Part shown: positions 1 through 64,000 of the stretch, in pieces
How the letters are laid out: every line of letters starts with the position of its first letter
Position numbering within the stretch: position 1 is the stretch's first letter
NCBI GenBank assembly: GCA_021789435.1
Contig: JAJYJO010000001.1
Location: 58,674 to 122,673 of the forward strand
Source: Chloroflexota bacterium
GTDB taxonomy: Bacteria; Chloroflexota; Limnocylindria; Limnocylindrales; CSP1-4
Reading direction: 5' to 3'
Length of the DNA stretch: 64,000 bases
Notes under the pieces: model-generated
Databases searched by the model: none
The model's input: the letters and a program-made list of their open reading frames with translations, nothing else
Told to the model about the DNA's origin: nothing
Position numbers and translations under genes: made by a program

Positions 1-900
1 GCGGCCACGAGGACGGCGCCGCAGGCGACCCCGTGCGGAATCGGGAAGAACGCTCCGAGCGGGGAGGCGAGGCCGTGCACCGCGCCGAGGCCGGCCTGGG
101 CCAGGCAGATGCCGGAGAGATGCGCCGCGTAGGCCATCCGGGCCCGCGCAGCCGGGGCGGCCGGGCCGTCCGGGGCGGCGTGCCAGGCCAGCAGCCCGTC
201 GCGGGCGGCGGCCAGGCCGCTGCGGGCCAGCGCGTCGGTGAACGGGCTCGCCCGGCCCGAGGTGAAGGCCTCGAGCAGCTGGGTCAGGGCGTCCATGCCG
301 TCGGCGGCGACCAGCGCGGCCGGGCAGGCGGCCAGCAGGTCGGGGTCGACGATCGCCGCCGCCGCGACCAGGCGCTCGTCCCGGAACGACTTCTTGTAGC
401 CGTCCGCACCCCGTTCGCTCAGGACCGCGTTCTTCGTTGCCTCGCTCCCCGTCCCGGCGGTCGTCGGCGCGGCCAGGAAAGGGAGGGCGGGGCCCCGGTA
501 GGGGAGTTCCGGCCCGACCCCCTCGAGGTGATCCCGGACGGAGTTGCCCGGCACGAGCAGGCCGGCCACCGCCTTGGCGGTGTCGAGGACGCTGCCGCCC
601 CCGACCGCCGCCACCACGTCGATGCCCCGGCGGCGGAACATCGCCACGGCCCCGTCCACCAGGCCCGGCGACGGCTCGCCGACGGCGACCAGGTCGTCGT
701 GGTCGATGACCCGCCGGTCCAGCTCGGCCAGCAGCCGGCCCCAGGCGGCGGTGCCGCGGAAGGAGCTCTGCCCGGTCACCAGCAGGACGTGGCTGCCGTG
801 CTCCGCGATCAGCTCGGGGAGGAGCGAGATGCGGCCGCTGCCGAACTCCAGGCGGGGGAGTCGCGCCACGCTGAAGCCGGCGCTGCCGGGATCGGTCACC
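1..900 (-). CDS. Iron-containing (group III) alcohol dehydrogenase, 5' portion; the gene runs off the window start
   Basis: The reverse-strand translation from a GTG at 900 reads VTDPGSAGF...LLVTGQSS...VAAVGGGSVLDTAKAV...GTGSEATKNAVL, the Fe-ADH fold with its GGGS/DxxK motifs. The GTG overlaps the stop of the upstream ABM gene (GTGA). Confidence 0.7.
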
Positions 901-1237
901 GGCCGGCCCCGGGCGCCGTGCCCGCCTCCGTTCCGGCCTCCGCCCGAGGCGGCAGGAGCCCGTCGTAGCCGACGCCGACGCGCGGCTCGGCCATCCAGTC
1001 GGCCACCGCGTCGCGCCAGCGCAGGTAATGCGGCGTCGTCTTGTGGGCCTGCGCCGCGGCCTCGTCCCGGTAGGCCTCGTAGAAGACGAAGCGGGTCGGG
1101 TCCTCGCGCGACTGGAGGAGGTCGAAGCGGAGGTTGCCCGGCTCGTCCACCGCGGCCCGGGCGTTCTCCAGGCTGGCGGCGACCAGGTCGGCCACGTGCT
1201 CCGGCTTGACGTGGATGTGGACCAGGGTGACGTGCAT
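896..1237 (-). CDS. Antibiotic biosynthesis monooxygenase (ABM) domain protein
   Basis: 113-aa ORF MHVTLVHIHVKPEHV...FYEAYRDEAAAQAHKTTPHYLRWRD, a typical ABM/YgiN-like ferredoxin-fold monooxygenase. It is coupled to the downstream ADH. Confidence 0.75.
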   Translation of the reverse strand: MHVTLVHIHVKPEHVADLVAASLENARAAVDEPGNLRFDLLQSREDPTRFVFYEAYRDEAAAQAHKTTPHYLRWRDAVADWMAEPRVGVGYDGLLPPRAEAGTEAGTAPGAGR

Positions 1238-1546
1238 GGCTCGCTCCCGCGGTTGCGCTCCGGGACGGGCTGCCGGGGCGGCCGGCCCGCCGGCCCGTCC
1301 GGGGACCCGTCCGGGGACCCGTCCGGCCCGCCGTCCGTCCCCCGGTCACGATGCCCCATCGCGACACGGGCTGCACGCCCGCTGCGCCGGCCGGCCATCT
1401 CGCTCGAGCGCCGTCCCCGTCCCGCCACTGCGCCGCCGTCGCGTGGCGGCGGCGGCCACGTGATAGCCTCGCCCCGGGGAGACGGCCCGCCGGCCCTCCG
1501 GCTCGGGCCGCCAGGAGCGTCCAGGTACCAGGTCGGAGTGGAGGCC

Positions 1547-1774
1547 ATGTCCGCGATCGCCACGTTCCGCACGGCTCTCAACGCATTGCTGAGCCAGCCC
1601 GGGCCGGAGGGGCGCCCGCGGCACGTCCAGGTGATCGCCGTCGCGGTGTTCGGCGAGGGCGAGGAATCCGCCCTGCGTTACGTCGTGGTCGACGCGGAGG
1701 GTCATACGCATCTCCTGGGCGCCGAGGGGGTGAAGATCACGGACGACAGCGTCCTGCCGCCGAAGTACGCCTGA
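1547..1774 (+). CDS. Hypothetical small protein (75 aa)
   Basis: ATG preceded by GGAGTGGAGG; the composition is not low-complexity (MSAIATFRTALNALLSQ...VVVDAEGHTHLLGAEGVKITDD). I recognise no homology. Confidence 0.35.
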   Translation: MSAIATFRTALNALLSQPGPEGRPRHVQVIAVAVFGEGEESALRYVVVDAEGHTHLLGAEGVKITDDSVLPPKYA

Positions 1775-1890
1775 CGGGAGGCGGCCCCGGCCGTCTTCCT
1801 CTCCCGTCCGGGCGAGGAGCCCGTCCGGCAGGCACCCGGGCAACGGGCGAGGGCAGGGGGAGCGAGGCCGGCGCCCTGCTGGTCAGGTTC

Positions 1891-2346
1891 ATGTATCCCA
1901 ACCTGCGGGTGCCGGGTGTCGCCCGGGTCGTCGACGCGGCGCTGGAGCGGCTCTTTCTCGGGGAGACCCACCCGTACTTCGCGAGCGACGGGATGGTCGA
2001 GGCGGAGGCCGTGGCGGCGTTCGACGCACGGGAGGTCCTGCCCGAGATCTCGGCACCTGTGCTCCTGGTCGGCTGTGACCGAGACTTCGAGTACCCGAAG
2101 GAGGTCTACGAGGAGACGGCCCGGCTCATCCCCGACTGCACCCTCAGGATCTACGAGGGCAAGGCGGGCTTCCAGGCGATCATGGACAAGCGGCTCGCCC
2201 TGGACGTGCTCGACTTCGTCGCTCGGCGGTCACGGGTTCAGCGCAAACGCGACGCGGCGCAGCCGACGCTCATGGACCAGCCAGCCACCCCGACCGACCC
2301 GCTGGTCGGCCCGACCTGGTCGCCCGTCGGCACGAGCGTGGGCTGA
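1891..2346 (+). CDS. Alpha/beta-hydrolase-like C-terminal segment (151 aa), possibly a gene remnant
   Basis: SAPVLLVGCDRDFEYPKEVYEETARLIPDCTLRIYEGKAGF resembles the C-terminal cap/catalytic region of alpha/beta hydrolases. No N-terminal nucleophile-elbow region is found upstream in any frame. Confidence 0.3.
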   Translation: MYPNLRVPGVARVVDAALERLFLGETHPYFASDGMVEAEAVAAFDAREVLPEISAPVLLVGCDRDFEYPKEVYEETARLIPDCTLRIYEGKAGFQAIMDKRLALDVLDFVARRSRVQRKRDAAQPTLMDQPATPTDPLVGPTWSPVGTSVG

Positions 2347-2406
2347 CGGCCCGGGAACGTCCGCCCGGACCTCCGGCCGGCCGTCCGCGCCGGTCCCCGG
2401 GGCCGG

Positions 2407-3939
2407 TCAGCCGCCGGGCAGGTAGGTGACCGTGATCGACTGCGTCGTCGACGCGTCGTCGTCGATGCGGAAGGTCAGTTGGTTATCGCCGACCTGGAGG
2501 GCCACCTGCATCGACCAGTTGCCCGAGCCGTCCGCCACCGTGTGCTGGTCCGGCCCCAGTGGCACGGCGCGCGTGATCGGCGCATCCGGCGGAGCGAGGC
2601 CGCGCACGGTGATCTTGCGGTTGCCGACGCGGGAGCCATCCTGCGGCTCGAGGATCGTCAACTGCTGGATCGGCGTGGGCGACGGTGTGGGGGTCGGACT
2701 GGGCGTGGGCGACGGTGTGGGGGTCGGACTCGGCGTGGGCGACGCCGTCGGCGTGGGCGCCGGGCTGGCGGTGGGACTCGCCGTCGGGCTGGCCGTGGCG
2801 GCTCCGGCTCCGAAGCCCGGCAGGCCGCCCGTGGACGCGAGGAGCAAGGCCGTGGCAAGGAGGACGAAGGCCGCCAGCCCGGCCAGCAGGCCGAGGGCCA
2901 CCGCGCGGCTGCCGCCCCCCGCCTCCTCCGGCCGTCGTGAGGCGGGCCGGCCCGCCAGCGTCCGGGCGTCGAATCCGCCGTAGCCGCCAATCCCGCCTAC
3001 CGTAGTCGTTCCGCCCGTCGCGCCCGGGCCCCCGGGGACACCTGGGGCACCCGCGGGCACGACCGCGACGGCCGCCGGCGGCAGCCGGATGGCGTCGGGT
3101 TCGCCGCCGCGCGCGGCCGCGGCGAGCCAGCCCCGCAGGAACGCGGCCATCTCGGCCGCCGAGGCGGGCCGCTCGGCCGGCGCTGGGTGGAGCGCGCGGA
3201 GAGCGAGCGCGGCCAAAGCCGGGGGTGCCCCCGGAATGGGTCGCGGCGGGTGCCGCTGCTGCTCCGCCAGGGCCAGCGGGGTGGTCGCCCCGTAGGGCGG
3301 CCGCCCGGCCAGCATCTCGTAGAGGACGGAGCCCAGGCCGTAGAGATCGGCCGCGGGGCCCACCGGTCCGCCGGCCAGCTGTTCCGGCGCCATCGAGCGA
3401 AGGGTGCCGATCACCTCGCCCGGCCTGGTCAGCCCGCTCGCGGCATCGTCCAGGGCCCGGGCGATCCCGAAGTCCGCCAGGTGCGCGTGACCGGCCGGAT
3501 CGAGCAGGACGTTCGCAGGCTTCAGATCCCGGTGGACGATGCCGGCGGCATGCGCCACGGCCAGCGCCTCGGCAAGTTCCGCGGCGATGGCCGCCGCCTG
3601 CGCCGGGCCGAGCGGTCCCCGGCGGAGCCGGGTGGCCAGCGACTCCCCGGGCACGTACTCGAGCACGATCGCCGCCGTCCTGCCCTCGAAGGCGATGTCG
3701 AGGACGCGGACGATGCCGGGATGCGCCAGGGCGGCGGCGGCCCGCGCCTCCGCCGTGAACCGTCGCCGGGTCTCCGGGTCGGGCAGCAGGTGGGGGTGCA
3801 GGAGCTTCAGGGCCACCTGCCGTCCCAGTCGCTCGTCGCGGGCGAGCCACACGTCGGCGCTGCCCCCGCTCCCGAGCAGCCGCTCCAGGCGATAGCGGCC
3901 GAGGACGAGCTCTCCCGCCCCTTCGCGCCCCGCCGTCAT
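2407..3939 (-). CDS. Ser/Thr protein kinase with a C-terminal TM helix, PT-repeat linker and an extracytoplasmic Ig-like domain
   Basis: Hanks kinase motifs: GSGGSADVW, VALK, HRDLKPANVLL, DFGIA, APE. Downstream are a TM segment (AVALGLLAGLAAFVLLATALLLAS), a (PT/SPT)n linker and a roughly 90-aa C-terminal domain. The ATG at 3939 overlaps the stop of the upstream methyltransferase (ATGA). Confidence 0.85.
   Translation of the reverse strand: MTAGREGAGELVLGRYRLERLLGSGGSADVWLARDERLGRQVALKLLHPHLLPDPETRRRFTAEARAAAALAHPGIVRVLDIAFEGRTAAIVLEYVPGESLATRLRRGPLGPAQAAAIAAELAEALAVAHAAGIVHRDLKPANVLLDPAGHAHLADFGIARALDDAASGLTRPGEVIGTLRSMAPEQLAGGPVGPAADLYGLGSVLYEMLAGRPPYGATTPLALAEQQRHPPRPIPGAPPALAALALRALHPAPAERPASAAEMAAFLRGWLAAAARGGEPDAIRLPPAAVAVVPAGAPGVPGGPGATGGTTTVGGIGGYGGFDARTLAGRPASRRPEEAGGGSRAVALGLLAGLAAFVLLATALLLASTGGLPGFGAGAATASPTASPTASPAPTPTASPTPSPTPTPSPTPSPTPTPSPTPIQQLTILEPQDGSRVGNRKITVRGLAPPDAPITRAVPLGPDQHTVADGSGNWSMQVALQVGDNQLTFRIDDDASTTQSITVTYLPGG
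2671..2760. repeat. About three copies of a 30-bp tandem repeat encoding the PT/SPT linker of the kinase
   Basis: gggcgtgggcgacggtgtgggggtcggact is repeated with minor variation. Confidence 0.7.
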
Positions 3940-4814
3940 CCGGGCCGCCGCCGGGCGCGGACGAAGACGGACGGCCCCGGCGTGACCGCCGCCAGCCACC
4001 GCTGGAGGGGGGATTCGACGGCGGCCAGGACGGGCAGGGGAAGATGCCGGCTCAGGACCGGGACGCGCAGCAGCGAGGCCGTCCGCGTCGCCTCGACCTG
4101 GAGGCCGGCCGAGCGCAGCCATCGCCGCACGTCCCGCGGCGCGTGGTCGAAGTGCGCCGTGCGGTAGGCGGCTGATCCCGGCGCGAAGGGCGACCACGCC
4201 TGGCGGCGGGCGAGGAACCGCAGCACGGCCTTGAGGTTGCGCTTGTTCGCGAACTCGAGCACGAGCTCGCCGCCCGGGCGGAGGACGCGCCCGAGCTCGG
4301 CGATGACCGGCGGTGGATCGGCCAGATGGTGGACCATCCGGACGCAGACGACGGCGTCGAAACTGGCGTCCGGGAAGGGCAGGTGGGCCGCATCGCCGGC
4401 CACGACGGCCACCCGTCGGACCCCGGCGAACCTCTCGCGGGCGGCCGCCAGGTGGGCTTCGGAGGCGTCGAGCAGGACGACCGCCCGGTAGCCGCCGTAC
4501 TCGTCGACCAGCCGGCCGAAGCCGGCCCCCACGTCCAGCAGTCGCTCCCCGGCCGGCCGCAGGAGGGAGCGCAGGGCGAGCCGGTCGCAGAGGTCCTCGT
4601 AGTCGCGGCCGGGCCAGAAGACGTCTCGATAGCGGAGGTCGGGGTACTCGGCGAGCACGCGGAGCGAGGCCGGCGGAGTCGCCGCGGCTGGAGGGAGGGC
4701 GCCGTTCGGGAGCGCGGTCGGCGCGGCCGGGAGCGCCGCCGGGGGGAGCGCGCCGTCCGGAACCGCCGCGGTGGACGTCACCGGCGGAACGTTGGACAGG
4801 GAGCGGTCAGGCAA
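3936..4814 (-). CDS. Class I SAM-dependent methyltransferase (the maximal ORF extends to 5039)
   Basis: LLDVGAGFGRL...VLLDASE...VCVRMVHHLADP...LRPGGELVLE are the Rossmann MTase motifs. A TTG at 4814 is preceded by GAGGAGG (8-nt spacer). The upstream 75 codons of the maximal ORF are low-complexity. Confidence 0.7.
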   Translation of the reverse strand: MPDRSLSNVPPVTSTAAVPDGALPPAALPAAPTALPNGALPPAAATPPASLRVLAEYPDLRYRDVFWPGRDYEDLCDRLALRSLLRPAGERLLDVGAGFGRLVDEYGGYRAVVLLDASEAHLAAARERFAGVRRVAVVAGDAAHLPFPDASFDAVVCVRMVHHLADPPPVIAELGRVLRPGGELVLEFANKRNLKAVLRFLARRQAWSPFAPGSAAYRTAHFDHAPRDVRRWLRSAGLQVEATRTASLLRVPVLSRHLPLPVLAAVESPLQRWLAAVTPGPSVFVRARRRPG

Positions 4815-5057
4815 CCTCGACACCTCCTCGCCCCGGGTGACGCGTCCGCCCGGCAGGCCGAGTCTGCCACGCGGGCGCGGCGGCCGTCCACGCGCCGACC
4901 GCCGTTCACCCGCGCCCGCACGGCCGATCGTTGCGGACCCCCGACTCGGGCTGCCGCAGAGACGACGACGCCGGGGCGGGGCCCCGGCGTCGGAATGAGT
5001 GCTCTCCGATCGTTGCGGCGGCACCGTGCCGGTCGCCACGCGGCTCCTGCGCGGTTC

Positions 5058-5231
5058 TTAGGACTGCGTCGCCCCCACCTCGCGGCGGTGGATCGCGAAA
5101 TCGTCCTGGTTGCCGAACCAGCCGCACTCGCAGCGGACGGTCTTGGCGCGGGCCTTGTACTCCTCGATCACGTGGGTCTTCACGGCTCGCGCTCCCGCCT
5201 GGACCACCACGCCTCGCGGCGGACGTGCCAT
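5058..5231 (-). CDS. Hypothetical 57-aa protein with a CxC...H motif, leading the methyltransferase-kinase operon
   Basis: ATG with GGAGG 5 nt upstream; MARPPRGVVVQAGARAVKTHVIEEYKARAKTVRCECGWFGNQDDFAIHRREVGATQS. It lies 19 nt upstream of the MT maximal ORF. Confidence 0.45.
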   Translation of the reverse strand: MARPPRGVVVQAGARAVKTHVIEEYKARAKTVRCECGWFGNQDDFAIHRREVGATQS

Positions 5232-5568
5232 CGTCGCCTCCCTGCTCCGGGCCCCGTCAACCCCTTTCCTGCCTCCGCGGTCCGCGCTGCCCTCGGTCGA
5301 CCGGCGGAGCACCCCACTCGGAACGGCGCGGACCCGACCGGCGAATCACGACCCCGCCTACTGGCGACTCCCCGTCGCCGGCCGGGCGGAACCATGCTGC
5401 TGGGCAGACCGAGCGCGCCACTCGATGCGGATGCTGGGACCGAGAATCCTAGCAGACGCGCCCGATTCCCGCCGAAACCGGGCGCTCGGCCGGGCATCGT
5501 CGCCGGCCCGACTTCGCAGCCCGGACTCCGGTGCCGGCCCCCGGCGGGCGAGGCCATCGGCGGGCCTG

Positions 5569-5886
5569 TCAGGCGAGGCGGATCAGGTGCGGCGCCGCGG
5601 CCAGGGTGTTGCCGATCGCCCCGGCCAGGCCGAGGCCCGCTGCGATGGCCACCGCCAGCCGCAGGTTCCAGCGGGGCGCATAGCGCATCAGGGCGACGAG
5701 GGAGAGGAGAGCGACCGCCAAGGCCACCTTGAGGGCGAGCGCCATGCCCAGTCCGTCGGCGCGATAGGCCGCCTGGGTGAGCGGATTGAGCTCGGCGCCG
5801 ATCCCGACGAAGTGCACCCCGATGGCGAAGGTGGCGGCGTCGGCCGCCTGGGCCGCCGCAACGAGGATGAGGGATGGTCGGAGCAT
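5569..5886 (-). CDS. Small integral membrane protein (105 aa, about 3 TM helices)
   Basis: MLRPSLILVAAAQAADAATFAIGVHFVGIGAELNPLTQAAYRADGLGMALALKVALAVALLSLVALMRYA.. has a hydrophobic helix pattern. Confidence 0.5.
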   Translation of the reverse strand: MLRPSLILVAAAQAADAATFAIGVHFVGIGAELNPLTQAAYRADGLGMALALKVALAVALLSLVALMRYAPRWNLRLAVAIAAGLGLAGAIGNTLAAAPHLIRLA

Positions 5887-5977
5887 GGTCGTAGCTTGCC
5901 ACCACGGAGGTTTCGCCGGCACCGGCGCAACGGGCCGGCGCGCTACACGCACCTGCCGCCGCGGCTATGGTGGCGAC

Positions 5978-6493
5978 GTGCGACCGTCGTGGACCGGCTT
6001 CTTCCCCCGCTTCTACCGCCTGCTGCGGCTGGGCGATCCGCTGATCGCGGCCTGGTGGCGCCGCTTCGGCGTCGGCAACACGATCGGCCTCGAGGTGGTG
6101 GGCCGCCGCAGCGGCCGTCCCCGCCGGCTCTTCCTCGGCCTGCTCCACGTGGAGAGCGTCTTCTACCTCGGCCACCCCAACGGGGCGACGGGTTGGACGC
6201 GCAACCTGGAGGCGGCCGGGACCGGCGAGATCTCCTTCCCGGGGGCCGCGCCGAGGACGGTCCGGGCGGTCCGACTGGCGCCCGGTCCGGAACGTGACCG
6301 GGTGATCCGCTCCACCTGGCGCCAGCATCCGTTCCCCGGCAACGTCATCTACTGGCTGGCCCGCCGGCACGTCGCCGCGGTGGGGGTCTACTACCGCCTG
6401 GAGCCGGTCGATCCGCCCGGGCCCGCGGGTCCGGTCGATCCGCCCGGGCCTGTGGATCCGGCTGCGCCGGTGGATCCGGTCGCGCCGCCCTGA
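5978..6493 (+). CDS. Nitroreductase-family deazaflavin (F420H2)-dependent oxidoreductase (DUF385/PNPOx-like)
   Basis: GNTIGLEVVGRRSGRPRRLFLGLLHVESVFYLGHPNGATGWTRNLEAAGTGEISFPG matches the conserved GxxGRKSGxPRxxPL...NL motif core of this family. GTG start. The C-terminal PVDPPGP repeat tail is uncertain. Confidence 0.65.
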   Translation: MRPSWTGFFPRFYRLLRLGDPLIAAWWRRFGVGNTIGLEVVGRRSGRPRRLFLGLLHVESVFYLGHPNGATGWTRNLEAAGTGEISFPGAAPRTVRAVRLAPGPERDRVIRSTWRQHPFPGNVIYWLARRHVAAVGVYYRLEPVDPPGPAGPVDPPGPVDPAAPVDPVAPP

Positions 6494-6945
6494 CGCGGCT
6501 CCCAGCCATCCGGAGCCAGCTCGAAGCGCTCGAAGACGAAGGCCGGCGACACCGTGCACCCGACCAGGCTCCAGGTGCCGAGCGCGTGCGCCCGCTGCCA
6601 GGCGCCGGCGGGGACGACGGCCTGGGGACGCTCGCCTGCCCGCAGGTCCGGCCCCAGCCGGAGGGTCTCGGTTCGACGGCCGTCGGTCGAGACCGCCAGC
6701 TCCACCGAGCCGCCGGCGTAGAAGTGCCAAGTCTCGGCCGCATCAACGCGATGCCATCGGGAGGCCGGCCCGGCCAGGAGGTAGTAGATGGCACTGCCGG
6801 CGCCCCGCGTCGCGGCCGGCGCGGCGGCGCGCCAGGTCTCGCGGTACCAGCCGCCCTCAGGGTGCGGCTGCAGGTCCAGGAGGGCCACGACCTGCGCCGT
6901 CGACAGGGGATCCGGGGTGGTCCGGCCCGGGCGCCGCGGGCTCAC
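6391..6945 (-). CDS. Cupin-superfamily protein (DUF985-like)
   Basis: TAQVVALLDLQPHPEGGWYRETWR...SAIYYLL...WHFYAGGSVEL...VVPAGAWQRAH matches the cupin_5/DUF985 pattern. The 3' end runs through the shared tandem repeat and overlaps the convergent nitroreductase ORF. Confidence 0.6.
   Translation of the reverse strand: MSPRRPGRTTPDPLSTAQVVALLDLQPHPEGGWYRETWRAAAPAATRGAGSAIYYLLAGPASRWHRVDAAETWHFYAGGSVELAVSTDGRRTETLRLGPDLRAGERPQAVVPAGAWQRAHALGTWSLVGCTVSPAFVFERFELAPDGWEPRQGGATGSTGAAGSTGPGGSTGPAGPGGSTGSRR
6406..6490. repeat. Imperfect tandem repeat (about 25-27-bp unit, ccggtcgatccgcccgggccc...), translated in both convergent ORFs
   Basis: It encodes PVDPPGP repeats on + and GSTGxxG repeats on -. 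Confidence 0.65.
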
Positions 6946-7895
6946 AACCGCGCGATCCGGCGGGCCGCGAGTCGTGGGCCGAAGCGCGGCTCGCGGAGGC
7001 CGCAGGCCTCCAGGAGCCGGATCACGCGCGCCCGCTGGCCGGCCCAGGGCGCCAGCAGCTCGAGCATCCGCGCGTCGTCGCCACGGGGCTCGCCGGCCAG
7101 CAGCCAGCCGACCAGGTCCGGCAGGTGCGCGTCGCCGACGCTCACGGCATCGGCGTCGCCGAAGGCGCGCAGGCCGACCTCGGCCGCCGTCCAGGGTCCG
7201 ATCCCCGGGAGCGCCATCAGGCGGCCCCGGGCCTCGGCCGGCGCCAGGGCCAGCAGGCTCTCCAGGCGGTCGGCCCTGGCGCAGCTCCGGCGCAGCGTCT
7301 CGGCCCGCCGCCGCTCCAGGCCGAGCGGGTGCAGCGCGTAGGAGGGCAGCCCGGCCAGCTCGGCGGCCGAGGGCGGCACCCGCAGGCCGAGCGCGGCCCC
7401 GGGACCGGGAGCCGGCTCGCCCCGGGTCCGCAGGAGAAGCCGGTAGGCCGCCCGCGCCTCGATGCCGGTCACCTTCTGCTCGAGGATCGCCGGGACCAGT
7501 GCCTCGACGACGGCCCGGCTCCGGCCCAGGCGCAGGCCCGGCATCCGGCGGTGAAGGGCCGCCAGGAGCGGGCGGCGGGGGGTGAAGGCCGACGCGTCGT
7601 CCGCCTCGCCGAGGAGGTCCGGTGCCGCCTCCAGGGCCCAGCCGGCGCCGGGTCCCCAGGCGGCGACGCGGACCACGTCGTCACGGAGCTCCGCCCGCTC
7701 GGTGGCGGGACCATCCGGGGTCCGGGTCGCCCGCCAGGCTGCGCCCGGGGAGAGACGGATCGTGGGATCGCCCGTCCCGTGGCGGAGCGGGCCCAGGGTC
7801 AGGACCAGGTCCAGGGGCCGCGTCAGGCGCCAGCTGCGGACGGCCGGGTCGCCGGCCGCGGGAGCGGCGCGCCGGGCGTGGGCGGCACCGAGCAC
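6942..7895 (-). CDS. alkA: DNA-3-methyladenine glycosylase II (AlkA-like; AlkA N-domain + HhH-GPD)
   Basis: ...EQKVTGIEARAAYRLL...LMALPGIGPWTAEV...SVGDAHL contains the HhH-GPD motif with its catalytic Asp region. The GTG start is preceded by GGAG and lies 12 nt downstream of the lyase stop. Confidence 0.7.
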   Translation of the reverse strand: MLGAAHARRAAPAAGDPAVRSWRLTRPLDLVLTLGPLRHGTGDPTIRLSPGAAWRATRTPDGPATERAELRDDVVRVAAWGPGAGWALEAAPDLLGEADDASAFTPRRPLLAALHRRMPGLRLGRSRAVVEALVPAILEQKVTGIEARAAYRLLLRTRGEPAPGPGAALGLRVPPSAAELAGLPSYALHPLGLERRRAETLRRSCARADRLESLLALAPAEARGRLMALPGIGPWTAAEVGLRAFGDADAVSVGDAHLPDLVGWLLAGEPRGDDARMLELLAPWAGQRARVIRLLEACGLREPRFGPRLAARRIARL

Positions 7896-7906
7896 CGGGC
7901 GCTCCG

Positions 7907-9292
7907 TCAGGCGAGCGGCTCGAAGCGAGCCGTGAAGTGGCGCAACCACGGCGCCTGCTCGACGATCCGGTAGCCCGGCAGGGAGCTCGCCCGGGCCGCC
8001 ACCGCCAGGACCACCTCGGCCACGAAGTCGATGTGGCTCTGGGTGTAGGTCCGGCGCGGGATTGCCAGGCGGACCAGCTCCATCTCGGCCGGCAGCTCGG
8101 TCCCGCCGGGCCCGGCGCCGGGCCTGCCGAACATCACCGAGCCGATCTCGACGCCGCGGACGCCGCCCTCCCGGTAGAGCTCCACGGCCAGCGACTGGGC
8201 GGGGTACTGGTCGGGCGCCAGGTGCCGCAGGAGGGCCTTCGCGTCCAGGTAGACGGCGTGGCCGCCGGCCGGCCGGACGAGCGGGATGCCGGCCGCCTCC
8301 ACCTTCTCGGCCAGGTACGCCGTGGAGCGGATGCGGTACTGGAGGTAGAGCGGGTCGACCACCTCGTGAAGTCCCTGGGCGATCGCCTCCAGGTCGTAGC
8401 CGGCCAGCCCGCCGTAGGTCGGAAAGCCCTCGGTCAGGATCAGCAGATTGCGGCAGGCCGCGGCCAGCTTCGCGTCGTTCATCGCCAGGAAGCCGCCGAT
8501 GTTCGCCAGGCCGTCCTTTTTGGCGGACATCGTGCAGCCGTCGGCCAGCGAGAACATCTCTCGCGCGATCTCGCCTGGCGTCCACTCGGCGTAGCCCTCC
8601 TCGCGGGTCTTGACGAACCAGGCGTTCTCGGCGAAGCGGCAGGCGTCGAGGAAGAGCGGGATGCCGTGCCGATCGCAGACGGCGCGGACCGCCCGCAGGT
8701 TGGCCATCGAGACGGGCTGGCCGCCCCCCGAGTTGTTGGTCACGGTGACCATCACCAGGGGGACCCGTTCGCGGCCCACCTCCTCGATCGTCCGTTCCAG
8801 CGCGGCGATGTCCACGTTGCCCTTGAAGGGGGCCAGGAGGGCCGGGTCGTGCCCCTCGGGGCAGAGGAGGTCGCGCGCCTCGCCGCCCTGGTGCTCCACG
8901 TTGGCCCGGGTCGTGTCGAAGTGGGTGTTGTTCGGCACCACGTCGCCGCGGTGGACGGCCACCTCGAAGAGGATCCGCTCCGCGGCCCGGCCCTGGTGGG
9001 TGGGGATCACTTCGGCGAAGCCGGTCAGCTCCGCGACCGCGCCCCGGAAGCGGTAGAAGGAGCGGCTGCCGGCGTAGGACTCATCGCCCATCATCATGCC
9101 GGCCCACTGCCGGCTCGACATCGCGCCCGTCCCGGAGTCGGTGAGCAGGTCGACGATCACCTCGTCGGCCTGCAGGTTGAAGAGGTTGTAGCCGGCCCGG
9201 CGGAGAGCGGCCTCGCGCTGCTCGGCGGTCGGGAAGTCGATCGCCTCGACGCTGTGGATGCGGAACGGCTCGATGATGGTCCGGAACGGCAT
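7907..9292 (-). CDS. Tryptophanase / tyrosine phenol-lyase family beta-eliminating lyase (PLP-dependent)
   Basis: The whole 462 aa aligns with TnaA/TPL: EPFRIHSVE, LLTDSGTGAMS..QWAGMMMGDESYAGS, SAKKDGLANIGGFLAMND, PAQSLAVELY. ATG with GAGGAG upstream. The C-terminus (TYTQSHIDF...RHFTARFEPL) is closer to tryptophanase. Confidence 0.85.
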   Translation of the reverse strand: MPFRTIIEPFRIHSVEAIDFPTAEQREAALRRAGYNLFNLQADEVIVDLLTDSGTGAMSSRQWAGMMMGDESYAGSRSFYRFRGAVAELTGFAEVIPTHQGRAAERILFEVAVHRGDVVPNNTHFDTTRANVEHQGGEARDLLCPEGHDPALLAPFKGNVDIAALERTIEEVGRERVPLVMVTVTNNSGGGQPVSMANLRAVRAVCDRHGIPLFLDACRFAENAWFVKTREEGYAEWTPGEIAREMFSLADGCTMSAKKDGLANIGGFLAMNDAKLAAACRNLLILTEGFPTYGGLAGYDLEAIAQGLHEVVDPLYLQYRIRSTAYLAEKVEAAGIPLVRPAGGHAVYLDAKALLRHLAPDQYPAQSLAVELYREGGVRGVEIGSVMFGRPGAGPGGTELPAEMELVRLAIPRRTYTQSHIDFVAEVVLAVAARASSLPGYRIVEQAPWLRHFTARFEPLA

Positions 9293-9379
9293 GCCACGGC
9301 TCCTCTCGACGGCCGGCGCTTCGGCCCCGGGACGCCGCGCCGAGTGTGCCACGAGGCGTGTCCGTCCGCCGTCCCGCGG

Positions 9380-9970
9380 TCAGCGCCCGCGCGCGAGCCC
9401 GGCCCGGAGCCCCGCGGCGACGGCCGGCCACTCCTCGTCGGTGATGCTGAAGTAGACCGAGTGTCGGAGACGGCCGTCCGGCATCACCACGTGGTTCCGG
9501 AAGATCCCCTCCTGGCGGGCGCCGATGCGGAGCAGGGCCCGGCGCGACCGCTCGTTCCGGGAATCCGTCTTGAACTCGACGCGATGGCAGCCCAGCCGCT
9601 CGAAGGCGTGCTCGAGCATCAGCAGCTTGGCCTCGGAGTTGACGGCGGTCCGCTGCCAGGCGGGGGCGACCCAGGTCCAGCCGATCTCCAGCCGGCGGTT
9701 GCGTCGGTCGATGTTCAGGTAGCGACTGCTCCCGACTGGCCGGCCGGAGGCCCGATCGATCGTGGCGAACGGCAGCTCGGTGCCGGCCTCGCGGCCCCGC
9801 ACGGCGTCTGCCAGCCAGCGGTCGAGATCCTCGCGGGAGTGGATCCGGGCGGCCGTGAGGGTCCAGAGCGCGGGATCGAGGGCCACCTCGGCCAGGCCGT
9901 CGAGGTGGTCCGGGCCGAGTGGCTCCAGGCGGACGACGCGGCCCTCGAGCGTGACCGGCTCGACGGTCAT
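9380..9970 (-). CDS. GNAT-family N-acetyltransferase (RimJ/RimL-like)
   Basis: LEGRVVRLEPLGPDHLDGLAE...IGWTWVAPAWQRTAVNSEAKLLMLEHAFERLGCHRVEF has the GNAT fold motifs. The internal ATG was chosen over the low-complexity N-terminus of the maximal ORF (to 10135). Confidence 0.7.
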   Translation of the reverse strand: MTVEPVTLEGRVVRLEPLGPDHLDGLAEVALDPALWTLTAARIHSREDLDRWLADAVRGREAGTELPFATIDRASGRPVGSSRYLNIDRRNRRLEIGWTWVAPAWQRTAVNSEAKLLMLEHAFERLGCHRVEFKTDSRNERSRRALLRIGARQEGIFRNHVVMPDGRLRHSVYFSITDEEWPAVAAGLRAGLARGR

Positions 9971-10327
9971 GGGCCGTGCGAGCTCGGCCGGGTCGACGAA
10001 GCGGACGGTCGGGACCGGCGGCGGCGGTGCCGAGAGGGCGTCCGGCAGCGGCGCCGGCGGCCCGAGTCCGACGGAACCGTCGCCCGGGCCGCCGGCGCCG
10101 GGGAGGGGCCGGGTCGGCGTTCGCAGGTCCTCCACCGGCTCATGGTGGCGGGCGCCCGGATGCGGCGCAAGCCCAGGTGCGCCGGACGGGCCCCACGGCG
10201 GCCGGAGAGTCCGGAGGCCCAGGGTAGGACCTTCGGGCTATCGCCGCTGGGACCCGGCCCACCTAGACTCGGGGGCCGAGATCGATGGCAGGGCTCCTGG
10301 TCCCTGCCCGGAAGTCGGCGAACGCGA

Positions 10328-11356
10328 GTGCCCGTCGAGCCCCTCGTCACGGTTCTGACCATCGCCATCGTGGCCAACGTGGCCCTGATGCTCGCGGTCC
10401 TGGTCGCGCCGGCCATCCGCGGCCGGCGCCTCTCCGAGCGCGCGACCGCCCGGCCTCCCGAGTGGCCGCCGTTGGCGTCACCGGCCGTTTCCGGTCCGTC
10501 GCGGCGGCTGGTCGACCTGACGCCCGCCGAGCCGTCGGCCACCATCCTCTCGCGAGAGGCCGCCCCACCCGGAGCAATCGAGACGGCCGCGCCGAGCGCC
10601 GACGACTTCGACAGCCCGGAGGAGACCTTCGCGACAGAGATGGAACCCCGGCCCACCGACGAGATCGCGCGCCGCTTCCCCGTCGTCATGCCACACGATC
10701 CGCACGCCGGCCGGACGATCGAGGCGTTCCTCTCCAGCCTGGAGGCCGGGCCGGTCGAGCCCGACGCAATGCCGGCCCCGCTGGAGACCCCGGTCGGCCA
10801 TCCGACCCCGCTCGACGACGGGGCTCCGCTCGACGATGAGACGCGGCTCGCCCCGGAGGGCCTGCTCGACCCCCTGACCGGGCTCGAGGGGCCCCTCGGC
10901 TGGGAGCGGCGGCTGCGCGAGGAGAACGACCGACTGCAGCGCTACCGCCGGCCGGTGACCGCGGTCGTGGCCGAGATCGACGGCCTCCACCGGCTCGCAG
11001 AGCGCTTCGGCTCGGAACCGCCACGGCGGGTCATCCCGGCGGTGGCGGACGCCTTCCGCCGCGAGGCACGGGCCTCGGACCGGGTGGCCCGCGTGGCGTG
11101 GGCCCGCTTCGCCGTCCTGCTGCCGGAGACCGACGAAGTCCAGGCCATCAACTACGTCGAGCGGGTCCGCTCCGCCTGCGATCGCTGGCTCGAATCCGGC
11201 GCCGTCGCCCTGCGGCTCTCCGTCGGTTGGGCCAGCCCGAACGGGACCGGTGACCTGGCGACGGCCGCCCGCCTGGCGGAGGAGCGGATGCAGGCCGAGC
11301 GTCGCTCCATGCCGCCGCTCCGGATCGCCCGGACGGGCACCGATCCGCGCCTCTGA
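10328..11356 (+). CDS. Membrane-anchored GGDEF-domain protein with a degenerate active site (AWARF in place of GGEEF) and a retained RxxD I-site
   Basis: N-terminal TM helix (LVTVLTIAIVANVALMLAVLVAPAI). C-terminal GGDEF fold: LLDPLTGL...RRPVTAVVAEIDGLHRL...RASDRVARVAWARFAVLLPETD. The in-frame GTG at 10328 is tentative. Confidence 0.65.
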   Translation: MPVEPLVTVLTIAIVANVALMLAVLVAPAIRGRRLSERATARPPEWPPLASPAVSGPSRRLVDLTPAEPSATILSREAAPPGAIETAAPSADDFDSPEETFATEMEPRPTDEIARRFPVVMPHDPHAGRTIEAFLSSLEAGPVEPDAMPAPLETPVGHPTPLDDGAPLDDETRLAPEGLLDPLTGLEGPLGWERRLREENDRLQRYRRPVTAVVAEIDGLHRLAERFGSEPPRRVIPAVADAFRREARASDRVARVAWARFAVLLPETDEVQAINYVERVRSACDRWLESGAVALRLSVGWASPNGTGDLATAARLAEERMQAERRSMPPLRIARTGTDPRL

Positions 11357-11359
11357 CGT

Positions 11360-12397
11360 TCAGCGGAGCAGGGGCACGACCGTCCTCGCGAAGCGCTCCA
11401 GGAGGTCGGCCTGGCCGGCCGCCGAGAGGCCGGGCAGGTAGTTCCTGGCCATGACGTGGAGGTCGCCCCCGGCCGCTTCCCGGTAGGCGGCGATGCGGTC
11501 GGCGCAGGCCTCCGGTGAACCGGCGACCGTGGTGGCGCGCAGTCGGTCCGCGACGCCGTCCGGGAGCTCGCCGCGGGGCGGCATCGGCTGGCCCGTCCGG
11601 CGGGCGGAGCGACCCATGTCCAGGTACTTCCACTGCGTGTGCAGGACGAGCTCCCCGAACTCGTCCCATGCGTCGCGTTGTCCCTCCTGGGGGAGCACCG
11701 TCAGGTACGTCGCCAGGGCCAGCGTCGCCGGATCGCGTCCGCTCCGCTCCAGCTCGTCCCGGACGATCGCGACGTCCGCCCGGAACTCGTCCAGCGGCGC
11801 CTGCATCACGAACACGCCGTCGGCGAGCCGCGCGGCGCGCCGGAGTGCCGGCTCGGCTTCCGCGCCCACCCAGATGGCCAGCCGGCCGCGCGCCGGCTTC
11901 GGGCGGATGCTCACCTCCGGTACGTCGTAGATCGGGCCGTGGTGGTGCACGACGTCGTCGGCCGCGGCCTGGCGCAGGATGTCGAAGATCTCCTCGAGGG
12001 CCCGCCCGCGCCGGGCGCGCTCCGCACCGAAGGCGGCGAACTCGACCTTGGACCAGCCCAGGCCCAGGCCCAGGACGAACCGGCCCTCACCGAGCAGGTC
12101 GATGGTCGCCGCCTCCTCGGCCAGCCGGACCGGCTGGTAGAGCGGGGCCAGGGCAACCCCGGTCCCGACCCGGATCCGGCGCGTCACGGCCGTCATCGCC
12201 GCCGCCATCGTGAGCGGCGCCGGCAGGTAGTCGCTGTCGACGAAGTGGTGCTCGGTCGTCCACACGGTGTCCAGGCCGAGCCGCTCGGCCGCCTCCGCCA
12301 GCCGGAGGGCCTCCTGGTAGAGCTCCACCGCGGTCCGCCCGGGCACGGCCGGGTGCCGCTCGCAACTGATCAGCCCGTAGCCGAACGTCAGTGCCAT
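11360..12397 (-). CDS. LLM-class (luciferase-like) flavin/F420-dependent oxidoreductase
   Basis: MALTFGYGLISCE...LGLDTVWTTEHHF...VRLAEEAATIDLLGEGRFVLGLGLGW is the TIM-barrel LLM pattern. ATG with GGAGGAGG 7 nt upstream. Confidence 0.8.
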   Translation of the reverse strand: MALTFGYGLISCERHPAVPGRTAVELYQEALRLAEAAERLGLDTVWTTEHHFVDSDYLPAPLTMAAAMTAVTRRIRVGTGVALAPLYQPVRLAEEAATIDLLGEGRFVLGLGLGWSKVEFAAFGAERARRGRALEEIFDILRQAAADDVVHHHGPIYDVPEVSIRPKPARGRLAIWVGAEAEPALRRAARLADGVFVMQAPLDEFRADVAIVRDELERSGRDPATLALATYLTVLPQEGQRDAWDEFGELVLHTQWKYLDMGRSARRTGQPMPPRGELPDGVADRLRATTVAGSPEACADRIAAYREAAGGDLHVMARNYLPGLSAAGQADLLERFARTVVPLLR

Positions 12398-12590
12398 GGG
12401 CGACCTCCTCCGCCTGGGGTGAGCGCCGATCAAGGATAGCCGGCCGATCGGCTGCTCCGCCCCGCGGCGACCGGGACGCCGCCCACGGGGCGGTCCGTCC
12501 GATCCGCCTCGGGCAGGGGCGAACGGCACTGCCCTGTGCGTCGGGGCGGCGGTAGGCTGCGACCATCGGAGCCAGCGCCGCGGAGGCCGC

Positions 12591-12761
12591 ATGATGACCG
12601 ACCTGGAGACCGAGCAGGCGGACGAGCAGGTCGTGCTGGTTCGCCTGACGCCGGAGGAGCTGGGGCTCGTGCTCGCCGGCCTCCGGCTGATGCTCGACGC
12701 GGAGGACGACCCGGAGACGATCGCCGAGCTGAAGCGGCTGCTGCGCCGGCTGACGAGCTAG
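12591..12761 (+). CDS. Hypothetical 56-aa acidic protein (absent from the supplied ORF track)
   Basis: atgatgacc... preceded by GGAGG. MMTDLETEQADEQVVLVRLTPEELGLVLAGLRLMLDAEDDPETIAELKRLLRRLTS has helical, non-repetitive composition. It overlaps the convergent PPOX gene by 4 nt. Confidence 0.4.
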   Translation: MMTDLETEQADEQVVLVRLTPEELGLVLAGLRLMLDAEDDPETIAELKRLLRRLTS

Positions 12762-13201
12762 CCGCGTTCGGCGACGCGGCCCCAGGCGAGAGCGCGCGTC
12801 GGCTGGATCCGGATCAGCGGCCGCCCCTCCAGCGGCTGCGTCGCGTACTGCGGGTAGCGCTGCCGGAGGGCGGCGACCGCGGCGATGTGGCCCGCCCCGC
12901 CGGGCTCGATCAGGTCGGCCGTGCCTTCGACGCGAAGCCAGGCCAGGTCCGCCCAGTCCTCGGACCAGCGATCGACCAGGAGGGCGACCTGCGGCCGGGC
13001 GAGCACGTCCCGGACGCGGGCCAGCGAGCGGGGATCGAGTCCGCGCTTGGGCTTGAGGTCGAGCGGCGTCCAGATCGCGTCCCCGGCCACCGCGAAGCAG
13101 ACGGGCAGCGGTCGCGGTCGACCGCCTGGGCCGATCGTCGCCAGCACGGCCCGCCGGGCGGCGTCGAGGAACCCGAGGAGCGCGGCGTCCAGGACGGGCA
13201 T
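12758..13201 (-). CDS. PPOX-class (pyridoxamine 5'-phosphate oxidase-like) probable F420-dependent enzyme
   Basis: MPVLDAALLGFLDAARRAVLATIGPGGRPRPLPVCFAVAGDAIWTPLD...LLVDRWSEDWADLAWLRVEGTA matches the split-barrel family pattern (TIGR03618-like). Confidence 0.7.
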   Translation of the reverse strand: MPVLDAALLGFLDAARRAVLATIGPGGRPRPLPVCFAVAGDAIWTPLDLKPKRGLDPRSLARVRDVLARPQVALLVDRWSEDWADLAWLRVEGTADLIEPGGAGHIAAVAALRQRYPQYATQPLEGRPLIRIQPTRALAWGRVAERG

Positions 13202-13408
13202 CGTCGCGAAGCGTACCCTTCCCGAGACGGCCCGGCGCACGCCGGGGCCGCGGCCCGCCCGGCCCGCAGCGACAGGCCGGTCGGCCCTCGACCGGGTGTC
13301 GGGCGCCGCGGCAGAGTCGTACGGCCGCCAGCCCCCCGCATCGGGCCGGCGCGGCCAGTCAGCGATGTCCGCGCCGGGGGCTGCGGGCGTCCGAGGTTGG
13401 TGCGCACC

Positions 13409-14743
13409 GTGGACGTGAAGCGTGTCGTGATCATGGGCGCCGCGGGGCGCGACTTCCACGACTTCAACGTGGTCTACCGCGACGACCCGTCGGTCGAGGT
13501 GGTCGCCTTCACCGCGACACAGATCCCGGGCATCGAGAGCCGACGCTACCCGCCGGAGCTGGCGGGCGAGCGCTACCCGGCCGGGATCCGGATCGTCCCG
13601 GAGGCGGAGCTCGAGCAGCTGATCACCGACGAGCGGATCGACGAGGTCGTCTTCGCCTACAGCGACGTCTCGCACGAGACCGTCATGCACGTTGCGTCGC
13701 GGGTCCTTGCCCGGGGGGCCGACTTCGCCCTGCTCGGCCCGAAGCGGACCATGATCCGCAGCAGCCGGCCGCTCGTGGCCGTCGGGGCGGTGCGCACGGG
13801 GGCCGGCAAGAGCCAGACGACGCGCTACCTGGCCGCCCTGCTGGCGGAGGCCGGCCTGCGGCCGGTCGTCATCCGTCACCCGATGCCCTACGGCGACCTG
13901 GTCGCCCAGCGCGTCCAGCGCTACGCGACCTATGCGGACCTGGACCGGTACGAGACGACGATCGAGGAGCGGGAGGAGTACGAGCCCCACCTTGACGCCG
14001 GGCGGGTCCTCTACGCCGGCGTCGACTACGAGGCGATCCTGCGCCAGGCGGAGACCGAGGCGGACGTGATCCTCTGGGACGGCGGCAACAACGACTTCCC
14101 CTTCTACCGACCCGACCTCTTCGTGGTGGTGGCCGACCCCCTGCGGCCCGGCCACGAGCTCCGCTACCACCCGGGCGAGACCAACCTCCGGATGGCCGAC
14201 GTGGTGATCATCAACAAGATCGACTCGGCGGAGCTGGCGGTCGTCAAGGATGTCCGGGAGGCGATCGAGGACGTCAACCCGGGGGCCCGCATCGTCCTGG
14301 CCCGTTCGGCCCTGGCCCTCACCGGCGACGTCGTCGGCAAGAGCGTGGCGGTGGTCGAGGACGGCCCGACGCTCACCCACGGCGGGATGACCTACGGCGC
14401 GGGCATCGTGGCGGCCCGGCGCTTCATGGCCCGCCAAATCGTGGATCCCCGGCCGTATGCCGTGGGCAGCCTGGCCAAGGTCCTGCGGGCCTATCCGGAC
14501 CTCCAGAGGCTGGTGCCGGCGATGGGCTACGGCGATGCCCAGGTCCGCGACCTGGAAGCGACGCTCAACGCGATGCCGGCCGAGCTGGTCCTCTCGGGGA
14601 CGCCGATCGACCTGACGCGGGTGCTGAAGCTGAACAAGCCGATCGTCCGGGTGCGCTACGAGCTCGAGGAGGTCGAGGGGCCGAGGTTGCGCGAGCTGCT
14701 GCGGCCGATCGTGGCGGCGGCCCGCCAGCCGCACGCGGTCTAG
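13409..14743 (+). CDS. Cyclic 2,3-diphosphoglycerate synthetase-like P-loop protein (cDPGS family, tentative)
   Basis: KRVVIMGAAGRDFHDFNVVYRDD...SDVSHETVMHVASRVLARGADF...VAVGAVRTGAGKSQTT (Walker A)...HPMPYGDL. My recollection of the family assignment is imperfect. Alternative in-frame starts at 13415 and 13433. Confidence 0.5.
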   Translation: MDVKRVVIMGAAGRDFHDFNVVYRDDPSVEVVAFTATQIPGIESRRYPPELAGERYPAGIRIVPEAELEQLITDERIDEVVFAYSDVSHETVMHVASRVLARGADFALLGPKRTMIRSSRPLVAVGAVRTGAGKSQTTRYLAALLAEAGLRPVVIRHPMPYGDLVAQRVQRYATYADLDRYETTIEEREEYEPHLDAGRVLYAGVDYEAILRQAETEADVILWDGGNNDFPFYRPDLFVVVADPLRPGHELRYHPGETNLRMADVVIINKIDSAELAVVKDVREAIEDVNPGARIVLARSALALTGDVVGKSVAVVEDGPTLTHGGMTYGAGIVAARRFMARQIVDPRPYAVGSLAKVLRAYPDLQRLVPAMGYGDAQVRDLEATLNAMPAELVLSGTPIDLTRVLKLNKPIVRVRYELEEVEGPRLRELLRPIVAAARQPHAV

Positions 14744-14801
14744 GCTCGGACCGACCGGGATCGGCGCCGGCCGGCGGACCCGCGCCGGCCGGCGGATGGC
14801 G

Positions 14802-15200
14802 TCAGATCGCGACGCCGCCCATGGCGCGCTCGATCGCCTCCAGGAGTCGCTCCCGGGTGGGCGTGCCGAGCAGCGTGGTCACCCCGTAGATCCCCTCTGA
14901 CTCCGCCCACTCCGGCTCGAGGCCCGGCGAGGTCAGGACGATCGGCTTGTCGGGGTACTGCTCGCGCAGATGCTCGATCAGCTGCGCCCCGCCCCCCGTC
15001 GCTCCGCTGGCCCAGACGTCGTAGACAAGGACATCGGCACGGTCGGCGAGGGCACAGGACATGCCGCGGAGGACGGGGCAGGGACGCCCGGCGCCGGTCG
15101 GCCCGACACACTCCACGACCTCGTACCCGGCGCGGCGGAGCGAATCGACCTCCTGGTCGGCGATGTCCACATCGTGGTGGACGACGAGGACGCGGGTCAT
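14802..15200 (-). CDS. Stand-alone response-regulator receiver (CheY-like) domain protein
   Basis: 132 aa; MTRVLVVHHDVDIADQEV..LRRAGYEVVEC...VLVYDVW...KPIVLTS has the receiver-fold pattern. Its start lies 10 nt downstream of the MT stop. Confidence 0.6.
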   Translation of the reverse strand: MTRVLVVHHDVDIADQEVDSLRRAGYEVVECVGPTGAGRPCPVLRGMSCALADRADVLVYDVWASGATGGGAQLIEHLREQYPDKPIVLTSPGLEPEWAESEGIYGVTTLLGTPTRERLLEAIERAMGGVAI

Positions 15201-15209
15201 GACGCTCCT

Positions 15210-16313
15210 TCATCGGCCGGGTCGGTGGCAGCCCGGACCCGCTGTCCGGACGGCCGGCCGCAGTCGCATCCTCGCCGGGCGGACCGTCTGCCCGGAAGGG
15301 GCGAAGGTCCCGAAGTCCGGGGGCGGGCGGGCCCCTGCGGCCCTGTCCGATCGAGGGGTGTCTCGCGGCGACGAAACCGGCGACGAAATCGGTCGCGGCC
15401 GGAGTTCCGCCCTGGGCAGGCCGGCCGCCCATGAGGGTCGGCGCTGGGCCGCCGGTCGCTGCCGGAAGCCGCCGGACGGCCGCTGCGCTCGGCTGGTTCG
15501 GCGCTCGGCCGGCGGCGCTCGGCCGCCTCGGCGGGCGACGATGTTGAGGCGGACATAGTCGATCTCCGGCCGGGCGAGCCGGCCCACGACGGCCCGGACG
15601 AACGCTCTGCCCTCCGCCGGCCTGAGCCGAGCCAGGTGCTCCCGGAGGACGATCGCGGCCAGGAACGTCTCGAGCGGCTCACCCGGCTCGAGCGACGTCG
15701 GCTCGGGCTGAAGCCAGGTCCGCACCTCGACGAAACCGGCCGCCTCCAGCCGACGGCGCGTCTCCGCCGGGCGAGGGAAGACCCAGGGCCCGGGCCACGC
15801 CTCGCCGGTCTCCCGGGCGGCCTCGAGGACGGCAGCGATGTTGCCCGCCCCGCCGCACTGGGCGACCAGCTGCCCGCCGGGGCGCAGGCCGGCGGCCAGG
15901 TTCCGGAAGAGCGCGTCGTGGTCGAGGACCCAGTGGAAGGTGGCCGTGGACAGGAGCGCGTCGACCGGCGGGGCGACCGGCAGCGGCCGGCCGAGGTCCG
16001 CGGCCACGAACTCGACGCGGTCGAGGAACCGGCCGAGGCGGCGCCGGGCCTCGGCGAGCATGGCCGGCGAGCCGTCCAGGGCGACCACCCGGCCGCGGGG
16101 CAGGCGCTCCACCAGCTGCTCGGTGACACGGCCGGTCCCGCAGCCCGCGTCGAGGACGCGCTCGTCGCCTTCCAGGTCCAGCCGCCCCAGCACGTCGGCG
16201 CCCCAGCGCGCCATCGGGTCCGCGATGCGGTCGTACGTTCGAGCGTCCCAGTCGCGGAGATCGCCGTCGACGGACGGGACGGGCCGCGGGGAGCCGGGGA
16301 AGCGATCGGTCAC
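15210..16313 (-). CDS. Class I SAM-dependent methyltransferase (Tam/trans-aconitate-MT-like) with an Arg/Pro-rich C-terminal tail of about 110 aa
   Basis: WDARTYDRIADPMARWGADVLGRLDLEGDERVLDAGCGTGRVTEQL...ALDGSPAML...LRPGGQLV. The GTG at 16313 is preceded by GGAG. The tail before the first stop is low-complexity and may not be translated as shown. Confidence 0.65.
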   Translation of the reverse strand: MTDRFPGSPRPVPSVDGDLRDWDARTYDRIADPMARWGADVLGRLDLEGDERVLDAGCGTGRVTEQLVERLPRGRVVALDGSPAMLAEARRRLGRFLDRVEFVAADLGRPLPVAPPVDALLSTATFHWVLDHDALFRNLAAGLRPGGQLVAQCGGAGNIAAVLEAARETGEAWPGPWVFPRPAETRRRLEAAGFVEVRTWLQPEPTSLEPGEPLETFLAAIVLREHLARLRPAEGRAFVRAVVGRLARPEIDYVRLNIVARRGGRAPPAERRTSRAQRPSGGFRQRPAAQRRPSWAAGLPRAELRPRPISSPVSSPRDTPRSDRAAGARPPPDFGTFAPSGQTVRPARMRLRPAVRTAGPGCHRPGR

Positions 16314-16431
16314 GAGGACTCCGCTGCGGTGGATGCCGCCCGATCGTCCACGCCACGGGCACTGCCCGTCAACTGCGCGCACCGTCCGCGGGTCGCCCGC
16401 CCGCCGGAGGTCCCCGGTCGAAGGATCCGGC

Positions 16432-17181
16432 CTACCCGCCGACGGCGCGCAGCCAGCCCAGGCCGAAGACCACGCCGACGGCGAAGGTCGCGTAGCGGAA
16501 GAGCCAGGCCAGGGCCCCGCCCTCGTGTTCGACCACCTGCCGGGGGGCGTACACGAGCATGGCGTAGTAGACGCCCGAGAAGAGGATGAAGAATCCGCCG
16601 GCGGCAAGCGCCGTCGTCCGGTCGCTGAACGCGGCGACCGTGAATGCGGCACCGCCCGCTCCACCGACGACGGCGTCGATGATCTGCCAGAAGAGGCCGC
16701 CGGCGACCAGGATGAACGGCGTCACGAGGGCCCGGCGGGTCCGAACGGAGAGCGGCGGCACCAGCCGTCGCATCGCCACCGCCACCGCGGCGGCGGCTCC
16801 GAGCAGGAGCGTCGTGGCGGCCTCCGGCGCTCCGCCCAGGGCGGCCCAGCCGCCGCCGGCGATGAGCAGGAGCCCGCCGACGAGCGGACCGACGGCCCCG
16901 CGCTGCAGGATGGACGGTTCCGTGGCGCCGGGCCCGGCGGTGCGCCGGGCGACCAGCGCCGCGAGGGCGAGCCCCACGGCGAGGAGGCGCAGGCCGCCCT
17001 GGACCGGCTGGCCTCCGTCGAACGGACCGGCCCCGCCTTCTGTCCGGCTGAGCAGCGGCGCGGCGAGGGCGACCCAGCCGACGAGGAGCCAATCCTCGAC
17101 GCGGGCAGCCAGCCCCGGGCGGCGGCCCCGGAGCGGCGCTGGGTTGGCCCCGTCGTCGCCGCTCACCGGGCCGGAAGGCAT
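16432..17181 (-). CDS. Polytopic membrane protein, unknown function (maximal ORF to 17328)
   Basis: Multiple hydrophobic helices (LLVGWVALAAPLL, LLLIAGGGWAALG, TLLLGAAAAVAVA, FILVAGGLFWQIIDAVVG, GGFFILFSGVYYAMLVYA, YATFAVGVVFGLGWL). Start uncertain. Confidence 0.5.
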   Translation of the reverse strand: MPSGPVSGDDGANPAPLRGRRPGLAARVEDWLLVGWVALAAPLLSRTEGGAGPFDGGQPVQGGLRLLAVGLALAALVARRTAGPGATEPSILQRGAVGPLVGGLLLIAGGGWAALGGAPEAATTLLLGAAAAVAVAMRRLVPPLSVRTRRALVTPFILVAGGLFWQIIDAVVGGAGGAAFTVAAFSDRTTALAAGGFFILFSGVYYAMLVYAPRQVVEHEGGALAWLFRYATFAVGVVFGLGWLRAVGG

Positions 17182-17579
17182 CCGGAGCGGGCGCCGGATC
17201 GGGAGGCCCCGCCCGGCCGCCCGCTCATCGGAGAGCTCCGGGCATCGTCGTCGGGCTCGGGTCCGCGATGTGCCGCGGCCGCGCATCGTCTGGACGGCGG
17301 AGCGGGCCCGGACGCCCGAGGAACGCATGGGCAGGCATCGAGGCGAGGCTAGGCGGCCGGCCCGGGAGGATCAAGGGGCGGTTCCCCTCTTCCTGTCGGC
17401 CGGGACGGGCTGATCGGTTGTGCCGCGCCAGGTGGCCGGCCGAAGGCTCGCCCGAGCCGGCCGGCGCGAGTCCCGTGGTGCCGCGCTCCGGCCGGGCCGT
17501 GAGCAGGAGAACGGCCCCGGACGGCGACCGCGCCCCCGGTGCCGGAGCGGCTTCCCGGGCTCCGGCGCCGGAGCGGGGG

Positions 17580-17918
17580 TCAGTCGGCCTTCACCTGGCG
17601 AAAGCAGTCCGAGCAGTAGACCGGCCGGTCCATCCGCGGCCGGAACGGCACCTGGGCCTGGTTGCCACAGCGGGAGCAGACGACGGCGAAGTACTCGCGG
17701 GCCGGCCGCTCGCCGCCTCGCTCGTAGCCGCGCGGGCCCCCGATCTCCTGGATGTCGGCGCCCGAGTCCCGCGTCGCCCGTCGGCTGGCTCGGCAGCTCG
17801 CGCAGCGCTTCGGCTCGGAGACGAAGCCCTTCTGGGCGTAGTACTCCTGGTCGGCGGCGGAGTGGATGAACTCCACTCCGCAGTCGACGCAGGTCAGCGT
17901 TCGATCCGTATAGGTCAC
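17580..17918 (-). CDS. Zinc-ribbon protein with two zf-trcl-type repeats
   Basis: LTCVDCGVEFIHSAADQEYYAQKGFVSEPKRCASCR and VVCSRCGNQAQVPFRPRMDRPVYCSDCF are two CxxC...CxxC units of the 'probable zinc-ribbon' type. The GTG is preceded by GGGAGGAG. Confidence 0.7.
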   Translation of the reverse strand: MTYTDRTLTCVDCGVEFIHSAADQEYYAQKGFVSEPKRCASCRASRRATRDSGADIQEIGGPRGYERGGERPAREYFAVVCSRCGNQAQVPFRPRMDRPVYCSDCFRQVKAD

Positions 17919-18419
17919 GTTCTCCTCCCCGGTCCACTCGCAGTCTTCGTCGGCGGCCCGTGGAGGGCGGCTTCGGATCGAGGAGCGCCATGGAGGGGGA
18001 GAGCCCGGGTTGCGCCCCAGTTCCGATGCCGTAGGTCCCTGCTGGGGCACACCGGTGAGGGTGCCGAGGATAGCACCGGCGTCCGGCTCGGGCGTTGCAT
18101 GGTCTCGGACATTTCACCGCCGGGGCTGGCTGGGCGTGCGCCGGCCGGCGTCCCGCCGACAGGCCTCGATTCCGGCCCTGCGGTCGGCCCGAGGGCGCCG
18201 CTCCGGCCCCGCGGCCGGCGCCCCGATCCGGGCCCTGCGGTCGGCCGACGGCAGGGGCTGACCCGGGCGAGCCGCGAACCTGTCACAATGCGGCCGGTTC
18301 GGGAGGCGCCCCGGTCCCTCGGCGACCCGCGCCGCCCTCGAGCGCGTCCAGTGGCGAGCGTGGTCGAAGGGAGCGGGGCCCGGCGGTCCGGGACGAGCTG
18401 GAGGTGCCTCGAGGGGCTC

Positions 18420-19586
18420 ATGCTGCGCGTTCTGCATACGGCCGACGTCCATCTGGGGGCTCGCCACACCGACCTGGGCGACCAGGCGGCGGCCCAGCGC
18501 GAGCGCCAGTTCGCCGCCTTCCGCGCGACGATCGACCTGGCCCTCCAGGAGAGGGTCGACCTCTTCCTGATCGCGGGTGACCTCTTCGACTCGAACACCC
18601 AGCCGGCGCGCTCCGTGGAGCGGGTCGCGGCCGAGCTGAAGCGGCTGGCCAACGCGACCATCCGCACGGTGATCATCCCCGGCACCCACGACGTCTACGA
18701 CGGCGCCTCCGTCTATCGCGCCTACGACCTGGCCCGGCTGGCGGGCCTCGCCGCCGGCAGCGACCTCCTGACCGTCCTCACGCCCGAGCGCCCGGAGGTC
18801 CTGCTGCCGAGCCTGGACGCCGTGGTCTACGGCCGCGTCTTCGCCACACGGCGGGCCCCGCGGAGCCCGCTGGTGGACTTCAATGCCGGCGCCGAGGACC
18901 GCGCCACGTGGCGGATCGGCCTGATCCACGGGGCGCTTGCCATCCCCGGCCGGACCGAGGGCGACGAGGTGGTCTTCACCCGCGACGAGATCGCGGCCTC
19001 CGGCCTCGACTACCTGGCCCTGGGACACTGGCACTCCGTCCTGCGGGGGTCGGCGGGCGAAGTCGTCTACGCCTACAGCGGCGCGCCGGAGCCGGTCGCC
19101 GTGGACCAGGATCGGGCCGGCAAGGCGCTCCTGGTGACCTTCGAGCGGCGCGAGGGCGCTCGTCACGTCGAGGTCGAGGAGCGGACGGTGGGGCGGACCC
19201 GGTTCGAGCGGCTGGAGGTTGACGTGGCGACGGTCGCCAGCCAGCCGGCCCTGGTGGAGCGCCTCGCCGCCCTTGCCGATCCCGACCTCGTCCTCGACGT
19301 GCGCCTCTCCGGCCTGCTGCCGGACGGCTTGGACCTGCGACCCGAGGAGGTCGAGACCGAGCTCGTGCCGCGCTTCCTCCGGATCCGGCTGCGGGATGCC
19401 TGGGTGCCGGCCCTGCCGGACGGCCAGCTCCCGCCACCCGACACCATCGCCGGGGCGTTCGTGCGCGGGCTCGAGGCCCGGATCGCCGAGGCGGACGGGT
19501 CCGGCGCCGACGGGGAGGCGGCGGACCTCCGCGAGGTGCTGCGCCTGGGACGCCACCTCCTCGAGGGCCGCGAGGTGACGCTTTGA
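18420..19586 (+). CDS. sbcD: Mre11/SbcD-family DNA repair exonuclease (YhaO-like metallophosphoesterase)
   Basis: MLRVLHTADVHLGARH...LFLIAGDLFD...IPGTHDV...GHWH are the calcineurin-like phosphoesterase motifs I-V. Its stop overlaps the TTG start of the downstream ATPase. Confidence 0.85.
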   Translation: MLRVLHTADVHLGARHTDLGDQAAAQRERQFAAFRATIDLALQERVDLFLIAGDLFDSNTQPARSVERVAAELKRLANATIRTVIIPGTHDVYDGASVYRAYDLARLAGLAAGSDLLTVLTPERPEVLLPSLDAVVYGRVFATRRAPRSPLVDFNAGAEDRATWRIGLIHGALAIPGRTEGDEVVFTRDEIAASGLDYLALGHWHSVLRGSAGEVVYAYSGAPEPVAVDQDRAGKALLVTFERREGARHVEVEERTVGRTRFERLEVDVATVASQPALVERLAALADPDLVLDVRLSGLLPDGLDLRPEEVETELVPRFLRIRLRDAWVPALPDGQLPPPDTIAGAFVRGLEARIAEADGSGADGEAADLREVLRLGRHLLEGREVTL

Positions 19587-21859
19587 GGATCACCCGGCTC
19601 CAGGTCCGCGACCTCAGCCTGCATCGGGACCTGGACCTGGCCCTCGATCCCGGTCTGACCGTCGTCCGCGGGCCCAACGAGGCCGGCAAGTCGACGCTCC
19701 AGCGGGCGCTGGAGCTGGCCCTCTTCCGGAAGGTCACCGCGACCGGTGCCGAGCTGGACGGCCTCCGCCCCTGGGGCGGCGCCGATGATGCCCGGCCGAG
19801 CGTCCGCCTGGAGTTCCTCCAGGAGGAGCTGGACGGGGTCCGGACCGGGCGGCTGGAGAAGGAGTTCCGGGGCGGCAAGGGTCGCGTCCTCCTGGAGCTC
19901 GACGGCGAGCGGATCGCCGACCCGACGCTGGCCGACCAGGCCCTGGCCGAGCTGACCGGGATCCCGACCGAGCCCTTCTTCCGCTCGACGGCCTCCATCC
20001 GCCACCACGAGCTGGACGACCTGGACCGCGACGAGGCCGCGCTCCGCGACCGCCTCCAGGCGTCGATCAGCGGCGGCGACCGCGGCACGTCGCGGGCCAA
20101 GAAGAAGCTCGACGATGCCCTCCGGCTGCTCCGGGCGAAGGGTGACAAGAACCCGGGCCGCCTCAAGGTCGCCGAGTCGGCGGTGAGCCTGGCGGAGGCG
20201 GCCGTCCGGGCCGGCGAGACCGCCCTGGCCCAGCTGGAGCGCGATCGGGACGCGCTGGTCCAGGCCCGGGAGCGCCGGGCACTGGTGGACGCCGACCTCG
20301 GCGAGCGGCGATCCATGCTCGAGAAGGCCCGCCAGGCGGAGCGGCTCTCGGCGGAGCGTGCGGTGGCCCAGGAGCGTTTCGAGCGCTACCGCCAGGCCGT
20401 CACGGTGACGACCGAGATCGACCGCCTCCACGCCAGCCACCCTTCGTCCGAGGCCCTGCCGGTGCTGCGCCAGATCGTGGAACGGCTCCGCAAGCTCGAC
20501 ACGACGATCCGCGAGCTGCGGGCCCAGCTCGGCGACGAGGCCCAGGTGGAGTACCAGATCGAGATCCCGGAGCCGACCTGGCGGCCGACCGCCGTGGCAG
20601 GCATCCTGCTCACGCTGGCCGGCGTGGCCGCCGTGGCCCTCGGGGTCGGGGGTGTCCTGGCCGCCGACCCGACCACGCGGCTGGTCGGGCTGGGGCTCGT
20701 GGCGGCCGGTGCGATCATCTCCTATCTCGCGATCCGGCAGCGCCGGTCCGCCTCCGACCTGCGCCGCCACAAGCAGCTCCGCGACGACCAGATCACGCGC
20801 CGCCTGCGCGGCCGCTCCCAGCTCCAGCAGGAGCTGCGGGAGAAGGAGGCCGACTCGGAGGCGCAGCTGGAGGCACTCGGCCTGGCCGACGTCCCGGCCG
20901 TGGAGGACCTCCTCGGCCGCGAGGAGGCGCACGTTCAGGCGATTGAGAAGCTCCAGGCCCAGCTGGAGGGGCTGGTCGGCCGGGAGCCGGCGGAGACGCT
21001 TCCGCCGCTCCGGGACGCGGCCGCCCTCGAGATCGAGCAGAAGACGGCCGCCCTGGAGGCCCTCGGGCCGATTGCCCGGGAGGCGCGCGCCCGCGAGCGG
21101 CTCGAGGTGGAGGTCCGGGAGGCGGAGGCGGCCCTCGAGCGGGCCCGCGACGACGAGGCGGCGGCTCGCGCGCGGGTCGAGGCGAACACGGTGGACGCCG
21201 AGCAGGTTGCCGGCGAGACGGAGCGGCTGGCGGGCTGGCGCGAGGACCTGGCCGCCCTGCAACGGCGGGCCCGCATCTACGAGCTGACCCTGGCGGCGAT
21301 CGAGACGGCCGAGCAGGCCACGATGCGCTCGGCGACTCGCTACCTGGAGAAGCGAATGCGCGGCGACCTGGCGCGGATCAGCGACGGCCGTTACCGTCGC
21401 GTCCAGGTGGACGACCGGACGCTCGACATCCGGGTCTTTGCGCCGGAGCGCGGCGACTGGGTGGACGTCCGCCAGCTGAGCCAGGGCACCCTTGACCAGG
21501 TCTACCTCTCGGCTCGCCTGGGCCTGGTCCGCCTGGTGACGGAGGACCGCCGGCCGCCGCTGATCTTCGACGACCCGTTCGTGACCTTCGACGGCGCCCG
21601 GGCCGCCCGGGCCATGCACCTGCTGCGGGAGCTCGCGGCCGATTTCCAGGTGATCTACCTGACCTGCTCCGATCGCTACGACGAGCTGGCGGACGCGGTG
21701 GTCGTGCTGCCCGGTCCGACGGCGGTGGACGACGGCCCGGCGGGAGAGGACGGGAAGACCGCGCCCGTCGCGGTGTCGCCCGAGGCGTCGGTGACGACGG
21801 CGGTTCCCGGTCCGGCGGGGGGCGCCGCCGCGGGGGGCGCCCCCGCGGGCCCTGCCTGA
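19583..21859 (+). CDS. sbcC: SbcC/Rad50-like AAA ATPase with long coiled coils and an internal pair of TM helices (YhaN-like)
   Basis: N-terminal Walker A (VVRGPNEAGKST); a central hydrophobic hairpin (AVAGILLTLAGVAAVALGVGGVLAADPTTRLVGLGLVAAGAIISYLAI); C-terminal signature, Walker B and D-loop (LSQGTLDQVYLSARL...PLIFDDPFVTFD). Confidence 0.8.
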   Translation: MRITRLQVRDLSLHRDLDLALDPGLTVVRGPNEAGKSTLQRALELALFRKVTATGAELDGLRPWGGADDARPSVRLEFLQEELDGVRTGRLEKEFRGGKGRVLLELDGERIADPTLADQALAELTGIPTEPFFRSTASIRHHELDDLDRDEAALRDRLQASISGGDRGTSRAKKKLDDALRLLRAKGDKNPGRLKVAESAVSLAEAAVRAGETALAQLERDRDALVQARERRALVDADLGERRSMLEKARQAERLSAERAVAQERFERYRQAVTVTTEIDRLHASHPSSEALPVLRQIVERLRKLDTTIRELRAQLGDEAQVEYQIEIPEPTWRPTAVAGILLTLAGVAAVALGVGGVLAADPTTRLVGLGLVAAGAIISYLAIRQRRSASDLRRHKQLRDDQITRRLRGRSQLQQELREKEADSEAQLEALGLADVPAVEDLLGREEAHVQAIEKLQAQLEGLVGREPAETLPPLRDAAALEIEQKTAALEALGPIAREARARERLEVEVREAEAALERARDDEAAARARVEANTVDAEQVAGETERLAGWREDLAALQRRARIYELTLAAIETAEQATMRSATRYLEKRMRGDLARISDGRYRRVQVDDRTLDIRVFAPERGDWVDVRQLSQGTLDQVYLSARLGLVRLVTEDRRPPLIFDDPFVTFDGARAARAMHLLRELAADFQVIYLTCSDRYDELADAVVVLPGPTAVDDGPAGEDGKTAPVAVSPEASVTTAVPGPAGGAAAGGAPAGPA

Positions 21860-21948
21860 GCGGGGAGCTCGGCGGAGTCGGGCTCGGCCTCGGCTCCGCC
21901 CTCTCCTGGGGCGCGGCCGACTTCAACGGCGGCCTGGCCAGCCGCCGG

Positions 21949-22698
21949 ATGCCGGCGCTCGGCGTCGTCCTGCTCTCCCAGTCGCTGGGCCTGCTGCTGG
22001 TGGCGGCCGCGGCGGTCGCGGTGGGGGAGCCGATCCGCTCGGCCGCCGAGCTCGGCTGGGGGATGGCGGCCGGCCTGTCGGGCGCCACCGCCCTGGTGGC
22101 CTTCTACCGCGGTCTCGCCGCCGGGCGGATGGGTCTCGTCGCGCCCGTCGCGGGCGTCCTGGGCGCGGCGATCCCGGTCGCCTTCGGGACGCTCGTCGAA
22201 GGCGCTCCGGCACCCGGCCAGGCCGCCGGCATCGGACTGGCCCTCGTCTCGGTGCTGCTGGTCTCGCGGCCCGACGAGGAGGGTGGCGGCCGGCAGGGGC
22301 TCGGCCTGGCGCTTGCGGCCGGGGCCGGCTTCGGCGGCTTCTTCGTGCTGATCGACCAGGTCGGCACGGCGGGCGTCCTCTGGCCGATCGCCGCCGCCAG
22401 GTTCGCCTCAGTGGGCCTGCTCGGCGGCCTGGTCCTCGTGCTGCGGCCGCCCTGGCGGCCCACGCCGGGGACGCTCCGACCGGTCGTCCTGGCGGGGGTC
22501 CTCGACGCCGGCGGCAACCTGCTCTTCCTGCTGGCCGCCCGCCTCGGCCCGCTCGCGGTGGCGGCCGTCCTCTCGTCGCTCTATCCGGTGACCACCGTGG
22601 TCCTGGCGCGCCTGGTGCTCGGCGAGCGCGTCGCCCGCGTCCACGCCGCGGGGATCGCCCTGGCGGTGGTCGCCATTGCTCTGATCGCCGCGGCGTGA
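21949..22698 (+). CDS. EamA/DMT-family transporter (N-terminus probably incomplete as called)
   Basis: About 9 TM helices. The expected first helix (LGGVGLGLGSALSWGAADFNGGLASRR) is encoded in frame upstream (21862-21948) with no ATG/GTG/TTG. Confidence 0.65.
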   Translation: MPALGVVLLSQSLGLLLVAAAAVAVGEPIRSAAELGWGMAAGLSGATALVAFYRGLAAGRMGLVAPVAGVLGAAIPVAFGTLVEGAPAPGQAAGIGLALVSVLLVSRPDEEGGGRQGLGLALAAGAGFGGFFVLIDQVGTAGVLWPIAAARFASVGLLGGLVLVLRPPWRPTPGTLRPVVLAGVLDAGGNLLFLLAARLGPLAVAAVLSSLYPVTTVVLARLVLGERVARVHAAGIALAVVAIALIAAA

Positions 22699-22769
22699 CG
22701 AAGCGTGGAGCGGGCTCCCGCCGCGGCTGGCGGGCCCGGGCGGCGGCCGCGGTCGGCTAGGCTTGGCTG

Positions 22770-24083
22770 ATGCGCCTGCCGTCCGGTCCGACGGAGAGCG
22801 ACCCGGCGGACCCATCTCCGGTACTCCCCACGCCACCGCGCCCGCGGGCCACGCCGCCGGCTCCTGCCGAGGACTGGCGGCGCCTGCTCGTCCTCTACTG
22901 GGTGACCGCGTTCGTCGAGGGCCTGGGGATGAACCAGGTCTTCGCCTTCCTGCCGCTTCGCCTGGAGGGGATGGCCATGGCCCCCGGCGAGATCCCCCAC
23001 TTCGTCGGGCTCTTCAGCGCCCTGATCTTCGTCTTCGGGCTGCCGGTCGTGCCGCTATGGGGCGTCTGGGCCGACAAGTACAGCCGCAAGGCGGTCATCA
23101 TCCGGAGCTCACTGATCGAGGCCGTGGTCTTCGCGGCGGTCGGGCTGAGCCAGGCGCCTTGGCAGCTGGCCCTGAGCCTGCTGCTGGTGGGATTCCAGCT
23201 CGGCAACACCGGGGTCATGCTGGCGGCTCTGCGCGACGCGACGCCGCTGCCACGGGTCGGCACGGCGATCGCCGTCTTCGGGGCGGCCAGCCCGATCGGG
23301 TTCGCCCTCGGCCCGGCCCTCGGCGGGCTCCTGACCGACGGCCTCCACGCTCCCCTGGCGGCGGTCTTCCTGCTCTCGAGCGCGCTCTCGCTCGCCGTGG
23401 CCGCGCTGGTCGGCCTCGGCTCGCGCGAGGTGCGCCCGGAAGTGGTGCCGGAGGGCCGCGTCCTGGAGCTCGCCTACGGGGCGGTGCGGGGAGTCTTCAC
23501 CGATCCGCGCGTCCGGTGGGTTTTCGTCATCTTCGGGACGGCCTACCTGGCGCGGCAGATGTCGAACCCGTACGTCCCGATCCTGGCCCTCCACGTGCCG
23601 GCCGACGGCGTGGGGCAGGCGACGGCGATCGCCATCGTGACCGGGGTGGCGGCGCTGGCCGGCGCCGCGGTCTCGCCGCTGGCCGGCGGCCTGGGCGACC
23701 GGATCGGCTTCCGGCCCGTCCTGACCGGCGCGCTGCTGTTCGGCGGCGCGGCGCTGGCCACGATGGCCCTGGTGCCGAGCCTGGTGGCGCTCGCCCTGGC
23801 GGCGACGGCCTACGCCGCGTTCGCGGCGGCGATCCAGGCGATGGTCTTCGGGCTGCTGGCGACGGAGGTCCCGGCCGAGCGCCGCTCGGCGACGCTCAAC
23901 CTCGTCCTGCTGCCGCTCTACCTGGCCGGCATCGTCGGGCCGCTGATCGGAGCGATCGTCGTCAGCTTCGGCGAGGTGGCGGTCTTCGGGCTGGCCGGCC
24001 TGGTCCTCTGGCTCGGCGCAGCCGCGGTGCTGCGGTCGCCGGCGCAGGCCGGGACCCGAAGCGCCGAGGCCGCCGGGGGCTGA
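22770..24083 (+). CDS. MFS transporter
   Basis: 437 aa with 12 predicted TM helices and MFS signature regions (GLFSALIFVFGLPVVPLWGVWADKYSRK, ...). Confidence 0.8.
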   Translation: MRLPSGPTESDPADPSPVLPTPPRPRATPPAPAEDWRRLLVLYWVTAFVEGLGMNQVFAFLPLRLEGMAMAPGEIPHFVGLFSALIFVFGLPVVPLWGVWADKYSRKAVIIRSSLIEAVVFAAVGLSQAPWQLALSLLLVGFQLGNTGVMLAALRDATPLPRVGTAIAVFGAASPIGFALGPALGGLLTDGLHAPLAAVFLLSSALSLAVAALVGLGSREVRPEVVPEGRVLELAYGAVRGVFTDPRVRWVFVIFGTAYLARQMSNPYVPILALHVPADGVGQATAIAIVTGVAALAGAAVSPLAGGLGDRIGFRPVLTGALLFGGAALATMALVPSLVALALAATAYAAFAAAIQAMVFGLLATEVPAERRSATLNLVLLPLYLAGIVGPLIGAIVVSFGEVAVFGLAGLVLWLGAAAVLRSPAQAGTRSAEAAGG

Positions 24084-24163
24084 CCGCCCGGAACCGACCG
24101 GGACCGGTCCGACCGGGGGGGCTCGGGCCGGGCCGCCCAGGCGTCGGGCAGCGCGATCGAACG

Positions 24164-24421
24164 TCAGCGGCGACGGTCCGGCTCGGTCGCGGCCAGGACC
24201 AGGCGGACGAGGACCGCGCCGAGGAAGGCGACGACGATCGCACCGGTGAAGCCCTGGGCGTCGCCGAGGTGGAGCTGTCGCGCCAGGAAGCCGCCGAGGA
24301 GCCCGCCCAGGATGCCGATCAGGACGTTGGCGAGGCAGCCGCGCGGACGATCGTCATGGACGACGATCCCCGAGAGCCAGCCGGCGACGAAGCCGACGAC
24401 GATCCATCCGATGGGCCCCAT
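24164..24421 (-). CDS. GlsB/YeaQ/YmgE-family (transglycosylase-associated) small membrane protein
   Basis: MGPIGWIVVGFVAGWLSGIVV...NVLIGILGGLLGGFLARQL has the typical family pattern. Confidence 0.7.
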   Translation of the reverse strand: MGPIGWIVVGFVAGWLSGIVVHDDRPRGCLANVLIGILGGLLGGFLARQLHLGDAQGFTGAIVVAFLGAVLVRLVLAATEPDRRR

Positions 24422-24550
24422 ATCCAGCACGAACCGATTCCTCCACCGCGTTCCCTCGGGGCGGATGATACGGGAGCCTGCGGACGGCGCGCCGGGCGCG
24501 GGGGCCGGACCGCGCGGAGGCCGGGCGGCGCGGAGACGGCGCCCCTACAG

Positions 24551-24577
24551 CGCCAGCGGGGCGGCGCCCCGCTGGCG
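24551..24577. terminator. GC-rich hairpin (11-bp stem, 5-nt loop) downstream of the EVE-like gene
   Basis: cgccagcgggg-cggcg-ccccgctggcg. There is no U-tract, as is usual in high-GC genomes. Confidence 0.4.
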
Positions 24578-24657
24578 AAGAGCGGACGCACCGGCGCGCG
24601 GTGGGGACCGCAAGGAGGCGCGCCGCCGACGGCCGTGGCGACCGGGCGAGCCCTCGA

Positions 24658-25112
24658 TCAGGCCGGCGCCCGTTCCGAGGCACGGCGAAGGGCGGCCTCC
24701 AGGAGGTCGGCGTCGGCGTCGCCCAGCTCGTGCACGTTGCCCTGGAAGGCAAGCGTCCAGTGCTCCGGCGGCCAGCGCCGCGCGTACTCCATCTGGCGCG
24801 CGAGCGGCTCGGCCGGGACCGCTCGTGACGGCTCGAGCGCGACCAGCGGCTCCGTCGGGAAGCGCCAGGGGTAGTCCTCCTCGGGATGCGAATCCGAGGT
24901 CCAGAGGGTTCGTGGGACTCGAACGGGGAGCCCGTCACGCGCAGGGCGGCCGCGACCGCCTTCTGCCCGGTGACGTACAGGAAGACGCGATCGCCGGGCG
25001 CCACGCGCTCCCACTTCCGACGGTGCCGGCGTTTCATCCCGGCCCGGGTCCAGCCGATCCGGGCGGTCTTCTCGAGGTTCTCCGGGGAGCTCACGAGCAG
25101 CCAGTTGGTCAT
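24658..25112 (-). pseudogene. PUA/EVE-like hypothetical protein, apparently frameshifted near 24900-24945
   Basis: N-terminal frame: MTNWLLVSSPENLEKTARIGW...VFLYVTGQKAVAAALRVTGSPFESHEP (ATG 25112, GGAG upstream). It continues in a second frame: RTLWTSDSHPEEDYPWRFPTEPLVALEP...HWTLAFQGNVHEL...* ending at 24658. Confidence 0.45.
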
Positions 25113-25299
25113 CGGGACACTCCGGCCTGGGGGGACGCCTGCCGGCAGAGGGTAGCGCTCGAGCGACCGAGACGCAGCGCGTCCAGCCGCAGGCGGCCGG
25201 TCGGCAGCCTGCCGTCCCGGCCGGGCTTCTGCGACAATCCCGCTCCAGAGGAATGCGGCCGGGGCAGCCTCCGCCCCGGCCCACGAGGAGCCGTCCGCC

Positions 25300-26721
25300 A
25301 TGTTCACCCGGGGCCGCTGGCTGGTCGTCCTGGTGCCGATCGTCTTCCTGGCCTTCGTCGAGGCCCTGAGCGATTCGGCCCTGGATGCCCTGCTGCCGTT
25401 CCCGCGCGATACGATCCTGGTCACGGCGCTGGTGACCCTGGTCGGCATCTTCGCGGCGCGCTGGTCCTTTCGGACGATCGACGCCCTGACCGTCGACCTG
25501 CGCAACCGCAACCGCGAGCTGGAGCAGACGAGCGAGACCCTCCGGGGCCTCCATCAGCTGAGCGTGGTCGTCAGCGAGACGGTCGAGATGGACGACGTCC
25601 TCCGCGAGATCGTGGAGGCGGGGCGACAGCTGCTCGCGGCCGACGCGGTCCTGCTGGTCCTGGATCGGCCCGAGGGCCCCCTGCTGGCGGCGACGAGCGG
25701 GCCGCCCGAGGCCTTCCTGCCGGCGGGCGACGGCGGGGATGACGACGTCGGCCGGTTCCTTGCCCGGCCCTTCCGGGCCGCCCCGCTGGTGGCGCCGGTC
25801 CAGCGCGGCGACCGGCGGCTGGGCCGGCTGGCCGCCGTCCGGCGGACCCCGACTGCCTTCGAGCCCGGCAGCGCGGAGACACTCTCCTCGCTTGCCAACA
25901 CGGCCGGCATCGCCCTGGAGAACGCCCGACTCCAGGAGGGCCTGCGCGCGCTGGCGATCGCCGCCGAGCGGGAGCGGATCGCGCGCGAGATGCACGACGG
26001 CCTGGCCCAGGTGCTCGGCTACGTCAACACGAAATCCCAGGCCGTGGAGGAGCTCCTGGGCCGGGGAAGGGTGGACGAGGCACAGGCCCAGCTCGATGAG
26101 CTCGCCCAGGCCGCGCGCTCCGTCTACGTCGATGTGCGGGAGGCGATCCTGGGCCTCTCCAGCCCGATCTCGCCGGAGGCGGGCCTGGCGGGGGCCCTGG
26201 AGGACTACGTGGCCCGGTTCGCCGATGCCTCGAAGCTGGCTGCCCGCGTGACCGCCAGCCCGGCGGCTCGGGCCGTGGAGCTGGGCCCGGCCGCGGAGGC
26301 CCAGGTCTTCCGCATCGTCCAGGAGGCTCTCACCAACGTCCGCAAACACGCCGCCGCGAACCGCGTGGGGGTGGACCTGGAGGCCCGCGACGCGGCGCTG
26401 GTGGTGACCGTGGCCGACGACGGCCGGGGGTTCGATCCGGAGAAGGCGGGCCTGGGCGGCTGGCCCGCCTTCGGGTTGCGGGGGATGCGCGACCGGGCGG
26501 CCTCCATCGGCGCGCGGATCGAGTGGGAGAGCGTGCCGGGCACCGGCAGCACGCTCCGCCTCTGGGTGCCGACGGGCCCGGCCGGCGCTTCGCCGGCGCC
26601 CCCGGTCGGTGCCTCGGCGACCCCGGTCGGCGGCCCCGGGACGCCGGACGGGGAATCGGACCGCCCGGTCGCCGAACCGGCCACATCTTCCGACCCGCGC
26701 GGTGGTAGCGTGTTGGCCTGA
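25300..26721 (+). CDS. Sensor histidine kinase (N-terminal TM helix, GAF-like sensor, HisKA_3 + HATPase; NarX/DevS class)
   Basis: H-box ERERIAREMHDGLAQ; N/G boxes (VQEALTNVRKHA, VADDGRGFD, GLRGMRDRAASIGARIEW). The stop overlaps the start of the response regulator. Confidence 0.85.
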   Translation: MFTRGRWLVVLVPIVFLAFVEALSDSALDALLPFPRDTILVTALVTLVGIFAARWSFRTIDALTVDLRNRNRELEQTSETLRGLHQLSVVVSETVEMDDVLREIVEAGRQLLAADAVLLVLDRPEGPLLAATSGPPEAFLPAGDGGDDDVGRFLARPFRAAPLVAPVQRGDRRLGRLAAVRRTPTAFEPGSAETLSSLANTAGIALENARLQEGLRALAIAAERERIAREMHDGLAQVLGYVNTKSQAVEELLGRGRVDEAQAQLDELAQAARSVYVDVREAILGLSSPISPEAGLAGALEDYVARFADASKLAARVTASPAARAVELGPAAEAQVFRIVQEALTNVRKHAAANRVGVDLEARDAALVVTVADDGRGFDPEKAGLGGWPAFGLRGMRDRAASIGARIEWESVPGTGSTLRLWVPTGPAGASPAPPVGASATPVGGPGTPDGESDRPVAEPATSSDPRGGSVLA

Positions 26722-27383
26722 TGCGCATCGTGCTCGTCGACGACCACACCCTCTTCCGGGACGGCGTTGCCTCGCTGCTCGCGGCCTGGGGCCACGACGT
26801 GGTCGGCCAGGCGGCCGACGGGGCCCAGGCCGTGGACCTCGTCGACGAGGTCCAGCCGGACCTGGTCCTGATGGACGTCCGGATGCCCGGGGTGTCGGGG
26901 CTGGAGGCCACGGCCCGGATCAAGGAGCGCCACCCGGCCGTGGCGATCGTCATGCTGACCGTCAGCGAGGACGAGGACGACCTGTTCCGGGCGATCAAGG
27001 CGGGGGCCCAGGGCTACCTCCTCAAGAACCTCGAGTCGGGCCAGCTGCGCTCGATGCTGGAGGCCGTCTCGCGCGGCGAGGCGGCCATCTCACCGGCCAC
27101 CGCGGCCCGGATCATCGACGAGTTCCTGCGGGCCGGCCGCAGCCCCGCCCGCAACGAGCCCGAGCGGCTCACCGACCGGGAGATCGAGGTCCTCCGCCTG
27201 GTCACCCAGGGTCTCCGCAACAAGGAGATCGCGGCCCGCCTGGGCATCAGCGAGAACACCGCCAAGTTCCACCTCAAGAACATCGTCGAGAAGCTGCACG
27301 CCCAGAGCCGGACCGAGCTGGCCGCCCGGGCTGTGCGCGAGGGCCTGGTCCCCGAGATCGAGCCGGACGGCCGGTCGCGCTGA
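26721..27383 (+). CDS. NarL/FixJ-family response regulator (receiver + LuxR-type HTH)
   Basis: MRIVLVDDHTLFRDG...LVLMDVRMPG... receiver; LTDREIEVLRLVTQGLRNKEIAARLGISENTAKFHLKNI HTH. Confidence 0.9.
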   Translation: MRIVLVDDHTLFRDGVASLLAAWGHDVVGQAADGAQAVDLVDEVQPDLVLMDVRMPGVSGLEATARIKERHPAVAIVMLTVSEDEDDLFRAIKAGAQGYLLKNLESGQLRSMLEAVSRGEAAISPATAARIIDEFLRAGRSPARNEPERLTDREIEVLRLVTQGLRNKEIAARLGISENTAKFHLKNIVEKLHAQSRTELAARAVREGLVPEIEPDGRSR

Positions 27384-27586
27384 TCGCGCCGGCGGCGGCT
27401 TCCCCGGCCCCGGCTCTGGCCGCGCCCCGATCGCCCCGGCCGCGGATCGCCGCTCGTGCCCTCCGCCCGCGGATCGCGCCGATCGTCGCGGCCGCGGGCC
27501 GGCCACCCGGCACCTGAACCTTCGCTCAGGGCCCGCCTACCCGTTGTGATGGCCGGTTCGGTCCCGGCCGGCCCCCCGGTCGCCTA

Positions 27587-27598
27587 CCCCCTCGAGGG
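27587..27598. promoter_or_regulatory. Perfect 12-bp palindrome CCCCTCGAGGGG in the 300-bp leader of the oxidoreductase operon
   Basis: Seen directly; about 85 nt upstream of the ATG at 27683. Possible operator. Confidence 0.3.
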
Positions 27599-27682
27599 GC
27601 GGGCTTCGCGCCCCATGGCAGGTTGCGCCGGCGGCCCCTGGTCGGATGCTAGGCAGCGCCGAGGAAGCATCGGAGGCTGTCG

Positions 27683-29671
27683 ATGGGTTATCGCATCTCG
27701 ATCGATCGAGGAGGCTGCATCAACTGCGGCGTCTGCATGGACGTCTGCCCGGTGCAGGCGCTCGACATGTCGCGCCCGGATCGGCCGGGCGTGGAGACCG
27801 GCGCGGCCGGTGGCACCCCGTTCCGCTGGATGATGGAGTACCCACTCCAGGTCGGCGAGTGCATCGGCTGCGGCATCTGCGTCCGCGAGTGCCCGACGGT
27901 CGTGATGAGCCTGGACGGCGTCGCCGGGGAGACCCAACTCGCGCCGCGCCAGGGTCCGATCACCTTCCCGGAGCCGGCGGGGCAGACGGGCTGGCAGCCG
28001 CTCTCGGCCGTCACGCGTGAGGCCCTCAAGGCCGACCATCCCTCCCCGTTCGAGCCCCTGTTCGTGTGGCGGACCAGCGAGCGCCCGCGGCCGTGGCAGG
28101 TCTGGCGGACGATGGAAGACGCTCCCGCCGATCCGAAAGCCCCCTGCCAGGCGGCCTGCCCGGCGGGCACCGACGCGGGCCGCTACGTCGGCCTGATCGC
28201 CCAGGGCCGCTACGACGAAGCCTACGCCGTCTCGGCGGAGGTCAATCCGTTCCCCTCCGTCTGCGGCTGGATCTGCACCGCCCCCTGCGAGTCGGCCTGC
28301 CGGCGCGGGACCCTGGACGAGCCCATCTCGATCCGGACGCTCAAGCGGTTCGCGACCGAGCGCGGCCGGCTGCCGGCGATCCCCCTGCCGCCGCTGAAGC
28401 GGACCGAGCGGGTGGCGATCGTCGGCGGCGGGCCGGCCGGCATGGCCGCCGCCTACTACCTCGCCCGCCTGGGCTACCCGGTGACGGTATTCGAGGCGAT
28501 GCCGGTGCCCGGCGGCATGATGGCGATCGGAATCCCCGAGTACCGCCTGCCGCGCGAGATCCTGCGCGACGAGATCGACCGCATCCTCCGCCTGGGAGTG
28601 GACCTCCGGCTCGACGCGGCGATGGGCCGCGACTTCACCCTGAGCGACCTGGAGGCCGAGGGCTTCAAGGCCGTCTTCCTGGCCACCGGCGCCTCCAAGA
28701 GTCGCCGGCTGGGCGTGCCGGGCGACGACGCGAAGGGCGTGATCCCGGCGACGTACTTCCTCAAGCAGGTGAACCTGGGCGAGAACCCCCGGCTCACCGG
28801 TCCGGCCGTCGTCGTCGGTGGCGGCTCGACGGCCATGGATGCCGCCCGCTCGGCGCTCCGCAGCGGCGCCAGCCCGGTGACCATCCTCTACCGCCGCGGC
28901 CGGGACGACATGCCCGCCCAGGCGGAGGAGGTCGAGGCCGCCGAGCGCGAGGGCATCCAGATCGAGACGGGCATCGTGGTCACGCAGGTCCTGGCCCGCG
29001 ACGGGGCGGTGGTCGCCGTCCGCTGCGAGCGCCAGCGCTCCACCGGCCGCTTCGAGAACGGCCGGACGGTCTGGGCCCCGATCCCCGGCAGCGAGACCGA
29101 GCTGGCCGTGGCCACCGTCCTGGTGGCGGTCGGCGAGGAGCCCGATCCCTCGATCCTGCCCGAGGGTGCCGGGATCGGCGTCACCGCCTTCGCGGGCGTG
29201 GCCGCCGATCCGCGCAGCCTGGCGACGGGTCGACCCGGCGTCTTCGCCGGTGGCGATGTTGTCACCGGGCCCAAGACGATCATCGACGCGGTCGCCGCGG
29301 GCCGGCGAGCCGCCGGCTCGGTCCACGAGTACCTCTCGGGGGCGCGCGACGGCGAGGCCGAGATCATGGCCGCCGTCCGCTTCCCCACCCCGCGGGAACG
29401 GCAGCTCCGGCTGGACCTGGCGACCCGGGCGCGGTCCCACGCGCCCCTGCCCGTCTACCAGCCGGGCTCGTTCAGGGCGGAACAGGAGGGCTTCGACGAG
29501 GCGGCGGCACGAGCCGAGGCCTCGCGATGCTTCCGCTGCGATGCGGTCTACAGCTGTCCGTCCGTCCAGGTCGTCGCCGGCCGCGGTCCGCGCGAGCAGG
29601 CGGCCATCCCGCCCATCCCGTCCCCGGCGTCCCACCCCGCGGCGCCGTTCACTGCAGGAGGTCAACGATGA
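27683..29671 (+). CDS. 2x[4Fe-4S] ferredoxin domain fused to a GltD-like NAD(P)H-dependent FAD oxidoreductase (AegA/YgfT/SudA-like)
   Basis: CINCGVCMDVCP and CIGCGICVRECP ferredoxin motifs. GltD-type cluster region CQAACPAGTDAGRY...NPFPSVCGWICTAPCESAC. Dinucleotide fold VAIVGGGPAGMAAAYYLARLGYPVTVFEA and a second VVVGGGSTAMDAARSA. GGAGG RBS. Confidence 0.85.
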   Translation: MGYRISIDRGGCINCGVCMDVCPVQALDMSRPDRPGVETGAAGGTPFRWMMEYPLQVGECIGCGICVRECPTVVMSLDGVAGETQLAPRQGPITFPEPAGQTGWQPLSAVTREALKADHPSPFEPLFVWRTSERPRPWQVWRTMEDAPADPKAPCQAACPAGTDAGRYVGLIAQGRYDEAYAVSAEVNPFPSVCGWICTAPCESACRRGTLDEPISIRTLKRFATERGRLPAIPLPPLKRTERVAIVGGGPAGMAAAYYLARLGYPVTVFEAMPVPGGMMAIGIPEYRLPREILRDEIDRILRLGVDLRLDAAMGRDFTLSDLEAEGFKAVFLATGASKSRRLGVPGDDAKGVIPATYFLKQVNLGENPRLTGPAVVVGGGSTAMDAARSALRSGASPVTILYRRGRDDMPAQAEEVEAAEREGIQIETGIVVTQVLARDGAVVAVRCERQRSTGRFENGRTVWAPIPGSETELAVATVLVAVGEEPDPSILPEGAGIGVTAFAGVAADPRSLATGRPGVFAGGDVVTGPKTIIDAVAAGRRAAGSVHEYLSGARDGEAEIMAAVRFPTPRERQLRLDLATRARSHAPLPVYQPGSFRAEQEGFDEAAARAEASRCFRCDAVYSCPSVQVVAGRGPREQAAIPPIPSPASHPAAPFTAGGQR

Positions 29672-30288
29672 CGCCCGACCAGGTCTCCGGGCTGTTCGCC
29701 GCCGGCGAGGCGTTCGTGGAAGGAACGATCGCCGCCGCGCTGGTGGTGCTCTGGCTGCTGGCCCTTGCGCTGCACATCGCCCGCCCCTACATGGTCGCGA
29801 ACCTGCGCAAGTTCACCCTGCGGCTCGGTGCCGACCTATGGTGGATCATCTACGTGGGCCTGCGGGACGTGCTGCTGCTCCAGGTCTTCCTCGGCAGCTT
29901 CATCTTCTTCTACCCCGACGTGGTCAAGGCCAAGGATCTGCCGATCACGGGCGGCCTGGCCGCCGTCGCGGCCTTCGCGGTCCTCGTCATCAAGCTGACC
30001 ACGCGGGGCGACGCCGACCTCCGCTGGTACCGCATCCAGTCGCTCCTGCTCGGGCTCGGCGCCACCCTCTACATCGCGCCCTACCTGCTGGGCGTCCAGG
30101 TCAACCAGCTCGGCAACTCCAGCGCGAGCACCCTGGCCTCGATCCTCGACAGCTCGCTGAACACGACCTGGTCGCTGCCGCTCTGCTACGTCTCGGCGGG
30201 CCTGGTCGGCCTGCTCGGCCTTTACGCCGTCGCCTACAACCTGCGCCAGACCACCGTCCGCCGGCCCGTCCGCGGCCAGGCTCAGTAA
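29668..30288 (+). CDS. 5-TM membrane protein, paralog A (unknown family), start overlapping the oxidoreductase stop (ATGA)
   Basis: GGAGG RBS. Helices IAAALVVLWLLALALHIA, LWWIIYVGLRDVLLLQVFLGSFIFF, LAAVAAFAVLVIKL, SLLLGLGATLYIAPYLLGV, YVSAGLVGLLGLYAVAY. Confidence 0.7.
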   Translation: MTPDQVSGLFAAGEAFVEGTIAAALVVLWLLALALHIARPYMVANLRKFTLRLGADLWWIIYVGLRDVLLLQVFLGSFIFFYPDVVKAKDLPITGGLAAVAAFAVLVIKLTTRGDADLRWYRIQSLLLGLGATLYIAPYLLGVQVNQLGNSSASTLASILDSSLNTTWSLPLCYVSAGLVGLLGLYAVAYNLRQTTVRRPVRGQAQ

Positions 30289-30301
30289 GGAGAGCTGACC
30301 G

Positions 30302-30997
30302 ATGCCGACTCCCACGCCCCTCAACGCCGACAGCCTGGCGACCGCGCTGACCCAGGGCGGCGCCGGCTGGATGGTCCTGTCCGTGGCGGCCGTGCTGCCG
30401 ATCCTGTGGGCCTTCACCCTCAGCCTGCACTTCGCCCGGCCGTACGTGATCCGCTTCCTCCAGACGCTCACCCTCCGCTTCGGCGGCGACGTCTGGTGGC
30501 TGAGCTACGTCCTGATCCGGGACGGGCTGATGATGATCACCCTCGCGCTCAGCATGATCTTCCTGATGCCGAACCTGTATATCGGGGTCGGGCTGCCGAT
30601 CACGGCGCCGCTGTCGACGGTCATCCTCTTCTGGGCGCTGGCCATCAAGCTGGTCCGCGACAGCGACGACGACCCGGCGGCCTTCCGGCTGATCTCGATC
30701 CTGCTGGTGGTCTCCTCGATCCTCTACATCGTCCCCCAGATCTACGGCCTGGAGGCCGCCGACCAGACGGTCATCTGGAACAACGCCACCGGCCTCGGCT
30801 GGATCCCGGGTGTCCTCAGCTCCTTCAACGGCGACTGGGTCAATCCCTGGGCCTGGCCGATCCTCGACGTCTCGCTGGTCCTCTTCGCGCTGACCGGCGG
30901 CGGCCTGTTCGTCCGCTTCCTGCTCAACCTGGGCCAGGAGGAGGCGTCGTCCGGCTCCAGCGTCGACACCAGCGAGCAGCTGCCGGTCGCCCGCTGA
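30302..30997 (+). CDS. 5-TM membrane protein, paralog B (same unknown family)
   Basis: AAGGAGAG RBS. LHFARPYVIRFLQTLTLRFGGDVWWLSYVLIRD parallels LHIARPYMVANLRKFTLRLGADLWWIIYVGLRD of paralog A. Confidence 0.7.
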   Translation: MPTPTPLNADSLATALTQGGAGWMVLSVAAVLPILWAFTLSLHFARPYVIRFLQTLTLRFGGDVWWLSYVLIRDGLMMITLALSMIFLMPNLYIGVGLPITAPLSTVILFWALAIKLVRDSDDDPAAFRLISILLVVSSILYIVPQIYGLEAADQTVIWNNATGLGWIPGVLSSFNGDWVNPWAWPILDVSLVLFALTGGGLFVRFLLNLGQEEASSGSSVDTSEQLPVAR

Positions 30998-31233
30998 GGT
31001 AGCCGAGGGCTCGTACGCCCGAATCACCCGCCCCCGCTGCCGGCCTCCCACCCGGGCCGGAGCCAATCGTGCTGGGGGACCGGAGGCCCCGTCGCTTCGG
31101 CGGCGGGGTCTCCGCTTGCGCCCGCGGGACGGCGGCCCTGGTGGTCGGATGGCTGCGACATGTGGGCGCGACCTTCGCGACCGCGACCGAGTTCGTCGGC
31201 CCCAGGCGCGGCCGCCGGGGCGGGCGAGCAGGC

Positions 31234-32166
31234 TCAGCGCGGGATGCGGGCAGCCGCCGCCTCATCCACGATCCAGGTCGCGCCACGGCGGCGGGCCCGC
31301 TGGGCCGGCCAGCGCCGCTCGTCGCGAACGGGCCCGAAGACGCCGGCCAGGGCCGCCGCCTTGCCGGGCCCCGCGGTGATGGCGATGAGCGCCCGAGCCG
31401 CGTCCAGGACGGCCGGGTTCAGGGTGACGCGCGGCAGGTGCGGTCCGACGTGCGTCGGCGCGGCGATCCCCAGGGTCCAGCGGTCGGACTCCAGGGCCCG
31501 ACTGCCCGGGAAGCAGGAGAGGACGTGGCCGTCCTCGCCGACGCCCACGATGACCAGGTCGAAGATCGGCCAGCCGGCGGGATCCACGGGCAGGGCCGCG
31601 GCCATCTCCCGGGCGTACTGCTCGGCGCACCAGTCGGCATCGCGTCCCTCGCCGATGGCCTGCAGGGTGGGCCAGGGATGGAGGTTGGCGGCGGGGAGCG
31701 GCGCCCCCATCTGCGCCGTGGCCGCGTCCACCCCGGGCGGGCCGTCCAGGTCGGAGCCGTCGGCGCCGTCGCCGGCCTGGCCGGACCGCGCGCCCGCCCG
31801 CAGGAGCACCTGGTCGAGCGGCAGGACGTTGGAGTCGGGGTGGTCGCGCGGGACGAAGCGGTCGTCGCCCCACCAGACCTGGATCCGGTCCCACGGGAGG
31901 CGGTCGCGCAGCGGCGGGGCGGCCAAACGGCGGTAGATCGCGATGGGTGAGGATCCGCCGGTCGTGGCGAAGTGGGCGGTGCCCCGCTCGCGGGCGGCGC
32001 GCTCCAGGGTCGCGGCGATCCGCTCGCCGGCGGCCGCCGCCACTGCGTCGGGAGACGGCAGCACCAGCAGCTCGGGCTCGCCGCGCTCCGCCCGGTCGAC
32101 CGCCTCCGGCGGCACGGCCGCGCCGCGGGGGACGGCCCCGCCGGGCGGGTCGGATCCATTGCTCAC
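31234..32166 (-). CDS. pgl: 6-phosphogluconolactonase
   Basis: ...HFATTGGSSP...DLVIVGVGEDGHVLSCFPGS...WIVDEAAA are the DevB/Pgl family motifs. Its start overlaps the opcA stop. The true start may be internal. Confidence 0.8.
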   Translation of the reverse strand: MSNGSDPPGGAVPRGAAVPPEAVDRAERGEPELLVLPSPDAVAAAAGERIAATLERAARERGTAHFATTGGSSPIAIYRRLAAPPLRDRLPWDRIQVWWGDDRFVPRDHPDSNVLPLDQVLLRAGARSGQAGDGADGSDLDGPPGVDAATAQMGAPLPAANLHPWPTLQAIGEGRDADWCAEQYAREMAAALPVDPAGWPIFDLVIVGVGEDGHVLSCFPGSRALESDRWTLGIAAPTHVGPHLPRVTLNPAVLDAARALIAITAGPGKAAALAGVFGPVRDERRWPAQRARRRGATWIVDEAAAARIPR

Positions 32167-33485
32167 CCTGCACCTCCGGGTTGGATCGCGTCCGCCACCG
32201 CCGGGCGCGGCTCGCCCGTCGTCCGGGGGCCGCCCTTCGCGAGTGCCGCCGCCAGGCGGAGCGTGGCGGCGCCGATCGCGTCGTGCCCGACCGCCTCGAT
32301 CACCTGCGAGAGGAGGTCCACCTCCCGCTGCCGGGGCGCCAGGAACGAGCGAGCCAGGAGCTCTCGGCCGTCCTCCAGGATGCGCACGTCGACCGTCTCA
32401 TCGCCGGCCGTCACGTCGCCCACGAGGGTGGTGCCGCGCCGCCGGGCAACCAGCTCGACCCGGAGTGTGGTGCCGCCCGGCCGGGACGAGCGGACCGGCC
32501 GCAGCGAAACCTCGACCGTCCCGCCAGGTCGCCGCAGGCGGGCGCGCCGGCCTCCCTCGGGGACGGACCGGAGCGGCTCGGCGACCGTCATCCCCAGGCG
32601 CGAGGCCAGCCAGGCCACGTGGTAGACCGGCTTGACCACGTTCGTCCGCCTCGCCGTGTCGGCATCGTCCGCCGCCGCGTAGTCCACGCTGATGGCGCGG
32701 ATCGAGCCGAGGTAGGGCTGCAGCTCCGGCCGGTCGAAAACGGAGGCGAGCGCCTCGCGCCAGCGGGCCTGGCGGATCAGCCCGAAGTCCGCGATGTCGT
32801 TCCCCAGGCGGCCCGCCACGTGGGCCATCTCGACCAGCCGGTCCAGGCCGTCGCCGGCCCAGGCCGAGCCGTCCACGATCAGCCGGTCGACCATCGGCAG
32901 GAGCTCGCGCGCCGGGTGCGAGCGGAAGCTCGGGTCGGAGGGCCACCAGAGGAGGACCGGCAGGTCGTGGATCAGGAGGGGCACGATGATCGCCGCCAGG
33001 TGCCGGCCCGACTCCCCGCCGGCGGTCACGAAGATCATCTCGGCGCACGTCTCGGCCACGCCCGGGGCCGGCAGGACGCAGTGGGCCTCGATCTGGGCGT
33101 CGAGCCAGGCCGGCCCGTCCGGGTCGGCCGCGGTCAGGATCAGCGAGCGCGACGGATGGCGGCCGGCCATCTGGGTGATCGTCGCCGCGGCGTGGACGCC
33201 GGTCTCCGGCCGGCCGGCGACCACGACCAGGTTCAGGACGCTGGTCCGCGCCGCGACGTGGCGCTCCCCGCTGGCGCCGATGACCTCCGCCAGGGCCGGC
33301 GCCGACCAGATCCGGCCGAGCTCGCGCTGGATCCCGTCGACGGTCCGGGCCCGCGACGACCAGCGCTGGACCGGCCGGCCGAAGACGGCCTCGTCGGTCT
33401 GCCGCAGCGCCCCGACGAGGTCCGCAACGGACTGCCGCGGGCCGGTCGCCGGGGCGCCGGCCGCCCTCCTCAGATCCTTCGCCAC
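32163..33485 (-). CDS. opcA: Glucose-6-phosphate dehydrogenase assembly protein OpcA
   Basis: 440 aa from a GTG (VAKDL...); ...SRSLILTAADPDGPAWLDAQIEAHCVL...IIVPLLIHDLPVLLWWPSDP... is typical OpcA. It overlaps the zwf 3' end by 16 nt. The upstream half of the 857-aa maximal ORF is antisense to zwf. Confidence 0.8.
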   Translation of the reverse strand: MAKDLRRAAGAPATGPRQSVADLVGALRQTDEAVFGRPVQRWSSRARTVDGIQRELGRIWSAPALAEVIGASGERHVAARTSVLNLVVVAGRPETGVHAAATITQMAGRHPSRSLILTAADPDGPAWLDAQIEAHCVLPAPGVAETCAEMIFVTAGGESGRHLAAIIVPLLIHDLPVLLWWPSDPSFRSHPARELLPMVDRLIVDGSAWAGDGLDRLVEMAHVAGRLGNDIADFGLIRQARWREALASVFDRPELQPYLGSIRAISVDYAAADDADTARRTNVVKPVYHVAWLASRLGMTVAEPLRSVPEGGRRARLRRPGGTVEVSLRPVRSSRPGGTTLRVELVARRRGTTLVGDVTAGDETVDVRILEDGRELLARSFLAPRQREVDLLSQVIEAVGHDAIGAATLRLAAALAKGGPRTTGEPRPAVADAIQPGGAG

Positions 33486-35053
33486 CGTCGTCCGTCGCGT
33501 GCCGGCAGGTCGTCGGCCGCCTCCGGTCCCCAGCTGCCGGCGGCGTAGTTGGGGAAGTCGGGCGCTCCCATGGCCGCCCACGCCTCGATGATCGGGGTCA
33601 CGATCCCCCAGGCCTCCTCCACTTCGTCCGCCCGGGTGAAGAGCGAAGCGTCGCCGAGGAGGGCATCCAGGATCAGGGTCTCGTAGGCGTCGGGGGAGCC
33701 CACGACGAACGTCGAGCCGTAGGTGAAGTCCATGTTCACCGAGCGCACGTCCAGCCCCAGGCCGGGGACCTTGGCGGCGAACCGCAGCAGGATCCCCTCG
33801 TCCGGCTGGATCCGCATCGCCAGCAGGTTCGGGTCCGGCTCGGACGAGGAGTCCCGGAAGAGGCGGTGGGGGACTTCCTTGAACTGGACCGCGATCTCGG
33901 TGGCCCGCTTCGGCAGGCGCTTGCCGGTCCGCAGGTAGAAGGGGACGCCACCCCAGCGCCAGTCGTCGACGGCCAGGCGCGCCGCCACATACGTCTCGGT
34001 CTCCGAGAGGGGGTCGACCTCCGGCTCCTCGCGGTAGCCCGCAACCGGCTGGGCATCGACCCAGCCCGGCCCGTACTGCCCGCGCACGATGAGGCGCCGA
34101 ACGTCCTCCGGGGAGAAGCGGGTGACGGCCCGCAGGACCTTGACCTTCTCGTCGCGCAGGGAATTCGCCTCGAAGGCCGCCGGGGGCTCCATCGCCACCA
34201 GCGTCAGCAGCTGGAGCAGGTGGTTCTGGAGGATGTCCCGGATCGCCCCGGTCTCCTCGTAGAAGGCGCCCCGGCTCTCGACGCCGATCGACTCGGCCAC
34301 CGTGATCTGCACGTGGTCCACGTAGCGCCGGTTCCAGATCGGCTCGAAGATGCCGTTGCCGAACCGGAAGACGAGGAGGTTGCGGACCGTCTCCTTGCCC
34401 AGGTAGTGGTCGATGCGGTAGACCTGCGACTCGCGGAAGACCTTGCCGACCTCGCGGTTGAGGCGGGTCGCCGACTCCAGGTCGCGGCCGAACGGCTTCT
34501 CGACGATGACCCGCCGCCAGCCTGCGCCGTGGACCTCGTGGTCCAGGCCGACCCGCCCGAGCTGGCGGACCACCTCGGTCACCTGCGACGGCTGCGTCGC
34601 CAGGTAGTAGAGGCGGTTGCCCTGCGTGCCGCGCTCGCGGTCCAGCGCATCCAGGCGTTCGCCCAGGGCGTCGTATCCGGCGTCGTCGGAGAAGTCGAGC
34701 TGCTGGTAGCAGATCCGCCCGGCGAACGCCGCCCAAGCCGTCGCGTCGAGCGGCTGGACCCGGGCGAAGCGCTCCAGGGCGCTCCGCACCTCGTCCCGGA
34801 ACGTGGCGTCGGAGTACGGGCGGCGGGCCACCGCCAGCACGGTGAATTCCTGCGGCAGCAGGTTCGACCGCCAGAGCTGGTAGAGCGCCGGGAGGACCTT
34901 CCGGTGGGCGAGGTCGCCCGTGGCCCCGAAGAGGACGAATGCGCTCGGGTCCGGCACGCGCTCGAGGCGGAGGCCCTCGCGCAGCGGGTTCGGGAACCGG
35001 CTCCGGGGGGGTCGCCGGCGGGCGCCGCGCCTGGTCTCGCGCAGCTCCCGCAT
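33470..35053 (-). CDS. zwf: Glucose-6-phosphate 1-dehydrogenase
   Basis: FVLFGATGDLAHRK, RIDHYLGKE, EKPFG, and near-colinear with mycobacterial Zwf, including the NPLR N-terminal extension. Confidence 0.92.
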   Translation of the reverse strand: MRELRETRRGARRRPPRSRFPNPLREGLRLERVPDPSAFVLFGATGDLAHRKVLPALYQLWRSNLLPQEFTVLAVARRPYSDATFRDEVRSALERFARVQPLDATAWAAFAGRICYQQLDFSDDAGYDALGERLDALDRERGTQGNRLYYLATQPSQVTEVVRQLGRVGLDHEVHGAGWRRVIVEKPFGRDLESATRLNREVGKVFRESQVYRIDHYLGKETVRNLLVFRFGNGIFEPIWNRRYVDHVQITVAESIGVESRGAFYEETGAIRDILQNHLLQLLTLVAMEPPAAFEANSLRDEKVKVLRAVTRFSPEDVRRLIVRGQYGPGWVDAQPVAGYREEPEVDPLSETETYVAARLAVDDWRWGGVPFYLRTGKRLPKRATEIAVQFKEVPHRLFRDSSSEPDPNLLAMRIQPDEGILLRFAAKVPGLGLDVRSVNMDFTYGSTFVVGSPDAYETLILDALLGDASLFTRADEVEEAWGIVTPIIEAWAAMGAPDFPNYAAGSWGPEAADDLPARDGRRWRRI

Positions 35054-35150
35054 GGTGCGGGCCGGCGCGGTGGGGCGGGTCCGGGCGGGGACGGTCGTGG
35101 CCTACCTCCTCCCCGGGGGGCCGGACGGGCCGCCACTCCGGTGCCGGGCG

Positions 35151-35204
35151 CTCACGCTGTCGCGCGGGCTCACGCTGTCGCGCGGGCTCACGCTGTCGCG
35201 AGGG
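35151..35204. repeat. Three tandem copies of an 18-bp unit (ctcacgctgtcgcgcggg). The third copy is the pgi stop plus its last 5 codons.
   Basis: Seen directly. Copies 1-2 lie in the pgi-zwf intergenic spacer. Confidence 0.7.
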
Positions 35205-36969
35205 CCGCGTCCAGGACCCGCTCCAGGGCGGCCAGGCCGGCGTCCGGGTCGGGCCCGAGGTGGACGCGCAGGATCGGCAGGTCGTGGGCCTCCAGGGCCT
35301 GCATGTCGCCGGCGGCCTGGGCGTCGATCAGCTGGCCGAAGGTGTAGGGCTGGCCCGGGATCGGACGGTCCGCCGGGTGGTCCGCCGTCAGCTGGAGGAA
35401 CCAGCCGATCGGCGCGCCGCCCTTGTGGAGCTGGCCGGTCGAGTGGAGGAAGCGCGGTCCATAGCCGACGGTGGTCGCTCGCCGCGTCCGGTCGCGCAGG
35501 AGGACCCGGAGCCGGGTCAGGGCCGCCGTCCGCCCGTCGGATGGCGCGATGTAGGCCTGCAGCGCCGCGTAGCCGGTCGGCCGCAGCCGGGCCAGGTGGC
35601 GTCGCAGCTCGCCGGCGACGTCCGGCGAGCCGGCCGAGAGGCGGAGGGCGGTGTCGCCGTAGACGGTCAGCCCGTCGCCCCTGGCGAGCGGCTCCGAACC
35701 AGGAGCGGCCGCCCGCCCCAGGTCGGCCAGCACCGCCCGCGCGGAGCGCTTGGACTCCTCGACGTTGGGCTGGTCGAAGGGATCGATCCCCAGGACGGCC
35801 CCCGCGAACGCGGTCGCGACCTCCCAGCGGACGAACTCCGCGCCGAGATCGATCGGGTCGTTCAGGGCGATCCGGATGACCGGATGTCCGGCCGCGGCCA
35901 GCCGTTCCAGCAGGCGGTCGGCGGTCTCGCCGGTCCCGGTCGCCGGGCCGGCCGAGCCGTCGAGGGCGAGCCGGACGAAGACGCGGTCGCCGCCGTAGGC
36001 CTCCGGAGCGGCCAACGGCTCGCGATCGACCGGGACGATCCCGACCCCGTGCTTGCCGGTGCTCTCGGCCAGGAGCTGCTCGGCCCAGGCGCCGAAGATC
36101 ACGATCTCCGGGTCGGCCACGAAGGTCAGCTTGTCGCGCCCCTCGCGGGCGAGCGTCCCGATCGCCAGGCCCAGGGCCAGTCCCGGGTTGCGCGCCGGGT
36201 CCGGGTCGGCGCAGTCGGCCAGCATGACCATCGCCCGGGCCAGCAGCGCGTCCAGGTCGATCCCCAGCAGCGATCCGGGCACGAGGCCCACGTAGGTGAG
36301 CGCCGAGTAGCGGCCGCCGACGTCGGGCGGGTTGAGGAAGACCTCCCGGAGCTCGTCGTGGTGGGGGATGGCCCGCAGGCTCGGCTCGGGGTCGGTGATC
36401 GCGACCATCAGCTCGCCCGGGCTCCCGATCCGGGCATGCCGCTCGTGGCGGGCCCGGTCGATTCGGGCCCACGCGTCGGCCTGCAAGGCCAGGGTTTCGG
36501 CCGTCGTGCCCGACTTGGTCGAGACGATGAAGAGGGTCCGCAGCGGATCCAGGTCATCGACGGCCGCGGCGACCGCCGCCGGATCGGTCGAGTCGAGGAC
36601 CCGCACGGGGAGCCAGTCGGGGATCGCCCCGAAGACGGACGCCAGGACGTCCGGCGCCAGGCTGCTGCCGCCCATGCCCCCCAGCACGGCGGCCGTGAAG
36701 CCGGCCTCCCGGGTTCCCTCCCCGAAGGCCTCCAGGGCGATCGTGCGCTCGGCGAACGTGGCCGGCGCGTCAAGCCAGCCGAGCCGCGCGGCGATCGCCG
36801 CCTGCACGGTCGGGTCGTCGGACCAGAGCGACGCGTCGCGCGACGCCAGCCGCTCCGCCCAGCGCTGCTCGACGGCCCGTGCGGCCGCCTCCGCGAGAGC
36901 CGCCTCCGCGGCGGCGCTCCCCGGCCGGAAGTCGAGGGCGGCCGAGGCCGCCGAGGCAGGGTCGGTCAT
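35188..36969 (-). CDS. pgi: Glucose-6-phosphate isomerase
   Basis: 593 aa; ...FIVSTKSGTTAETL..., ...GGRYSALTYVGLVPG..., ...FDQPNVEESK... are the SIS-domain PGI motifs. Confidence 0.85.
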   Translation of the reverse strand: MTDPASAASAALDFRPGSAAAEAALAEAAARAVEQRWAERLASRDASLWSDDPTVQAAIAARLGWLDAPATFAERTIALEAFGEGTREAGFTAAVLGGMGGSSLAPDVLASVFGAIPDWLPVRVLDSTDPAAVAAAVDDLDPLRTLFIVSTKSGTTAETLALQADAWARIDRARHERHARIGSPGELMVAITDPEPSLRAIPHHDELREVFLNPPDVGGRYSALTYVGLVPGSLLGIDLDALLARAMVMLADCADPDPARNPGLALGLAIGTLAREGRDKLTFVADPEIVIFGAWAEQLLAESTGKHGVGIVPVDREPLAAPEAYGGDRVFVRLALDGSAGPATGTGETADRLLERLAAAGHPVIRIALNDPIDLGAEFVRWEVATAFAGAVLGIDPFDQPNVEESKRSARAVLADLGRAAAPGSEPLARGDGLTVYGDTALRLSAGSPDVAGELRRHLARLRPTGYAALQAYIAPSDGRTAALTRLRVLLRDRTRRATTVGYGPRFLHSTGQLHKGGAPIGWFLQLTADHPADRPIPGQPYTFGQLIDAQAAGDMQALEAHDLPILRVHLGPDPDAGLAALERVLDAALATA

Positions 36970-36988
36970 CGCGGCGCTCCTTTCGAGG

Positions 36989-37480
36989 TCAGCCGGCCGC
37001 TCCGCCGCGGTCGCCCGACCGGGCGGCCTCGGCGGCCTCGGCCTCGATCTGCCCGATCTTGCCGACCCGCCGGAGATGGCGCGGCGCTCCGCTGAAGCGG
37101 GCGGCCAGGAAGGTGCGGCAGAGCTCGGCCGCCAGCTCGCTGCCGACGACCCGCGCGCCCAGGCAGAGGACGTTCAGGTCGTCGTGCTCCACGCCCTGGT
37201 GGGCGGAGTAGCTGTCGTGGCAGACGGAGGCGCGGATGCCGGGCATCTTGGAGGCGGCCACGGCCGCCCCGACGCCGCTGCCGCAGATCAGGATCCCCCG
37301 GTCGGCGCGACCGTCCCGGATGAAGCTGCCGATGATGCGGGCGTAGTCGGGGTAGTCGTCGCCGGGATCCGAACCGTCGCCGCCGAGGTCGACCAGCTCG
37401 TGGCCGTCCCCGCCGAGCAGCGTCAGCAGCTCCGCCTTGAGGGCGGCCCCGCCGTGATCGGCAGCCAGCGCGACGCGCAT
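36989..37480 (-). CDS. rpiB: Ribose-5-phosphate isomerase B
   Basis: MRVALAADHGG..LK..L...GHELVDLG....DYPDYA....ILICGSGVGAAVAASKMPGIRA matches the RpiB/LacAB family. Confidence 0.85.
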   Translation of the reverse strand: MRVALAADHGGAALKAELLTLLGGDGHELVDLGGDGSDPGDDYPDYARIIGSFIRDGRADRGILICGSGVGAAVAASKMPGIRASVCHDSYSAHQGVEHDDLNVLCLGARVVGSELAAELCRTFLAARFSGAPRHLRRVGKIGQIEAEAAEAARSGDRGGAAG

Positions 37481-37484
37481 CGTC

Positions 37485-39566
37485 TCAGTCGCCGCCGGCC
37501 ACCGGCAGGTGGCCCGGCTCCAGGGTGGGGACCCGGCCCCGCAGCCCCTCGCGGACGACGCTGCGGCCGACGGCGGCCACGCGCTCGGCGGTGAACCCGA
37601 AGCGGGCCAGGATCTCAGGTCCCGGCGCCGATGCGCCGAAGTGGTCGAGGCCGATGATCGCGCCCTCGTCGCCGACCCAGCGCTCCCAGCCGAGTGAGCT
37701 GCCGGTCTCGACGGCCACGCGCCGACGGACCACGGCCGGCAGCACCGCCTCGCGGTAGGCGTCATCCTGGCGCTCGAACAGCTCCCAGCACGGCAGGCTG
37801 ACGACCCGGGCCGTGATCCCCTCGGCCTCGAGGAGGTCGGCCGCGCCCATCGCCAGGTGCAGCTCGGAGCCGGTCGCCACCAGGATGAGCTGCGGGGCGG
37901 CTCCGGCGGCCTCGGCGGCGCCCTCGCGCAGCACGTAGCCGCCCCGCGCGACGCCCTCGCGCGCCCGCTCGGCCGTGCCCGGCAGTGTGGGCAGCTTCTG
38001 GCGCGTCAGCGAGAGGGCAACCGGCCCGCCCCGCCGGGCGACGGCTGTCGCCCAGGCGGCGCTCGTCTCGTTGGCGTCGCCCGGCCGGATGAACCAGAGG
38101 TTCGGCATCGCCCGCAGGGCCGCGTAGTGCTCCACGGGCTGGTGGGTCGGGCCGTCCTCGCCCAGGCCCACCGAATCGTGGGTCCAGACGTAGACGACGT
38201 GGAGGCCGGACATCGCGGCCAGGCGGACCGCTCCGCGCATGTAGTCGCTGAAGTTGAGAAACGTGGCGGCGTAGGGGATGAAGCCCCGGTGGTAGGCGAG
38301 GCCGTTGACGATGCCGCCCATGGCGTGCTCGCGGACGCCGAAGCGGAGATTCCGGCCCTCGGGCTGGTCCGGGCCGAAGGCTCCGCCGTCCTGGATGTCG
38401 GTCAGGTTGGATTCGGAGAGATCGGCCGCCCCGCCAAAGAGCTCCGCCAGCGGGCCCGCCAGGGCCTGGATCGCGGCCTGGCTCGCCTGGCGCGTCGCGA
38501 AGTCCTCGCCGGGGGCGTAGACACGCAGGCCGGCGTCCCAGCCGCCGGGCAGCCGGCCGGCCATTCGCCGCTCGAAGGCATCGGCCAGGTCGGGATGGTC
38601 CCGCCGGTACCGGGCAAGCCTCTCCTCCCAGGCGGCCACCAGCTCCTCGCCGCGCGGGACCGCCCGGCGCATCGTGGCGAGGACATCGTCCGGCACGAAG
38701 AAGTGGCGGTCCGGGTCCCAGCCGTAGGCCCCCTTGACCAGGCGGACCTCGGCCTCGCCCAGCGGCTGGCCGTGGGCCTTGCTCGTGTCCTGGCGGTGCG
38801 GCGAGCCGAAGCCGAGGTGGGTCCGGACGGCGATCAGGCTGGGCCGCGGGTCCTCGTGGGCGCGCCCGATCGCCGCGGCCAGCGCCTCGACGTCGTTGCC
38901 GTCCTCCACCCGGTCGGTCTGCCAGCCGTAGGCGTCGAACCGTTCGAGAACATCCTCGCTGAAGGCCCAGGCCGTCGGTCCGTCGAGCTGGACGTGGTTG
39001 TCGTCGTAGAGGTAGACGAGCTTGCCCAGGCGGAGGTGGCCGGCCAGCGAGGCGGCCTCCGCCGCGATCCCCTCCTGGATGTCGCCGTCCGAGACCAGGG
39101 CATAGGTCCGATGGTCCACGATCGCGTGGCCGGGCCGGTTGAACTCGGCCGCCAGTCGCCGCTCCGCGATGGCCATGCCGACGCCGTTGGTGAAGCCCTG
39201 GCCGAGTGGCCCGGTCGTCGCCTCGACGCCCGGCGTCATGCCGTACTCGGGGTGGCCGGGGGTGCGCGAGCCCCACTGGCGGAAGGCTTCGAGGTCGGCG
39301 AGCTCCAGGCCGTAGCCGGTCAGGAAGAGGAGCGCGTACCAGAGCATGCTGGCGTGGCCGGCCGAGAGCACGAAACGGTCGCGGTCGGGCCAATCGGGAC
39401 GTCGCGGGGCGTGGCGCAGGAACCGGGTCCAGAGGACGTAGGCAGCGGGCGCCGCGCCCATCGGTGCGCCGGGATGGCCCGAGTTCGCCTTCTGGACGGC
39501 GTCGATCGAGAGGGTCCGGAGGGTGTCGATGGAGAGCTGGTCCAGGTCCCGGGCCGCGATCGTCAT
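37485..39566 (-). CDS. tkt: Transketolase
   Basis: Starts at [37 protein letters not shown], with the TPP motif GDGDIQEG and the full-length Tkt pattern. Confidence 0.92.
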
Positions 39567-40188
39567 GCCGTGTCGACTCCCCACTGCATCCGCTTCCCGG
39601 ATCGGTGCGGGCGCGGGCGCCGTTCGCCGACCCGATCTGTCGCCGCGGCGGGCGGCCGCGGGCGTCGATGGCGGGCCGGTCGGACCGGAGAGCGGCTCGA
39701 CCCGTTCGGGGCAGTTCGGGGAGCCCACCCGACGTCGCCGCCCATTCTACGGCGGATGGGGCAGCGGCCCCGAGCCGGGTGGAGCAGGACCGGCTTGAGC
39801 TCAACGAGGAGGAGCGAGCGCGTCGCGCCGTGCCAGGCGAGGCGGTCGATGATGCCCCGTTCGAAAGGCAATGCGTACGAGACCTCGGCGCGGGAGACCC
39901 AGCCCGGAAACCTGGCGAACAGGCCTGCCACCACCTCGTGCATCGCCTTGCGTCGCGCGTTCAACAGCCGCCCGAGGTCGCCGCCGCGCCACGGCGGCCG
40001 GACGTCGAGCCGCATATCGAGGGTGGCCAGCACCCGTCGCGTAGTGACAAGCGGGAGCGTCTCCAGTGACCCCGCTCGACGCGCGACACGGTTGCGCGCG
40101 ACACTCTGGCGGCCGCCGCAACGTCCTCCTGGCGCCAGCCCCGCCTGAGCCGGACGGAGCGCACGGCCGACCCCAGCCGTTGATCCAT
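39563..40188 (-). pseudogene. XRE-family HTH protein with a C-terminal domain of unknown function, apparently frameshifted (near 40065)
   Basis: HTH in one frame: MDQRLGSAVRSVRLRRGWRQEDVAAAARVSRATVSRVERGH. The plausible continuation is in a second frame: LETLPLVTTRRVLATLDMRLDV...GIIDRLAWHGATRSLLLVELKPVLLH. Confidence 0.4.
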
Positions 40189-40409
40189 CTCTCCAGCCTG
40201 CATTCCGGGCCTCACGTGCGACTTGCCACGAGCCCACCGGCCCGTCGACCCGAGCTTACGCGGGCTCGCCGCGCTCTTGCCCGGTCGCGCCACGACGGCG
40301 CCCGAGCGCCGACGGCCGATGCCCGGTGCCGGCCGGTCGCGGCGGCCGGTATGCTCAACCCGTGACCAGCCGAGTCCTCCCCAGCGCCGGCCGCCCCGGG
40401 GTCCTGGCC

Positions 40410-41342
40410 ATGCCTCCGCCCCACGTCGGACCGCACGCCGTCGTGCTGGGCGACCTGGCGATCGACGTGGTCGTCGTCCCTGCCCGGCCCCTGGAGCGCG
40501 GAACGGACGTGCCCGGCCGGGTCGGTTTCCGGCAGGGCGGCTCGGCGGCCACCACGGCCCGCTGGCTGGCGCGCCTCGGCGCCCGAACCACGCTCATCTG
40601 TGCGGTGGGCCGCGACGCCCCTGGCCGGGCCCTCGTCGCGCTCCTGCGGGACGAGGGCCTGACCGTGCACGCGGTGCGCGTCGCCGCCGCCAGGACCGGC
40701 CGGATCGCCGTGCTCGTGGACGCCGAAGGGGAGCGCTCGTTCGTCGCCGACCGGGCTGCCGCGGATGCCCTGTCCCCCGAGCATCTCCGGGCGAGCTGGC
40801 TGGTCGGCGCGGAGCTGCTCCACCTGCCGGCCTACTCGCTGTTGGGGGAGCCGCTCGGCCAGGCCGGCCTCGAGGCGGCTCGCCTGGCCCGGGCGGCCGG
40901 CGCGCTGGTGAGCCTCGATCTCGCGTCGGCCGGGCCCCTGCTGGAGCAGGGTCGCGATGCGGCCCGGGCCGCCATCCGGGCGGTGGGTCCGGCCGTCCTC
41001 TTCGCAACCGCCACGGAGGCGGAGGCGCTCCTCGACGCCCGGCCGCTCGACGAGCTGCTCGGCCTGGCCCCCGTGGCGGTCGTCAAGCGCGGGGCGAAGG
41101 GCGCCACGGTCCTTGCCCGGGAGGGTCGGGGCCGGCTCCGGTTCGAGGTCGCCACCCGGCCGGTCGAGTCGCCCGACTCGATCGGGGCCGGTGACGCCTT
41201 CGACGCCGGGTTCCTGGTCGCCTGGCTCGCCGAGCGACGCGCGGGGACGTCTGCCGCGCGCGGCCTCCAGCGGTCGGCCCTGGCGGGCCACCGCGCCGCC
41301 GCCCGGCACCTGGCCGCGCCGCGCGCCGAGATGGCCTTCTAG
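40410..41342 (+). CDS. psuK: PfkB-family carbohydrate kinase, probable pseudouridine kinase
   Basis: Ribokinase-fold motifs (VVLGDLAIDVV..., GGSAATTARWLARLG, C-terminal GAGDAFDAGFL). Context with the downstream psuG. Start uncertain (maximal ORF from 40326). Confidence 0.7.
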   Translation: MPPPHVGPHAVVLGDLAIDVVVVPARPLERGTDVPGRVGFRQGGSAATTARWLARLGARTTLICAVGRDAPGRALVALLRDEGLTVHAVRVAAARTGRIAVLVDAEGERSFVADRAAADALSPEHLRASWLVGAELLHLPAYSLLGEPLGQAGLEAARLARAAGALVSLDLASAGPLLEQGRDAARAAIRAVGPAVLFATATEAEALLDARPLDELLGLAPVAVVKRGAKGATVLAREGRGRLRFEVATRPVESPDSIGAGDAFDAGFLVAWLAERRAGTSAARGLQRSALAGHRAAARHLAAPRAEMAF

Positions 41343-41428
41343 GTCGGACCCGGAGTGGCCGCGGGCCGTCCCGCCCGCGATGGCGGAACCTGCGGCCACC
41401 GGGGGCGGCAACCGCTAGTCTGGACGGC

Positions 41429-42400
41429 ATGCCGACTCCCGCTGCGACCCCGTCCGCCCTCCCGTCCCGTCTCTCGCTGGCCGATCGCCTCCTGGTCGCC
41501 CCGGAGGTGGGCGCGGCGCTGGCCGCCCGGCAACCCGTCGTCGCCCTCGAGTCGACCCTCATCAGCCACGGCCTGCCCTACCCCCAGAACGTGGAGGTGG
41601 CGCTCGCCTCCGAGGCCGCCGTCCGCGAGAGCGGAGCGGTCCCGGCCACGGTCGCCATCCACGGGGGCCGCCTGCTGGTCGGCCTCGACCGCGCCGCCCT
41701 GGAGACGCTGGCGACGACGCCGGGCGTCGCCAAGGCTGCCCGGCCATCGCTCGCCGCCGCCCTGGCCGACGGCGGCTGGGCCGCCACGACGGTCTCCGCC
41801 ACGATGATCGCGGCCGGCGCCGCCGGGATCAGCGTCTTCGCCACCGGCGGGATCGGCGGCGTCCACCGGGGCGCGGTCGGCGGCGGGACCGGCCCGACGC
41901 TCGACATCTCATCGGACCTCGAGGAGCTGGCCCGCACGCCGCTGGCGGTCGTCTGTGCCGGCCCCAAGGCGATCCTGGACCTGCCGCTGACGCTCGAGTA
42001 CCTCGAGACCCGGGGCGTGCCGGTGGTGGCCGTCGGCACGACCGAGATGCCCGGCTTCTACTCGCGGCGGAGCGGCGTGCCCGCGCCCCTCAGCGCGCCG
42101 GACGAGCCGGCCGCGGCCCGGCTGGTGGGCACGCACCTGGCCCTCGGGCTCGGGTCCGGCGCCCTCGTCTGCGTCCCGGTGCCGGCCGCGGACGAACTGC
42201 CGCTGGAGGTCGCCCGCCCCGCCGTGGAGCGGGCCATCGCCGACGCCGGAGCGGCCCGGGTCGAGGGCCCGGCCCTCACGCCATGGCTGCTGGCCCGGGT
42301 CGCCGAGCTGACCGGTGGCGCGTCGGTCCGGGCGAACACGGCCCTGATCGTGAACGACGCCCGCGTCGCCGGCCGCCTGGCGGCCGCCCTGGCTCGCTGA
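41429..42400 (+). CDS. psuG: Pseudouridine-5'-phosphate glycosidase
   Basis: ALESTLISHGLPYPQN...ATVAIHGG...ATMIAAGAAGISVFATGGIGGVHRGA...VVCAGPKAILD matches the IndA/PsuG/YeiN family. Confidence 0.85.
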   Translation: MPTPAATPSALPSRLSLADRLLVAPEVGAALAARQPVVALESTLISHGLPYPQNVEVALASEAAVRESGAVPATVAIHGGRLLVGLDRAALETLATTPGVAKAARPSLAAALADGGWAATTVSATMIAAGAAGISVFATGGIGGVHRGAVGGGTGPTLDISSDLEELARTPLAVVCAGPKAILDLPLTLEYLETRGVPVVAVGTTEMPGFYSRRSGVPAPLSAPDEPAAARLVGTHLALGLGSGALVCVPVPAADELPLEVARPAVERAIADAGAARVEGPALTPWLLARVAELTGGASVRANTALIVNDARVAGRLAAALAR

Positions 42401-42463
42401 GGGCGACCGGCAGGTTCCGGCCCCCGCGAACCCTCGACCCGCCGACCCGCCGGAGCGCCCCCG

Positions 42464-43819
42464 TCAGATCGCGAACGGCGCGAAGCCGTCCGCCGTGAGG
42501 GCCCACGGCCGGATCGCCTCCCAGGCCGCGCCGAGGCCCAGGACCAGGTCCTCCCGGTAGCGCGGGCCGGTCAGCTGGAGCCCGAACGGGACGCCGTTGG
42601 CGTGGCGGCCGGCGGGGACCGAGAGGGCGGGGTGGCCCGCCAGGTTCTGGGGACCCGTGTTGAGGACGTCGAGCGGCAGGCCGGGACCCTCCGCTTCGCG
42701 ACCCGGGACCACGCCCCACGGCGACCAGCCCGGCACGGTCAGGGTCGGCGTGACCAGGATCGCGTCCGCGCCGAGCAGGCTGTCCAGGTCGCGGGTGTAG
42801 CCGAGACGCCGGCGGCGGGCGGCGAGATAGGCGTCGATCGGGATCGCCAGGGCGAGCTCCATCCAGCGGCCGAAGCCCGGCTCGAGGCGCTCCTCCGCCA
42901 GGGCCGCCTCCACGGTCGGGCGGCCGAGCTCGCCGAGCGATTCGGCGGCGGCGATCGTGAACCAGTCCGCGTCGGCGTCCCCGGCCCGCAGGATGGCGTC
43001 GGGTTCCGCCGTCTCGATCGGCAGGCCGAGGTCGCCCCCGAGGCGGTCGAGCGCCGCCCGGAAGAGGGCGGCGCTGCCGGGGTCGAGCGGCGGGCCCGCC
43101 ACCAGGCGCTCGGCCGCGATCAACCGCCGTGGCAGCGCCCCCGGGCCGAGCCGCCAGCCGACCTGGGCCGTCGGGTCCCCGGCAACCGGGCCGGCCTCGA
43201 GCGCCAGGAGGAGGCGCAGGTCCGCGATGGTGGATGCCAGCGGGCCGTCGGTGGACAGGTCGATCCAGGACGGCACGGGATCCCGGCCGATCACGCCGTT
43301 GGTCGGCTTGAGGCCGGCCAGGCCGCAGGCGGCCGCGGGGATCCGGATCGATCCGCCGCCGTCGGTCGCGGTCGCCAGCGGCGCCAGGCCGGCCGCGAGC
43401 GCCGCCCCCGAGCCGCCGGAGGAGCCGCCCGGCGACCAGTCCGGCGCCCAGGGGTTGAGCGTGGCGCCGAAGAGGCGGTTGGCCGTGTAGCCCTCGAAGG
43501 CGAACTCCGGCGTGTTGGTCTTGCCGACGACGATCGCGCCGGCCGCCCGAAGGCGGCGGGGCACCAGGCCGTCGCGGCGTGCGGGAGGGGCGGCCGACCG
43601 CAGCAGGGAGCCGCGGGTCGTCGGCAGCCCGGCCACGTCCTCGATCTCCTTGACCAGGAGCGGCAGGCCGCCCAGCGGCCCCGGCACGTGGCCGGCCCGG
43701 GCCAGATCGGAGTCGAGCGCGCGTGCCTCCGCCAGCGCCTCGTCCGGCCGCAGGCGGACGACCGCGTTCAGCTGCGCCGCCGCCTCGATGCGCTGGAGCG
43801 ATCGCTCCACGAGCTCCAC
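42464..43819 (-). CDS. Amidase-signature family amidase
   Basis: GKTNTPEFAFEGYTANRLFGATLNPW...GGSSGGSGAALAAG...DGGGSIRIPAA is the AS motif with the Ser-cisSer-Lys triad region. The GTG start is as called. The conserved N-terminus continues in frame upstream without a canonical start. Confidence 0.8.
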   Translation of the reverse strand: MELVERSLQRIEAAAQLNAVVRLRPDEALAEARALDSDLARAGHVPGPLGGLPLLVKEIEDVAGLPTTRGSLLRSAAPPARRDGLVPRRLRAAGAIVVGKTNTPEFAFEGYTANRLFGATLNPWAPDWSPGGSSGGSGAALAAGLAPLATATDGGGSIRIPAAACGLAGLKPTNGVIGRDPVPSWIDLSTDGPLASTIADLRLLLALEAGPVAGDPTAQVGWRLGPGALPRRLIAAERLVAGPPLDPGSAALFRAALDRLGGDLGLPIETAEPDAILRAGDADADWFTIAAAESLGELGRPTVEAALAEERLEPGFGRWMELALAIPIDAYLAARRRRLGYTRDLDSLLGADAILVTPTLTVPGWSPWGVVPGREAEGPGLPLDVLNTGPQNLAGHPALSVPAGRHANGVPFGLQLTGPRYREDLVLGLGAAWEAIRPWALTADGFAPFAI

Positions 43820-43922
43820 CGCGGAGACGCGGCCATGCCGGACCTCGCGGGCCAGGGGCTCCAGCAGGCCGGGCCGCGAGGGGTCGGCGAGCCGCGCACC
43901 GGAGGCATCGCCGGGCCGCCGG

Positions 43923-44765
43923 TCAGCGGCCGTGGCCGACCTCCTCCGGCTCCTCGAACCACTGCTTGCGGTCGCCGATCTGGGCCCGGAGACGCCACTT
44001 CGTGGACTTGGGCGCGGCGTCGACCGCCGCGCGCAGAGCCTCGATCTGTGCCTCGGGATCGAGCGGTGCCGGGTCCAGGAACTCCAGCTCGCCAGGCTGG
44101 ACCTCGGTGTGGAGGAAGAGGCGCATCTTCTCCAGATTGCCGGTCAGCGTGCGCCACCAGCCCCAGTCGGCCGACGTCAGGGCGACGATCCGGGGAACGT
44201 TGATCGCGGCCCGGTCGTGGTCGGCCAGCGGGTACGACGAGAGGAGCGCCAGGCCGTCCAGGACGTCCTTGCGGTTGATCCGGGCGATCTGGAGCTTGGT
44301 GAGGAGCATCTCGGCGAGCGGGACGGTCGGTGCGTCGAGCTGGAGCCGGTCGGCGAACTCGAAGCGGTGGGACATCTCCATCCGGTCGATCAGGACGTCG
44401 ATCGGCCGGCCCCGCTCCGGGTCCATGAAGTAGAGCTGCTTGTGGCCGTACAGGGCGTTGTAGGTCTTGTCGCCCGCGTAGCCCTCCGCGGTGAGCAGCT
44501 CCGCCAGGCCCTTGCGGTCGCGGTTCCGGGTCGCCAAGTCGATGTCGCGCCGCTCGCGCTCGATCCGCGCCGTCCAGGTCGGGACGCGGGCGTGGAAGGC
44601 GAGGCCTCCCATCAGGCGCACCACCAGGCCCCGAGCGGAGGCCAGCTCGATCAGCCGCAGGGCCTCCGCAAGCGGGTCGCGGAGCGTCCGGGGCAAGCCC
44701 GCGGCGGGCCCTGGATCGGGAGGCGCAACGGTGCGGGATTCGTCGGCCGGGGGACGCGCTGTCAC
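43923..44765 (-). CDS. Nucleotidyltransferase-fold hypothetical protein
   Basis: LVVRLMGGLAFHARVPTWTARIERERRDIDL fits the hG[GS]x(9-13)DhD Pol-beta NTase motif. The GTG at 44765 lies about 10 nt downstream of a TATACT element, a possible leaderless start. The maximal ORF (to 45017) would overlap the divergent permease start. Confidence 0.45.
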   Translation of the reverse strand: MTARPPADESRTVAPPDPGPAAGLPRTLRDPLAEALRLIELASARGLVVRLMGGLAFHARVPTWTARIERERRDIDLATRNRDRKGLAELLTAEGYAGDKTYNALYGHKQLYFMDPERGRPIDVLIDRMEMSHRFEFADRLQLDAPTVPLAEMLLTKLQIARINRKDVLDGLALLSSYPLADHDRAAINVPRIVALTSADWGWWRTLTGNLEKMRLFLHTEVQPGELEFLDPAPLDPEAQIEALRAAVDAAPKSTKWRLRAQIGDRKQWFEEPEEVGHGR

Positions 44766-44775
44766 GGTGGGCGCC

Positions 44776-44783
44776 AGTATACT
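44776..44783. promoter_or_regulatory. AT-rich palindrome AGTATACT (-10-like on both strands) in the divergent promoter region
   Basis: Seen directly; it stands out in a sequence that is roughly 72% GC. Confidence 0.35.
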
Positions 44784-44907
44784 GGCGCGACCTTCGGATT
44801 CCGAAGGCGGTACCGGCAGGTGAGCAGGAGGGCTGCCGGTGACACGGCGGTCCCGGCGGCAGCCCGAGGGGCCGCCGCCGCGGCCCAGAGAGGAGGGCCA
44901 GCGTCCC

Positions 44908-46629
44908 ATGTCCGCGCCCGCCACGGGAGGCCGAACGCTCTTCACGCGCCAGTCGTCCGGCCTGGTCCGCGAAGTCAGCGTCGTCAACGCGCTCTTCTTC
45001 AACACCGCCGCCTTCATCGGCGTCGGCCTGGGGTGGTACCCCGTCTTCTACGCCCTGCCGGGCATCGCGGTCGGGACGCTGGGGGCGTTCACGACCTACG
45101 GCGTGGCGGCCATCCTGGTCGGGGTCTTCTGCGTGGTCCTGGCCCTGATCTTCGCCTCGCTCACCTCGGTCATGCCACGGTCCGGCGGCGACTACGTCTT
45201 CACCAGCCGGATCATCCCCCGCGCCGGCCCGTTCCTCGGCTGGCTGGAGAGCTGGACGCTGGCCTTCGCCTCGCTCGGCATCATCGCCTTCGAGGTGCCG
45301 ATCGTCGTCCGCAACCTCCAGATCACCGGCCGGATCATCGGCATCGGCACCGGCAGCAGCTTCTTCAGCGGCGCCAACAGCTGGTTCACCGATTCGACCG
45401 GCGCGGTGACCGGCGTACCCGGCTTCATCGCCGCCCTGATCGTCCTGGCCCTGGTGGCCGTCGTGGTCTTCCAGCCCACACGGCGCTTCCACCGGATCAT
45501 CACGACGCTGGCGATCCTGAGCCTGATCGCCGGCGTCCTGATGTTCGTCCTCGGCCTCACCGCCATCGATCCGGCGACCTTCGCCGCCAACCTGCCGAAC
45601 TACACCGGCGGGGTCACTGTCGACCAGCTGGCGGCCGCCGCGGACAAGGCCAGCCTGCTCTCGCACGGCGGAGTCGACTTCTCGCCGACGGTCTTCATGC
45701 TGATGGCGTCGGTGCTGCTCTTCCAGTACATCGGCTTCCAGTACTCGGCTTATATCGCCGGCGAGGTCCGGGGCAACGTGCGGCGGACGGTCCTGATCGC
45801 CCTGCTCGGCGCGCTCGTGATCGGCGTCCTGATGAACTCCGTCTACACCGACTTCATCGCCGGCCGGCTGGGCATCGACGGCCAGGTCGGCTGGGGCGGG
45901 GCCTTCTGGGGTTACATCTCCAACCCGGCCCTGCCGATGGGCCAGCCCGCCTCGATGCCGCTGATGGGGGCGGTCGCCAACCCGGGGCTCTGGCCGTTCT
46001 GGACGATCATCAGCCTGGCGGTGACGCTCTTCCCGTTCCTGCTCTGCCCGGTCTACATCGTCTTCCTGAGCCGCGTCCAGCTGGCCTGGAGCCTGGACCG
46101 CCAGGTACCGGCCTGGTTCGGCGAGGTCTCCGAGCGGCTCCGGGCCCCGGCCAACGCCATCTTCGCCTCGCTGGTGGTGGCGGTCCTCTTCGCCCTGCTC
46201 CAGAACTTCCCGATCCTGGGCCCCCTCGCCGCGTCGAGCGACGGCAAGCTGAACCTGATCTCCACGGCCTGGTTCAGCATCTTCGCCTCCGGGCTCACCT
46301 GGGTCATGCCCGGGTTCAACGCCCTGCTGGCGCGGCGGACCCGGCCCGACCTGGTGCGGGACGCCCCGTGGGGCTCGGCGCTGCCGATCCTCGGCCTGAT
46401 CTGGCTCGTCTTCGCCTTCGTGCTCTACTGGTTCGCGGGGATCATCCCCATCTGGAACACGCTCACCTCGCCCGGCGCCACGCCGTTCTCCTACCTCAAC
46501 TCGAGCGGCGTCTCGTTCGTCGTCTTCCTGCTGGTGGTGGGTGCCGTGATCTACGTGGTCCAGGCGGCCCGCAACCGGGCGGCCGGCATCGAGACCGGCC
46601 TGATGTACCAGGAGATCCCGCCGGACTGA
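44908..46629 (+). CDS. APC-superfamily amino-acid/polyamine permease
   Basis: 573 aa with about 12-13 TM helices and APC-type N-terminal segments. ATG with GAGGAGGG upstream (the maximal ORF starts at 44839). Confidence 0.8.
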   Translation: MSAPATGGRTLFTRQSSGLVREVSVVNALFFNTAAFIGVGLGWYPVFYALPGIAVGTLGAFTTYGVAAILVGVFCVVLALIFASLTSVMPRSGGDYVFTSRIIPRAGPFLGWLESWTLAFASLGIIAFEVPIVVRNLQITGRIIGIGTGSSFFSGANSWFTDSTGAVTGVPGFIAALIVLALVAVVVFQPTRRFHRIITTLAILSLIAGVLMFVLGLTAIDPATFAANLPNYTGGVTVDQLAAAADKASLLSHGGVDFSPTVFMLMASVLLFQYIGFQYSAYIAGEVRGNVRRTVLIALLGALVIGVLMNSVYTDFIAGRLGIDGQVGWGGAFWGYISNPALPMGQPASMPLMGAVANPGLWPFWTIISLAVTLFPFLLCPVYIVFLSRVQLAWSLDRQVPAWFGEVSERLRAPANAIFASLVVAVLFALLQNFPILGPLAASSDGKLNLISTAWFSIFASGLTWVMPGFNALLARRTRPDLVRDAPWGSALPILGLIWLVFAFVLYWFAGIIPIWNTLTSPGATPFSYLNSSGVSFVVFLLVVGAVIYVVQAARNRAAGIETGLMYQEIPPD

Positions 46630-46648
46630 CCCCTCGGCCCGGCCCGGC

Positions 46649-46682
46649 GACGGCGAGGGACGCTCCGGCGGCCCTCGCCGTC
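46649..46682. terminator. GC-rich hairpin (11-bp stem GACGGCGAGGG / CCCTCGCCGTC, 12-nt loop) after the permease
   Basis: Seen directly. Confidence 0.45.
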
Positions 46683-46771
46683 GCGACATTCGCCGCCCCT
46701 TCCGCCGCTCCGCGGCACCTCGATCCCCGCGCCGAAAGACCGCCGAACCGTCCCCGCTCGAGGCACCCGCC

Positions 46772-47746
46772 ATGGCCAAGCCGTTCCGCCTCTACGTCTG
46801 CAGCGACATCCACGCCTCGGAGCGTTCCTGGCGCAAGTTCCTCAACGCCATGCGGGCCAACATCTACAGGGTCGACGCCGCCGTCATCGCCGGGGATCTC
46901 ACCGGCAAGGCGCTGGTGGCCGTGGTCCGGGGCCACGATGGCGCAGCGGGCGAGGTCTGGACGGCCAGTGTGCTGGGCCAGAAGCGCGTCGCCCGAAGCG
47001 AGCAGGAGCTGGCCGATCTCGAGCGCTCGATCGCCGACCTCGGCTACTACGCCGTCCGGGTCACGGAGGAGGAACGGGCGGCGATGGAGGCCGACCCCGC
47101 GCTCGTCACGCGACACTTCCACGACCGGATCACCCACCGCGTCCGGGAGTGGATGGACCTGGCGGCCGAACGCCTGGACGGGAGCGGCGTGCCGGTCTAC
47201 CTGATGCCGGGCAACGACGATGACTTTGCGATCGATCCCGTCCTGGCCGAGTCGCCCTACTGCCGCAACGTCAACGAGCAGGTCGTGGATCTGACGCCGT
47301 GGCACCAGCTGGTCAGCATGGGCTGGTCGTCGCCGACGCCCTGGTCGACGCCCCGGGAGCTGCCCGAGGAGGAGTTCCTCGACCGGCTCTCGTCGCTGCT
47401 CAAGGGGGTCCGCGACCCGCGCCGGACGATCATCATGACGCACGTCCCGCCGTACGACTCCGGCCTCGACACGGCACCCCTCCTCTCGCCGGACCTGCGC
47501 CCGACGATCAGCGCCGGCGATGTCCTGCGCGGCCCGGTCGGCTCGACCGGCGTGCGCCGGGCGATCGAGGAGTTCAAGCCGGTCCTGGGCGTTCACGGCC
47601 ACATCCACGAATCGGGCGGCGAGCGGCGCATCGGCGAGACCCTCTGCCTCAACGCCGGGTCCGAGGCCCAGCACGGCATCCTGCGCGGTTACCTGGTCGA
47701 CCTCGACGAGAACGGCGTCATCCGCACGCTGCGGGTGGAGGGCTAG
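46772..47746 (+). CDS. Calcineurin-like metallophosphoesterase
   Basis: LYVCSDIHAS..., IAGDLTGK, MPGNDD, THVPP, GHIHE are the phosphoesterase motifs. Confidence 0.8.
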   Translation: MAKPFRLYVCSDIHASERSWRKFLNAMRANIYRVDAAVIAGDLTGKALVAVVRGHDGAAGEVWTASVLGQKRVARSEQELADLERSIADLGYYAVRVTEEERAAMEADPALVTRHFHDRITHRVREWMDLAAERLDGSGVPVYLMPGNDDDFAIDPVLAESPYCRNVNEQVVDLTPWHQLVSMGWSSPTPWSTPRELPEEEFLDRLSSLLKGVRDPRRTIIMTHVPPYDSGLDTAPLLSPDLRPTISAGDVLRGPVGSTGVRRAIEEFKPVLGVHGHIHESGGERRIGETLCLNAGSEAQHGILRGYLVDLDENGVIRTLRVEG

Positions 47747-47748
47747 GC

Positions 47749-48630
47749 GTGGCCGAGGGAGGCAGCCGGATCCGGCTCGCCGCGGTCCAGATGGCGATGG
47801 GCGAGGACCGCGCCGAGAACCTGGCCCACGCCCTGGCGATGGTCGAGGCGGCCGCCCGTGACGGGGCCTCCCTGGTCGTCCTGCCCGAGCTCTTCACCGG
47901 CCGCTACTTCCCGCAGCAGCCCGCCCGGGCCGAGTACCTGGCCTGGGCCGAGCCGGTTCCCGGGCCGACGACGGAGGCGCTGGCGCAGGCCGCCGCCCGG
48001 CTGGGGATCACCCTCGTCGGCTCGGTCTTCGAGCGGGCGATGGCCGGCCTCACCTACAACACGGCGGTCGTGCTCGGACCGGACGGCGCGCTGGTGGGGG
48101 CGAGCCGCAAGGCGCACATCCCGGAGGGGCCCGGCTACACCGAGAAGTTCTACTTCGCGCCGGGCGACTCCGACTACCCGGTCTTTCGCCTCGCGCCCGG
48201 TGGCACGCCGCTGGCGGCCGCCGTCCCGACCTGCTGGGACCAGTGGTTCCCGGAAGTGGCCAGGATCGCGGCGCTCAAGGGGGCGGAGCTGATCGCGTAC
48301 CCCACGGCGATCGGCTCGGAGCCGGCCTACCCGGACGTGGACACCCACGACGCCTGGCGGACCGTGATGCGCGGCCATGCCGTCGCCAACGCCGTCTACG
48401 TCCTGGCCGTCAACCGGGTGGGCGTGGAGGACGCCATCACCTTCTACGGCGGATCGTTCCTGGCCGACCCGATGGGGGCCGTGGTGGGCGAGCTCGGGAT
48501 CGGGGAGGGGATCCTGGCCGTCGAGATCGACCGGGCCGCGCTGGTGCAGGCCCGCGAGCTCGCGCCCTTCTTCCGCGATCGGCGACCCGAGACCTACGGC
48601 CTGCTCCTCACGCGAGACGGCCGCGGCTGA
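47749..48630 (+). CDS. Carbon-nitrogen hydrolase (nitrilase superfamily; N-carbamoylputrescine amidase-like)
   Basis: IRLAAVQMAMGEDRAENLAHA...LVVLPELF... (Glu), ...SRKAHIP (Lys), ...VPTCWDQWFPE (Cys) form the catalytic E-K-C triad. The GTG is preceded by GGTGGAGGG. Confidence 0.8.
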   Translation: MAEGGSRIRLAAVQMAMGEDRAENLAHALAMVEAAARDGASLVVLPELFTGRYFPQQPARAEYLAWAEPVPGPTTEALAQAAARLGITLVGSVFERAMAGLTYNTAVVLGPDGALVGASRKAHIPEGPGYTEKFYFAPGDSDYPVFRLAPGGTPLAAAVPTCWDQWFPEVARIAALKGAELIAYPTAIGSEPAYPDVDTHDAWRTVMRGHAVANAVYVLAVNRVGVEDAITFYGGSFLADPMGAVVGELGIGEGILAVEIDRAALVQARELAPFFRDRRPETYGLLLTRDGRG

Positions 48631-48695
48631 AGGCCGCTCGCCGACGGCTGCCCGGCTGACGACGGCTCGGCCGACCGTCGGCCACGGGGCGAGCC

Positions 48696-49787
48696 TCAGC
48701 CGCCGGTCGGCCCGTCCCAGCTCCGGGGTCCGAGGTCCAGCGGCCGCCCCTCGATGCCCCGCAGCCACTGCCGGACGTTCTCGCCCAGGGCCGGCACGAA
48801 GTAGCCGCCCTCCTGGAGGATCACCAGCCGCCGCCCGGAGGCTGCCACCCGCCGCCCGACCTCGTGGTAGACCGGGGTCGTGAGCGCGAAATCGCCGATC
48901 GGGTCCTGGCCGTACGTGTCGATCCCCAGGCTGACGACCAGGAGGTCGTCGGAGCGCGCCGCCAGCCAGTCGATCGCCCGGTCCACGGCCGCCAGGTAGT
49001 CCTCGTCGGTCGTGCCGGCGGCCAGCGGCTGGTTGAAGGTGGCGCCCGCCCCGGCCCCGGCCCCGGCCTCGTCGGCGTGGCCGGCATAGTAGGGATAGGT
49101 GCGGTTCGGGTCGGCGTGGATGGAGGCGTAGGGGACGTCCTGCCGCTTCCAGAAGATCTGCTGGCTGCCGTTCCCGTGGTGGTAGTCGACGTCCAGGATG
49201 CCGACCCGCTGCCCGGTCCGGCGGACCAGCCACTCGGCGGCGATGGCGGCGTTGTTGAAGTAGCAGTAGCCGCCGAACATGGCTCGCGCCGCGTGGTGGC
49301 CCGGCGGCCGGCAGAGGCCGTAGGCGGCCGTCTCTCCGCCCAGGACCAGCTCGGCCGTGGTCAGGGCCACGTCCACCGCGTCGCGGGCGGCCCGGTAGGT
49401 GCCCGGGACGATGGGGGTGGCCGTGTCGTAGCACCAGTAGCCGATCCGGCCGCACGGCGAGCCTGGCTCGGGCGCCGGCCCCATCCCTTCCCGCAGGGCG
49501 GGGTGGAGGACGGTGTCGGGCATGATCACCTCGGCGCCGGTCCCGCGCTGCCGCCACTCGCTCCAGGCGCCGGCCAGGTAGCGCAGCAGGCCCGGATCGT
49601 GGACCGCGGTGATGGGATCTTCCCCGTGCCCGGTCGGGTCGACGAAGGCGAAGCCGCCGTCGGCCTCCAGGGCGCGGCGGATCGACTCGCCGCGGCCCGT
49701 CACCTCGTAGGCCGGGATCCGCCGGCCGCCCGAGACCTCGAAAACGGGGTCGTGCAGCAGGTGGCTCGGGCTGTAGACGACACGCAT
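48696..49787 (-). CDS. Histone-deacetylase-family amidohydrolase (acetylpolyamine amidohydrolase/AcuC-like)
   Basis: CRPPGHHAARAMFGGYCYFNNAAIAA, ILDVDYHHGNGSQ, SLGIDTYGQD are the HDAC zinc-site motifs. ATG with GGGAG upstream. Confidence 0.8.
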   Translation of the reverse strand: MRVVYSPSHLLHDPVFEVSGGRRIPAYEVTGRGESIRRALEADGGFAFVDPTGHGEDPITAVHDPGLLRYLAGAWSEWRQRGTGAEVIMPDTVLHPALREGMGPAPEPGSPCGRIGYWCYDTATPIVPGTYRAARDAVDVALTTAELVLGGETAAYGLCRPPGHHAARAMFGGYCYFNNAAIAAEWLVRRTGQRVGILDVDYHHGNGSQQIFWKRQDVPYASIHADPNRTYPYYAGHADEAGAGAGAGATFNQPLAAGTTDEDYLAAVDRAIDWLAARSDDLLVVSLGIDTYGQDPIGDFALTTPVYHEVGRRVAASGRRLVILQEGGYFVPALGENVRQWLRGIEGRPLDLGPRSWDGPTGG

Positions 49788-50076
49788 CGGATCGCTCCCT
49801 GGTTCGCGGCGCCTCCCTCGGCGAGGCTCCGGGGCGCGGTCGAGGATAGCGGGGGACCCGGCAGTCCGTCCGCCGGTCCCGATCGGCGCGTCGCGCCCCC
49901 CGCGGTGGCCTCCCCCGGCGGCCCCGCGGCCGTGGGGCCTGCCCCGGCGGCGGAGCGGCCGAAGGGCCCGCTCGGCCGTCCACGCGCGTCGCCGGACCTT
50001 GCCCGCCACCGCGCACGCGCCTACACTCGACCGGCGCGAGGTGCGCTCCGGGCCGGCATCGAGGCGAGGTGGGCAG

Positions 50077-50607
50077 ATGCGGATCTACGAGGGCAGCCCC
50101 CGCCAGGACTTCGAGGAGGTGCTGCGCTCAATCGGCGCCTTCCTCGACCAGCGCGGGATGCAGGAGGTCCTCCTGGCGGAGGCTCCCGACGGCTTCATCG
50201 TCCAGGGCCTGGTCGTCGAGACCGGCGGCAGCGGCGGCTGGTCCGAATCGATGGGTGGACGGCACAAGGAGACCCTGACCTTCCTGGACGACGACATCGC
50301 GCGATTCATGGAAGAGGCGCTGGCACGCCGTGCCGCGGGGCAGGCGGCCACCTGGGCCGGCTCGGGCTACTATGAGCGCGCCTTCCGGGTGATCGGCCGG
50401 TACATGGACGAGCAGAAGCCTCGGGACATCTTCTTCTTCGAGCAGGATGGCGCGTTCGTCGTCCGCCTGCTCCTCGGCGCACCGGGCGGCGCGAAGCACG
50501 CCCTGGTCGAGTTCACCCGGGACGACATCGAGGCGATGATCGACCAGGGGCCGAGCCTCCGGCAGGTCGAGGGCCCATCCCCGACCGCGCCGGGGACGGC
50601 CCGTTAG
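50077..50607 (+). CDS. Hypothetical protein with an internal two-fold repeat
   Basis: ATG preceded by GAGGTGGG. FIVQGLVVE...KETLTFLDDDIARFMEEAL parallels FVVRLLLG...HALVEFTRDDIEAMIDQG. Confidence 0.45.
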   Translation: MRIYEGSPRQDFEEVLRSIGAFLDQRGMQEVLLAEAPDGFIVQGLVVETGGSGGWSESMGGRHKETLTFLDDDIARFMEEALARRAAGQAATWAGSGYYERAFRVIGRYMDEQKPRDIFFFEQDGAFVVRLLLGAPGGAKHALVEFTRDDIEAMIDQGPSLRQVEGPSPTAPGTAR

Positions 50608-50638
50608 GCGCCCGGCACGGGCGCGTGGAGGTAGCCAG

Positions 50639-50794
50639 GTGAAAGCCCTCAAGATCGTCGCGGCGGCGCTCGGCATCACGCTCGCGGCGCTCATCGTGAT
50701 CCCTCTCATCGTGCTGGCCGGTCTCTTCGTCTGGCTGAAGCTGACGGAGGAGGGGGACGAGGAGGCGCTCGAGCTCGACCAGGAAGGCGTCTGA
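50639..50794 (+). CDS. 51-aa single-TM peptide with an acidic C-terminus (not on the ORF track)
   Basis: GTG preceded by GGAGGT. VKALKIVAAALGITLAALIVIPLIVLAGLFVWLKLTEEGDEEALELDQEGV. Confidence 0.35.
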   Translation: MKALKIVAAALGITLAALIVIPLIVLAGLFVWLKLTEEGDEEALELDQEGV

Positions 50795-50997
50795 GCGGGA
50801 CCTCTCGCGGGCCCCGGGCCGGGCTCGCGTCCGCCGGTCCGCGCGCAGGGCCGCGCGCCTCTGATCCGGCCGCCCTCTCCCCGACTCTCTCCCCGGACGC
50901 CGCCCCGGTTCCGCCCCTGGCAGCGGGTGAGCCGCCGCTCGCCCTCCTCGTCGATTTCGACGGCACGATCGCCCTGACCGATGTCACCGACACGATC

Positions 50998-53612
<2,615 letters not shown>

Positions 53613-53759
53613 TCCCGTGCCCCGGCCGGCCGGGTCGGCCGGGCGCCGCGCCGCGCCCGGGGGGAACGAGGGCGCGGCGTACAATCCGGCCGACGGAAAC
53701 GACGCGCGCCGCCGGTGGATCGAATCCTCGCCGACCGCGACCAGCAGGAGCAGCCCGCG

Positions 53760-54431
53760 ATGAAGATCTTCCTGGACACGGCCGATATCGACGAGATCCG
53801 GATCGCCGCCCGCTGGGGCGTCATCGACGGCGTCACGACCAACCCGTCGCTCTACGCCAAGGTCGGCGGCGCGTCCTACGAGTCGATCCTCCAGGAGATC
53901 TGCAAGATCACGCCGGGCCCGGTCTCGGCGGAGGTCGTCGCCGCGGACGTCGAGGGGATGCTCACCGAGGGCCGCCACTTCGCCAGACTGGCCGCGAACA
54001 TCGTGGTCAAGGTCCCGATGTGCGAGGAGGGCCTGGAGGCGATCACCCGCCTCGCCGACGAGGGGATCAAGACCAACTGCACCCTCATCTTCTCGACCAA
54101 TCAGGGCCTGCTCGCGGCCAAGGCCGGGGCGAGCTTCATCTCGCCGTTCATCGGCCGCCTGGACGACATCAACGAAGACGGGATGACGGTGATCCGCGAG
54201 CTGGCCGAGCTGCTCGCCCTCCACGAGATGGACGCGGAGATCATCACCGCCTCCATCCGCCATCCGCTCCACGTCACCCAGGCCGCCCTGGCCGGCGCTC
54301 ACATCGCCACGATGCCCTTCAAGGTCCTTCAGCAGATGATCCACCACCCGCTTACGGACAAGGGGATCGTCCAGTTCCGGGCCGACTGGGACAAGGCACG
54401 GGCCGAGCTCGCGGCCAAGAAGGGGGAGTAG
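53760..54431 (+). CDS. tal: Transaldolase / fructose-6-phosphate aldolase family (short TalC/MipB type)
   Basis: MKIFLDTADIDEI...GVTTNPSL...KVP...FISPFIGR (Schiff-base Lys region). Confidence 0.85.
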   Translation: MKIFLDTADIDEIRIAARWGVIDGVTTNPSLYAKVGGASYESILQEICKITPGPVSAEVVAADVEGMLTEGRHFARLAANIVVKVPMCEEGLEAITRLADEGIKTNCTLIFSTNQGLLAAKAGASFISPFIGRLDDINEDGMTVIRELAELLALHEMDAEIITASIRHPLHVTQAALAGAHIATMPFKVLQQMIHHPLTDKGIVQFRADWDKARAELAAKKGE

Positions 54432-54626
54432 CTCCTGGCCGCCCAGCCGGCCGCGCGGACTTCCGCGGGCGCGCCGGGCGCACCCGGCCCCAGTCCGTCG
54501 GCGGGACGCGTCGCGGCCGCGCTCGCCGGGCTGCCGCCGGAGGCGCTCATCGTCAGTGCGGCGCTCTCCGTCCAGGGCGGCGCCAGCCTGGCCACGCGCC
54601 TGATCGGGAGTTACGGCCCGCTGGCC

Positions 54627-55400
54627 GTGGTGGCCATGCGGATCGGCTTCGGGGCCGTGCTGGTGGGCCTGCTCCGGCGTCCGCGTCTGCGCGGCGTCGG
54701 CGGGGAGGCGCTGCGCTGGGCGATCGTGCTGGGCCTGGTCCTGGCGGCCATGAACTCGATCTTCTACGTCGCGATCTCGCGGATCCCCCTCGGCGTGGCG
54801 GTCACGATCGAGTTCTGGGGCCCGCTGGCCCTCGGCGTCGCCGGGTCGCGCCGCCCCCGCGACGTGGTCTGGGTGGTGCTGGCCGCGGCCGGAATCTACA
54901 CGCTGGCCGGCGGACGTCTGGCCGCGGACGACCTGCTCGGCGTCGGCGCGGCGTTCCTGGCCGGCCTCTTCTGGGCCAGCTACATCCTGGCCGGCGGCCG
55001 GGTCGCCCGGCTCTGGCCGGACGGGCGCGGGCTCAGCCTGGCGATGGTCGTGGCGACGGTCGTGGTCGTGCCGGTGGCGGTCCTGGGCGGCGGGGCCGGC
55101 CCTGCCGCCGTCGCAGTCGATCCCCTGGCCCTGCTCGGCGGTTTCGCGGTCGCGCTCTTCAGCTCCGCCATCCCCTACACCCTCGAGATCGGCGCCCTCG
55201 GGCGCCTGCCGAGCGCCACGTTCGGGGTGCTGATGAGCCTGGAGCCGGCCATCGCCGCGCTGGTCGGCTGGCTCCTCCTCGGCCAGGTGCTCGGCCTGCA
55301 CGACGTCGGCGCGATCGTCCTGGTGGCGGTCGCCAGTGCCGGGTCCAGCCTCTCGGCTCGCGCGGGGCTGATCGCTCCCGGTGAGCTCGAGGCGGCGTGA
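54627..55400 (+). CDS. EamA/DMT-family exporter (RhtA-like); conserved N-terminus encoded upstream of the called start
   Basis: TIEFWGPLALGVAGSRRPRDVVWVVLAAAGIYTL closely resembles the RhtA region. The SVQGGASLATRLI helix lies in frame at 54540-54620 with no ATG/GTG/TTG between the tal stop and 54621. Confidence 0.7.
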   Translation: MVAMRIGFGAVLVGLLRRPRLRGVGGEALRWAIVLGLVLAAMNSIFYVAISRIPLGVAVTIEFWGPLALGVAGSRRPRDVVWVVLAAAGIYTLAGGRLAADDLLGVGAAFLAGLFWASYILAGGRVARLWPDGRGLSLAMVVATVVVVPVAVLGGGAGPAAVAVDPLALLGGFAVALFSSAIPYTLEIGALGRLPSATFGVLMSLEPAIAALVGWLLLGQVLGLHDVGAIVLVAVASAGSSLSARAGLIAPGELEAA

Positions 55401-55406
55401 CGACGC

Positions 55407-55470
55407 AGCGGCGACGCCCCGCATCACTGCGGCGACGCCCCGCATCGCTGCGGCGACGCCCCCCTGCGTC
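55407..55470. repeat. About 2.5 tandem copies of a 21-bp unit (ctgcggcgacgccccgcatcr) plus a gacgcag...ctgcgtc inverted repeat, immediately upstream of the ABC-transporter ATG
   Basis: Seen directly between the EamA stop (55400) and the ABC start (55474). Confidence 0.6.
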
Positions 55471-55473
55471 GCC

Positions 55474-56478
55474 ATGACGCAGCTCGCGATCCGCACGCAC
55501 CGGCTCGGCCGGCAGTTCGGCTCGATCCGTGCCGTCGACGACCTGGACCTGGAGGTGCCGGCCGGCTCGGTCTTCGGCTTCCTGGGACCGAACGGTTCGG
55601 GGAAGACGACCACGATCCGGCTGCTGCTGGGCCTGATCGAGCCCACCTCGGGCGAGGCCGAGGTCCTCGGCTTCGATCCCTCGCGGGCCGGCGACCGGGT
55701 GCGCGAGCGCAGCGGTGCCCTGCTCGAGCATGCCGGGCTCTACGAGCGGCTGTCGGCGGACGACAACCTGGAGTTCGTCGGGCGCGCCTGGCGAATGCCG
55801 GCCGCTGCCCGCCGGGCGCGGGCGCAGGAGCTGCTGGGACCTCTCGGCCTCTGGGAGCGGCGCCGCGAGATCGTCGGGACCTGGAGCCGCGGGATGAAGC
55901 AGAAGCTGGCCGTCGCGCGAGCCCTCTTCCAACGGCCCGAGCTGGTCTTCCTCGATGAGCCGACGGCCGGCCTGGATCCCATCGCGGCGGCGGCGCTGCG
56001 GGAGGATCTCGCCGGCCTCGCCGCCCGGGAGGGGACCACCGTCTTCCTGACCACCCACAACCTGGCCGAGGCGCAGAAGCTCTGCGCCCTGGTCGGCGTG
56101 ATCCGCAGCGGCCGGCTGCTGGCCGTCGCGCCGCCCGAGCAGCTGCGCGCGACGGTGAGGGCGACGCGCATGGTCGTGACCGGCCGCGGCCTGGACGACC
56201 GGATCGCGCGCCTGGTGGCCGGCCAGCCGGCCGTGAGCGCCGTCGAGCTCGGCGACGGTCGCCTGACGATCGCCCTCCGGGACGGCCAGGACACGAGCCC
56301 CCTGGTGGGGCTCCTGGTGGCGGAGGGCGTGGCCGTGGAGGAAGTCCGCAAGGGGAGCGCCGACCTCGAGGAAGCGTTCCTGGCCCTCATGGGGGAGGAC
56401 GAGGCCGGCCCGGGCGGGCCCCTCGGGACGGGACGGCCGGTTCGGGCAGCGCCGGCCGCCGGCGGAGAACCGGCATGA
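55474..56478 (+). CDS. ABC transporter ATP-binding protein
   Basis: Walker A GPNGSGKTT, signature WSRGMKQKLAVA, Walker B LVFLDEPTAGLD. Confidence 0.9.
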   Translation: MTQLAIRTHRLGRQFGSIRAVDDLDLEVPAGSVFGFLGPNGSGKTTTIRLLLGLIEPTSGEAEVLGFDPSRAGDRVRERSGALLEHAGLYERLSADDNLEFVGRAWRMPAAARRARAQELLGPLGLWERRREIVGTWSRGMKQKLAVARALFQRPELVFLDEPTAGLDPIAAAALREDLAGLAAREGTTVFLTTHNLAEAQKLCALVGVIRSGRLLAVAPPEQLRATVRATRMVVTGRGLDDRIARLVAGQPAVSAVELGDGRLTIALRDGQDTSPLVGLLVAEGVAVEEVRKGSADLEEAFLALMGEDEAGPGGPLGTGRPVRAAPAAGGEPA

Positions 56479-57212
56479 TCCGCGACCTCGGGACCGTCTG
56501 CTGGAAGGAGATCCGCGAACTGCTCCACCAGGCCGGCACCGTCCGGAAGACGCTTCGCAGCCTGGCCTTCATGCTGGCCGTCTTCGGCCTGTTCCTGCCC
56601 TGGCAGATCGGCCGCGCCCTGGTGGAGACGCCGGCCGCGATCATGCCCTGGATCTGGGTCCCGTTCATGCTCGTCAGCGGGGTGGTCGCCGATTCCTTCG
56701 CCGGGGAGCGCGAGCGACACACGCTGGAGACGCTGCTGGCCAGCCGCCTGCCGGACGAAGCCATCCTGCTGGGCAAGGTGCTGACTGCGACGCTCTACGG
56801 CTGGACGTTCGCCGTGGTGAGCGCGGCCGTCGGGCTGGTGACGGTCAACGTCTTCCACGGTGATGGCTCCATCGTCCTCTACCCGCCGGAGCTGGCGATT
56901 GCCCTGCTGGTCTTCGGTTTCCTCGGCTCGGCCCTGATGGCCTGCGCGGGGGTTCTCGTCTCCCTCCGCGCGGCGACGACGCGCCAGGCGGCCCAGACGC
57001 TCAGCCTGGCGATCGTGGGCGTCCTCTTCGTCCCGATCGTGGTCCTGGAGCTCGTCCCGGAGGCCTGGCGGACGGCCCTGGCCGCGCTCCTCCGCGGTTT
57101 CGACACACCGGCCGCCGGCCTGCTTGGGGCGGGCCTTCTGGCGTTCGTCGACGCAGCCCTGTTGCTCGCGGCGGCGGCCCGCTTCCGGAGGACCCGGCTG
57201 CTCCTCGATTGA
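56475..57212 (+). CDS. ABC-2-type transporter permease
   Basis: 6 TM helices; ATGA overlap with the ATPase gene. Confidence 0.75.
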   Translation: MIRDLGTVCWKEIRELLHQAGTVRKTLRSLAFMLAVFGLFLPWQIGRALVETPAAIMPWIWVPFMLVSGVVADSFAGERERHTLETLLASRLPDEAILLGKVLTATLYGWTFAVVSAAVGLVTVNVFHGDGSIVLYPPELAIALLVFGFLGSALMACAGVLVSLRAATTRQAAQTLSLAIVGVLFVPIVVLELVPEAWRTALAALLRGFDTPAAGLLGAGLLAFVDAALLLAAAARFRRTRLLLD

Positions 57213-57379
57213 CCGCAACCGGGGCCGCGGCCGGTACGCGGGCCGCAGGCACGGAACCGCGGATTGACGGGGCCGGGACGCCCCGCTATGCTCCCCGTGG
57301 CCCCACCCACGTGCTCTGCTGCGGACTGGTTCCGCGCGAGCTTTCATCCGGCCATTTCCCGCAGGTGACCCCTACCCAC

Positions 57380-58750
57380 ATGCCTTCCAACCCCGATCCT
57401 CGTTCCCGCAACCGGCGCCCGCGGCGGCGACCGGCGGGCGCGCGCGTTCCCGTCCCGGAGTATGAGGAGCTGCCGGAGAGCGACGGCCGTGAGCAGGGCC
57501 TCGACGTCTCGGAACTGCGCGGCATGAACATGACCGAGCTCCGTGCCGTCGGGCAGGACCTGGCCATCGAGCCGGGCGGCGATCGGCGAGAGGAGCTGGT
57601 CGACCGCATCCTGCAGCGGCAGACCGAGCTGGCCGGGCACGCCTACGCGACCGGCATCCTCGACATCGTCGACGAAGGCTTCGGCTTCATGCGGCGCCAC
57701 GGCCTGATGCCGAGTCCCGACGACGTCTACGTCAGCTCGAGCCAGATCCGGCGTTCCGGCCTGCGGATGGGCGACCGCATCGGCGGTGCCGTCCGGGCGC
57801 CCCGCGAGGGCGAGAAGTACTGGGGCATGCTCCAGGTCTTCACGGTCAACGGCGTCGATCCCGAGACCGCCCGCCGCCGGCCCAACTTCGCGGACCTGAC
57901 GCCGGTCCACCCGGACGACCTGATCAACCTGGAGACGGACCCCAAGAACCTGAGCCAGCGCCTGATCAACCTCGTGAACCCGCTCGGCAAGGGCCAGCGT
58001 GCCCTCATCGTCAGCCCGCCCAAGGCGGGCAAGACCGTCCTCCTCAAGCAGATCGCCAACGGGATCACCGCCAACTACCCGGAGATCCTGCTGATGGTCG
58101 CGCTCATCGGCGAGCGGCCGGAGGAAGTGACCGACATGCGCCGCTCGGTGAAGGGCGAGGTGATCAGCTCGACCTTTGACGAGCCGACGGAGAACCACAC
58201 CCACGTCGCCGAGATGGCCCTCGAGATCGCCAAGCGCCAGGTCGAGACGGGGCGCGACGTCGTCATCCTGCTCGACTCGATCACCCGCCTGGCCCGGGCC
58301 TACAACCTGGCCCTCCCGCCTTCCGGCAGGACACTCTCCGGCGGCATCGACCCGATCGCGCTCTATCCGCCCAAGCGCTTCTTCGGCGCCGCCCGCAACA
58401 TCGAGGAGGGCGGCTCGCTCACGATCATCGGCACCTGCCTGGTCGACACCGGCTCCCGGATGGACGACGTGATCTACGAGGAGTTCAAGGGGACCGGCAA
58501 CAGCGAGCTGATCCTCGATCGCAAGCTGGCCGAGAAGCGGATCTTCCCGGCGATCGACGTCCAGCGCTCCGGGACGCGTCGCGAGGAGCTCCTGCTCGAA
58601 GAGGGCACCCTCAAGATGGTCTGGACGATGCGCCGGATGCTCTCGGCCGTCGGCACCAACGAGGGGATCGAGCTGCTGCTCAACCGGCTCTCCAAGACGG
58701 AGAACAACGCCCAGTTCCTGGCGACCCTGACCAAGAGCCTCGACACCTAG
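57380..58750 (+). CDS. rho: Transcription termination factor Rho (with an Arg-rich N-terminal extension)
   Basis: Rho_N region ([21 protein letters not shown]), RNA-binding domain, Walker A ([10 protein letters not shown]), Q/R loops. The start at MPSNPD was chosen; the maximal ORF begins at 57209 inside the permease gene. Confidence 0.9.
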
Positions 58751-58767
58751 CGCCGCCCCGGCGGCGC
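58750..58767. terminator. Short GC hairpin (gcgccgcc-cc-ggcggcgc) immediately after the rho stop
   Basis: Seen directly. Confidence 0.4.
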
Positions 58768-59007
58768 TCATGGGAGCGCGTGAGACGAGCGGGCCCGCGC
58801 CGATGTGATGCGCGGCCGCCCGCTGGTTGCCGATTTGCGAGGCGTCTGTTAGGGTTCTGCCCAAGACTTGCGAGCCCGCGGACGTCGGGCAGCTGTCGCG
58901 CTTGAGACCCCAGCTCAATAACGCGACCCCGGGCGGACCCCGTCCCCAGCGAACCCCGAGTCTTCAACCTTTCGCTGGTCTGCCCACCACCGTCGAAGGA
59001 GACCGTA

Positions 59008-60411
59008 TTGCGGAACGCAGCGGTCGCTGTCCGGCGTGCGCTCGTGCGCCTGCGCAGCGACCCCCCCAACCCGTCGGTCCGACTCAGCAGCATTCGCCGA
59101 CGCGGCGCCACGGCGTCGGCCGGGCTGGGCACCCGGATCACGCGCCTCGCCACCCGCCTCTCCCTGGCCCCCCGGCACGATCCTGAGGCCGGGCCTCGGG
59201 CCCCCCGTTCCGGCGCCCACCGCGCCTCCCGGTTCGACCGCCTCGCCCTCTCGCTCCAGTCCCGGTTCGGCGCCGGCTTTCTGGCGCGCCTGTCTGGCGG
59301 GGCCGGTGCCCAGCGGATCCTGCCGGTCGGCCTCGCCCTCCTGGTCCTCGTGGCGGCCCTCTGGAGCGTCGCCCCCACGACCGGGCCCGGCGGCACCGGC
59401 GCCGTCAACGGCGCGGGCAACGCACCGCGGATCGCGGTCGGCGGCGATGCGGCGGCGATCGGCGTCGACACGCCGGCCGGGACCCAGGCCGGCACACCGG
59501 ACGGCGGCGTGCTCGCCCTGCGCACCATCAACGGGGGGAGCGACACCAGCGCCCAGGGTCCGTACCTGGCCGACGGGACGCTGCTGAAGCCGCTCGCCGT
59601 CGACACCACGGTGCCGGACGGGAGCGCCAAGGTCGTGACCTACATCGTCAAGTCGGGCGACACGCTGACGGGGATCGCCGACCAGTTCGGCATCGCGCTG
59701 CGGACGCTGTGGGCGGCGAACAAGCTCAGCTCCCTGACCGAGCTGCACATCGGCCAGAAGCTGACCGTGCCGCTGATCGACGGGCTCGTCTACGTCGTCA
59801 AGGACGGTGACACTCTCGCCTCGGTCGCCTCGGCCAACAAGGTGTCGGCGGATGCGATCGTGACGGCCAACGGCCTCACGGACACGACGCTCATCATCGG
59901 CCAGGTCCTGGTCCTGCCGGGCGTCCTGGGCGCGCCGCTGCCGACCCCGACGCCCACCCCGACGCCGCGGCCGGTCGTCCGCTCGGCGACCGGGACCACC
60001 CACGTGTCGCCGCCGGTCAGCTACGCCGGCGGCCGGTTCCTCTGGCCGGTCGTCGGCGGCGGCAACTACATCAGCCAGTACTTTTGGTGGGGGCATCCGG
60101 CGATCGACATCGCGGCGGCCTATGGCTCCACGGTCCGAGCGGCCGCGGCCGGCAAGGTGATCTGGGCCGGCTGGCGCGACAACGGCGGCGGCTACCAGGT
60201 CTACGTCGCCCACGGCTCCGGCCTCTACACGACCTACAACCACATGTCGGCCATCACGGTCGGCGTCGGCCAGTACGTCGCCGCGGGCCAGCAGGTGGGC
60301 CGGATCGGGATGACCGGCGACGCCACCGGTCCCCACCTCCACTTCGAGGTCTGGATCGGGACGCCCTGGATCTCGGGGAGCTACCGCGTCAACCCGATGG
60401 CCTACTTCTAG
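59008..60411 (+). CDS. Secreted peptidoglycan endopeptidase: two LysM domains + PT linker + M23 peptidase domain
   Basis: TTG with GAAGGAGA upstream; signal/TM ILPVGLALLVLVAALWSV; LysM (YIVKSGDTLTGIADQFGIALRTLWAAN; YVVKDGDTLASVAS); M23 HxxxD / HxH (GHPAIDI..., GPHLHFEV). Confidence 0.85.
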   Translation: MRNAAVAVRRALVRLRSDPPNPSVRLSSIRRRGATASAGLGTRITRLATRLSLAPRHDPEAGPRAPRSGAHRASRFDRLALSLQSRFGAGFLARLSGGAGAQRILPVGLALLVLVAALWSVAPTTGPGGTGAVNGAGNAPRIAVGGDAAAIGVDTPAGTQAGTPDGGVLALRTINGGSDTSAQGPYLADGTLLKPLAVDTTVPDGSAKVVTYIVKSGDTLTGIADQFGIALRTLWAANKLSSLTELHIGQKLTVPLIDGLVYVVKDGDTLASVASANKVSADAIVTANGLTDTTLIIGQVLVLPGVLGAPLPTPTPTPTPRPVVRSATGTTHVSPPVSYAGGRFLWPVVGGGNYISQYFWWGHPAIDIAAAYGSTVRAAAAGKVIWAGWRDNGGGYQVYVAHGSGLYTTYNHMSAITVGVGQYVAAGQQVGRIGMTGDATGPHLHFEVWIGTPWISGSYRVNPMAYF

Positions 60412-60601
60412 GCTCGACTCGCGCAACCGGCAACCGACGCCCGGCCCCGCGGCCGGGCGTCGGCGCATCTCGCCCGCGCCGCCCGGGGGTCGGCGGCGTC
60501 CTCCGGCGGCACGTCTGCCCCGCGCCGTCCTCCGGCGGTCCCGGCGGCGCGGTCCCGCCCGGTCCGGCTGGCGGCCGGCTCCGGCATGCGAGAATGGGTC
60601 C

Positions 60602-61897
60602 ATGTTCCTGGACCAGGTGAAGATCTGGGTCCGCGCCGGGGCCGGGGGGGATGGCGCGGCCACCTTCCGTCGGGAGGCCCACGTGCCGCGCGGCGGCCCG
60701 GACGGCGGGGACGGCGGCCGCGGCGGCTCGGTCATCCTGCGGGTGGACACGGGCCAGACGACCCTGCGCGACTTCCGCTACGCCCACCACTTCCGGGCCA
60801 CGCCCGGTGGACGGGGAACCGGCCAGAAGCGCCACGGCCGTGCCGGCGAGGACCTGGTCCTCCACGTCCCGCCGGGTACCGCTGTCTACGACGACGCCGC
60901 CGGCGAACTCCTGGCGGACCTGGTGTCCGCGGAGCAGATGGCCATGGTCGCCCGCGGCGGGCGGGGCGGGCTGGGAAACGTCCACTTCGCCACCGCAACC
61001 CACCAGGCGCCGCGCCACGCCCTCAAGGGCGAGCCGGGCGAGGAACGCTGGCTCAGGCTTGAGCTCCGCCTGATCGCCGACGTGGGCCTGGTCGGTCTCC
61101 CCAATGCCGGCAAGTCGACGCTCCTCGCTTCGCTGACGGCGGCCCGGCCGAAGATCGCCGACTACCCCTTCACGACGCTCGAGCCGAACCTGGGGGTGAT
61201 GGAGCTCGACGGCGCAGACGAGCGGCGACCGACGATCGCCGACGTCCCGGGCCTCATCGAGGGAGCCTCCTCGGGCGCCGGCCTGGGCCACGCTTTCCTC
61301 CGCCACGTCGAGCGGACGCGCGTCCTCGTCCACGTGGTGGACGGGGCGGCCCGGGACCCGGAACGGGACTACGCCGTGATCCGCGACGAGCTGGTGGCTC
61401 ATGACCCGGCGCTGCTGCGCAAGCCGATGGTCGTCGCCTTCAACAAGCTGGACCTGCCCGCCGCGACGGCGGCCTGGCCGGCCTTCCGCGCCGCCCGGCA
61501 GGAGGCGGGCGCGGCCGCCGTGGCGGTCTCGGCGGCCCGCGGCGACGGCCTCGCGGAACTGCGGCGGCTGCTGGCCGACGCGCTCCCCTCGGCGGCCGAG
61601 ATGGCGACTCCCCCGGAGCCGGCCGGGATCGTCGTCCACAGGCTGGCTTCGACGGACGAGACATTCTCGGTCGCCCGCGAGGGCGGGCAGCTCATCGTGC
61701 ACGGCCGGCGGATCGAGCGACTGGCGGCGCAGACCGACTTCGAGAACGAGGAATCGGCCGAGCGCTTCCAGCGCGACCTCGCTCGTCTGGGCGTGGAGGC
61801 CGAGCTGCGGCGGGCCGGCGTCGCCCCGGGGGAGACCGTGCGGATCGGCCGGGTCGAGCTGGAATGGGAGGCGGAGCCCTGGGAGAGCCGCCGATGA
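60602..61897 (+). CDS. obg: GTPase Obg/CgtA
   Basis: Obg fold N-terminus (FLDQVKIWVRAGAGGDGAATFRRE...GGPDGGDGGRGG), G domain (GLPNAGKST, DVPGLIEGA, NKLD), OCT C-terminal domain. Confidence 0.92.
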   Translation: MFLDQVKIWVRAGAGGDGAATFRREAHVPRGGPDGGDGGRGGSVILRVDTGQTTLRDFRYAHHFRATPGGRGTGQKRHGRAGEDLVLHVPPGTAVYDDAAGELLADLVSAEQMAMVARGGRGGLGNVHFATATHQAPRHALKGEPGEERWLRLELRLIADVGLVGLPNAGKSTLLASLTAARPKIADYPFTTLEPNLGVMELDGADERRPTIADVPGLIEGASSGAGLGHAFLRHVERTRVLVHVVDGAARDPERDYAVIRDELVAHDPALLRKPMVVAFNKLDLPAATAAWPAFRAARQEAGAAAVAVSAARGDGLAELRRLLADALPSAAEMATPPEPAGIVVHRLASTDETFSVAREGGQLIVHGRRIERLAAQTDFENEESAERFQRDLARLGVEAELRRAGVAPGETVRIGRVELEWEAEPWESRR

Positions 61898-62036
61898 GGG
61901 CCCTGGCCGGTGCCGGCCGGATGGGACGCCCGGGTTGAGCCAGCCCCCGGGGCCCGGTGAGCCCTCGATCACCGAGGCGCGGCGCGCCCGCGAGGCGGCT
62001 GCCGCCGGCCGCCTCAGCCACGATCGGCCGCATCCG

Positions 62037-62675
62037 GTGGTGGCGGGCTCGACCGGCCTGCTCGGGGGCACCTTCGACCCGATCCACTACGGCCACCTTG
62101 CCCTGGCGGAGGAGGCCCGTGAGGCGCTCGGGCTCGAGCGCATCCTCTTCGTGCCGGCCGGGCTGCCGCCGCACAAGGCCGACCAGCGGGTCACGGCGCC
62201 GGACCACCGCCGGGCCATGGTCGAGCTGGCCATCACCGACAATCCGGCCTTCGCGATCAGCACCTTCGAACTCGACCGCCCGGGTCCCTCGTATACCGTC
62301 GAGACGCTGGAGCATTTCGCCGCCGCGGCCGGGCCCGCCGGGCCGGTCCCCGCCCTCACCTTCATCCTCTCCGCCGAGGCCTTCGGGCAGCTCCTCACGT
62401 GGCGGCAGCCGCACCGGATCCTGGCCCTCGCCCGGCTGGCGGTCTCGCCCCGGCCGGGCTTCCGGACGCCGAGCCTCGGCTGGCTGGAGGAGCACTTCCC
62501 GGGCCAGGAGGACCGGGTCGTCTTCCTCGACGGGCCCCTGCTCGGTCACTCGGCCTCGGAGATCCGCCGGCGGGTCGCCCAGGGGCGCTCCATCCGCTAC
62601 CAGGTGCCGCCCGCAGTCGCCGCCTACATCGCCGATCATGAGCTCTACACCGACGAACTCTGGAGGAAGAACTGA
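62037..62675 (+). CDS. nadD: Nicotinate-nucleotide adenylyltransferase
   Basis: GLLGGTFDPIHYGHL (HxGH motif), ...FVPAGLPPHK.... Start uncertain (in-frame GTG at 62037 or 62040, TTG at 61935). Conserved obg-nadD-rsfS order. Confidence 0.8.
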   Translation: MVAGSTGLLGGTFDPIHYGHLALAEEAREALGLERILFVPAGLPPHKADQRVTAPDHRRAMVELAITDNPAFAISTFELDRPGPSYTVETLEHFAAAAGPAGPVPALTFILSAEAFGQLLTWRQPHRILALARLAVSPRPGFRTPSLGWLEEHFPGQEDRVVFLDGPLLGHSASEIRRRVAQGRSIRYQVPPAVAAYIADHELYTDELWRKN

Positions 62676-62677
62676 AG

Positions 62678-63184
62678 GTGACCCAGCCCGCCACACCCCC
62701 GGCCGAAGAGCGGCCCGACCGCCCGGCCTCCGCGGACGACGTGTCCCAGGTCGGTGGACCGACCGGTCCGCGGGGAGAAGGGCCCCGGCCCGACGGCCTG
62801 CCCCGGCGCGACGCGCCCGCCCCACCGGCCGCAGGGGAGCGCGATCCGCTCGACCTGGCGCGTCGCATCGTCGAGCTGGCCGAGGACAAGAAGGCCGCCG
62901 ACATCGTCCTGCTGGACGTCAGCGCCCAGACGACGCTGGCGGACTGCTTCGTGATCTGCTCGGGCGGCTCCGAGCGCCAGCTCGGAGCCATCGCCGACGG
63001 CATCGTGGAGGGACTTCGCGGCGAGGGCGTCCGGCCCATCGGGCGCGAGGGCGAGGCAGGCTCGCACTGGGTCCTGGTCGACTACGGGTCGGTGATCGTC
63101 CACGTCTTCGCGCCGCCCGAGCGCGACTTCTACCAGCTGGAGCGGCACTGGGCGTCGGCGCGGACGGTCCTGCGGGTGCAGTAG
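62678..63184 (+). CDS. rsfS: Ribosome silencing factor RsfS (Iojap) with an N-terminal extension of about 60 aa
   Basis: ...KKAADIVLLDVSAQTTLADCFVICSGGSERQL.AIAD.....GEAGSHWVLVDYGSVIVHVF matches the RsfS family. The GTG is preceded by GGAGGAAGA. Confidence 0.8.
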   Translation: MTQPATPPAEERPDRPASADDVSQVGGPTGPRGEGPRPDGLPRRDAPAPPAAGERDPLDLARRIVELAEDKKAADIVLLDVSAQTTLADCFVICSGGSERQLGAIADGIVEGLRGEGVRPIGREGEAGSHWVLVDYGSVIVHVFAPPERDFYQLERHWASARTVLRVQ

Positions 63185-63371
63185 CGGTCCCCCGTGGGTG
63201 GGCCCGCTGGCCCGCGTTTGCCGGGGGTACGGCCGGGCCCTGCCCGGCGGTACGGTCCGAGTACCGAGCCGGCCGGTACCTGCGGGTCATGTCCGAGCCG
63301 CGGCGGCGAACCTAGCATCGGCCCCGATGACGGCCGAGTGGCCGCCGGCCCGCTGGCGAGGTCCGATCCAG

Positions 63372-63626
63372 ATGTCCCCCGCGCGCGAGCGATGTCCCCG
63401 TTGCGGCCGGCGGCTCGTCAACACGCGCTTCGATACGACCTTCCGCCTGCCCGATCGAAGCGAGCGACTCTGCTTCGGCATCCCCGGCGGGCTCTGCGAG
63501 GACTGCCACCAGCTCTACCTCGACCCCGAGCTGATCGACCTGCTCGACCTGGGCCAGGGTCGCTGCGTCTTCGCCATCGAGAGCGACCTGGTCGTCCAGG
63601 AGGAGGCCTGGTCCAGCGCCGATTGA
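63372..63626 (+). CDS. Small zinc-ribbon protein (CPRCG...CEDCH)
   Basis: MSPARERCPRCGRRLVNTRFDTTFRLPDRSERLCFGIPGGLCEDCHQLY.... The start was chosen at the internal ATG with GAGGT upstream; the maximal ORF starts at 63198. Confidence 0.4.
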   Translation: MSPARERCPRCGRRLVNTRFDTTFRLPDRSERLCFGIPGGLCEDCHQLYLDPELIDLLDLGQGRCVFAIESDLVVQEEAWSSAD

Positions 63627-63749
63627 TGGCGACGGCGGGTGACCCGCGGGCCGGCCTGGGGCACCGCCCGAAGCGGCGCCGGCCATTGGCGCCGAGCCGG
63701 GGCGGCCGTCGCGGCGGCCTTCGCGTCGTGGCGGCGGACGGCGGGCGGC

Positions 63750-64000
63750 TCACCGCCGCCGGCGGGCGACGGGGGCGACCCGCTCCGCGAGCCAGAGATC
63801 GAGGGCCAGCCGCTCGCGCGTCTCACCCGATCCGGCGCCCCCCGTCCCCTCGGCGCGCTTGATCGTGGCGTCGACCTCCAGGAGCCCTTCCAAGGCCGCT
63901 TCCAGCTCCGCGAGCGTCCAGCCGCGGGCCTGCTCCGCGAGCTTCTCCGCCCGGTACGGCTTCAGCTTGAGCGTCCGGACTAGCGAGGCGGGCGTGGCCC
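63750..64000 (-). CDS. holA: DNA polymerase III delta subunit, C-terminal end only (the gene continues beyond the window)
   Basis: Reverse translation reads ...LVRTLKLKPYRAEKLAEQARGWTLAELEAALEGLLEVDATIKRAEGTGG...ERLALDLWLAERV*, matching the HolA C-terminal domain. Stop at about 63750. Confidence 0.55.
   Translation of the reverse strand, partial: ATPASLVRTLKLKPYRAEKLAEQARGWTLAELEAALEGLLEVDATIKRAEGTGGAGSGETRERLALDLWLAERVAPVARRRR

Follow-up and report, generated by a model that had tools for sequence, protein, structure and literature searches.

Gene content of the locus

Within the 64-kb window, the whole stretch of DNA that was analysed, positions 13409–14743 (+) encode a 444-aa protein followed by a stop codon. 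Because homologues with 87–88% identity to the protein occur in MAGs of the Limnocylindrales and thousands of others reach 60–79%, we regard this stretch as a real gene and not as a chance ORF in high-GC DNA. The gene was read from the GTG at 13409, with a GAGG located 12 nt before it. Further in-frame GTGs at 13400 and 13415 are also possible starts, so the start is uncertain by 2–3 codons. A 658-aa antisense ORF (12758–14734) was rejected as a GC-rich shadow ORF that holds a gene only in its 3' part (12758–13201). The host, probably a Chloroflexota bacterium of the class Limnocylindria, has very GC-rich DNA (about 75%) and is presumably a mesophile. Cysteine is entirely absent from the protein. 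No sigma-70-like promoter or intrinsic terminator was found around the gene, and the 64-kb window contains neither a second copy of it nor any Rfam match.

The gene is solitary, flanked by unrelated genes of opposite orientation. The preliminary description had named an LLM oxidoreductase, a PPOX-class enzyme and an acidic 56-aa ORF as its neighbours, and all three are present. The LLM gene at 11360–12397 (-) matches Pfam Bac_luciferase and the F420-dependent LLM model TIGR03619 (173.6 bits, cutoff 166.9), and the PPOX gene at 12758–13201 (-) matches PNPOx_N and the F420-dependent PPOX model TIGR03668 (124.7 bits, cutoff 119.15). The 56-aa ORF lies at 12591–12761 (+) and returned no family match. 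No gene for ornithine carbamoyltransferase (OTC), carbamate kinase (CK) or arginyl-tRNA synthetase (ArgRS) was found in the 64-kb window, which was searched by tblastn for OTC and CK.

Conserved motifs of the 444-aa protein

Every motif quoted in the preliminary description was found in the translation: IMGAAGRDFHDFN at residues 8–20, SDVSHETVMH...ARGADF, a Walker A motif, and RHPMPYGD at residues 156–163. The N-terminal glycine-rich motif GAAGRDFHDFN (residues 10–20, 13436–13468 (+)), in which G10, G13, R14, D15 and H17 are invariant across the family described below, also occurs in this type in Thermococcales, crenarchaeal and bacterial members and may serve in substrate or phosphate binding. 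The Walker A motif or P-loop, GAVRTGAGKS (residues 126–135, 13784–13813 (+)), contains the invariant residues T130, G131, G133 and K134. Its form, (R/K)-T-G-x-G-K-S, differs from the G-K-R-x-G-K-T of cyclic 2,3-diphosphoglycerate synthetase (cDPGS).

ILWDGGNND (residues 221–229, 14069–14095 (+)) forms a Walker B-like strand and loop and pairs with VIMEGSGAA of Methanothermus fervidus cDPGS; N228 is invariant, with conservation of at least 90% at W223, D224, G225, G226, N227 and D229. The NKxD-like base-pocket motif NKID (residues 269–272, 14213–14224 (+)) appears as INKID in Thermococcales homologues and pairs with T302-M-C-E305 of cDPGS, in which E305 contacts adenosine (PMC10690619). The C-terminal domain carries VEDGPTLTHGG (residues 316–326, 14354–14386 (+)), where G325 is invariant and conservation is 90% or higher at E317, D318, P320, T323 and H324.

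Relationship to the arginine synthetase ArcE

Comparison with archaeal homologues points strongly to the gene encoding a bacterial orthologue of ArcE, the arginine synthetase or ATP-forming arginine deiminase represented by TK2200 of Thermococcus kodakarensis. The enzyme was described by Michimori, Yokooji & Atomi (PNAS 2024, PMC11032458), and a second ArcE paper has followed (Michimori et al. 2026, PMC13260591). TK2200 reversibly catalyzes L-arginine + ADP + Pi <-> L-citrulline + ATP + NH3 with a Keq of about 10 towards citrulline. Its specificity is for L-arginine and free ammonia, and among nucleotides it prefers ADP, with GDP supporting 8.4% relative activity; in a pathway with ornithine carbamoyltransferase (ArcB) and carbamate kinase (ArcC), each arginine gives two ATP (PMC11032458).

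The link to the Thermococcales was found by translating the published primers dTK2200inF and dTK2200inR, whose binding sites are the two ends of the TK2200 coding region; a fragment, P0249, had the matching C-terminus. The full-length Thermococcus peptonophilus protein P0525 begins with MAEKKKKRVLI (first 11 residues) and ends with KNCEKLKK (last 8), exactly as the two primers translate, and it falls in a single 90%-identity cluster of 201 Thermococcales sequences. The protein encoded here is 64% identical and 79% similar to P0525 over 430 aa with 2 gaps, a comparison that stands one step removed from TK2200 itself, through a protein of the same genus with identical termini and through the 90% cluster, of which the 15 members listed include none from T. 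kodakarensis. Identity to the cluster representative, P0403, is 62%, and identities to the homologues of Pyrococcus furiosus, Pyrococcus horikoshii, Thermococcus litoralis, Thermococcus chitonophagus and Palaeococcus are 62–64%. The homologues of Hyperthermus butylicus (52% identity) and Pyrodictium occultum (51%) belong to genera that are listed as carrying arcE (PMC11032458). In an alignment of 30 sequences from Thermococcales, Crenarchaeota, Asgard archaea and bacteria, all 27 family-invariant columns are kept by the protein.

The structural evidence is in agreement. The AF2 model of the 444-aa protein has a pLDDT of 94, and a Foldseek search with it returned cDPGS as the best PDB match (E 1.7e-18), followed by LpxK (4EHY, E 3e-9). 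Michimori et al. superposed the same LpxK structure on their TK2200 model and also reported weak similarity to cDPGS (PMC11032458), so that an LpxK-like P-loop core with cDPGS as a weakly similar outgroup is found here as it was described there. The labels 'predicted GTPase' and 'hypothetical' that arcE homologues carry (PMC11032458) were likewise seen on the homologues returned by our homology search.

Gene neighbourhood of related loci

With OTC, CK and ArgRS absent from the 64-kb window, the local context lends no support to the ArcE assignment; the relatives are more informative. Among 83 related loci, 23 carry CK and/or OTC in the orientation of arcE, in most cases immediately next to it, and the loci with this linkage span at least 8 phyla. 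In 15 loci CK (TIGR00746, 376 bits) is found close to arcE and on its strand, 14 of these having it directly downstream; OTC (TIGR00658, 342–380 bits) lies downstream of arcE, again on its strand, in 13; and both partners occur in the order arcE-arcC-arcB in five. The nearest relatives pair arcE with OTC and not with CK: in the closest three (L001, L003 and L004) OTC follows arcE within 16 bp. A haloarchaeal plasmid homologue (59% identity) adjoins arcC, and in Anaerolineae arcE lies directly behind the ArgRS gene. CK and OTC are the sole neighbours that recur across phyla in the 83 loci, ArgRS and the other conserved neighbours recurring in Anaerolineae only. A CK-ArcE fusion protein, P0126, was also encountered; because it is known from one 2.8-kb contig, it counts as weak support only.

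The preliminary description had the gene flanked by F420-type enzymes. Their identification was right; the implied linkage was not borne out and was rejected, as the LLM, PPOX, 56-aa and 132-aa genes lie beside arcE in none of the other 83 loci. These neighbours were scored as being on the other strand, divergent or convergent to arcE.

Evaluation of alternative functions

The same description compared the protein to cDPGS, and the possibility that it is a genuine cDPGS making the thermoprotectant cDPG in a bacterium has some basis. The solved cDPGS chains are its best PDB matches by family profile (E 2e-19 and 6.5e-15) as well as by Foldseek, phmmer against 9sxb gives E 1.3e-7, and homologues carry the NCBI/RefSeq product name 'cyclic 2,3-diphosphoglycerate synthase'. 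The two-domain cDPGS-type fold is present, yet the match is at the superfamily level only: the structural alignment shows 16% identity to M. fervidus cDPGS, and a single-sequence phmmer search against that enzyme gives E 0.07 over residues 216–326 only. The HMM alignment pairs G142-T-G-K145-R146-I-G-K149-T150 of cDPGS with A127-V-R129-T130-G131-A-G133-K134-S135, and thus places T130 and G131 where cDPGS has K145 and R146, the residues responsible for binding 2,3-DPG and for stabilizing both transition states (PMC10690619). These catalytic residues, on whose conservation the preliminary description had let its own reading depend, are therefore not conserved. [quoted passage not shown] The RefSeq name carries no weight because it is also borne by the Thermococcales clade that contains the characterized arginine synthetase. 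In addition, cDPG has been reported only from hyperthermophilic methanogens (PMC10690619). A 2-phosphoglycerate kinase in such a host would fit cDPG synthesis; the nearest relatives here are Limnocylindria/Chloroflexota MAGs, and the recurrent neighbours of the relatives are arcC and arcB. Taken together, these data leave the cDPGS reading close to refuted and exceedingly improbable. What stands of the original comparison is a P-loop protein distantly related to cDPGS, with cDPGS its best PDB match by profile and fold; the protein itself groups with ArcE, at 62–64% identity to the TK2200 clade, and the blocks quoted as conserved in cDPGS belong to the ArcE family instead.

Following the 'predicted GTPase' label, which we take to be COG2403 and for which a literature search gave no match, the protein could also be read as a G3E-type GTPase metallochaperone resembling CobW, HypB or UreG. 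It has a canonical NKID, HypB structures are among its weaker sequence and fold matches, and Pfam PF02492 (cobW) is matched at a borderline 20.8 bits (cutoff 20.7). That match spans residues 236–296 only, and the NKID motif is the source both of it and of the GTPase label. With no cysteine in the protein, a CxCC-type metal site is absent, and the additional N-terminal domain and the C-terminal domain are common to cDPGS and ArcE and not to G3E proteins. NKID is no proof of GTP use, because the clade of the ADP-preferring TK2200 carries the same motif. NKxD is present in 118 of 119 close homologues, and Crenarchaeota mostly have TKxS; the idea that NKxD marks a GTP-specific bacterial clade was rejected on the same grounds, INKID being present in the Thermococcales of the TK2200 cluster. 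We consider a metallochaperone role very improbable, if marginally less so than cDPG synthesis. Somewhat less remote, though still unlikely, is an ArcE-family enzyme that has diverged to another guanidino or ureido substrate or that works together with the F420-dependent enzymes encoded next to it. The OTC partner kept by the nearest relatives has been lost here, and two F420-class oxidoreductases stand beside the gene; against this, all family-invariant residues are kept, identity to the characterized clade is 64%, and the orientation of the neighbours and their absence beside arcE in the 83 loci speak against a functional tie.

Distribution of the family and physiological role

The preliminary description had considered bacterial homologues uncommon and of unclear function. 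The ArcE family proved to be very common, with at least 8000 homologues in our search (at least 3740 representatives at 50% clustering) and members in at least 597 GTDB species genomes, and its function was established in 2024 (PMC11032458). No dedicated family model for ArcE was found in Pfam-A or NCBIfam, and the RefSeq name 'cyclic 2,3-diphosphoglycerate synthase' runs through the family, the Thermococcales clade included. Because of this mislabelling, any 'thermoprotectant cDPG synthesis' deduced from the genomes of bacteria, or of archaea other than methanogens, is probably an error. The gene is in itself an ordinary find, one more copy of a widespread family, and its value lies in correcting a common database mislabel. 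The Chloroflexota enzyme, from a presumably mesophilic soil or freshwater lineage, would also test ATP-conserving arginine/citrulline interconversion outside hyperthermophiles.

The varied contexts of the gene (arcE-arcC-arcB, arcE with OTC only, argS-arcE, and solitary as here) hint that both directions of the reaction are used across lineages. In this organism the enzyme might conceivably run anabolically, making arginine from citrulline, NH3 and ATP in one ammonia-dependent step that replaces or supplements ArgG/ArgH, a possibility to which we assign a low probability. This reading draws on the aerobic-type high-GC host, the loss of the OTC partner beside the gene, the relatives that pair arcE with OTC and not with CK, and the argS-arcE arrangement of Anaerolineae. 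If true, no earlier example of an ammonia-dependent arginine synthetase route in a bacterium would precede it; Michimori et al. regard the anabolic route as only a possibility, for a few organisms that lack ArgG/ArgH.

Proposed mechanism

From the fold and from the mechanistic relatives cDPGS, CTP synthase, dethiobiotin synthetase and CobB/CobQ, we infer a mechanism in which the P-loop RTGAGKS and Mg2+ would hold the nucleotide. In synthesis, the γ-phosphate of ATP would be transferred to the ureido oxygen of citrulline to give an O-phosphoryl-isourea, from which ammonia would displace phosphate to form the guanidinium group. In catabolism, phosphate would attack the guanidinium carbon, ammonia would leave, and the phosphoryl group would pass to ADP.

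Comparison with known systems

The SIMIBI-class amidoligases (the synthetase domain of CTP synthase, dethiobiotin synthetase, and CobB/CobQ) activate a carbonyl or carboxyl oxygen by phosphorylation, after which the phosphate gives way to a nitrogen nucleophile. Their similarity to the protein is at the superfamily level only (E about 1e-2 to 1e-4), and domain architecture and substrates differ. ArgG/ArgH, which use aspartate as the nitrogen donor and convert ATP to AMP + PPi, likewise interconvert citrulline and arginine; ArcE, by contrast, uses free NH3 and ADP/ATP, and the folds are unrelated. ArcA acts on the same pair of compounds and shares the partners ArcB and ArcC, but has an unrelated fold and hydrolyzes arginine irreversibly, conserving no ATP (see also PMC11032458).

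LpxK, the tetraacyldisaccharide-1-phosphate 4'-kinase (Aquifex aeolicus, PDB 4EHY), has the same atypical P-loop kinase core, with a Foldseek TM-score of 0.66 on target length. It is 12–14% identical, lacks the N-terminal ArcE/cDPGS domain, and is a lipid kinase associated with the membrane, acting on an unrelated substrate. The nearest solved structure is cDPGS (M. fervidus, PDB 8ORK/8ORU; PDB 9SXB), in which, as here, an N-terminal α/β domain precedes an LpxK-like P-loop domain. The two enzymes probably use parallel chemistry, with a γ-phosphoryl group transferred to a substrate oxygen and Pi then displaced. The two differ in the P-loop (RTGxGKS here, GKRxGKT in cDPGS), in NKID as opposed to TMCE, and in substrate, taxonomic range and neighbours.

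The closest likeness is to TK2200/ArcE, with which the protein is collinear over its full length and shares the LpxK-like P-loop core; its relatives show the linkage to arcB and arcC. The motifs GAAGRDFHxFN, RTGxGKS, WDGGNND, INKID and EDGPTLTHGG are those of Thermococcales ArcE. Unlike archaeal TK2200, the protein comes from a bacterium. TK2200 is itself unlinked to TK0871 and TK2158, and in the 64-kb window the gene described here is likewise isolated from arcB and arcC.

Identification of a bacterial arcE homologue

The open reading frame at 13409-14743 on the forward strand is a real gene, and its translation (444 residues plus stop) contains every sequence block quoted in the preliminary description. 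The window has a GC content of 70-78% throughout, so long ORFs occur in all of its frames. Homologues in Candidatus Limnocylindrales MAGs reach 87-88% identity, and thousands more share 60-79%. The GTG start lies 12 nt 3' of a GAGG; in-frame GTGs at 13400 and 13415 are both possible alternatives. A 658-aa antisense ORF overlapping the gene is a shadow ORF, of which the 3' end alone (12758-13201) is genic.

The recurrence of carbamate kinase (arcC) and ornithine carbamoyltransferase (OTC; arcB) genes beside homologues led us to TK2200 of Thermococcus kodakarensis (PMC11032458). TK2200 was discovered as a gene that accompanies arcC in genomes without the arginine deiminase gene arcA (Michimori, Yokooji & Atomi, PNAS 2024, PMC11032458). 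It reversibly converts Arg + ADP + Pi to Cit + ATP + NH3 with a Keq of about 10, is specific for L-arginine and free ammonia, prefers ADP (CDP 38%, UDP 13%, GDP 8.4%) and was named arginine synthetase, ArcE (PMC11032458). In T. kodakarensis the ArcE pathway supplies carbamoyl phosphate (2026 follow-up, PMC13260591). Homologues of TK2200 had been annotated as hypothetical proteins or putative GTPases, some adjoin arcB or arcC, and the bacterial carriers include Chloroflexi, Actinomycetota (Intrasporangium), Acidobacteria and Synechocystis (PMC11032458).

TK2200 was compared through a proxy matched by its primer-encoded termini. Primers for both ends of the coding region (Supplementary Table 2 of PMC13260591) translate to MAEKKKKRVLI... 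and ...KNCEKLKK-stop. A search with a fragment ending in ...KNCEKFKK (P0249) returned Thermococcales proteins. One of them, the 448-aa T. peptonophilus protein P0525, matches both primer-encoded termini exactly and falls in a 90%-identity cluster of 201 Thermococcus and Palaeococcus proteins. Aligned with this proxy over 430 residues with two gaps, the window protein shows 64% identity and 79% similarity; it is 62-64% identical to the proteins of P. furiosus, P. horikoshii, T. litoralis, T. chitonophagus and Palaeococcus, and 51-52% identical to those of Hyperthermus and Pyrodictium. A 30-sequence alignment spanning Thermococcales, Crenarchaeota, Asgard archaea and bacteria has 27 invariant columns, all 27 of which are retained in the window protein. 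By sequence, we assign it to the ArcE family as a bacterial member carrying a mistaken family label.

RefSeq names nearly all of these Thermococcales proteins 'cyclic 2,3-diphosphoglycerate synthase', and PGAP applies the same name throughout the family, the clade of the characterized arginine synthetase included (P0403, P0521-P0534 and WP_338918005.1, at L083:7001-8341). [quoted passage not shown]

Relationship to cDPGS and other P-loop families

No Pfam-A or NCBIfam (release 20) model covers the window protein or the ArcE family, and its only sequence relatives in the PDB are cDPG synthetases and HypB. Searched alone, it matches 9sxb with an E-value of 1.3e-7 and Methanothermus fervidus cDPGS (8oru) with 0.07; a 24-sequence family profile matches the PDB cDPGS entries with 2e-19 and 6.5e-15. 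An AlphaFold2 model built from the same alignment (pLDDT 94, pTM 0.92) has M. fervidus cDPGS as its best Foldseek match (E 1.7e-18, 16% identity), followed by LpxK 4EHY (E 3e-9). The published AlphaFold model of TK2200 likewise resembles 4EHY, with low similarity to cDPGS (PMC11032458). Given these profile and Foldseek matches, the kinship with cDPGS is real but remote, at the level of the superfamily.

That the protein is itself a cDPGS is very unlikely. In the M. fervidus enzyme, P-loop residues K145 and R146 bind 2,3-DPG and stabilize the transition state, E45 of the partner subunit provides another 2,3-DPG contact, and T150, D208, E305 and others bind Mg2+ and nucleotide (PMC10690619). The profile alignment pairs cDPGS G142-T-G-K145-R146-I-G-K149-T150 with A-V-R129-T130-G131-A-G133-K134-S135, so that K145/R146 are replaced by T/G. 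E45 falls within a four-residue insertion absent from the ArcE family, where the alignment is of low confidence. Three elements stay constant in 292 members of the family: the P-loop [R/K]TGxGKS, the motif GA[AG]GRDFHxFN at the N-terminus, and the WDGGNND block; the blocks that had been read as marks of cDPGS are therefore signatures of a different family.

A G3E metallochaperone GTPase is also very unlikely. It is suggested by the sole at-threshold Pfam match, cobW/HypB/UreG, which covers 61 residues around NKID at 20.8 bits (cutoff 20.7). However, the window protein contains no cysteine, and NKID (N269-K270-I-D272, aligned with T302-M-C-E305 of cDPGS) is also present in the Thermococcales clade that holds the ADP-preferring TK2200. 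A third reading, an ArcE-family enzyme with a diverged substrate, is conceivable, though nothing supports it. The gene had been rightly spotted under a wrong family name, and it adds a bacterial ArcE member, predicted from sequence and of low to moderate interest.

Distribution and gene context of the family

The family, whose bacterial homologues the preliminary description called uncommon, is very common. The first homology search gave at least 8000 candidates, an exhaustive HMMER scan of 50%-identity representatives gave 3740 matches with E ≤ 1e-3, of which 648 reach E ≤ 1e-30, and a single peptide pattern occurs in at least 597 species-representative genomes. Carriers among the pattern matches listed include Chloroflexota, Acidobacteriota, Actinomycetota, Bacillota, Bacteroidota, WOR-3 and other bacteria. 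The archaeal Thermoplasmatota, Bathyarchaeia and Heimdallarchaeota are also among them, their proteins typically about 60% identical to the window protein. One 806-aa metagenomic homologue, P0226, whose record is incomplete at the N-terminus, contains an intein (Pfam LAGLIDADG_3 and Intein_splicing) in Walker A between Lys and Ser, the extein restarting S-T-V-C-R after ...HN; inteins that interrupt catalytic P-loops typically do so in this way.

All ORFs of 83 loci from relatives were clustered without prior assumptions, and clusters were confirmed with cluster-derived HMMs and NCBIfam. Carbamate kinase (TIGR00746, 376 bits) is encoded near arcE, in the same orientation, in 15 loci, and in 14 of these it follows arcE directly. 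OTC (TIGR00658, 342-380 bits) is encoded downstream of arcE in 13 loci, again in the same orientation. Both are present in five loci, in the order arcE-arcC-arcB, and one or both in 23 loci from at least eight phyla. On a haloarchaeal megaplasmid, a homologue with 59% identity adjoins an annotated arcC, and P0126 (L084:134-2434) is a 766-aa metagenomic fusion of carbamate kinase (NF009007, 314 bits) with a complete ArcE domain, known from a single 2.8-kb contig and possibly an assembly or frameshift artefact.

Thirteen of the 83 loci, all from Chloroflexota and mostly Anaerolineae, have an arginyl-tRNA synthetase (ArgRS) gene immediately upstream of arcE (L010, L011, L016, L017, L024, L027, L043, L046, L047, L053, L067, L078 and L081; arcE at about 6001-7300 in most). 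The two genes share a strand and are 7-180 bp apart (541 bp in one locus). Neither ArcE paper (PMC11032458, PMC13260591) mentions this linkage in its main text. It may be synteny inherited within one class and not a functional link, or could hint at an arginine-supplying role.

The arcE neighbourhood in the window

The neighbours are as the preliminary description had them. An LLM gene (11360-12397, reverse strand; Pfam Bac_luciferase, TIGR03619) and a PPOX gene (12758-13201, reverse; PNPOx_N, TIGR03668) match F420-dependent NCBIfam families above cutoff, and the 56-aa acidic ORF (12591-12761, forward), without a family match, is convergent with the PPOX gene and overlaps its 3' end by 4 nt. 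Downstream lie a methyltransferase gene and a convergent 132-aa ORF (14802-15200, reverse) with receiver-domain-like sequence. The 56-aa and 132-aa ORFs are candidate genes only: Pfam returned no match for either, NCBIfam none for the latter, and the 83 other loci contain no counterpart of either. In those loci, arcE never has any of the window's four immediate neighbours beside it. Within the 64-kb window we found no OTC, carbamate kinase or ArgRS gene, second arcE copy or Rfam match, and around arcE no promoter-like or terminator-like sites. Elsewhere, a 481-aa ORF (7907-9352, reverse) looks by eye like a β-eliminating lyase of the tryptophanase or tyrosine phenol-lyase type, and the 2-kb bin 22001-24000, which coincides with a 703-aa ORF (22763-24874, forward), has an AT skew of -0.35 against about ±0.1 elsewhere.

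In the closest relatives (L001, L003 and L004; 75-77% identical), the OTC start lies no more than 16 bp from the arcE stop. The window shares with L001 (arcE 77% identical; L001:14425-17344) downstream zinc-ribbon (within 17580-21859, reverse), SbcD-like Metallophos (about 18300-19586, forward) and SbcC-like AAA_23 (19583-21859, forward) genes, but lacks an OTC gene directly 3' of arcE; OTC therefore appears to have been lost or moved from this position in this genome.

Proposed reaction and comparison with known enzymes

Since it is 64% identical to the TK2200 proxy and keeps all invariant residues, the window protein probably catalyzes the same reaction as TK2200. In the synthetic direction, the γ-phosphoryl group would be transferred onto the ureido oxygen of citrulline, and ammonia would then displace phosphate to give arginine; catabolism would be the reverse. 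Phosphorylation followed by displacement has mechanistic parallels in CTP synthase, dethiobiotin synthetase and the CobB/CobQ-type P-loop amidoligases. Some amidoligase-type P-loop enzymes are among the weak profile and Foldseek matches of the window protein. We suggest this route for ArcE by analogy with such amidoligases and with the two-step catalytic scheme proposed for cDPGS (PMC10690619).

What the first reader, a model, noticed from the sequence alone, without database searches (positions are those of the whole stretch)
29668..30997. Tandem paralogous membrane proteins with conserved LH(I/F)ARPY...LR(L/F)G(A/G)D(L/V)WW motif
The two adjacent ORFs share clear collinear similarity: LHIARPYMVANLRKFTLRLGADLWWIIYVGLRD against LHFARPYVIRFLQTLTLRFGGDVWWLSYVLIRD. 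The conserved charged residues (R-P-Y, R-x-G-x-D, R-D) sit at helix ends, suggesting functional sites. An old tandem duplication forming a heterodimeric membrane unit is plausible.
Basis: seen in the sequence. Interest (0 to 1): 0.55.

Follow-up and report, generated by a model that had tools for sequence, protein, structure and literature searches.

The report
Paired membrane partners of a ferredoxin module
The two adjacent genes are true ancient duplicates of an undescribed five-helix membrane protein family that, in both bacteria and archaea, always sits beside a dedicated iron-sulfur ferredoxin, so they probably form the membrane half of a previously unrecognised electron-transfer complex.

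Summary
ORF A (29668-30288, 206 aa) and ORF B (30302-30997, 231 aa) are collinear paralogues: 34% identity over 186 aa, E=5e-29, z=23-33 against shuffles. Both AlphaFold models are confident (pLDDT 87 and 91) and show the same five-TM, N-out/C-in helix pattern. Neither protein matches any Pfam or NCBIfam model, any PDB sequence, or any PDB fold.

The family is small: 276 clusters at 50% identity among 1.84 billion representatives. It occurs in Limnocylindria (Chloroflexota), a few other bacteria, and archaea (Nitrososphaerota, Micrarchaeota, Marsarchaeota).

In all 80 Limnocylindria species loci fetched, and in all 11 other loci examined, a specific 2x[4Fe-4S] ferredoxin module lies next to the family member or members. 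In this window that module is the N-terminus of the upstream, translationally coupled 662-aa GltD/NfnB-like NAD(P)H flavoprotein.

Single-copy and tandem versions both exist, and the duplication happened at least twice. No His, Cys or Met is conserved family-wide, so the LH histidine is unlikely to be a universal heme ligand.

Best reading (inferred, not shown): A and B form a heterodimeric membrane module that docks the ferredoxin domain and links NAD(P)H oxidation to a membrane acceptor, most likely menaquinone.

The parts
25300..26721 (+). Sensor histidine kinase (GAF + HisKA_3 + HATPase_c). The start codon is uncertain. It is the likely regulator of the cassette.
   Evidence: Pfam hits. 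Only sub-threshold NarQ/NarX/MctS-type matches. An orthologous kinase lies directly upstream in about 56 of the 80 Limnocylindria loci, and a kinase fragment plus response regulator also precede the module in bacterial locus L094.
26721..27383 (+). NarL/LuxR-type response regulator (Response_reg + GerE).
   Evidence: Pfam hits. NarL-family similarity, below the equivalog cut-off. It is 60-88% identical across loci and sits directly upstream of the cassette.
27683..29671 (+). 662-aa Fe-S flavoprotein ('FLAV'). It has an N-terminal 2x[4Fe-4S] ferredoxin module, a GltD/NfnB-like Fer4_20 domain, a Pyr_redox_2 FAD/NAD(P)H domain, and a C-terminal Cys616-x2-Cys619-x5-Cys625 tail.
   Evidence: Pfam and NCBIfam hits. 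PDB sequence matches for residues 145-626 to the GltD/NfnB-like parts of 9bov_A (6e-105), 9n5u_A NfnA (5e-100) and 8oh5_C StnC (5e-92). Cys positions. The role of this module as an NADPH-FAD-2x[4Fe-4S] electron input is described in PMC10482914.
27683..28132 (+). Ferredoxin module (FLAV residues 1-150). It carries CINCGVCMDVCP and CIGCGICVRECP plus a conserved extension (RQGP ... W.PLS..T ... PF/PW ... WQVWR). It is the universal partner of the membrane family.
   Evidence: Stand-alone ferredoxins next to archaeal family members match this region specifically: 43% identity over 99 aa (E=2e-25), 34% over 159 aa (E=3e-25), and 36% over 162 aa (E=3e-21).
29656..29671 (+). AGGAGG Shine-Dalgarno sequence (29656-29661) and an ATGA overlap (29668-29671) in which the FLAV stop overlaps the ORF A start. 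This indicates translational coupling.
   Evidence: Read directly from the sequence. FLAV and A also abut or overlap in the related loci.
29668..30288 (+). Paralogue A: a 206-aa membrane protein with five TM helices, N-terminus outside and C-terminus inside.
   Evidence: Translation. AlphaFold2 model with pLDDT 86.6 and pTM 0.79; helices 3-37, 39-46, 52-81, 83-88, 95-111, 118-146, 151-160, 166-195. K+R count is 11 in the inside loops against 2 in the outside loops. 1837 homologues, all unnamed.
29770..29868 (+). Core motif of A (residues 35-67): LHIARPYMVANLRKFTLRLGADLWWIIYVGLRD.
   Evidence: Family-wide invariant or near-invariant residues are R39, Y41, L51, R52, D56, W58, W59, R66 and D67.
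30289..30292 (+). GGAG Shine-Dalgarno sequence, 9 nt upstream of the ORF B start, within the 13-nt A-B spacer.
   Evidence: Read directly from the sequence.
30302..30997 (+). Paralogue B: a 231-aa membrane protein with the same helix pattern as A and a longer outside loop between TM4 and TM5.
   Evidence: Translation. AlphaFold2 model with pLDDT 90.8 and pTM 0.84; helices 9-44, 46-55, 59-88, 90-95, 102-118, 125-163, 184-209. 1624 homologues, all unnamed.
30425..30523 (+). Core motif of B (residues 42-74): LHFARPYVIRFLQTLTLRFGGDVWWLSYVLIRD.

Best explanation
ORF A and ORF B are anciently duplicated members of an undescribed five-TM membrane-protein family. They are the two membrane subunits, most likely a heterodimer, of a three-gene operon (FLAV-A-B).

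FLAV is a cytoplasmic protein with an NAD(P)H/FAD site and four predicted [4Fe-4S] clusters. Its N-terminal 2x[4Fe-4S] ferredoxin module is the family's universal partner.

Proposed mechanism:
- NAD(P)H reduces the FAD of the GltD/NfnB-like domain.
- Electrons pass through its two [4Fe-4S] clusters to the two clusters of the ferredoxin module.
- That module docks on the cytoplasmic face of A/B, which is formed by the conserved loop 1 (R-x-Y ... LR(L/F)G(A/G)D-x-WW) and loop 3 (K-L ... D-x-D).
- From there electrons reach a lipid-soluble acceptor, most likely menaquinone, bound in the membrane dimer.
- Overall, the complex would be a new type of NAD(P)H:quinone oxidoreductase, or ferredoxin:quinone oxidoreductase in lineages where the ferredoxin is a separate protein. 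The direction of electron flow is not established.

Shown: the paralogy, the shared predicted helix pattern and topology, the absence of any known relative, the conserved three-gene cassette, the cross-domain linkage to one specific ferredoxin module, and the cofactor motifs of FLAV.

Inferred: the heterodimer, the docking surface, electron transfer into the membrane, and quinone as the partner.
For: Paralogy: E=5e-29 and z=23-33. The two AlphaFold models have the same helix pattern.

Operon: there is an ATGA overlap between FLAV and A, and a 13-nt spacer with a GGAG between A and B. FLAV-A-B is present in 80 of 80 Limnocylindria species loci wherever the contig allows, at 60-83% identity, while the flanking genes change.

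Partner: every other context examined has a Fer4 gene touching the family member. This covers L087, L089, L090, L092, L093, L094, L095, L096, L097 and L098. These ferredoxins are specific homologues of FLAV residues 1-160, including the non-cluster extension. Gene order varies: the ferredoxin can lie upstream, between the paralogues, or downstream. That pattern argues for selection on a protein-protein partnership.

FLAV: residues 145-626 match the NADPH/FAD/2x[4Fe-4S] GltD-like modules of solved NfnB/StnC-type proteins. In StnC this module feeds electrons from NADPH into an Fe-S chain (PMC10482914).

Topology: members with a signal peptide and an extracytoplasmic N-terminal domain (P0259, P0264, P0284, P0292), together with the K+R bias, place loop 1, loop 3 and the C-terminus in the cytoplasm, where the ferredoxin is.

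Conserved residues: the family-wide set (R39, Y41, R52, D56, W58, W59, R66, D67, D115) is rich in Arg, Tyr, Asp and Trp. From general knowledge of respiratory enzymes, these residue types line quinone sites in succinate:quinone reductase, complex I and PsrC.

Subfunctionalisation: A keeps the ancestral (archaeal-like) KF(T/S)LRLGAD loop and E18/T20. B keeps the ancestral Glu at the outer end of TM4 (E151), plus P103 and A112. Duplication occurred independently in bacteria and in an archaeal clade. Both points fit a homodimer that became an asymmetric heterodimer.
Against: There is no biochemical or structural evidence. The A+B+ferredoxin complex could not be modelled.

No recognised quinone-binding signature or known quinone-site fold was detected. 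Foldseek found nothing with E<0.2.

The invariant R66-D67 pair inside TM2, and the conserved Glu at the outer end of TM4 in B and in archaeal members, are not needed for a cytoplasm-side quinone site. They hint at ion or proton movement, or at another substrate.

Some bacterial members carry extracytoplasmic His/Asp/Glu-rich or Ig-like N-terminal extensions. One archaeal locus has a multicopper oxidase immediately downstream. A simple quinone reductase model does not explain these.

Whether all host lineages, for example Micrarchaeota, possess quinones was not tested.
Confidence: 0.45

Rival explanations
1. Passive membrane anchor. A/B only tether the ferredoxin or flavoprotein to the membrane, for example to localise NAD(P)H- or ferredoxin-dependent chemistry. 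They do not take part in electron transfer themselves.
For: No redox-ligand residue (His, Cys or Met) is conserved across the family. The linkage to the ferredoxin is strict.
Against: A simple tether would not need invariant Arg, Tyr, Asp and Trp residues held across Bacteria and Archaea, an intramembrane R-D pair, or five TM helices in two specialised paralogues. In most lineages the partner is only a small 2x[4Fe-4S] ferredoxin with no catalytic domain to localise.
Confidence: 0.2
2. Redox-coupled or redox-gated ion, proton or metal translocator. The five-TM dimer moves an ion or metal across the membrane, and the ferredoxin module drives or regulates this. Alternatively, the membrane potential drives reverse electron flow to ferredoxin or NADP+.
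For: The R66-D67 pair is invariant inside TM2. Charged residues are conserved at both membrane faces, with E151 of B and the archaeal Glu being 100% conserved. Some members have extracytoplasmic His/Asp/Glu-rich N-terminal segments (P0269, P0284, P0292) or Ig-like ones (P0259, P0264). A multicopper oxidase lies directly downstream in L093.
Against: There is no similarity to any transporter or ion-pump family or fold. The extensions and the copper-oxidase neighbour are lineage-specific, not family-wide. No second redox partner that would make coupling thermodynamically meaningful is evident in the ferredoxin-only loci.
Confidence: 0.15
3. Di-subunit cytochrome b. His36 of A and His43 of B together ligate a heme b at the dimer interface, as SdhC/SdhD do, giving a heme-containing anchor.
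For: There is one His at the cytoplasmic end of TM1 in each paralogue, 86% (A) and 92% (B) conserved within Limnocylindria. The paralogous-pair architecture recalls SdhC/SdhD.
Against: The position is Q, Y, L, F or T in many bacterial A-type and B-type members and Q in the archaeal clade. No other His is conserved. There is no Pfam cytochrome-b hit and no fold match.
Confidence: 0.07
4. The similarity is only generic transmembrane composition, and the two ORFs are unrelated or not real genes.
For: None beyond the prior that hydrophobic proteins align spuriously.
Against: E=5e-29 with compositional adjustment. z=23 even against local shuffles. There are thousands of conserved orthologues of each ORF, and both AlphaFold models are confident and share a helix pattern.
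Confidence: 0.01

Closest known systems
SdhC/SdhD (and FrdC/FrdD) membrane anchors of succinate:quinone oxidoreductases
   Same: Both are pairs of small paralogous hydrophobic subunits thought to descend from a single ancestral anchor, and single-subunit anchors also exist. Both dock a cytoplasmic Fe-S subunit and, in the model proposed here, provide the quinone site next to the last cluster. This comparison rests on established knowledge of complex II.
   Different: Here each subunit has five TM helices, not three. There is no family-wide His heme ligand. No Pfam, PDB-sequence or Foldseek relationship was found. The Fe-S partner is a 2x[4Fe-4S] ferredoxin, not SdhB.
NrfD/PsrC-type subunits of complex iron-sulfur molybdoenzyme systems, with their NrfC/PsrB four-cluster partners
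   Same: Both are cofactor-less integral membrane subunits whose job is to dock a ferredoxin-type Fe-S protein and exchange electrons with the quinone pool.
   Different: NrfD/PsrC proteins have 8-10 TM helices and a different fold, and the Fe-S partner is usually periplasmic (Tat-exported). There was no HMM or structural match here.
NarI/HdrE/DsrM-type five-TM cytochromes b
   Same: They share the number of TM helices and the N-out/C-in orientation. They serve as membrane partners of cytoplasmic Fe-S proteins (NarH, HdrD, DsrK).
   Different: Those proteins bind two hemes b through four conserved His residues. This family has no conserved His, no Pfam hit and no fold match.
GltD / NfnB / StnC-type NAD(P)H-FAD-2x[4Fe-4S] input modules (this applies to the upstream FLAV, not to A/B)
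   Same: FLAV residues 145-626 align end to end with these modules at E values of 1e-92 to 1e-105. The Fer4_20 and Pyr_redox_2 domains are present. In StnC the module passes NADPH electrons into an Fe-S wire (PMC10482914).
   Different: FLAV carries an extra N-terminal 2x[4Fe-4S] ferredoxin module and is encoded with two membrane subunits. It scores below the curated cut-offs of all named NCBIfam equivalogs; the best is PRK12771 at 464 bits against a cut-off of 516. No membrane-bound member of this group turned up in the literature searched.
NuoI (complex I 2x[4Fe-4S] subunit), the weak best match of the stand-alone partner ferredoxins
   Same: It is a two-cluster ferredoxin fold with an insertion between the cluster motifs, and it sits on a membrane subunit in complex I. 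The top NCBIfam hits of the archaeal partners are NuoI models.
   Different: All scores are far below the cut-offs (36-44 bits against 113-135). The conserved C-terminal extension (RQGP ... PW ... W.VW) is not a NuoI feature. No other Nuo genes are adjacent.

Membership tests
Undescribed five-TM family defined here (the A/B family) | Core motif R-x-Y-(x9-11)-L-R-(L/F/V)-(G/A)-(A/G)-D-x-W-W-(x6)-R-D spanning the TM1/TM2 junction, plus an acidic D-x-D loop after TM3. | tested here: met
   Present in both A and B. It is invariant or near-invariant across 148 diverse members.
Undescribed five-TM family defined here (the A/B family) | An adjacent gene or domain encodes the dedicated 2x[4Fe-4S] ferredoxin module with its C-terminal extension. 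| tested here: met
   In the window, FLAV residues 1-150 lie directly upstream. The same linkage holds in 80 of 80 Limnocylindria loci and 11 of 11 other loci.
SdhC/SdhD-type anchors (Pfam Sdh_cyt / CybS) | Three TM helices per subunit, with a match to the family HMM. | tested here: not met
   The proteins have five TM helices. Pfam gave no hit at E<=1, and no SQR chain was found by profile or Foldseek search.
SdhC/SdhD-type anchors (Pfam Sdh_cyt / CybS) | A conserved axial His heme b ligand in each subunit (heme-containing types). | tested here: not met
   The only candidate (H36 in A, H43 in B) is replaced by Q, Y, L, F or T in many members.
NarI/HdrE/DsrM cytochrome b (Pfam Nitrate_red_gam) | Four conserved His residues binding two hemes b, with an HMM match. 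| tested here: not met
   No His is conserved family-wide. There was no Pfam hit and no fold match.
NrfD/PsrC family (Pfam NrfD) | 8-10 TM helices and an HMM match. | tested here: not met
   Five TM helices, and no Pfam, NCBIfam or PDB match.
GltD/NfnB-like NAD(P)H oxidoreductase module (FLAV only) | A Fer4_20 domain with Cys ligands for two [4Fe-4S] clusters, followed by a Pyr_redox_2 FAD/NAD(P)H domain. | tested here: met
   Fer4_20 at 2e-16 and Pyr_redox_2 at 1.5e-35. Cys155, 159, 194, 198, 202 and 206, plus Cys616, 619 and 625. PDB homologues at 1e-72 to 1e-105.
GltD/NfnB-like NAD(P)H oxidoreductase module (FLAV only) | Actual binding of FAD and NAD(P)H, and the nucleotide specificity. | not testable with these tools
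   This can only be inferred from homology.
Clostridial-type 2x[4Fe-4S] ferredoxin (partner module) | Two C-x2-C-x2-C-x3-C-P motifs. | tested here: met
   CINCGVCMDVCP at residues 12-23 and CIGCGICVRECP at residues 60-71. Fer4 family hits.

The most novel reading that the evidence does not exclude
The five-TM protein, as a homodimer or as an A/B heterodimer, together with its dedicated 2x[4Fe-4S] ferredoxin would be a previously unrecognised, minimal, cofactor-less membrane module. It would connect the low-potential ferredoxin/NAD(P)H pool to the quinone pool, and possibly couple this to proton or ion movement through the intramembrane R-D pair and the outer Glu. It would be shared by Chloroflexota (Limnocylindria), some other bacteria, and archaea (Nitrososphaerota, Micrarchaeota, Marsarchaeota). 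That would make it a new class of respiratory ferredoxin/NAD(P)H:quinone oxidoreductase, unrelated in sequence and fold to complex I, NDH-2, Rnf, Nqr or any known anchor.
Probability: 0.3. Interest if true: 0.85.

Novelty: new variant of a known kind. Interest (0 to 1): 0.62.

Why it matters
Limnocylindria are abundant soil and freshwater Chloroflexota with almost no experimentally studied physiology. The archaeal hosts are likewise uncultured or barely studied.

If the inference holds, it identifies the membrane module of a new, very simple electron-input enzyme. The module has no detectable relative among solved structures or curated families. It would give a concrete candidate for how ferredoxin or NADPH is coupled to the membrane in organisms where this link is unclear.

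Three conserved genes with a clear cofactor chain, or two genes in archaea, make this directly testable by heterologous expression.

Independent of function, the family is a clean example of a homodimer repeatedly turning into an asymmetric heterodimer by tandem duplication.

Tried and rejected
1. Heme hypothesis (bis-His heme at the A/B interface through the 'LH' histidines). I considered it first (note 1). I downgraded it because the His is not conserved outside Limnocylindria and no other His, Cys or Met is conserved.

2. Family assignment. Pfam and NCBIfam at E<=1 gave nothing for A or B. A profile search of all PDB sequences gave nothing meaningful. Foldseek of both models against the PDB gave a best E of 0.24 and TM-scores of 0.34 or less.

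3. Complex modelling. The heterodimer and the docking therefore remain untested.

4. Apparent long 'fusion' proteins (P0244, P0321, P0360, P0370, P0375, P0241, P0072). On reading the sequences, these are frameshifted or read-through gene calls, not real fusions.

5. Promoter and terminator consensus scans of 25000-31400 found nothing. This is uninformative in a 75% GC genome.

6. Rfam and tRNA scans of the whole window found nothing.

7. Literature searches for Limnocylindria plus ferredoxin, glutamate synthase, NADPH or respiration; for ferredoxin-quinone oxidoreductase in archaea; for Micrarchaeota ferredoxin and quinone; and for membrane-bound NfnB. None described this cassette.

8. Cluster look-up for taxon names of the non-Limnocylindria bacterial members gave only 'hypothetical protein'.

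Full report
**1. Observation**

The window is about 75% GC. Its best protein matches come from Candidatus Limnocylindrales/Limnocylindria MAGs in the phylum Chloroflexota.

ORF A runs from 29668 to 30288 (206 aa) and ORF B from 30302 to 30997 (231 aa), both on the + strand. BLASTP of A against B gives 34% identity over 186 collinear residues, with E=5e-29. The Smith-Waterman score of 264 lies 33 SD above global shuffles. It lies 23 SD above shuffles restricted to 20-residue windows, which preserve the hydrophobicity profile. No further copy exists in the window.

**2. Anatomy**

AlphaFold2 with a 148-sequence alignment gives confident models for both proteins:
- A: pLDDT 86.6, pTM 0.79.
- B: pLDDT 90.8, pTM 0.84.

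The helix pattern is the same in both. A long N-terminal helix ends in TM1. A short helix follows directly after R-P-Y. Then come a 30-residue TM2 helix, TM3, TM4, a short outside helix, and TM5.

Hydropathy finds five TM segments in each protein. In A, K+R residues number 11 in loop 1, loop 3 and the C-terminus, against 2 in the N-terminus, loop 2 and loop 4. Some relatives carry a signal peptide followed by an extracytoplasmic domain in front of TM1: P0259 and P0264 (Ig-like), and P0269, P0284 and P0292 (His/Asp/Glu-rich). Together these data give an N-out/C-in topology.

That topology places the conserved R39-x-Y41, L51-R52-x-G-x-D56-x-W58-W59 and K109 ... D115-x-D117 on the cytoplasmic face. 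R66-D67 sit about ten residues into the TM2 helix.

**3. Family**

Neither protein hits Pfam or NCBIfam at E<=1. A family profile finds nothing in the PDB sequences. Foldseek of both models against the PDB gives no match better than E=0.24 or TM-score 0.34.

A profile search of 1.84 billion representative proteins returns only 276 clusters at E<=1e-3. A scan of 185,579 species-representative genomes finds 501 encoding stretches, and the best 80 are all Limnocylindria.

A distant clade is archaeal. Sources name its members as Nitrososphaerota/Thaumarchaeota, Micrarchaeota/Micrarchaeales and Marsarchaeota.

Residues at least 90% conserved in all three groups (A-type, B-type and archaeal) are G13, A38, R39, Y41, L51, R52, D56, W58, W59, R66, D67, P83, P92, L110 and D115. 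No His, Cys or Met is among them. The 'LH' histidine is Q, Y, L, F or T in many members.

**4. Genomic context, the main new result**

The gene upstream of A (27683-29671, 662 aa) ends in an ATGA overlap with the start of A. B follows A after 13 nt that contain a GGAG.

The upstream protein, called FLAV here, contains:
- Two C-x2-C-x2-C-x3-CP motifs at residues 12-23 and 60-71.
- A Fer4_20 domain.
- A Pyr_redox_2 FAD/NAD(P)H domain.

FLAV residues 145-626 align with the GltD/NfnB-like parts of solved proteins: 9bov_A at 6e-105, 9n5u_A at 5e-100, 8oh5_C (StnC) at 5e-92, and NfnI large subunit 5jca_L at 1e-71. In StnC this module binds NADPH, FAD and two [4Fe-4S] clusters and feeds an Fe-S chain (PMC10482914).

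A tblastn survey of the 80 Limnocylindria loci shows FLAV, then A, then B in every locus where the contig allows. Identities are 61-80% for FLAV, 63-83% for A and 60-79% for B. A GAF-HisKA_3 kinase and a NarL-type regulator lie directly upstream in about 56 of these loci. The outer flanks differ between loci, so the cassette itself is the conserved unit.

Outside Limnocylindria, every locus examined has a small Fer4 protein touching the family member:

| Locus | Source | Arrangement |
|---|---|---|
| L087 | Nitrososphaerota | membrane gene, then ferredoxin |
| L089 | Micrarchaeota | membrane gene, then ferredoxin |
| L090 | archaeal | two tandem membrane paralogues, then ferredoxin |
| L093 | 31% GC archaeon | membrane gene, then ferredoxin |
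| L095 | not named | membrane gene, then ferredoxin |
| L098 | hydrothermal vent metagenome | membrane gene, then ferredoxin |
| L094 | 70% GC bacterium | kinase, regulator, membrane gene, ferredoxin |
| L092 | bacterial | ferredoxin, A-type, B-type |
| L096 | bacterial, SASP gene nearby | A-type fragment, ferredoxin, B-type |
| L097 | bacterial | FLAV, A, B |

These ferredoxins are not generic. They align with FLAV residues 1-160, including the inter-cluster insertion and the C-terminal extension (RQGP ... W.PLS..T ... PW ... W.VW). Identities are 34-43% with E values of 3e-21 to 2e-25. The evolutionarily conserved unit is therefore the membrane protein or proteins plus this ferredoxin module. 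Limnocylindria and L097 have fused the module to an NAD(P)H flavoprotein.

**5. Duplication history**

In an NJ tree, the bacterial sequences split into an A-type clade and a B-type clade. Each clade contains non-Limnocylindria members. The archaeal pair of L090 falls into two archaeal sub-clades, which indicates an independent duplication. The Nitrososphaerota clade is single-copy in the loci seen.

A and B have kept complementary ancestral states:
- A shares F49, L53, A55, E18 and T20 with the archaeal proteins.
- B shares E151 (outer end of TM4), P103, A112 and W23 with them.

Together with the translational coupling and strict co-occurrence, this is what one expects if an ancestral homodimer became an asymmetric heterodimer. 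It remains an inference.

**6. Mechanism**

Taken together, the shown facts are:
- A cytoplasmic NAD(P)H/FAD protein with four predicted [4Fe-4S] clusters.
- An obligatory association between its terminal ferredoxin module and a cofactor-less five-TM pair.
- Conserved polar and aromatic residues on the cytoplasmic membrane face.

The most economical reading is an electron path from NAD(P)H through FAD, two [4Fe-4S] clusters and then two more [4Fe-4S] clusters to a lipid-soluble acceptor held by A/B. That acceptor is most likely menaquinone. The basic, Trp-rich ferredoxin extension probably docks on the acidic D-x-D loop.

I put about 0.9 on 'membrane partner of the ferredoxin module' and about 0.45 on the complete quinone-reductase model.

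Some features are left unexplained and keep a transporter or pump reading alive. These are the intramembrane R66-D67 pair, the outer Glu, the lineage-specific extracytoplasmic His-rich or Ig-like extensions, and a multicopper oxidase next to the module in L093.

**7. Comparison with known systems**

Functionally, the nearest analogies are SdhC/SdhD, NrfD/PsrC and NarI/HdrE-type anchors. The defining features of each were tested and not met, including helix number, heme-ligand His residues, and HMM or fold matches. A/B are therefore not members of any of these families.

FLAV is a member of the GltD/NfnB-like group, but it scores below all curated equivalog cut-offs. No paper in the searchable library describes the cassette.

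**8. Verdict**

The thing found is an uncharacterised, cross-domain membrane family that partners with a dedicated ferredoxin. It is best classed as a new variant of a known kind, namely a membrane module of an Fe-S/flavin oxidoreductase, built on an unrelated fold. Interest is 0.62.

Noticed in passing
window 29528-29557 (FLAV Cys616, Cys619, Cys625), with 28145-28162 and 28262-28300: The GltD-like Fer4_20 region of FLAV has only six Cys (155, 159, 194, 198, 202, 206) for two [4Fe-4S] clusters. The 'EA.RC..C' half-motif that normally starts this domain sits instead at the extreme C-terminus (AEASRCFRCDAVYSC). It is also present in the L097 orthologue (AQRCLRCDVVTSC). The C-terminal tail, encoded just before ORF A, may fold back to complete a cluster.
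   Followed up: partly
window 31234-35053, minus strand: Immediately downstream and convergent lies an NADPH-generating pentose-phosphate cluster: 6-phosphogluconolactonase (31234-32166, Pfam Glucosamine_iso), then two ORFs I read by eye as OpcA-like and as glucose-6-phosphate dehydrogenase (33470-35053); the last two were not scanned. The adjacency to an NAD(P)H-oxidising cassette is suggestive, but it is not conserved in the related loci whose neighbouring genes were read (L001, L004).
   Followed up: partly
L093 7233-8324: In a 31% GC archaeal contig, the membrane-protein and ferredoxin pair is followed, with overlap, by a membrane-anchored multicopper oxidase (Cu-oxidase_3 at 6e-38, plus Cu-oxidase_2). 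This could hint at a link to copper or oxygen chemistry in that lineage.
   Followed up: no
P0259, P0264 (L092 73-1080), P0269, P0284, P0292 (L094 1257-2165): Some bacterial A-type members carry a signal peptide plus an extracytoplasmic N-terminal domain. It is either Ig-like (about 110 aa, no Pfam hit) or a His/Asp/Glu-rich low-complexity stretch (HADEAEDAHADE ...) that looks like a metal-binding segment. L092 also has an acidic, His-containing putative lipoprotein just downstream.
   Followed up: partly
P0244, P0321, P0360, P0370, P0375, P0241, P0072 (metagenome proteins): Several long database 'proteins' look like flavoprotein-membrane or A-B fusions. They are frameshifted or read-through gene calls on high-GC contigs: stretches of Arg/Pro/Gly-rich out-of-frame sequence join the real domains. 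They should not be taken as natural fusions.
   Followed up: yes
window 25300-27383 and L094 1-1118: A GAF-HisKA_3 kinase plus NarL-type regulator precedes the cassette in most Limnocylindria. A kinase fragment plus NarL-type regulator also precedes the module in an unrelated 70% GC bacterium, where the module is a single membrane gene plus a stand-alone ferredoxin. The regulatory pair may therefore travel with the module. Its signal is unknown.
   Followed up: partly
window 1-64000: There are no tRNA genes and no Rfam family at gathering threshold anywhere in the 64 kb. AT skew drops to -0.35 at 22001-24000, over the MFS transporter gene at 22770-24083.
   Followed up: no
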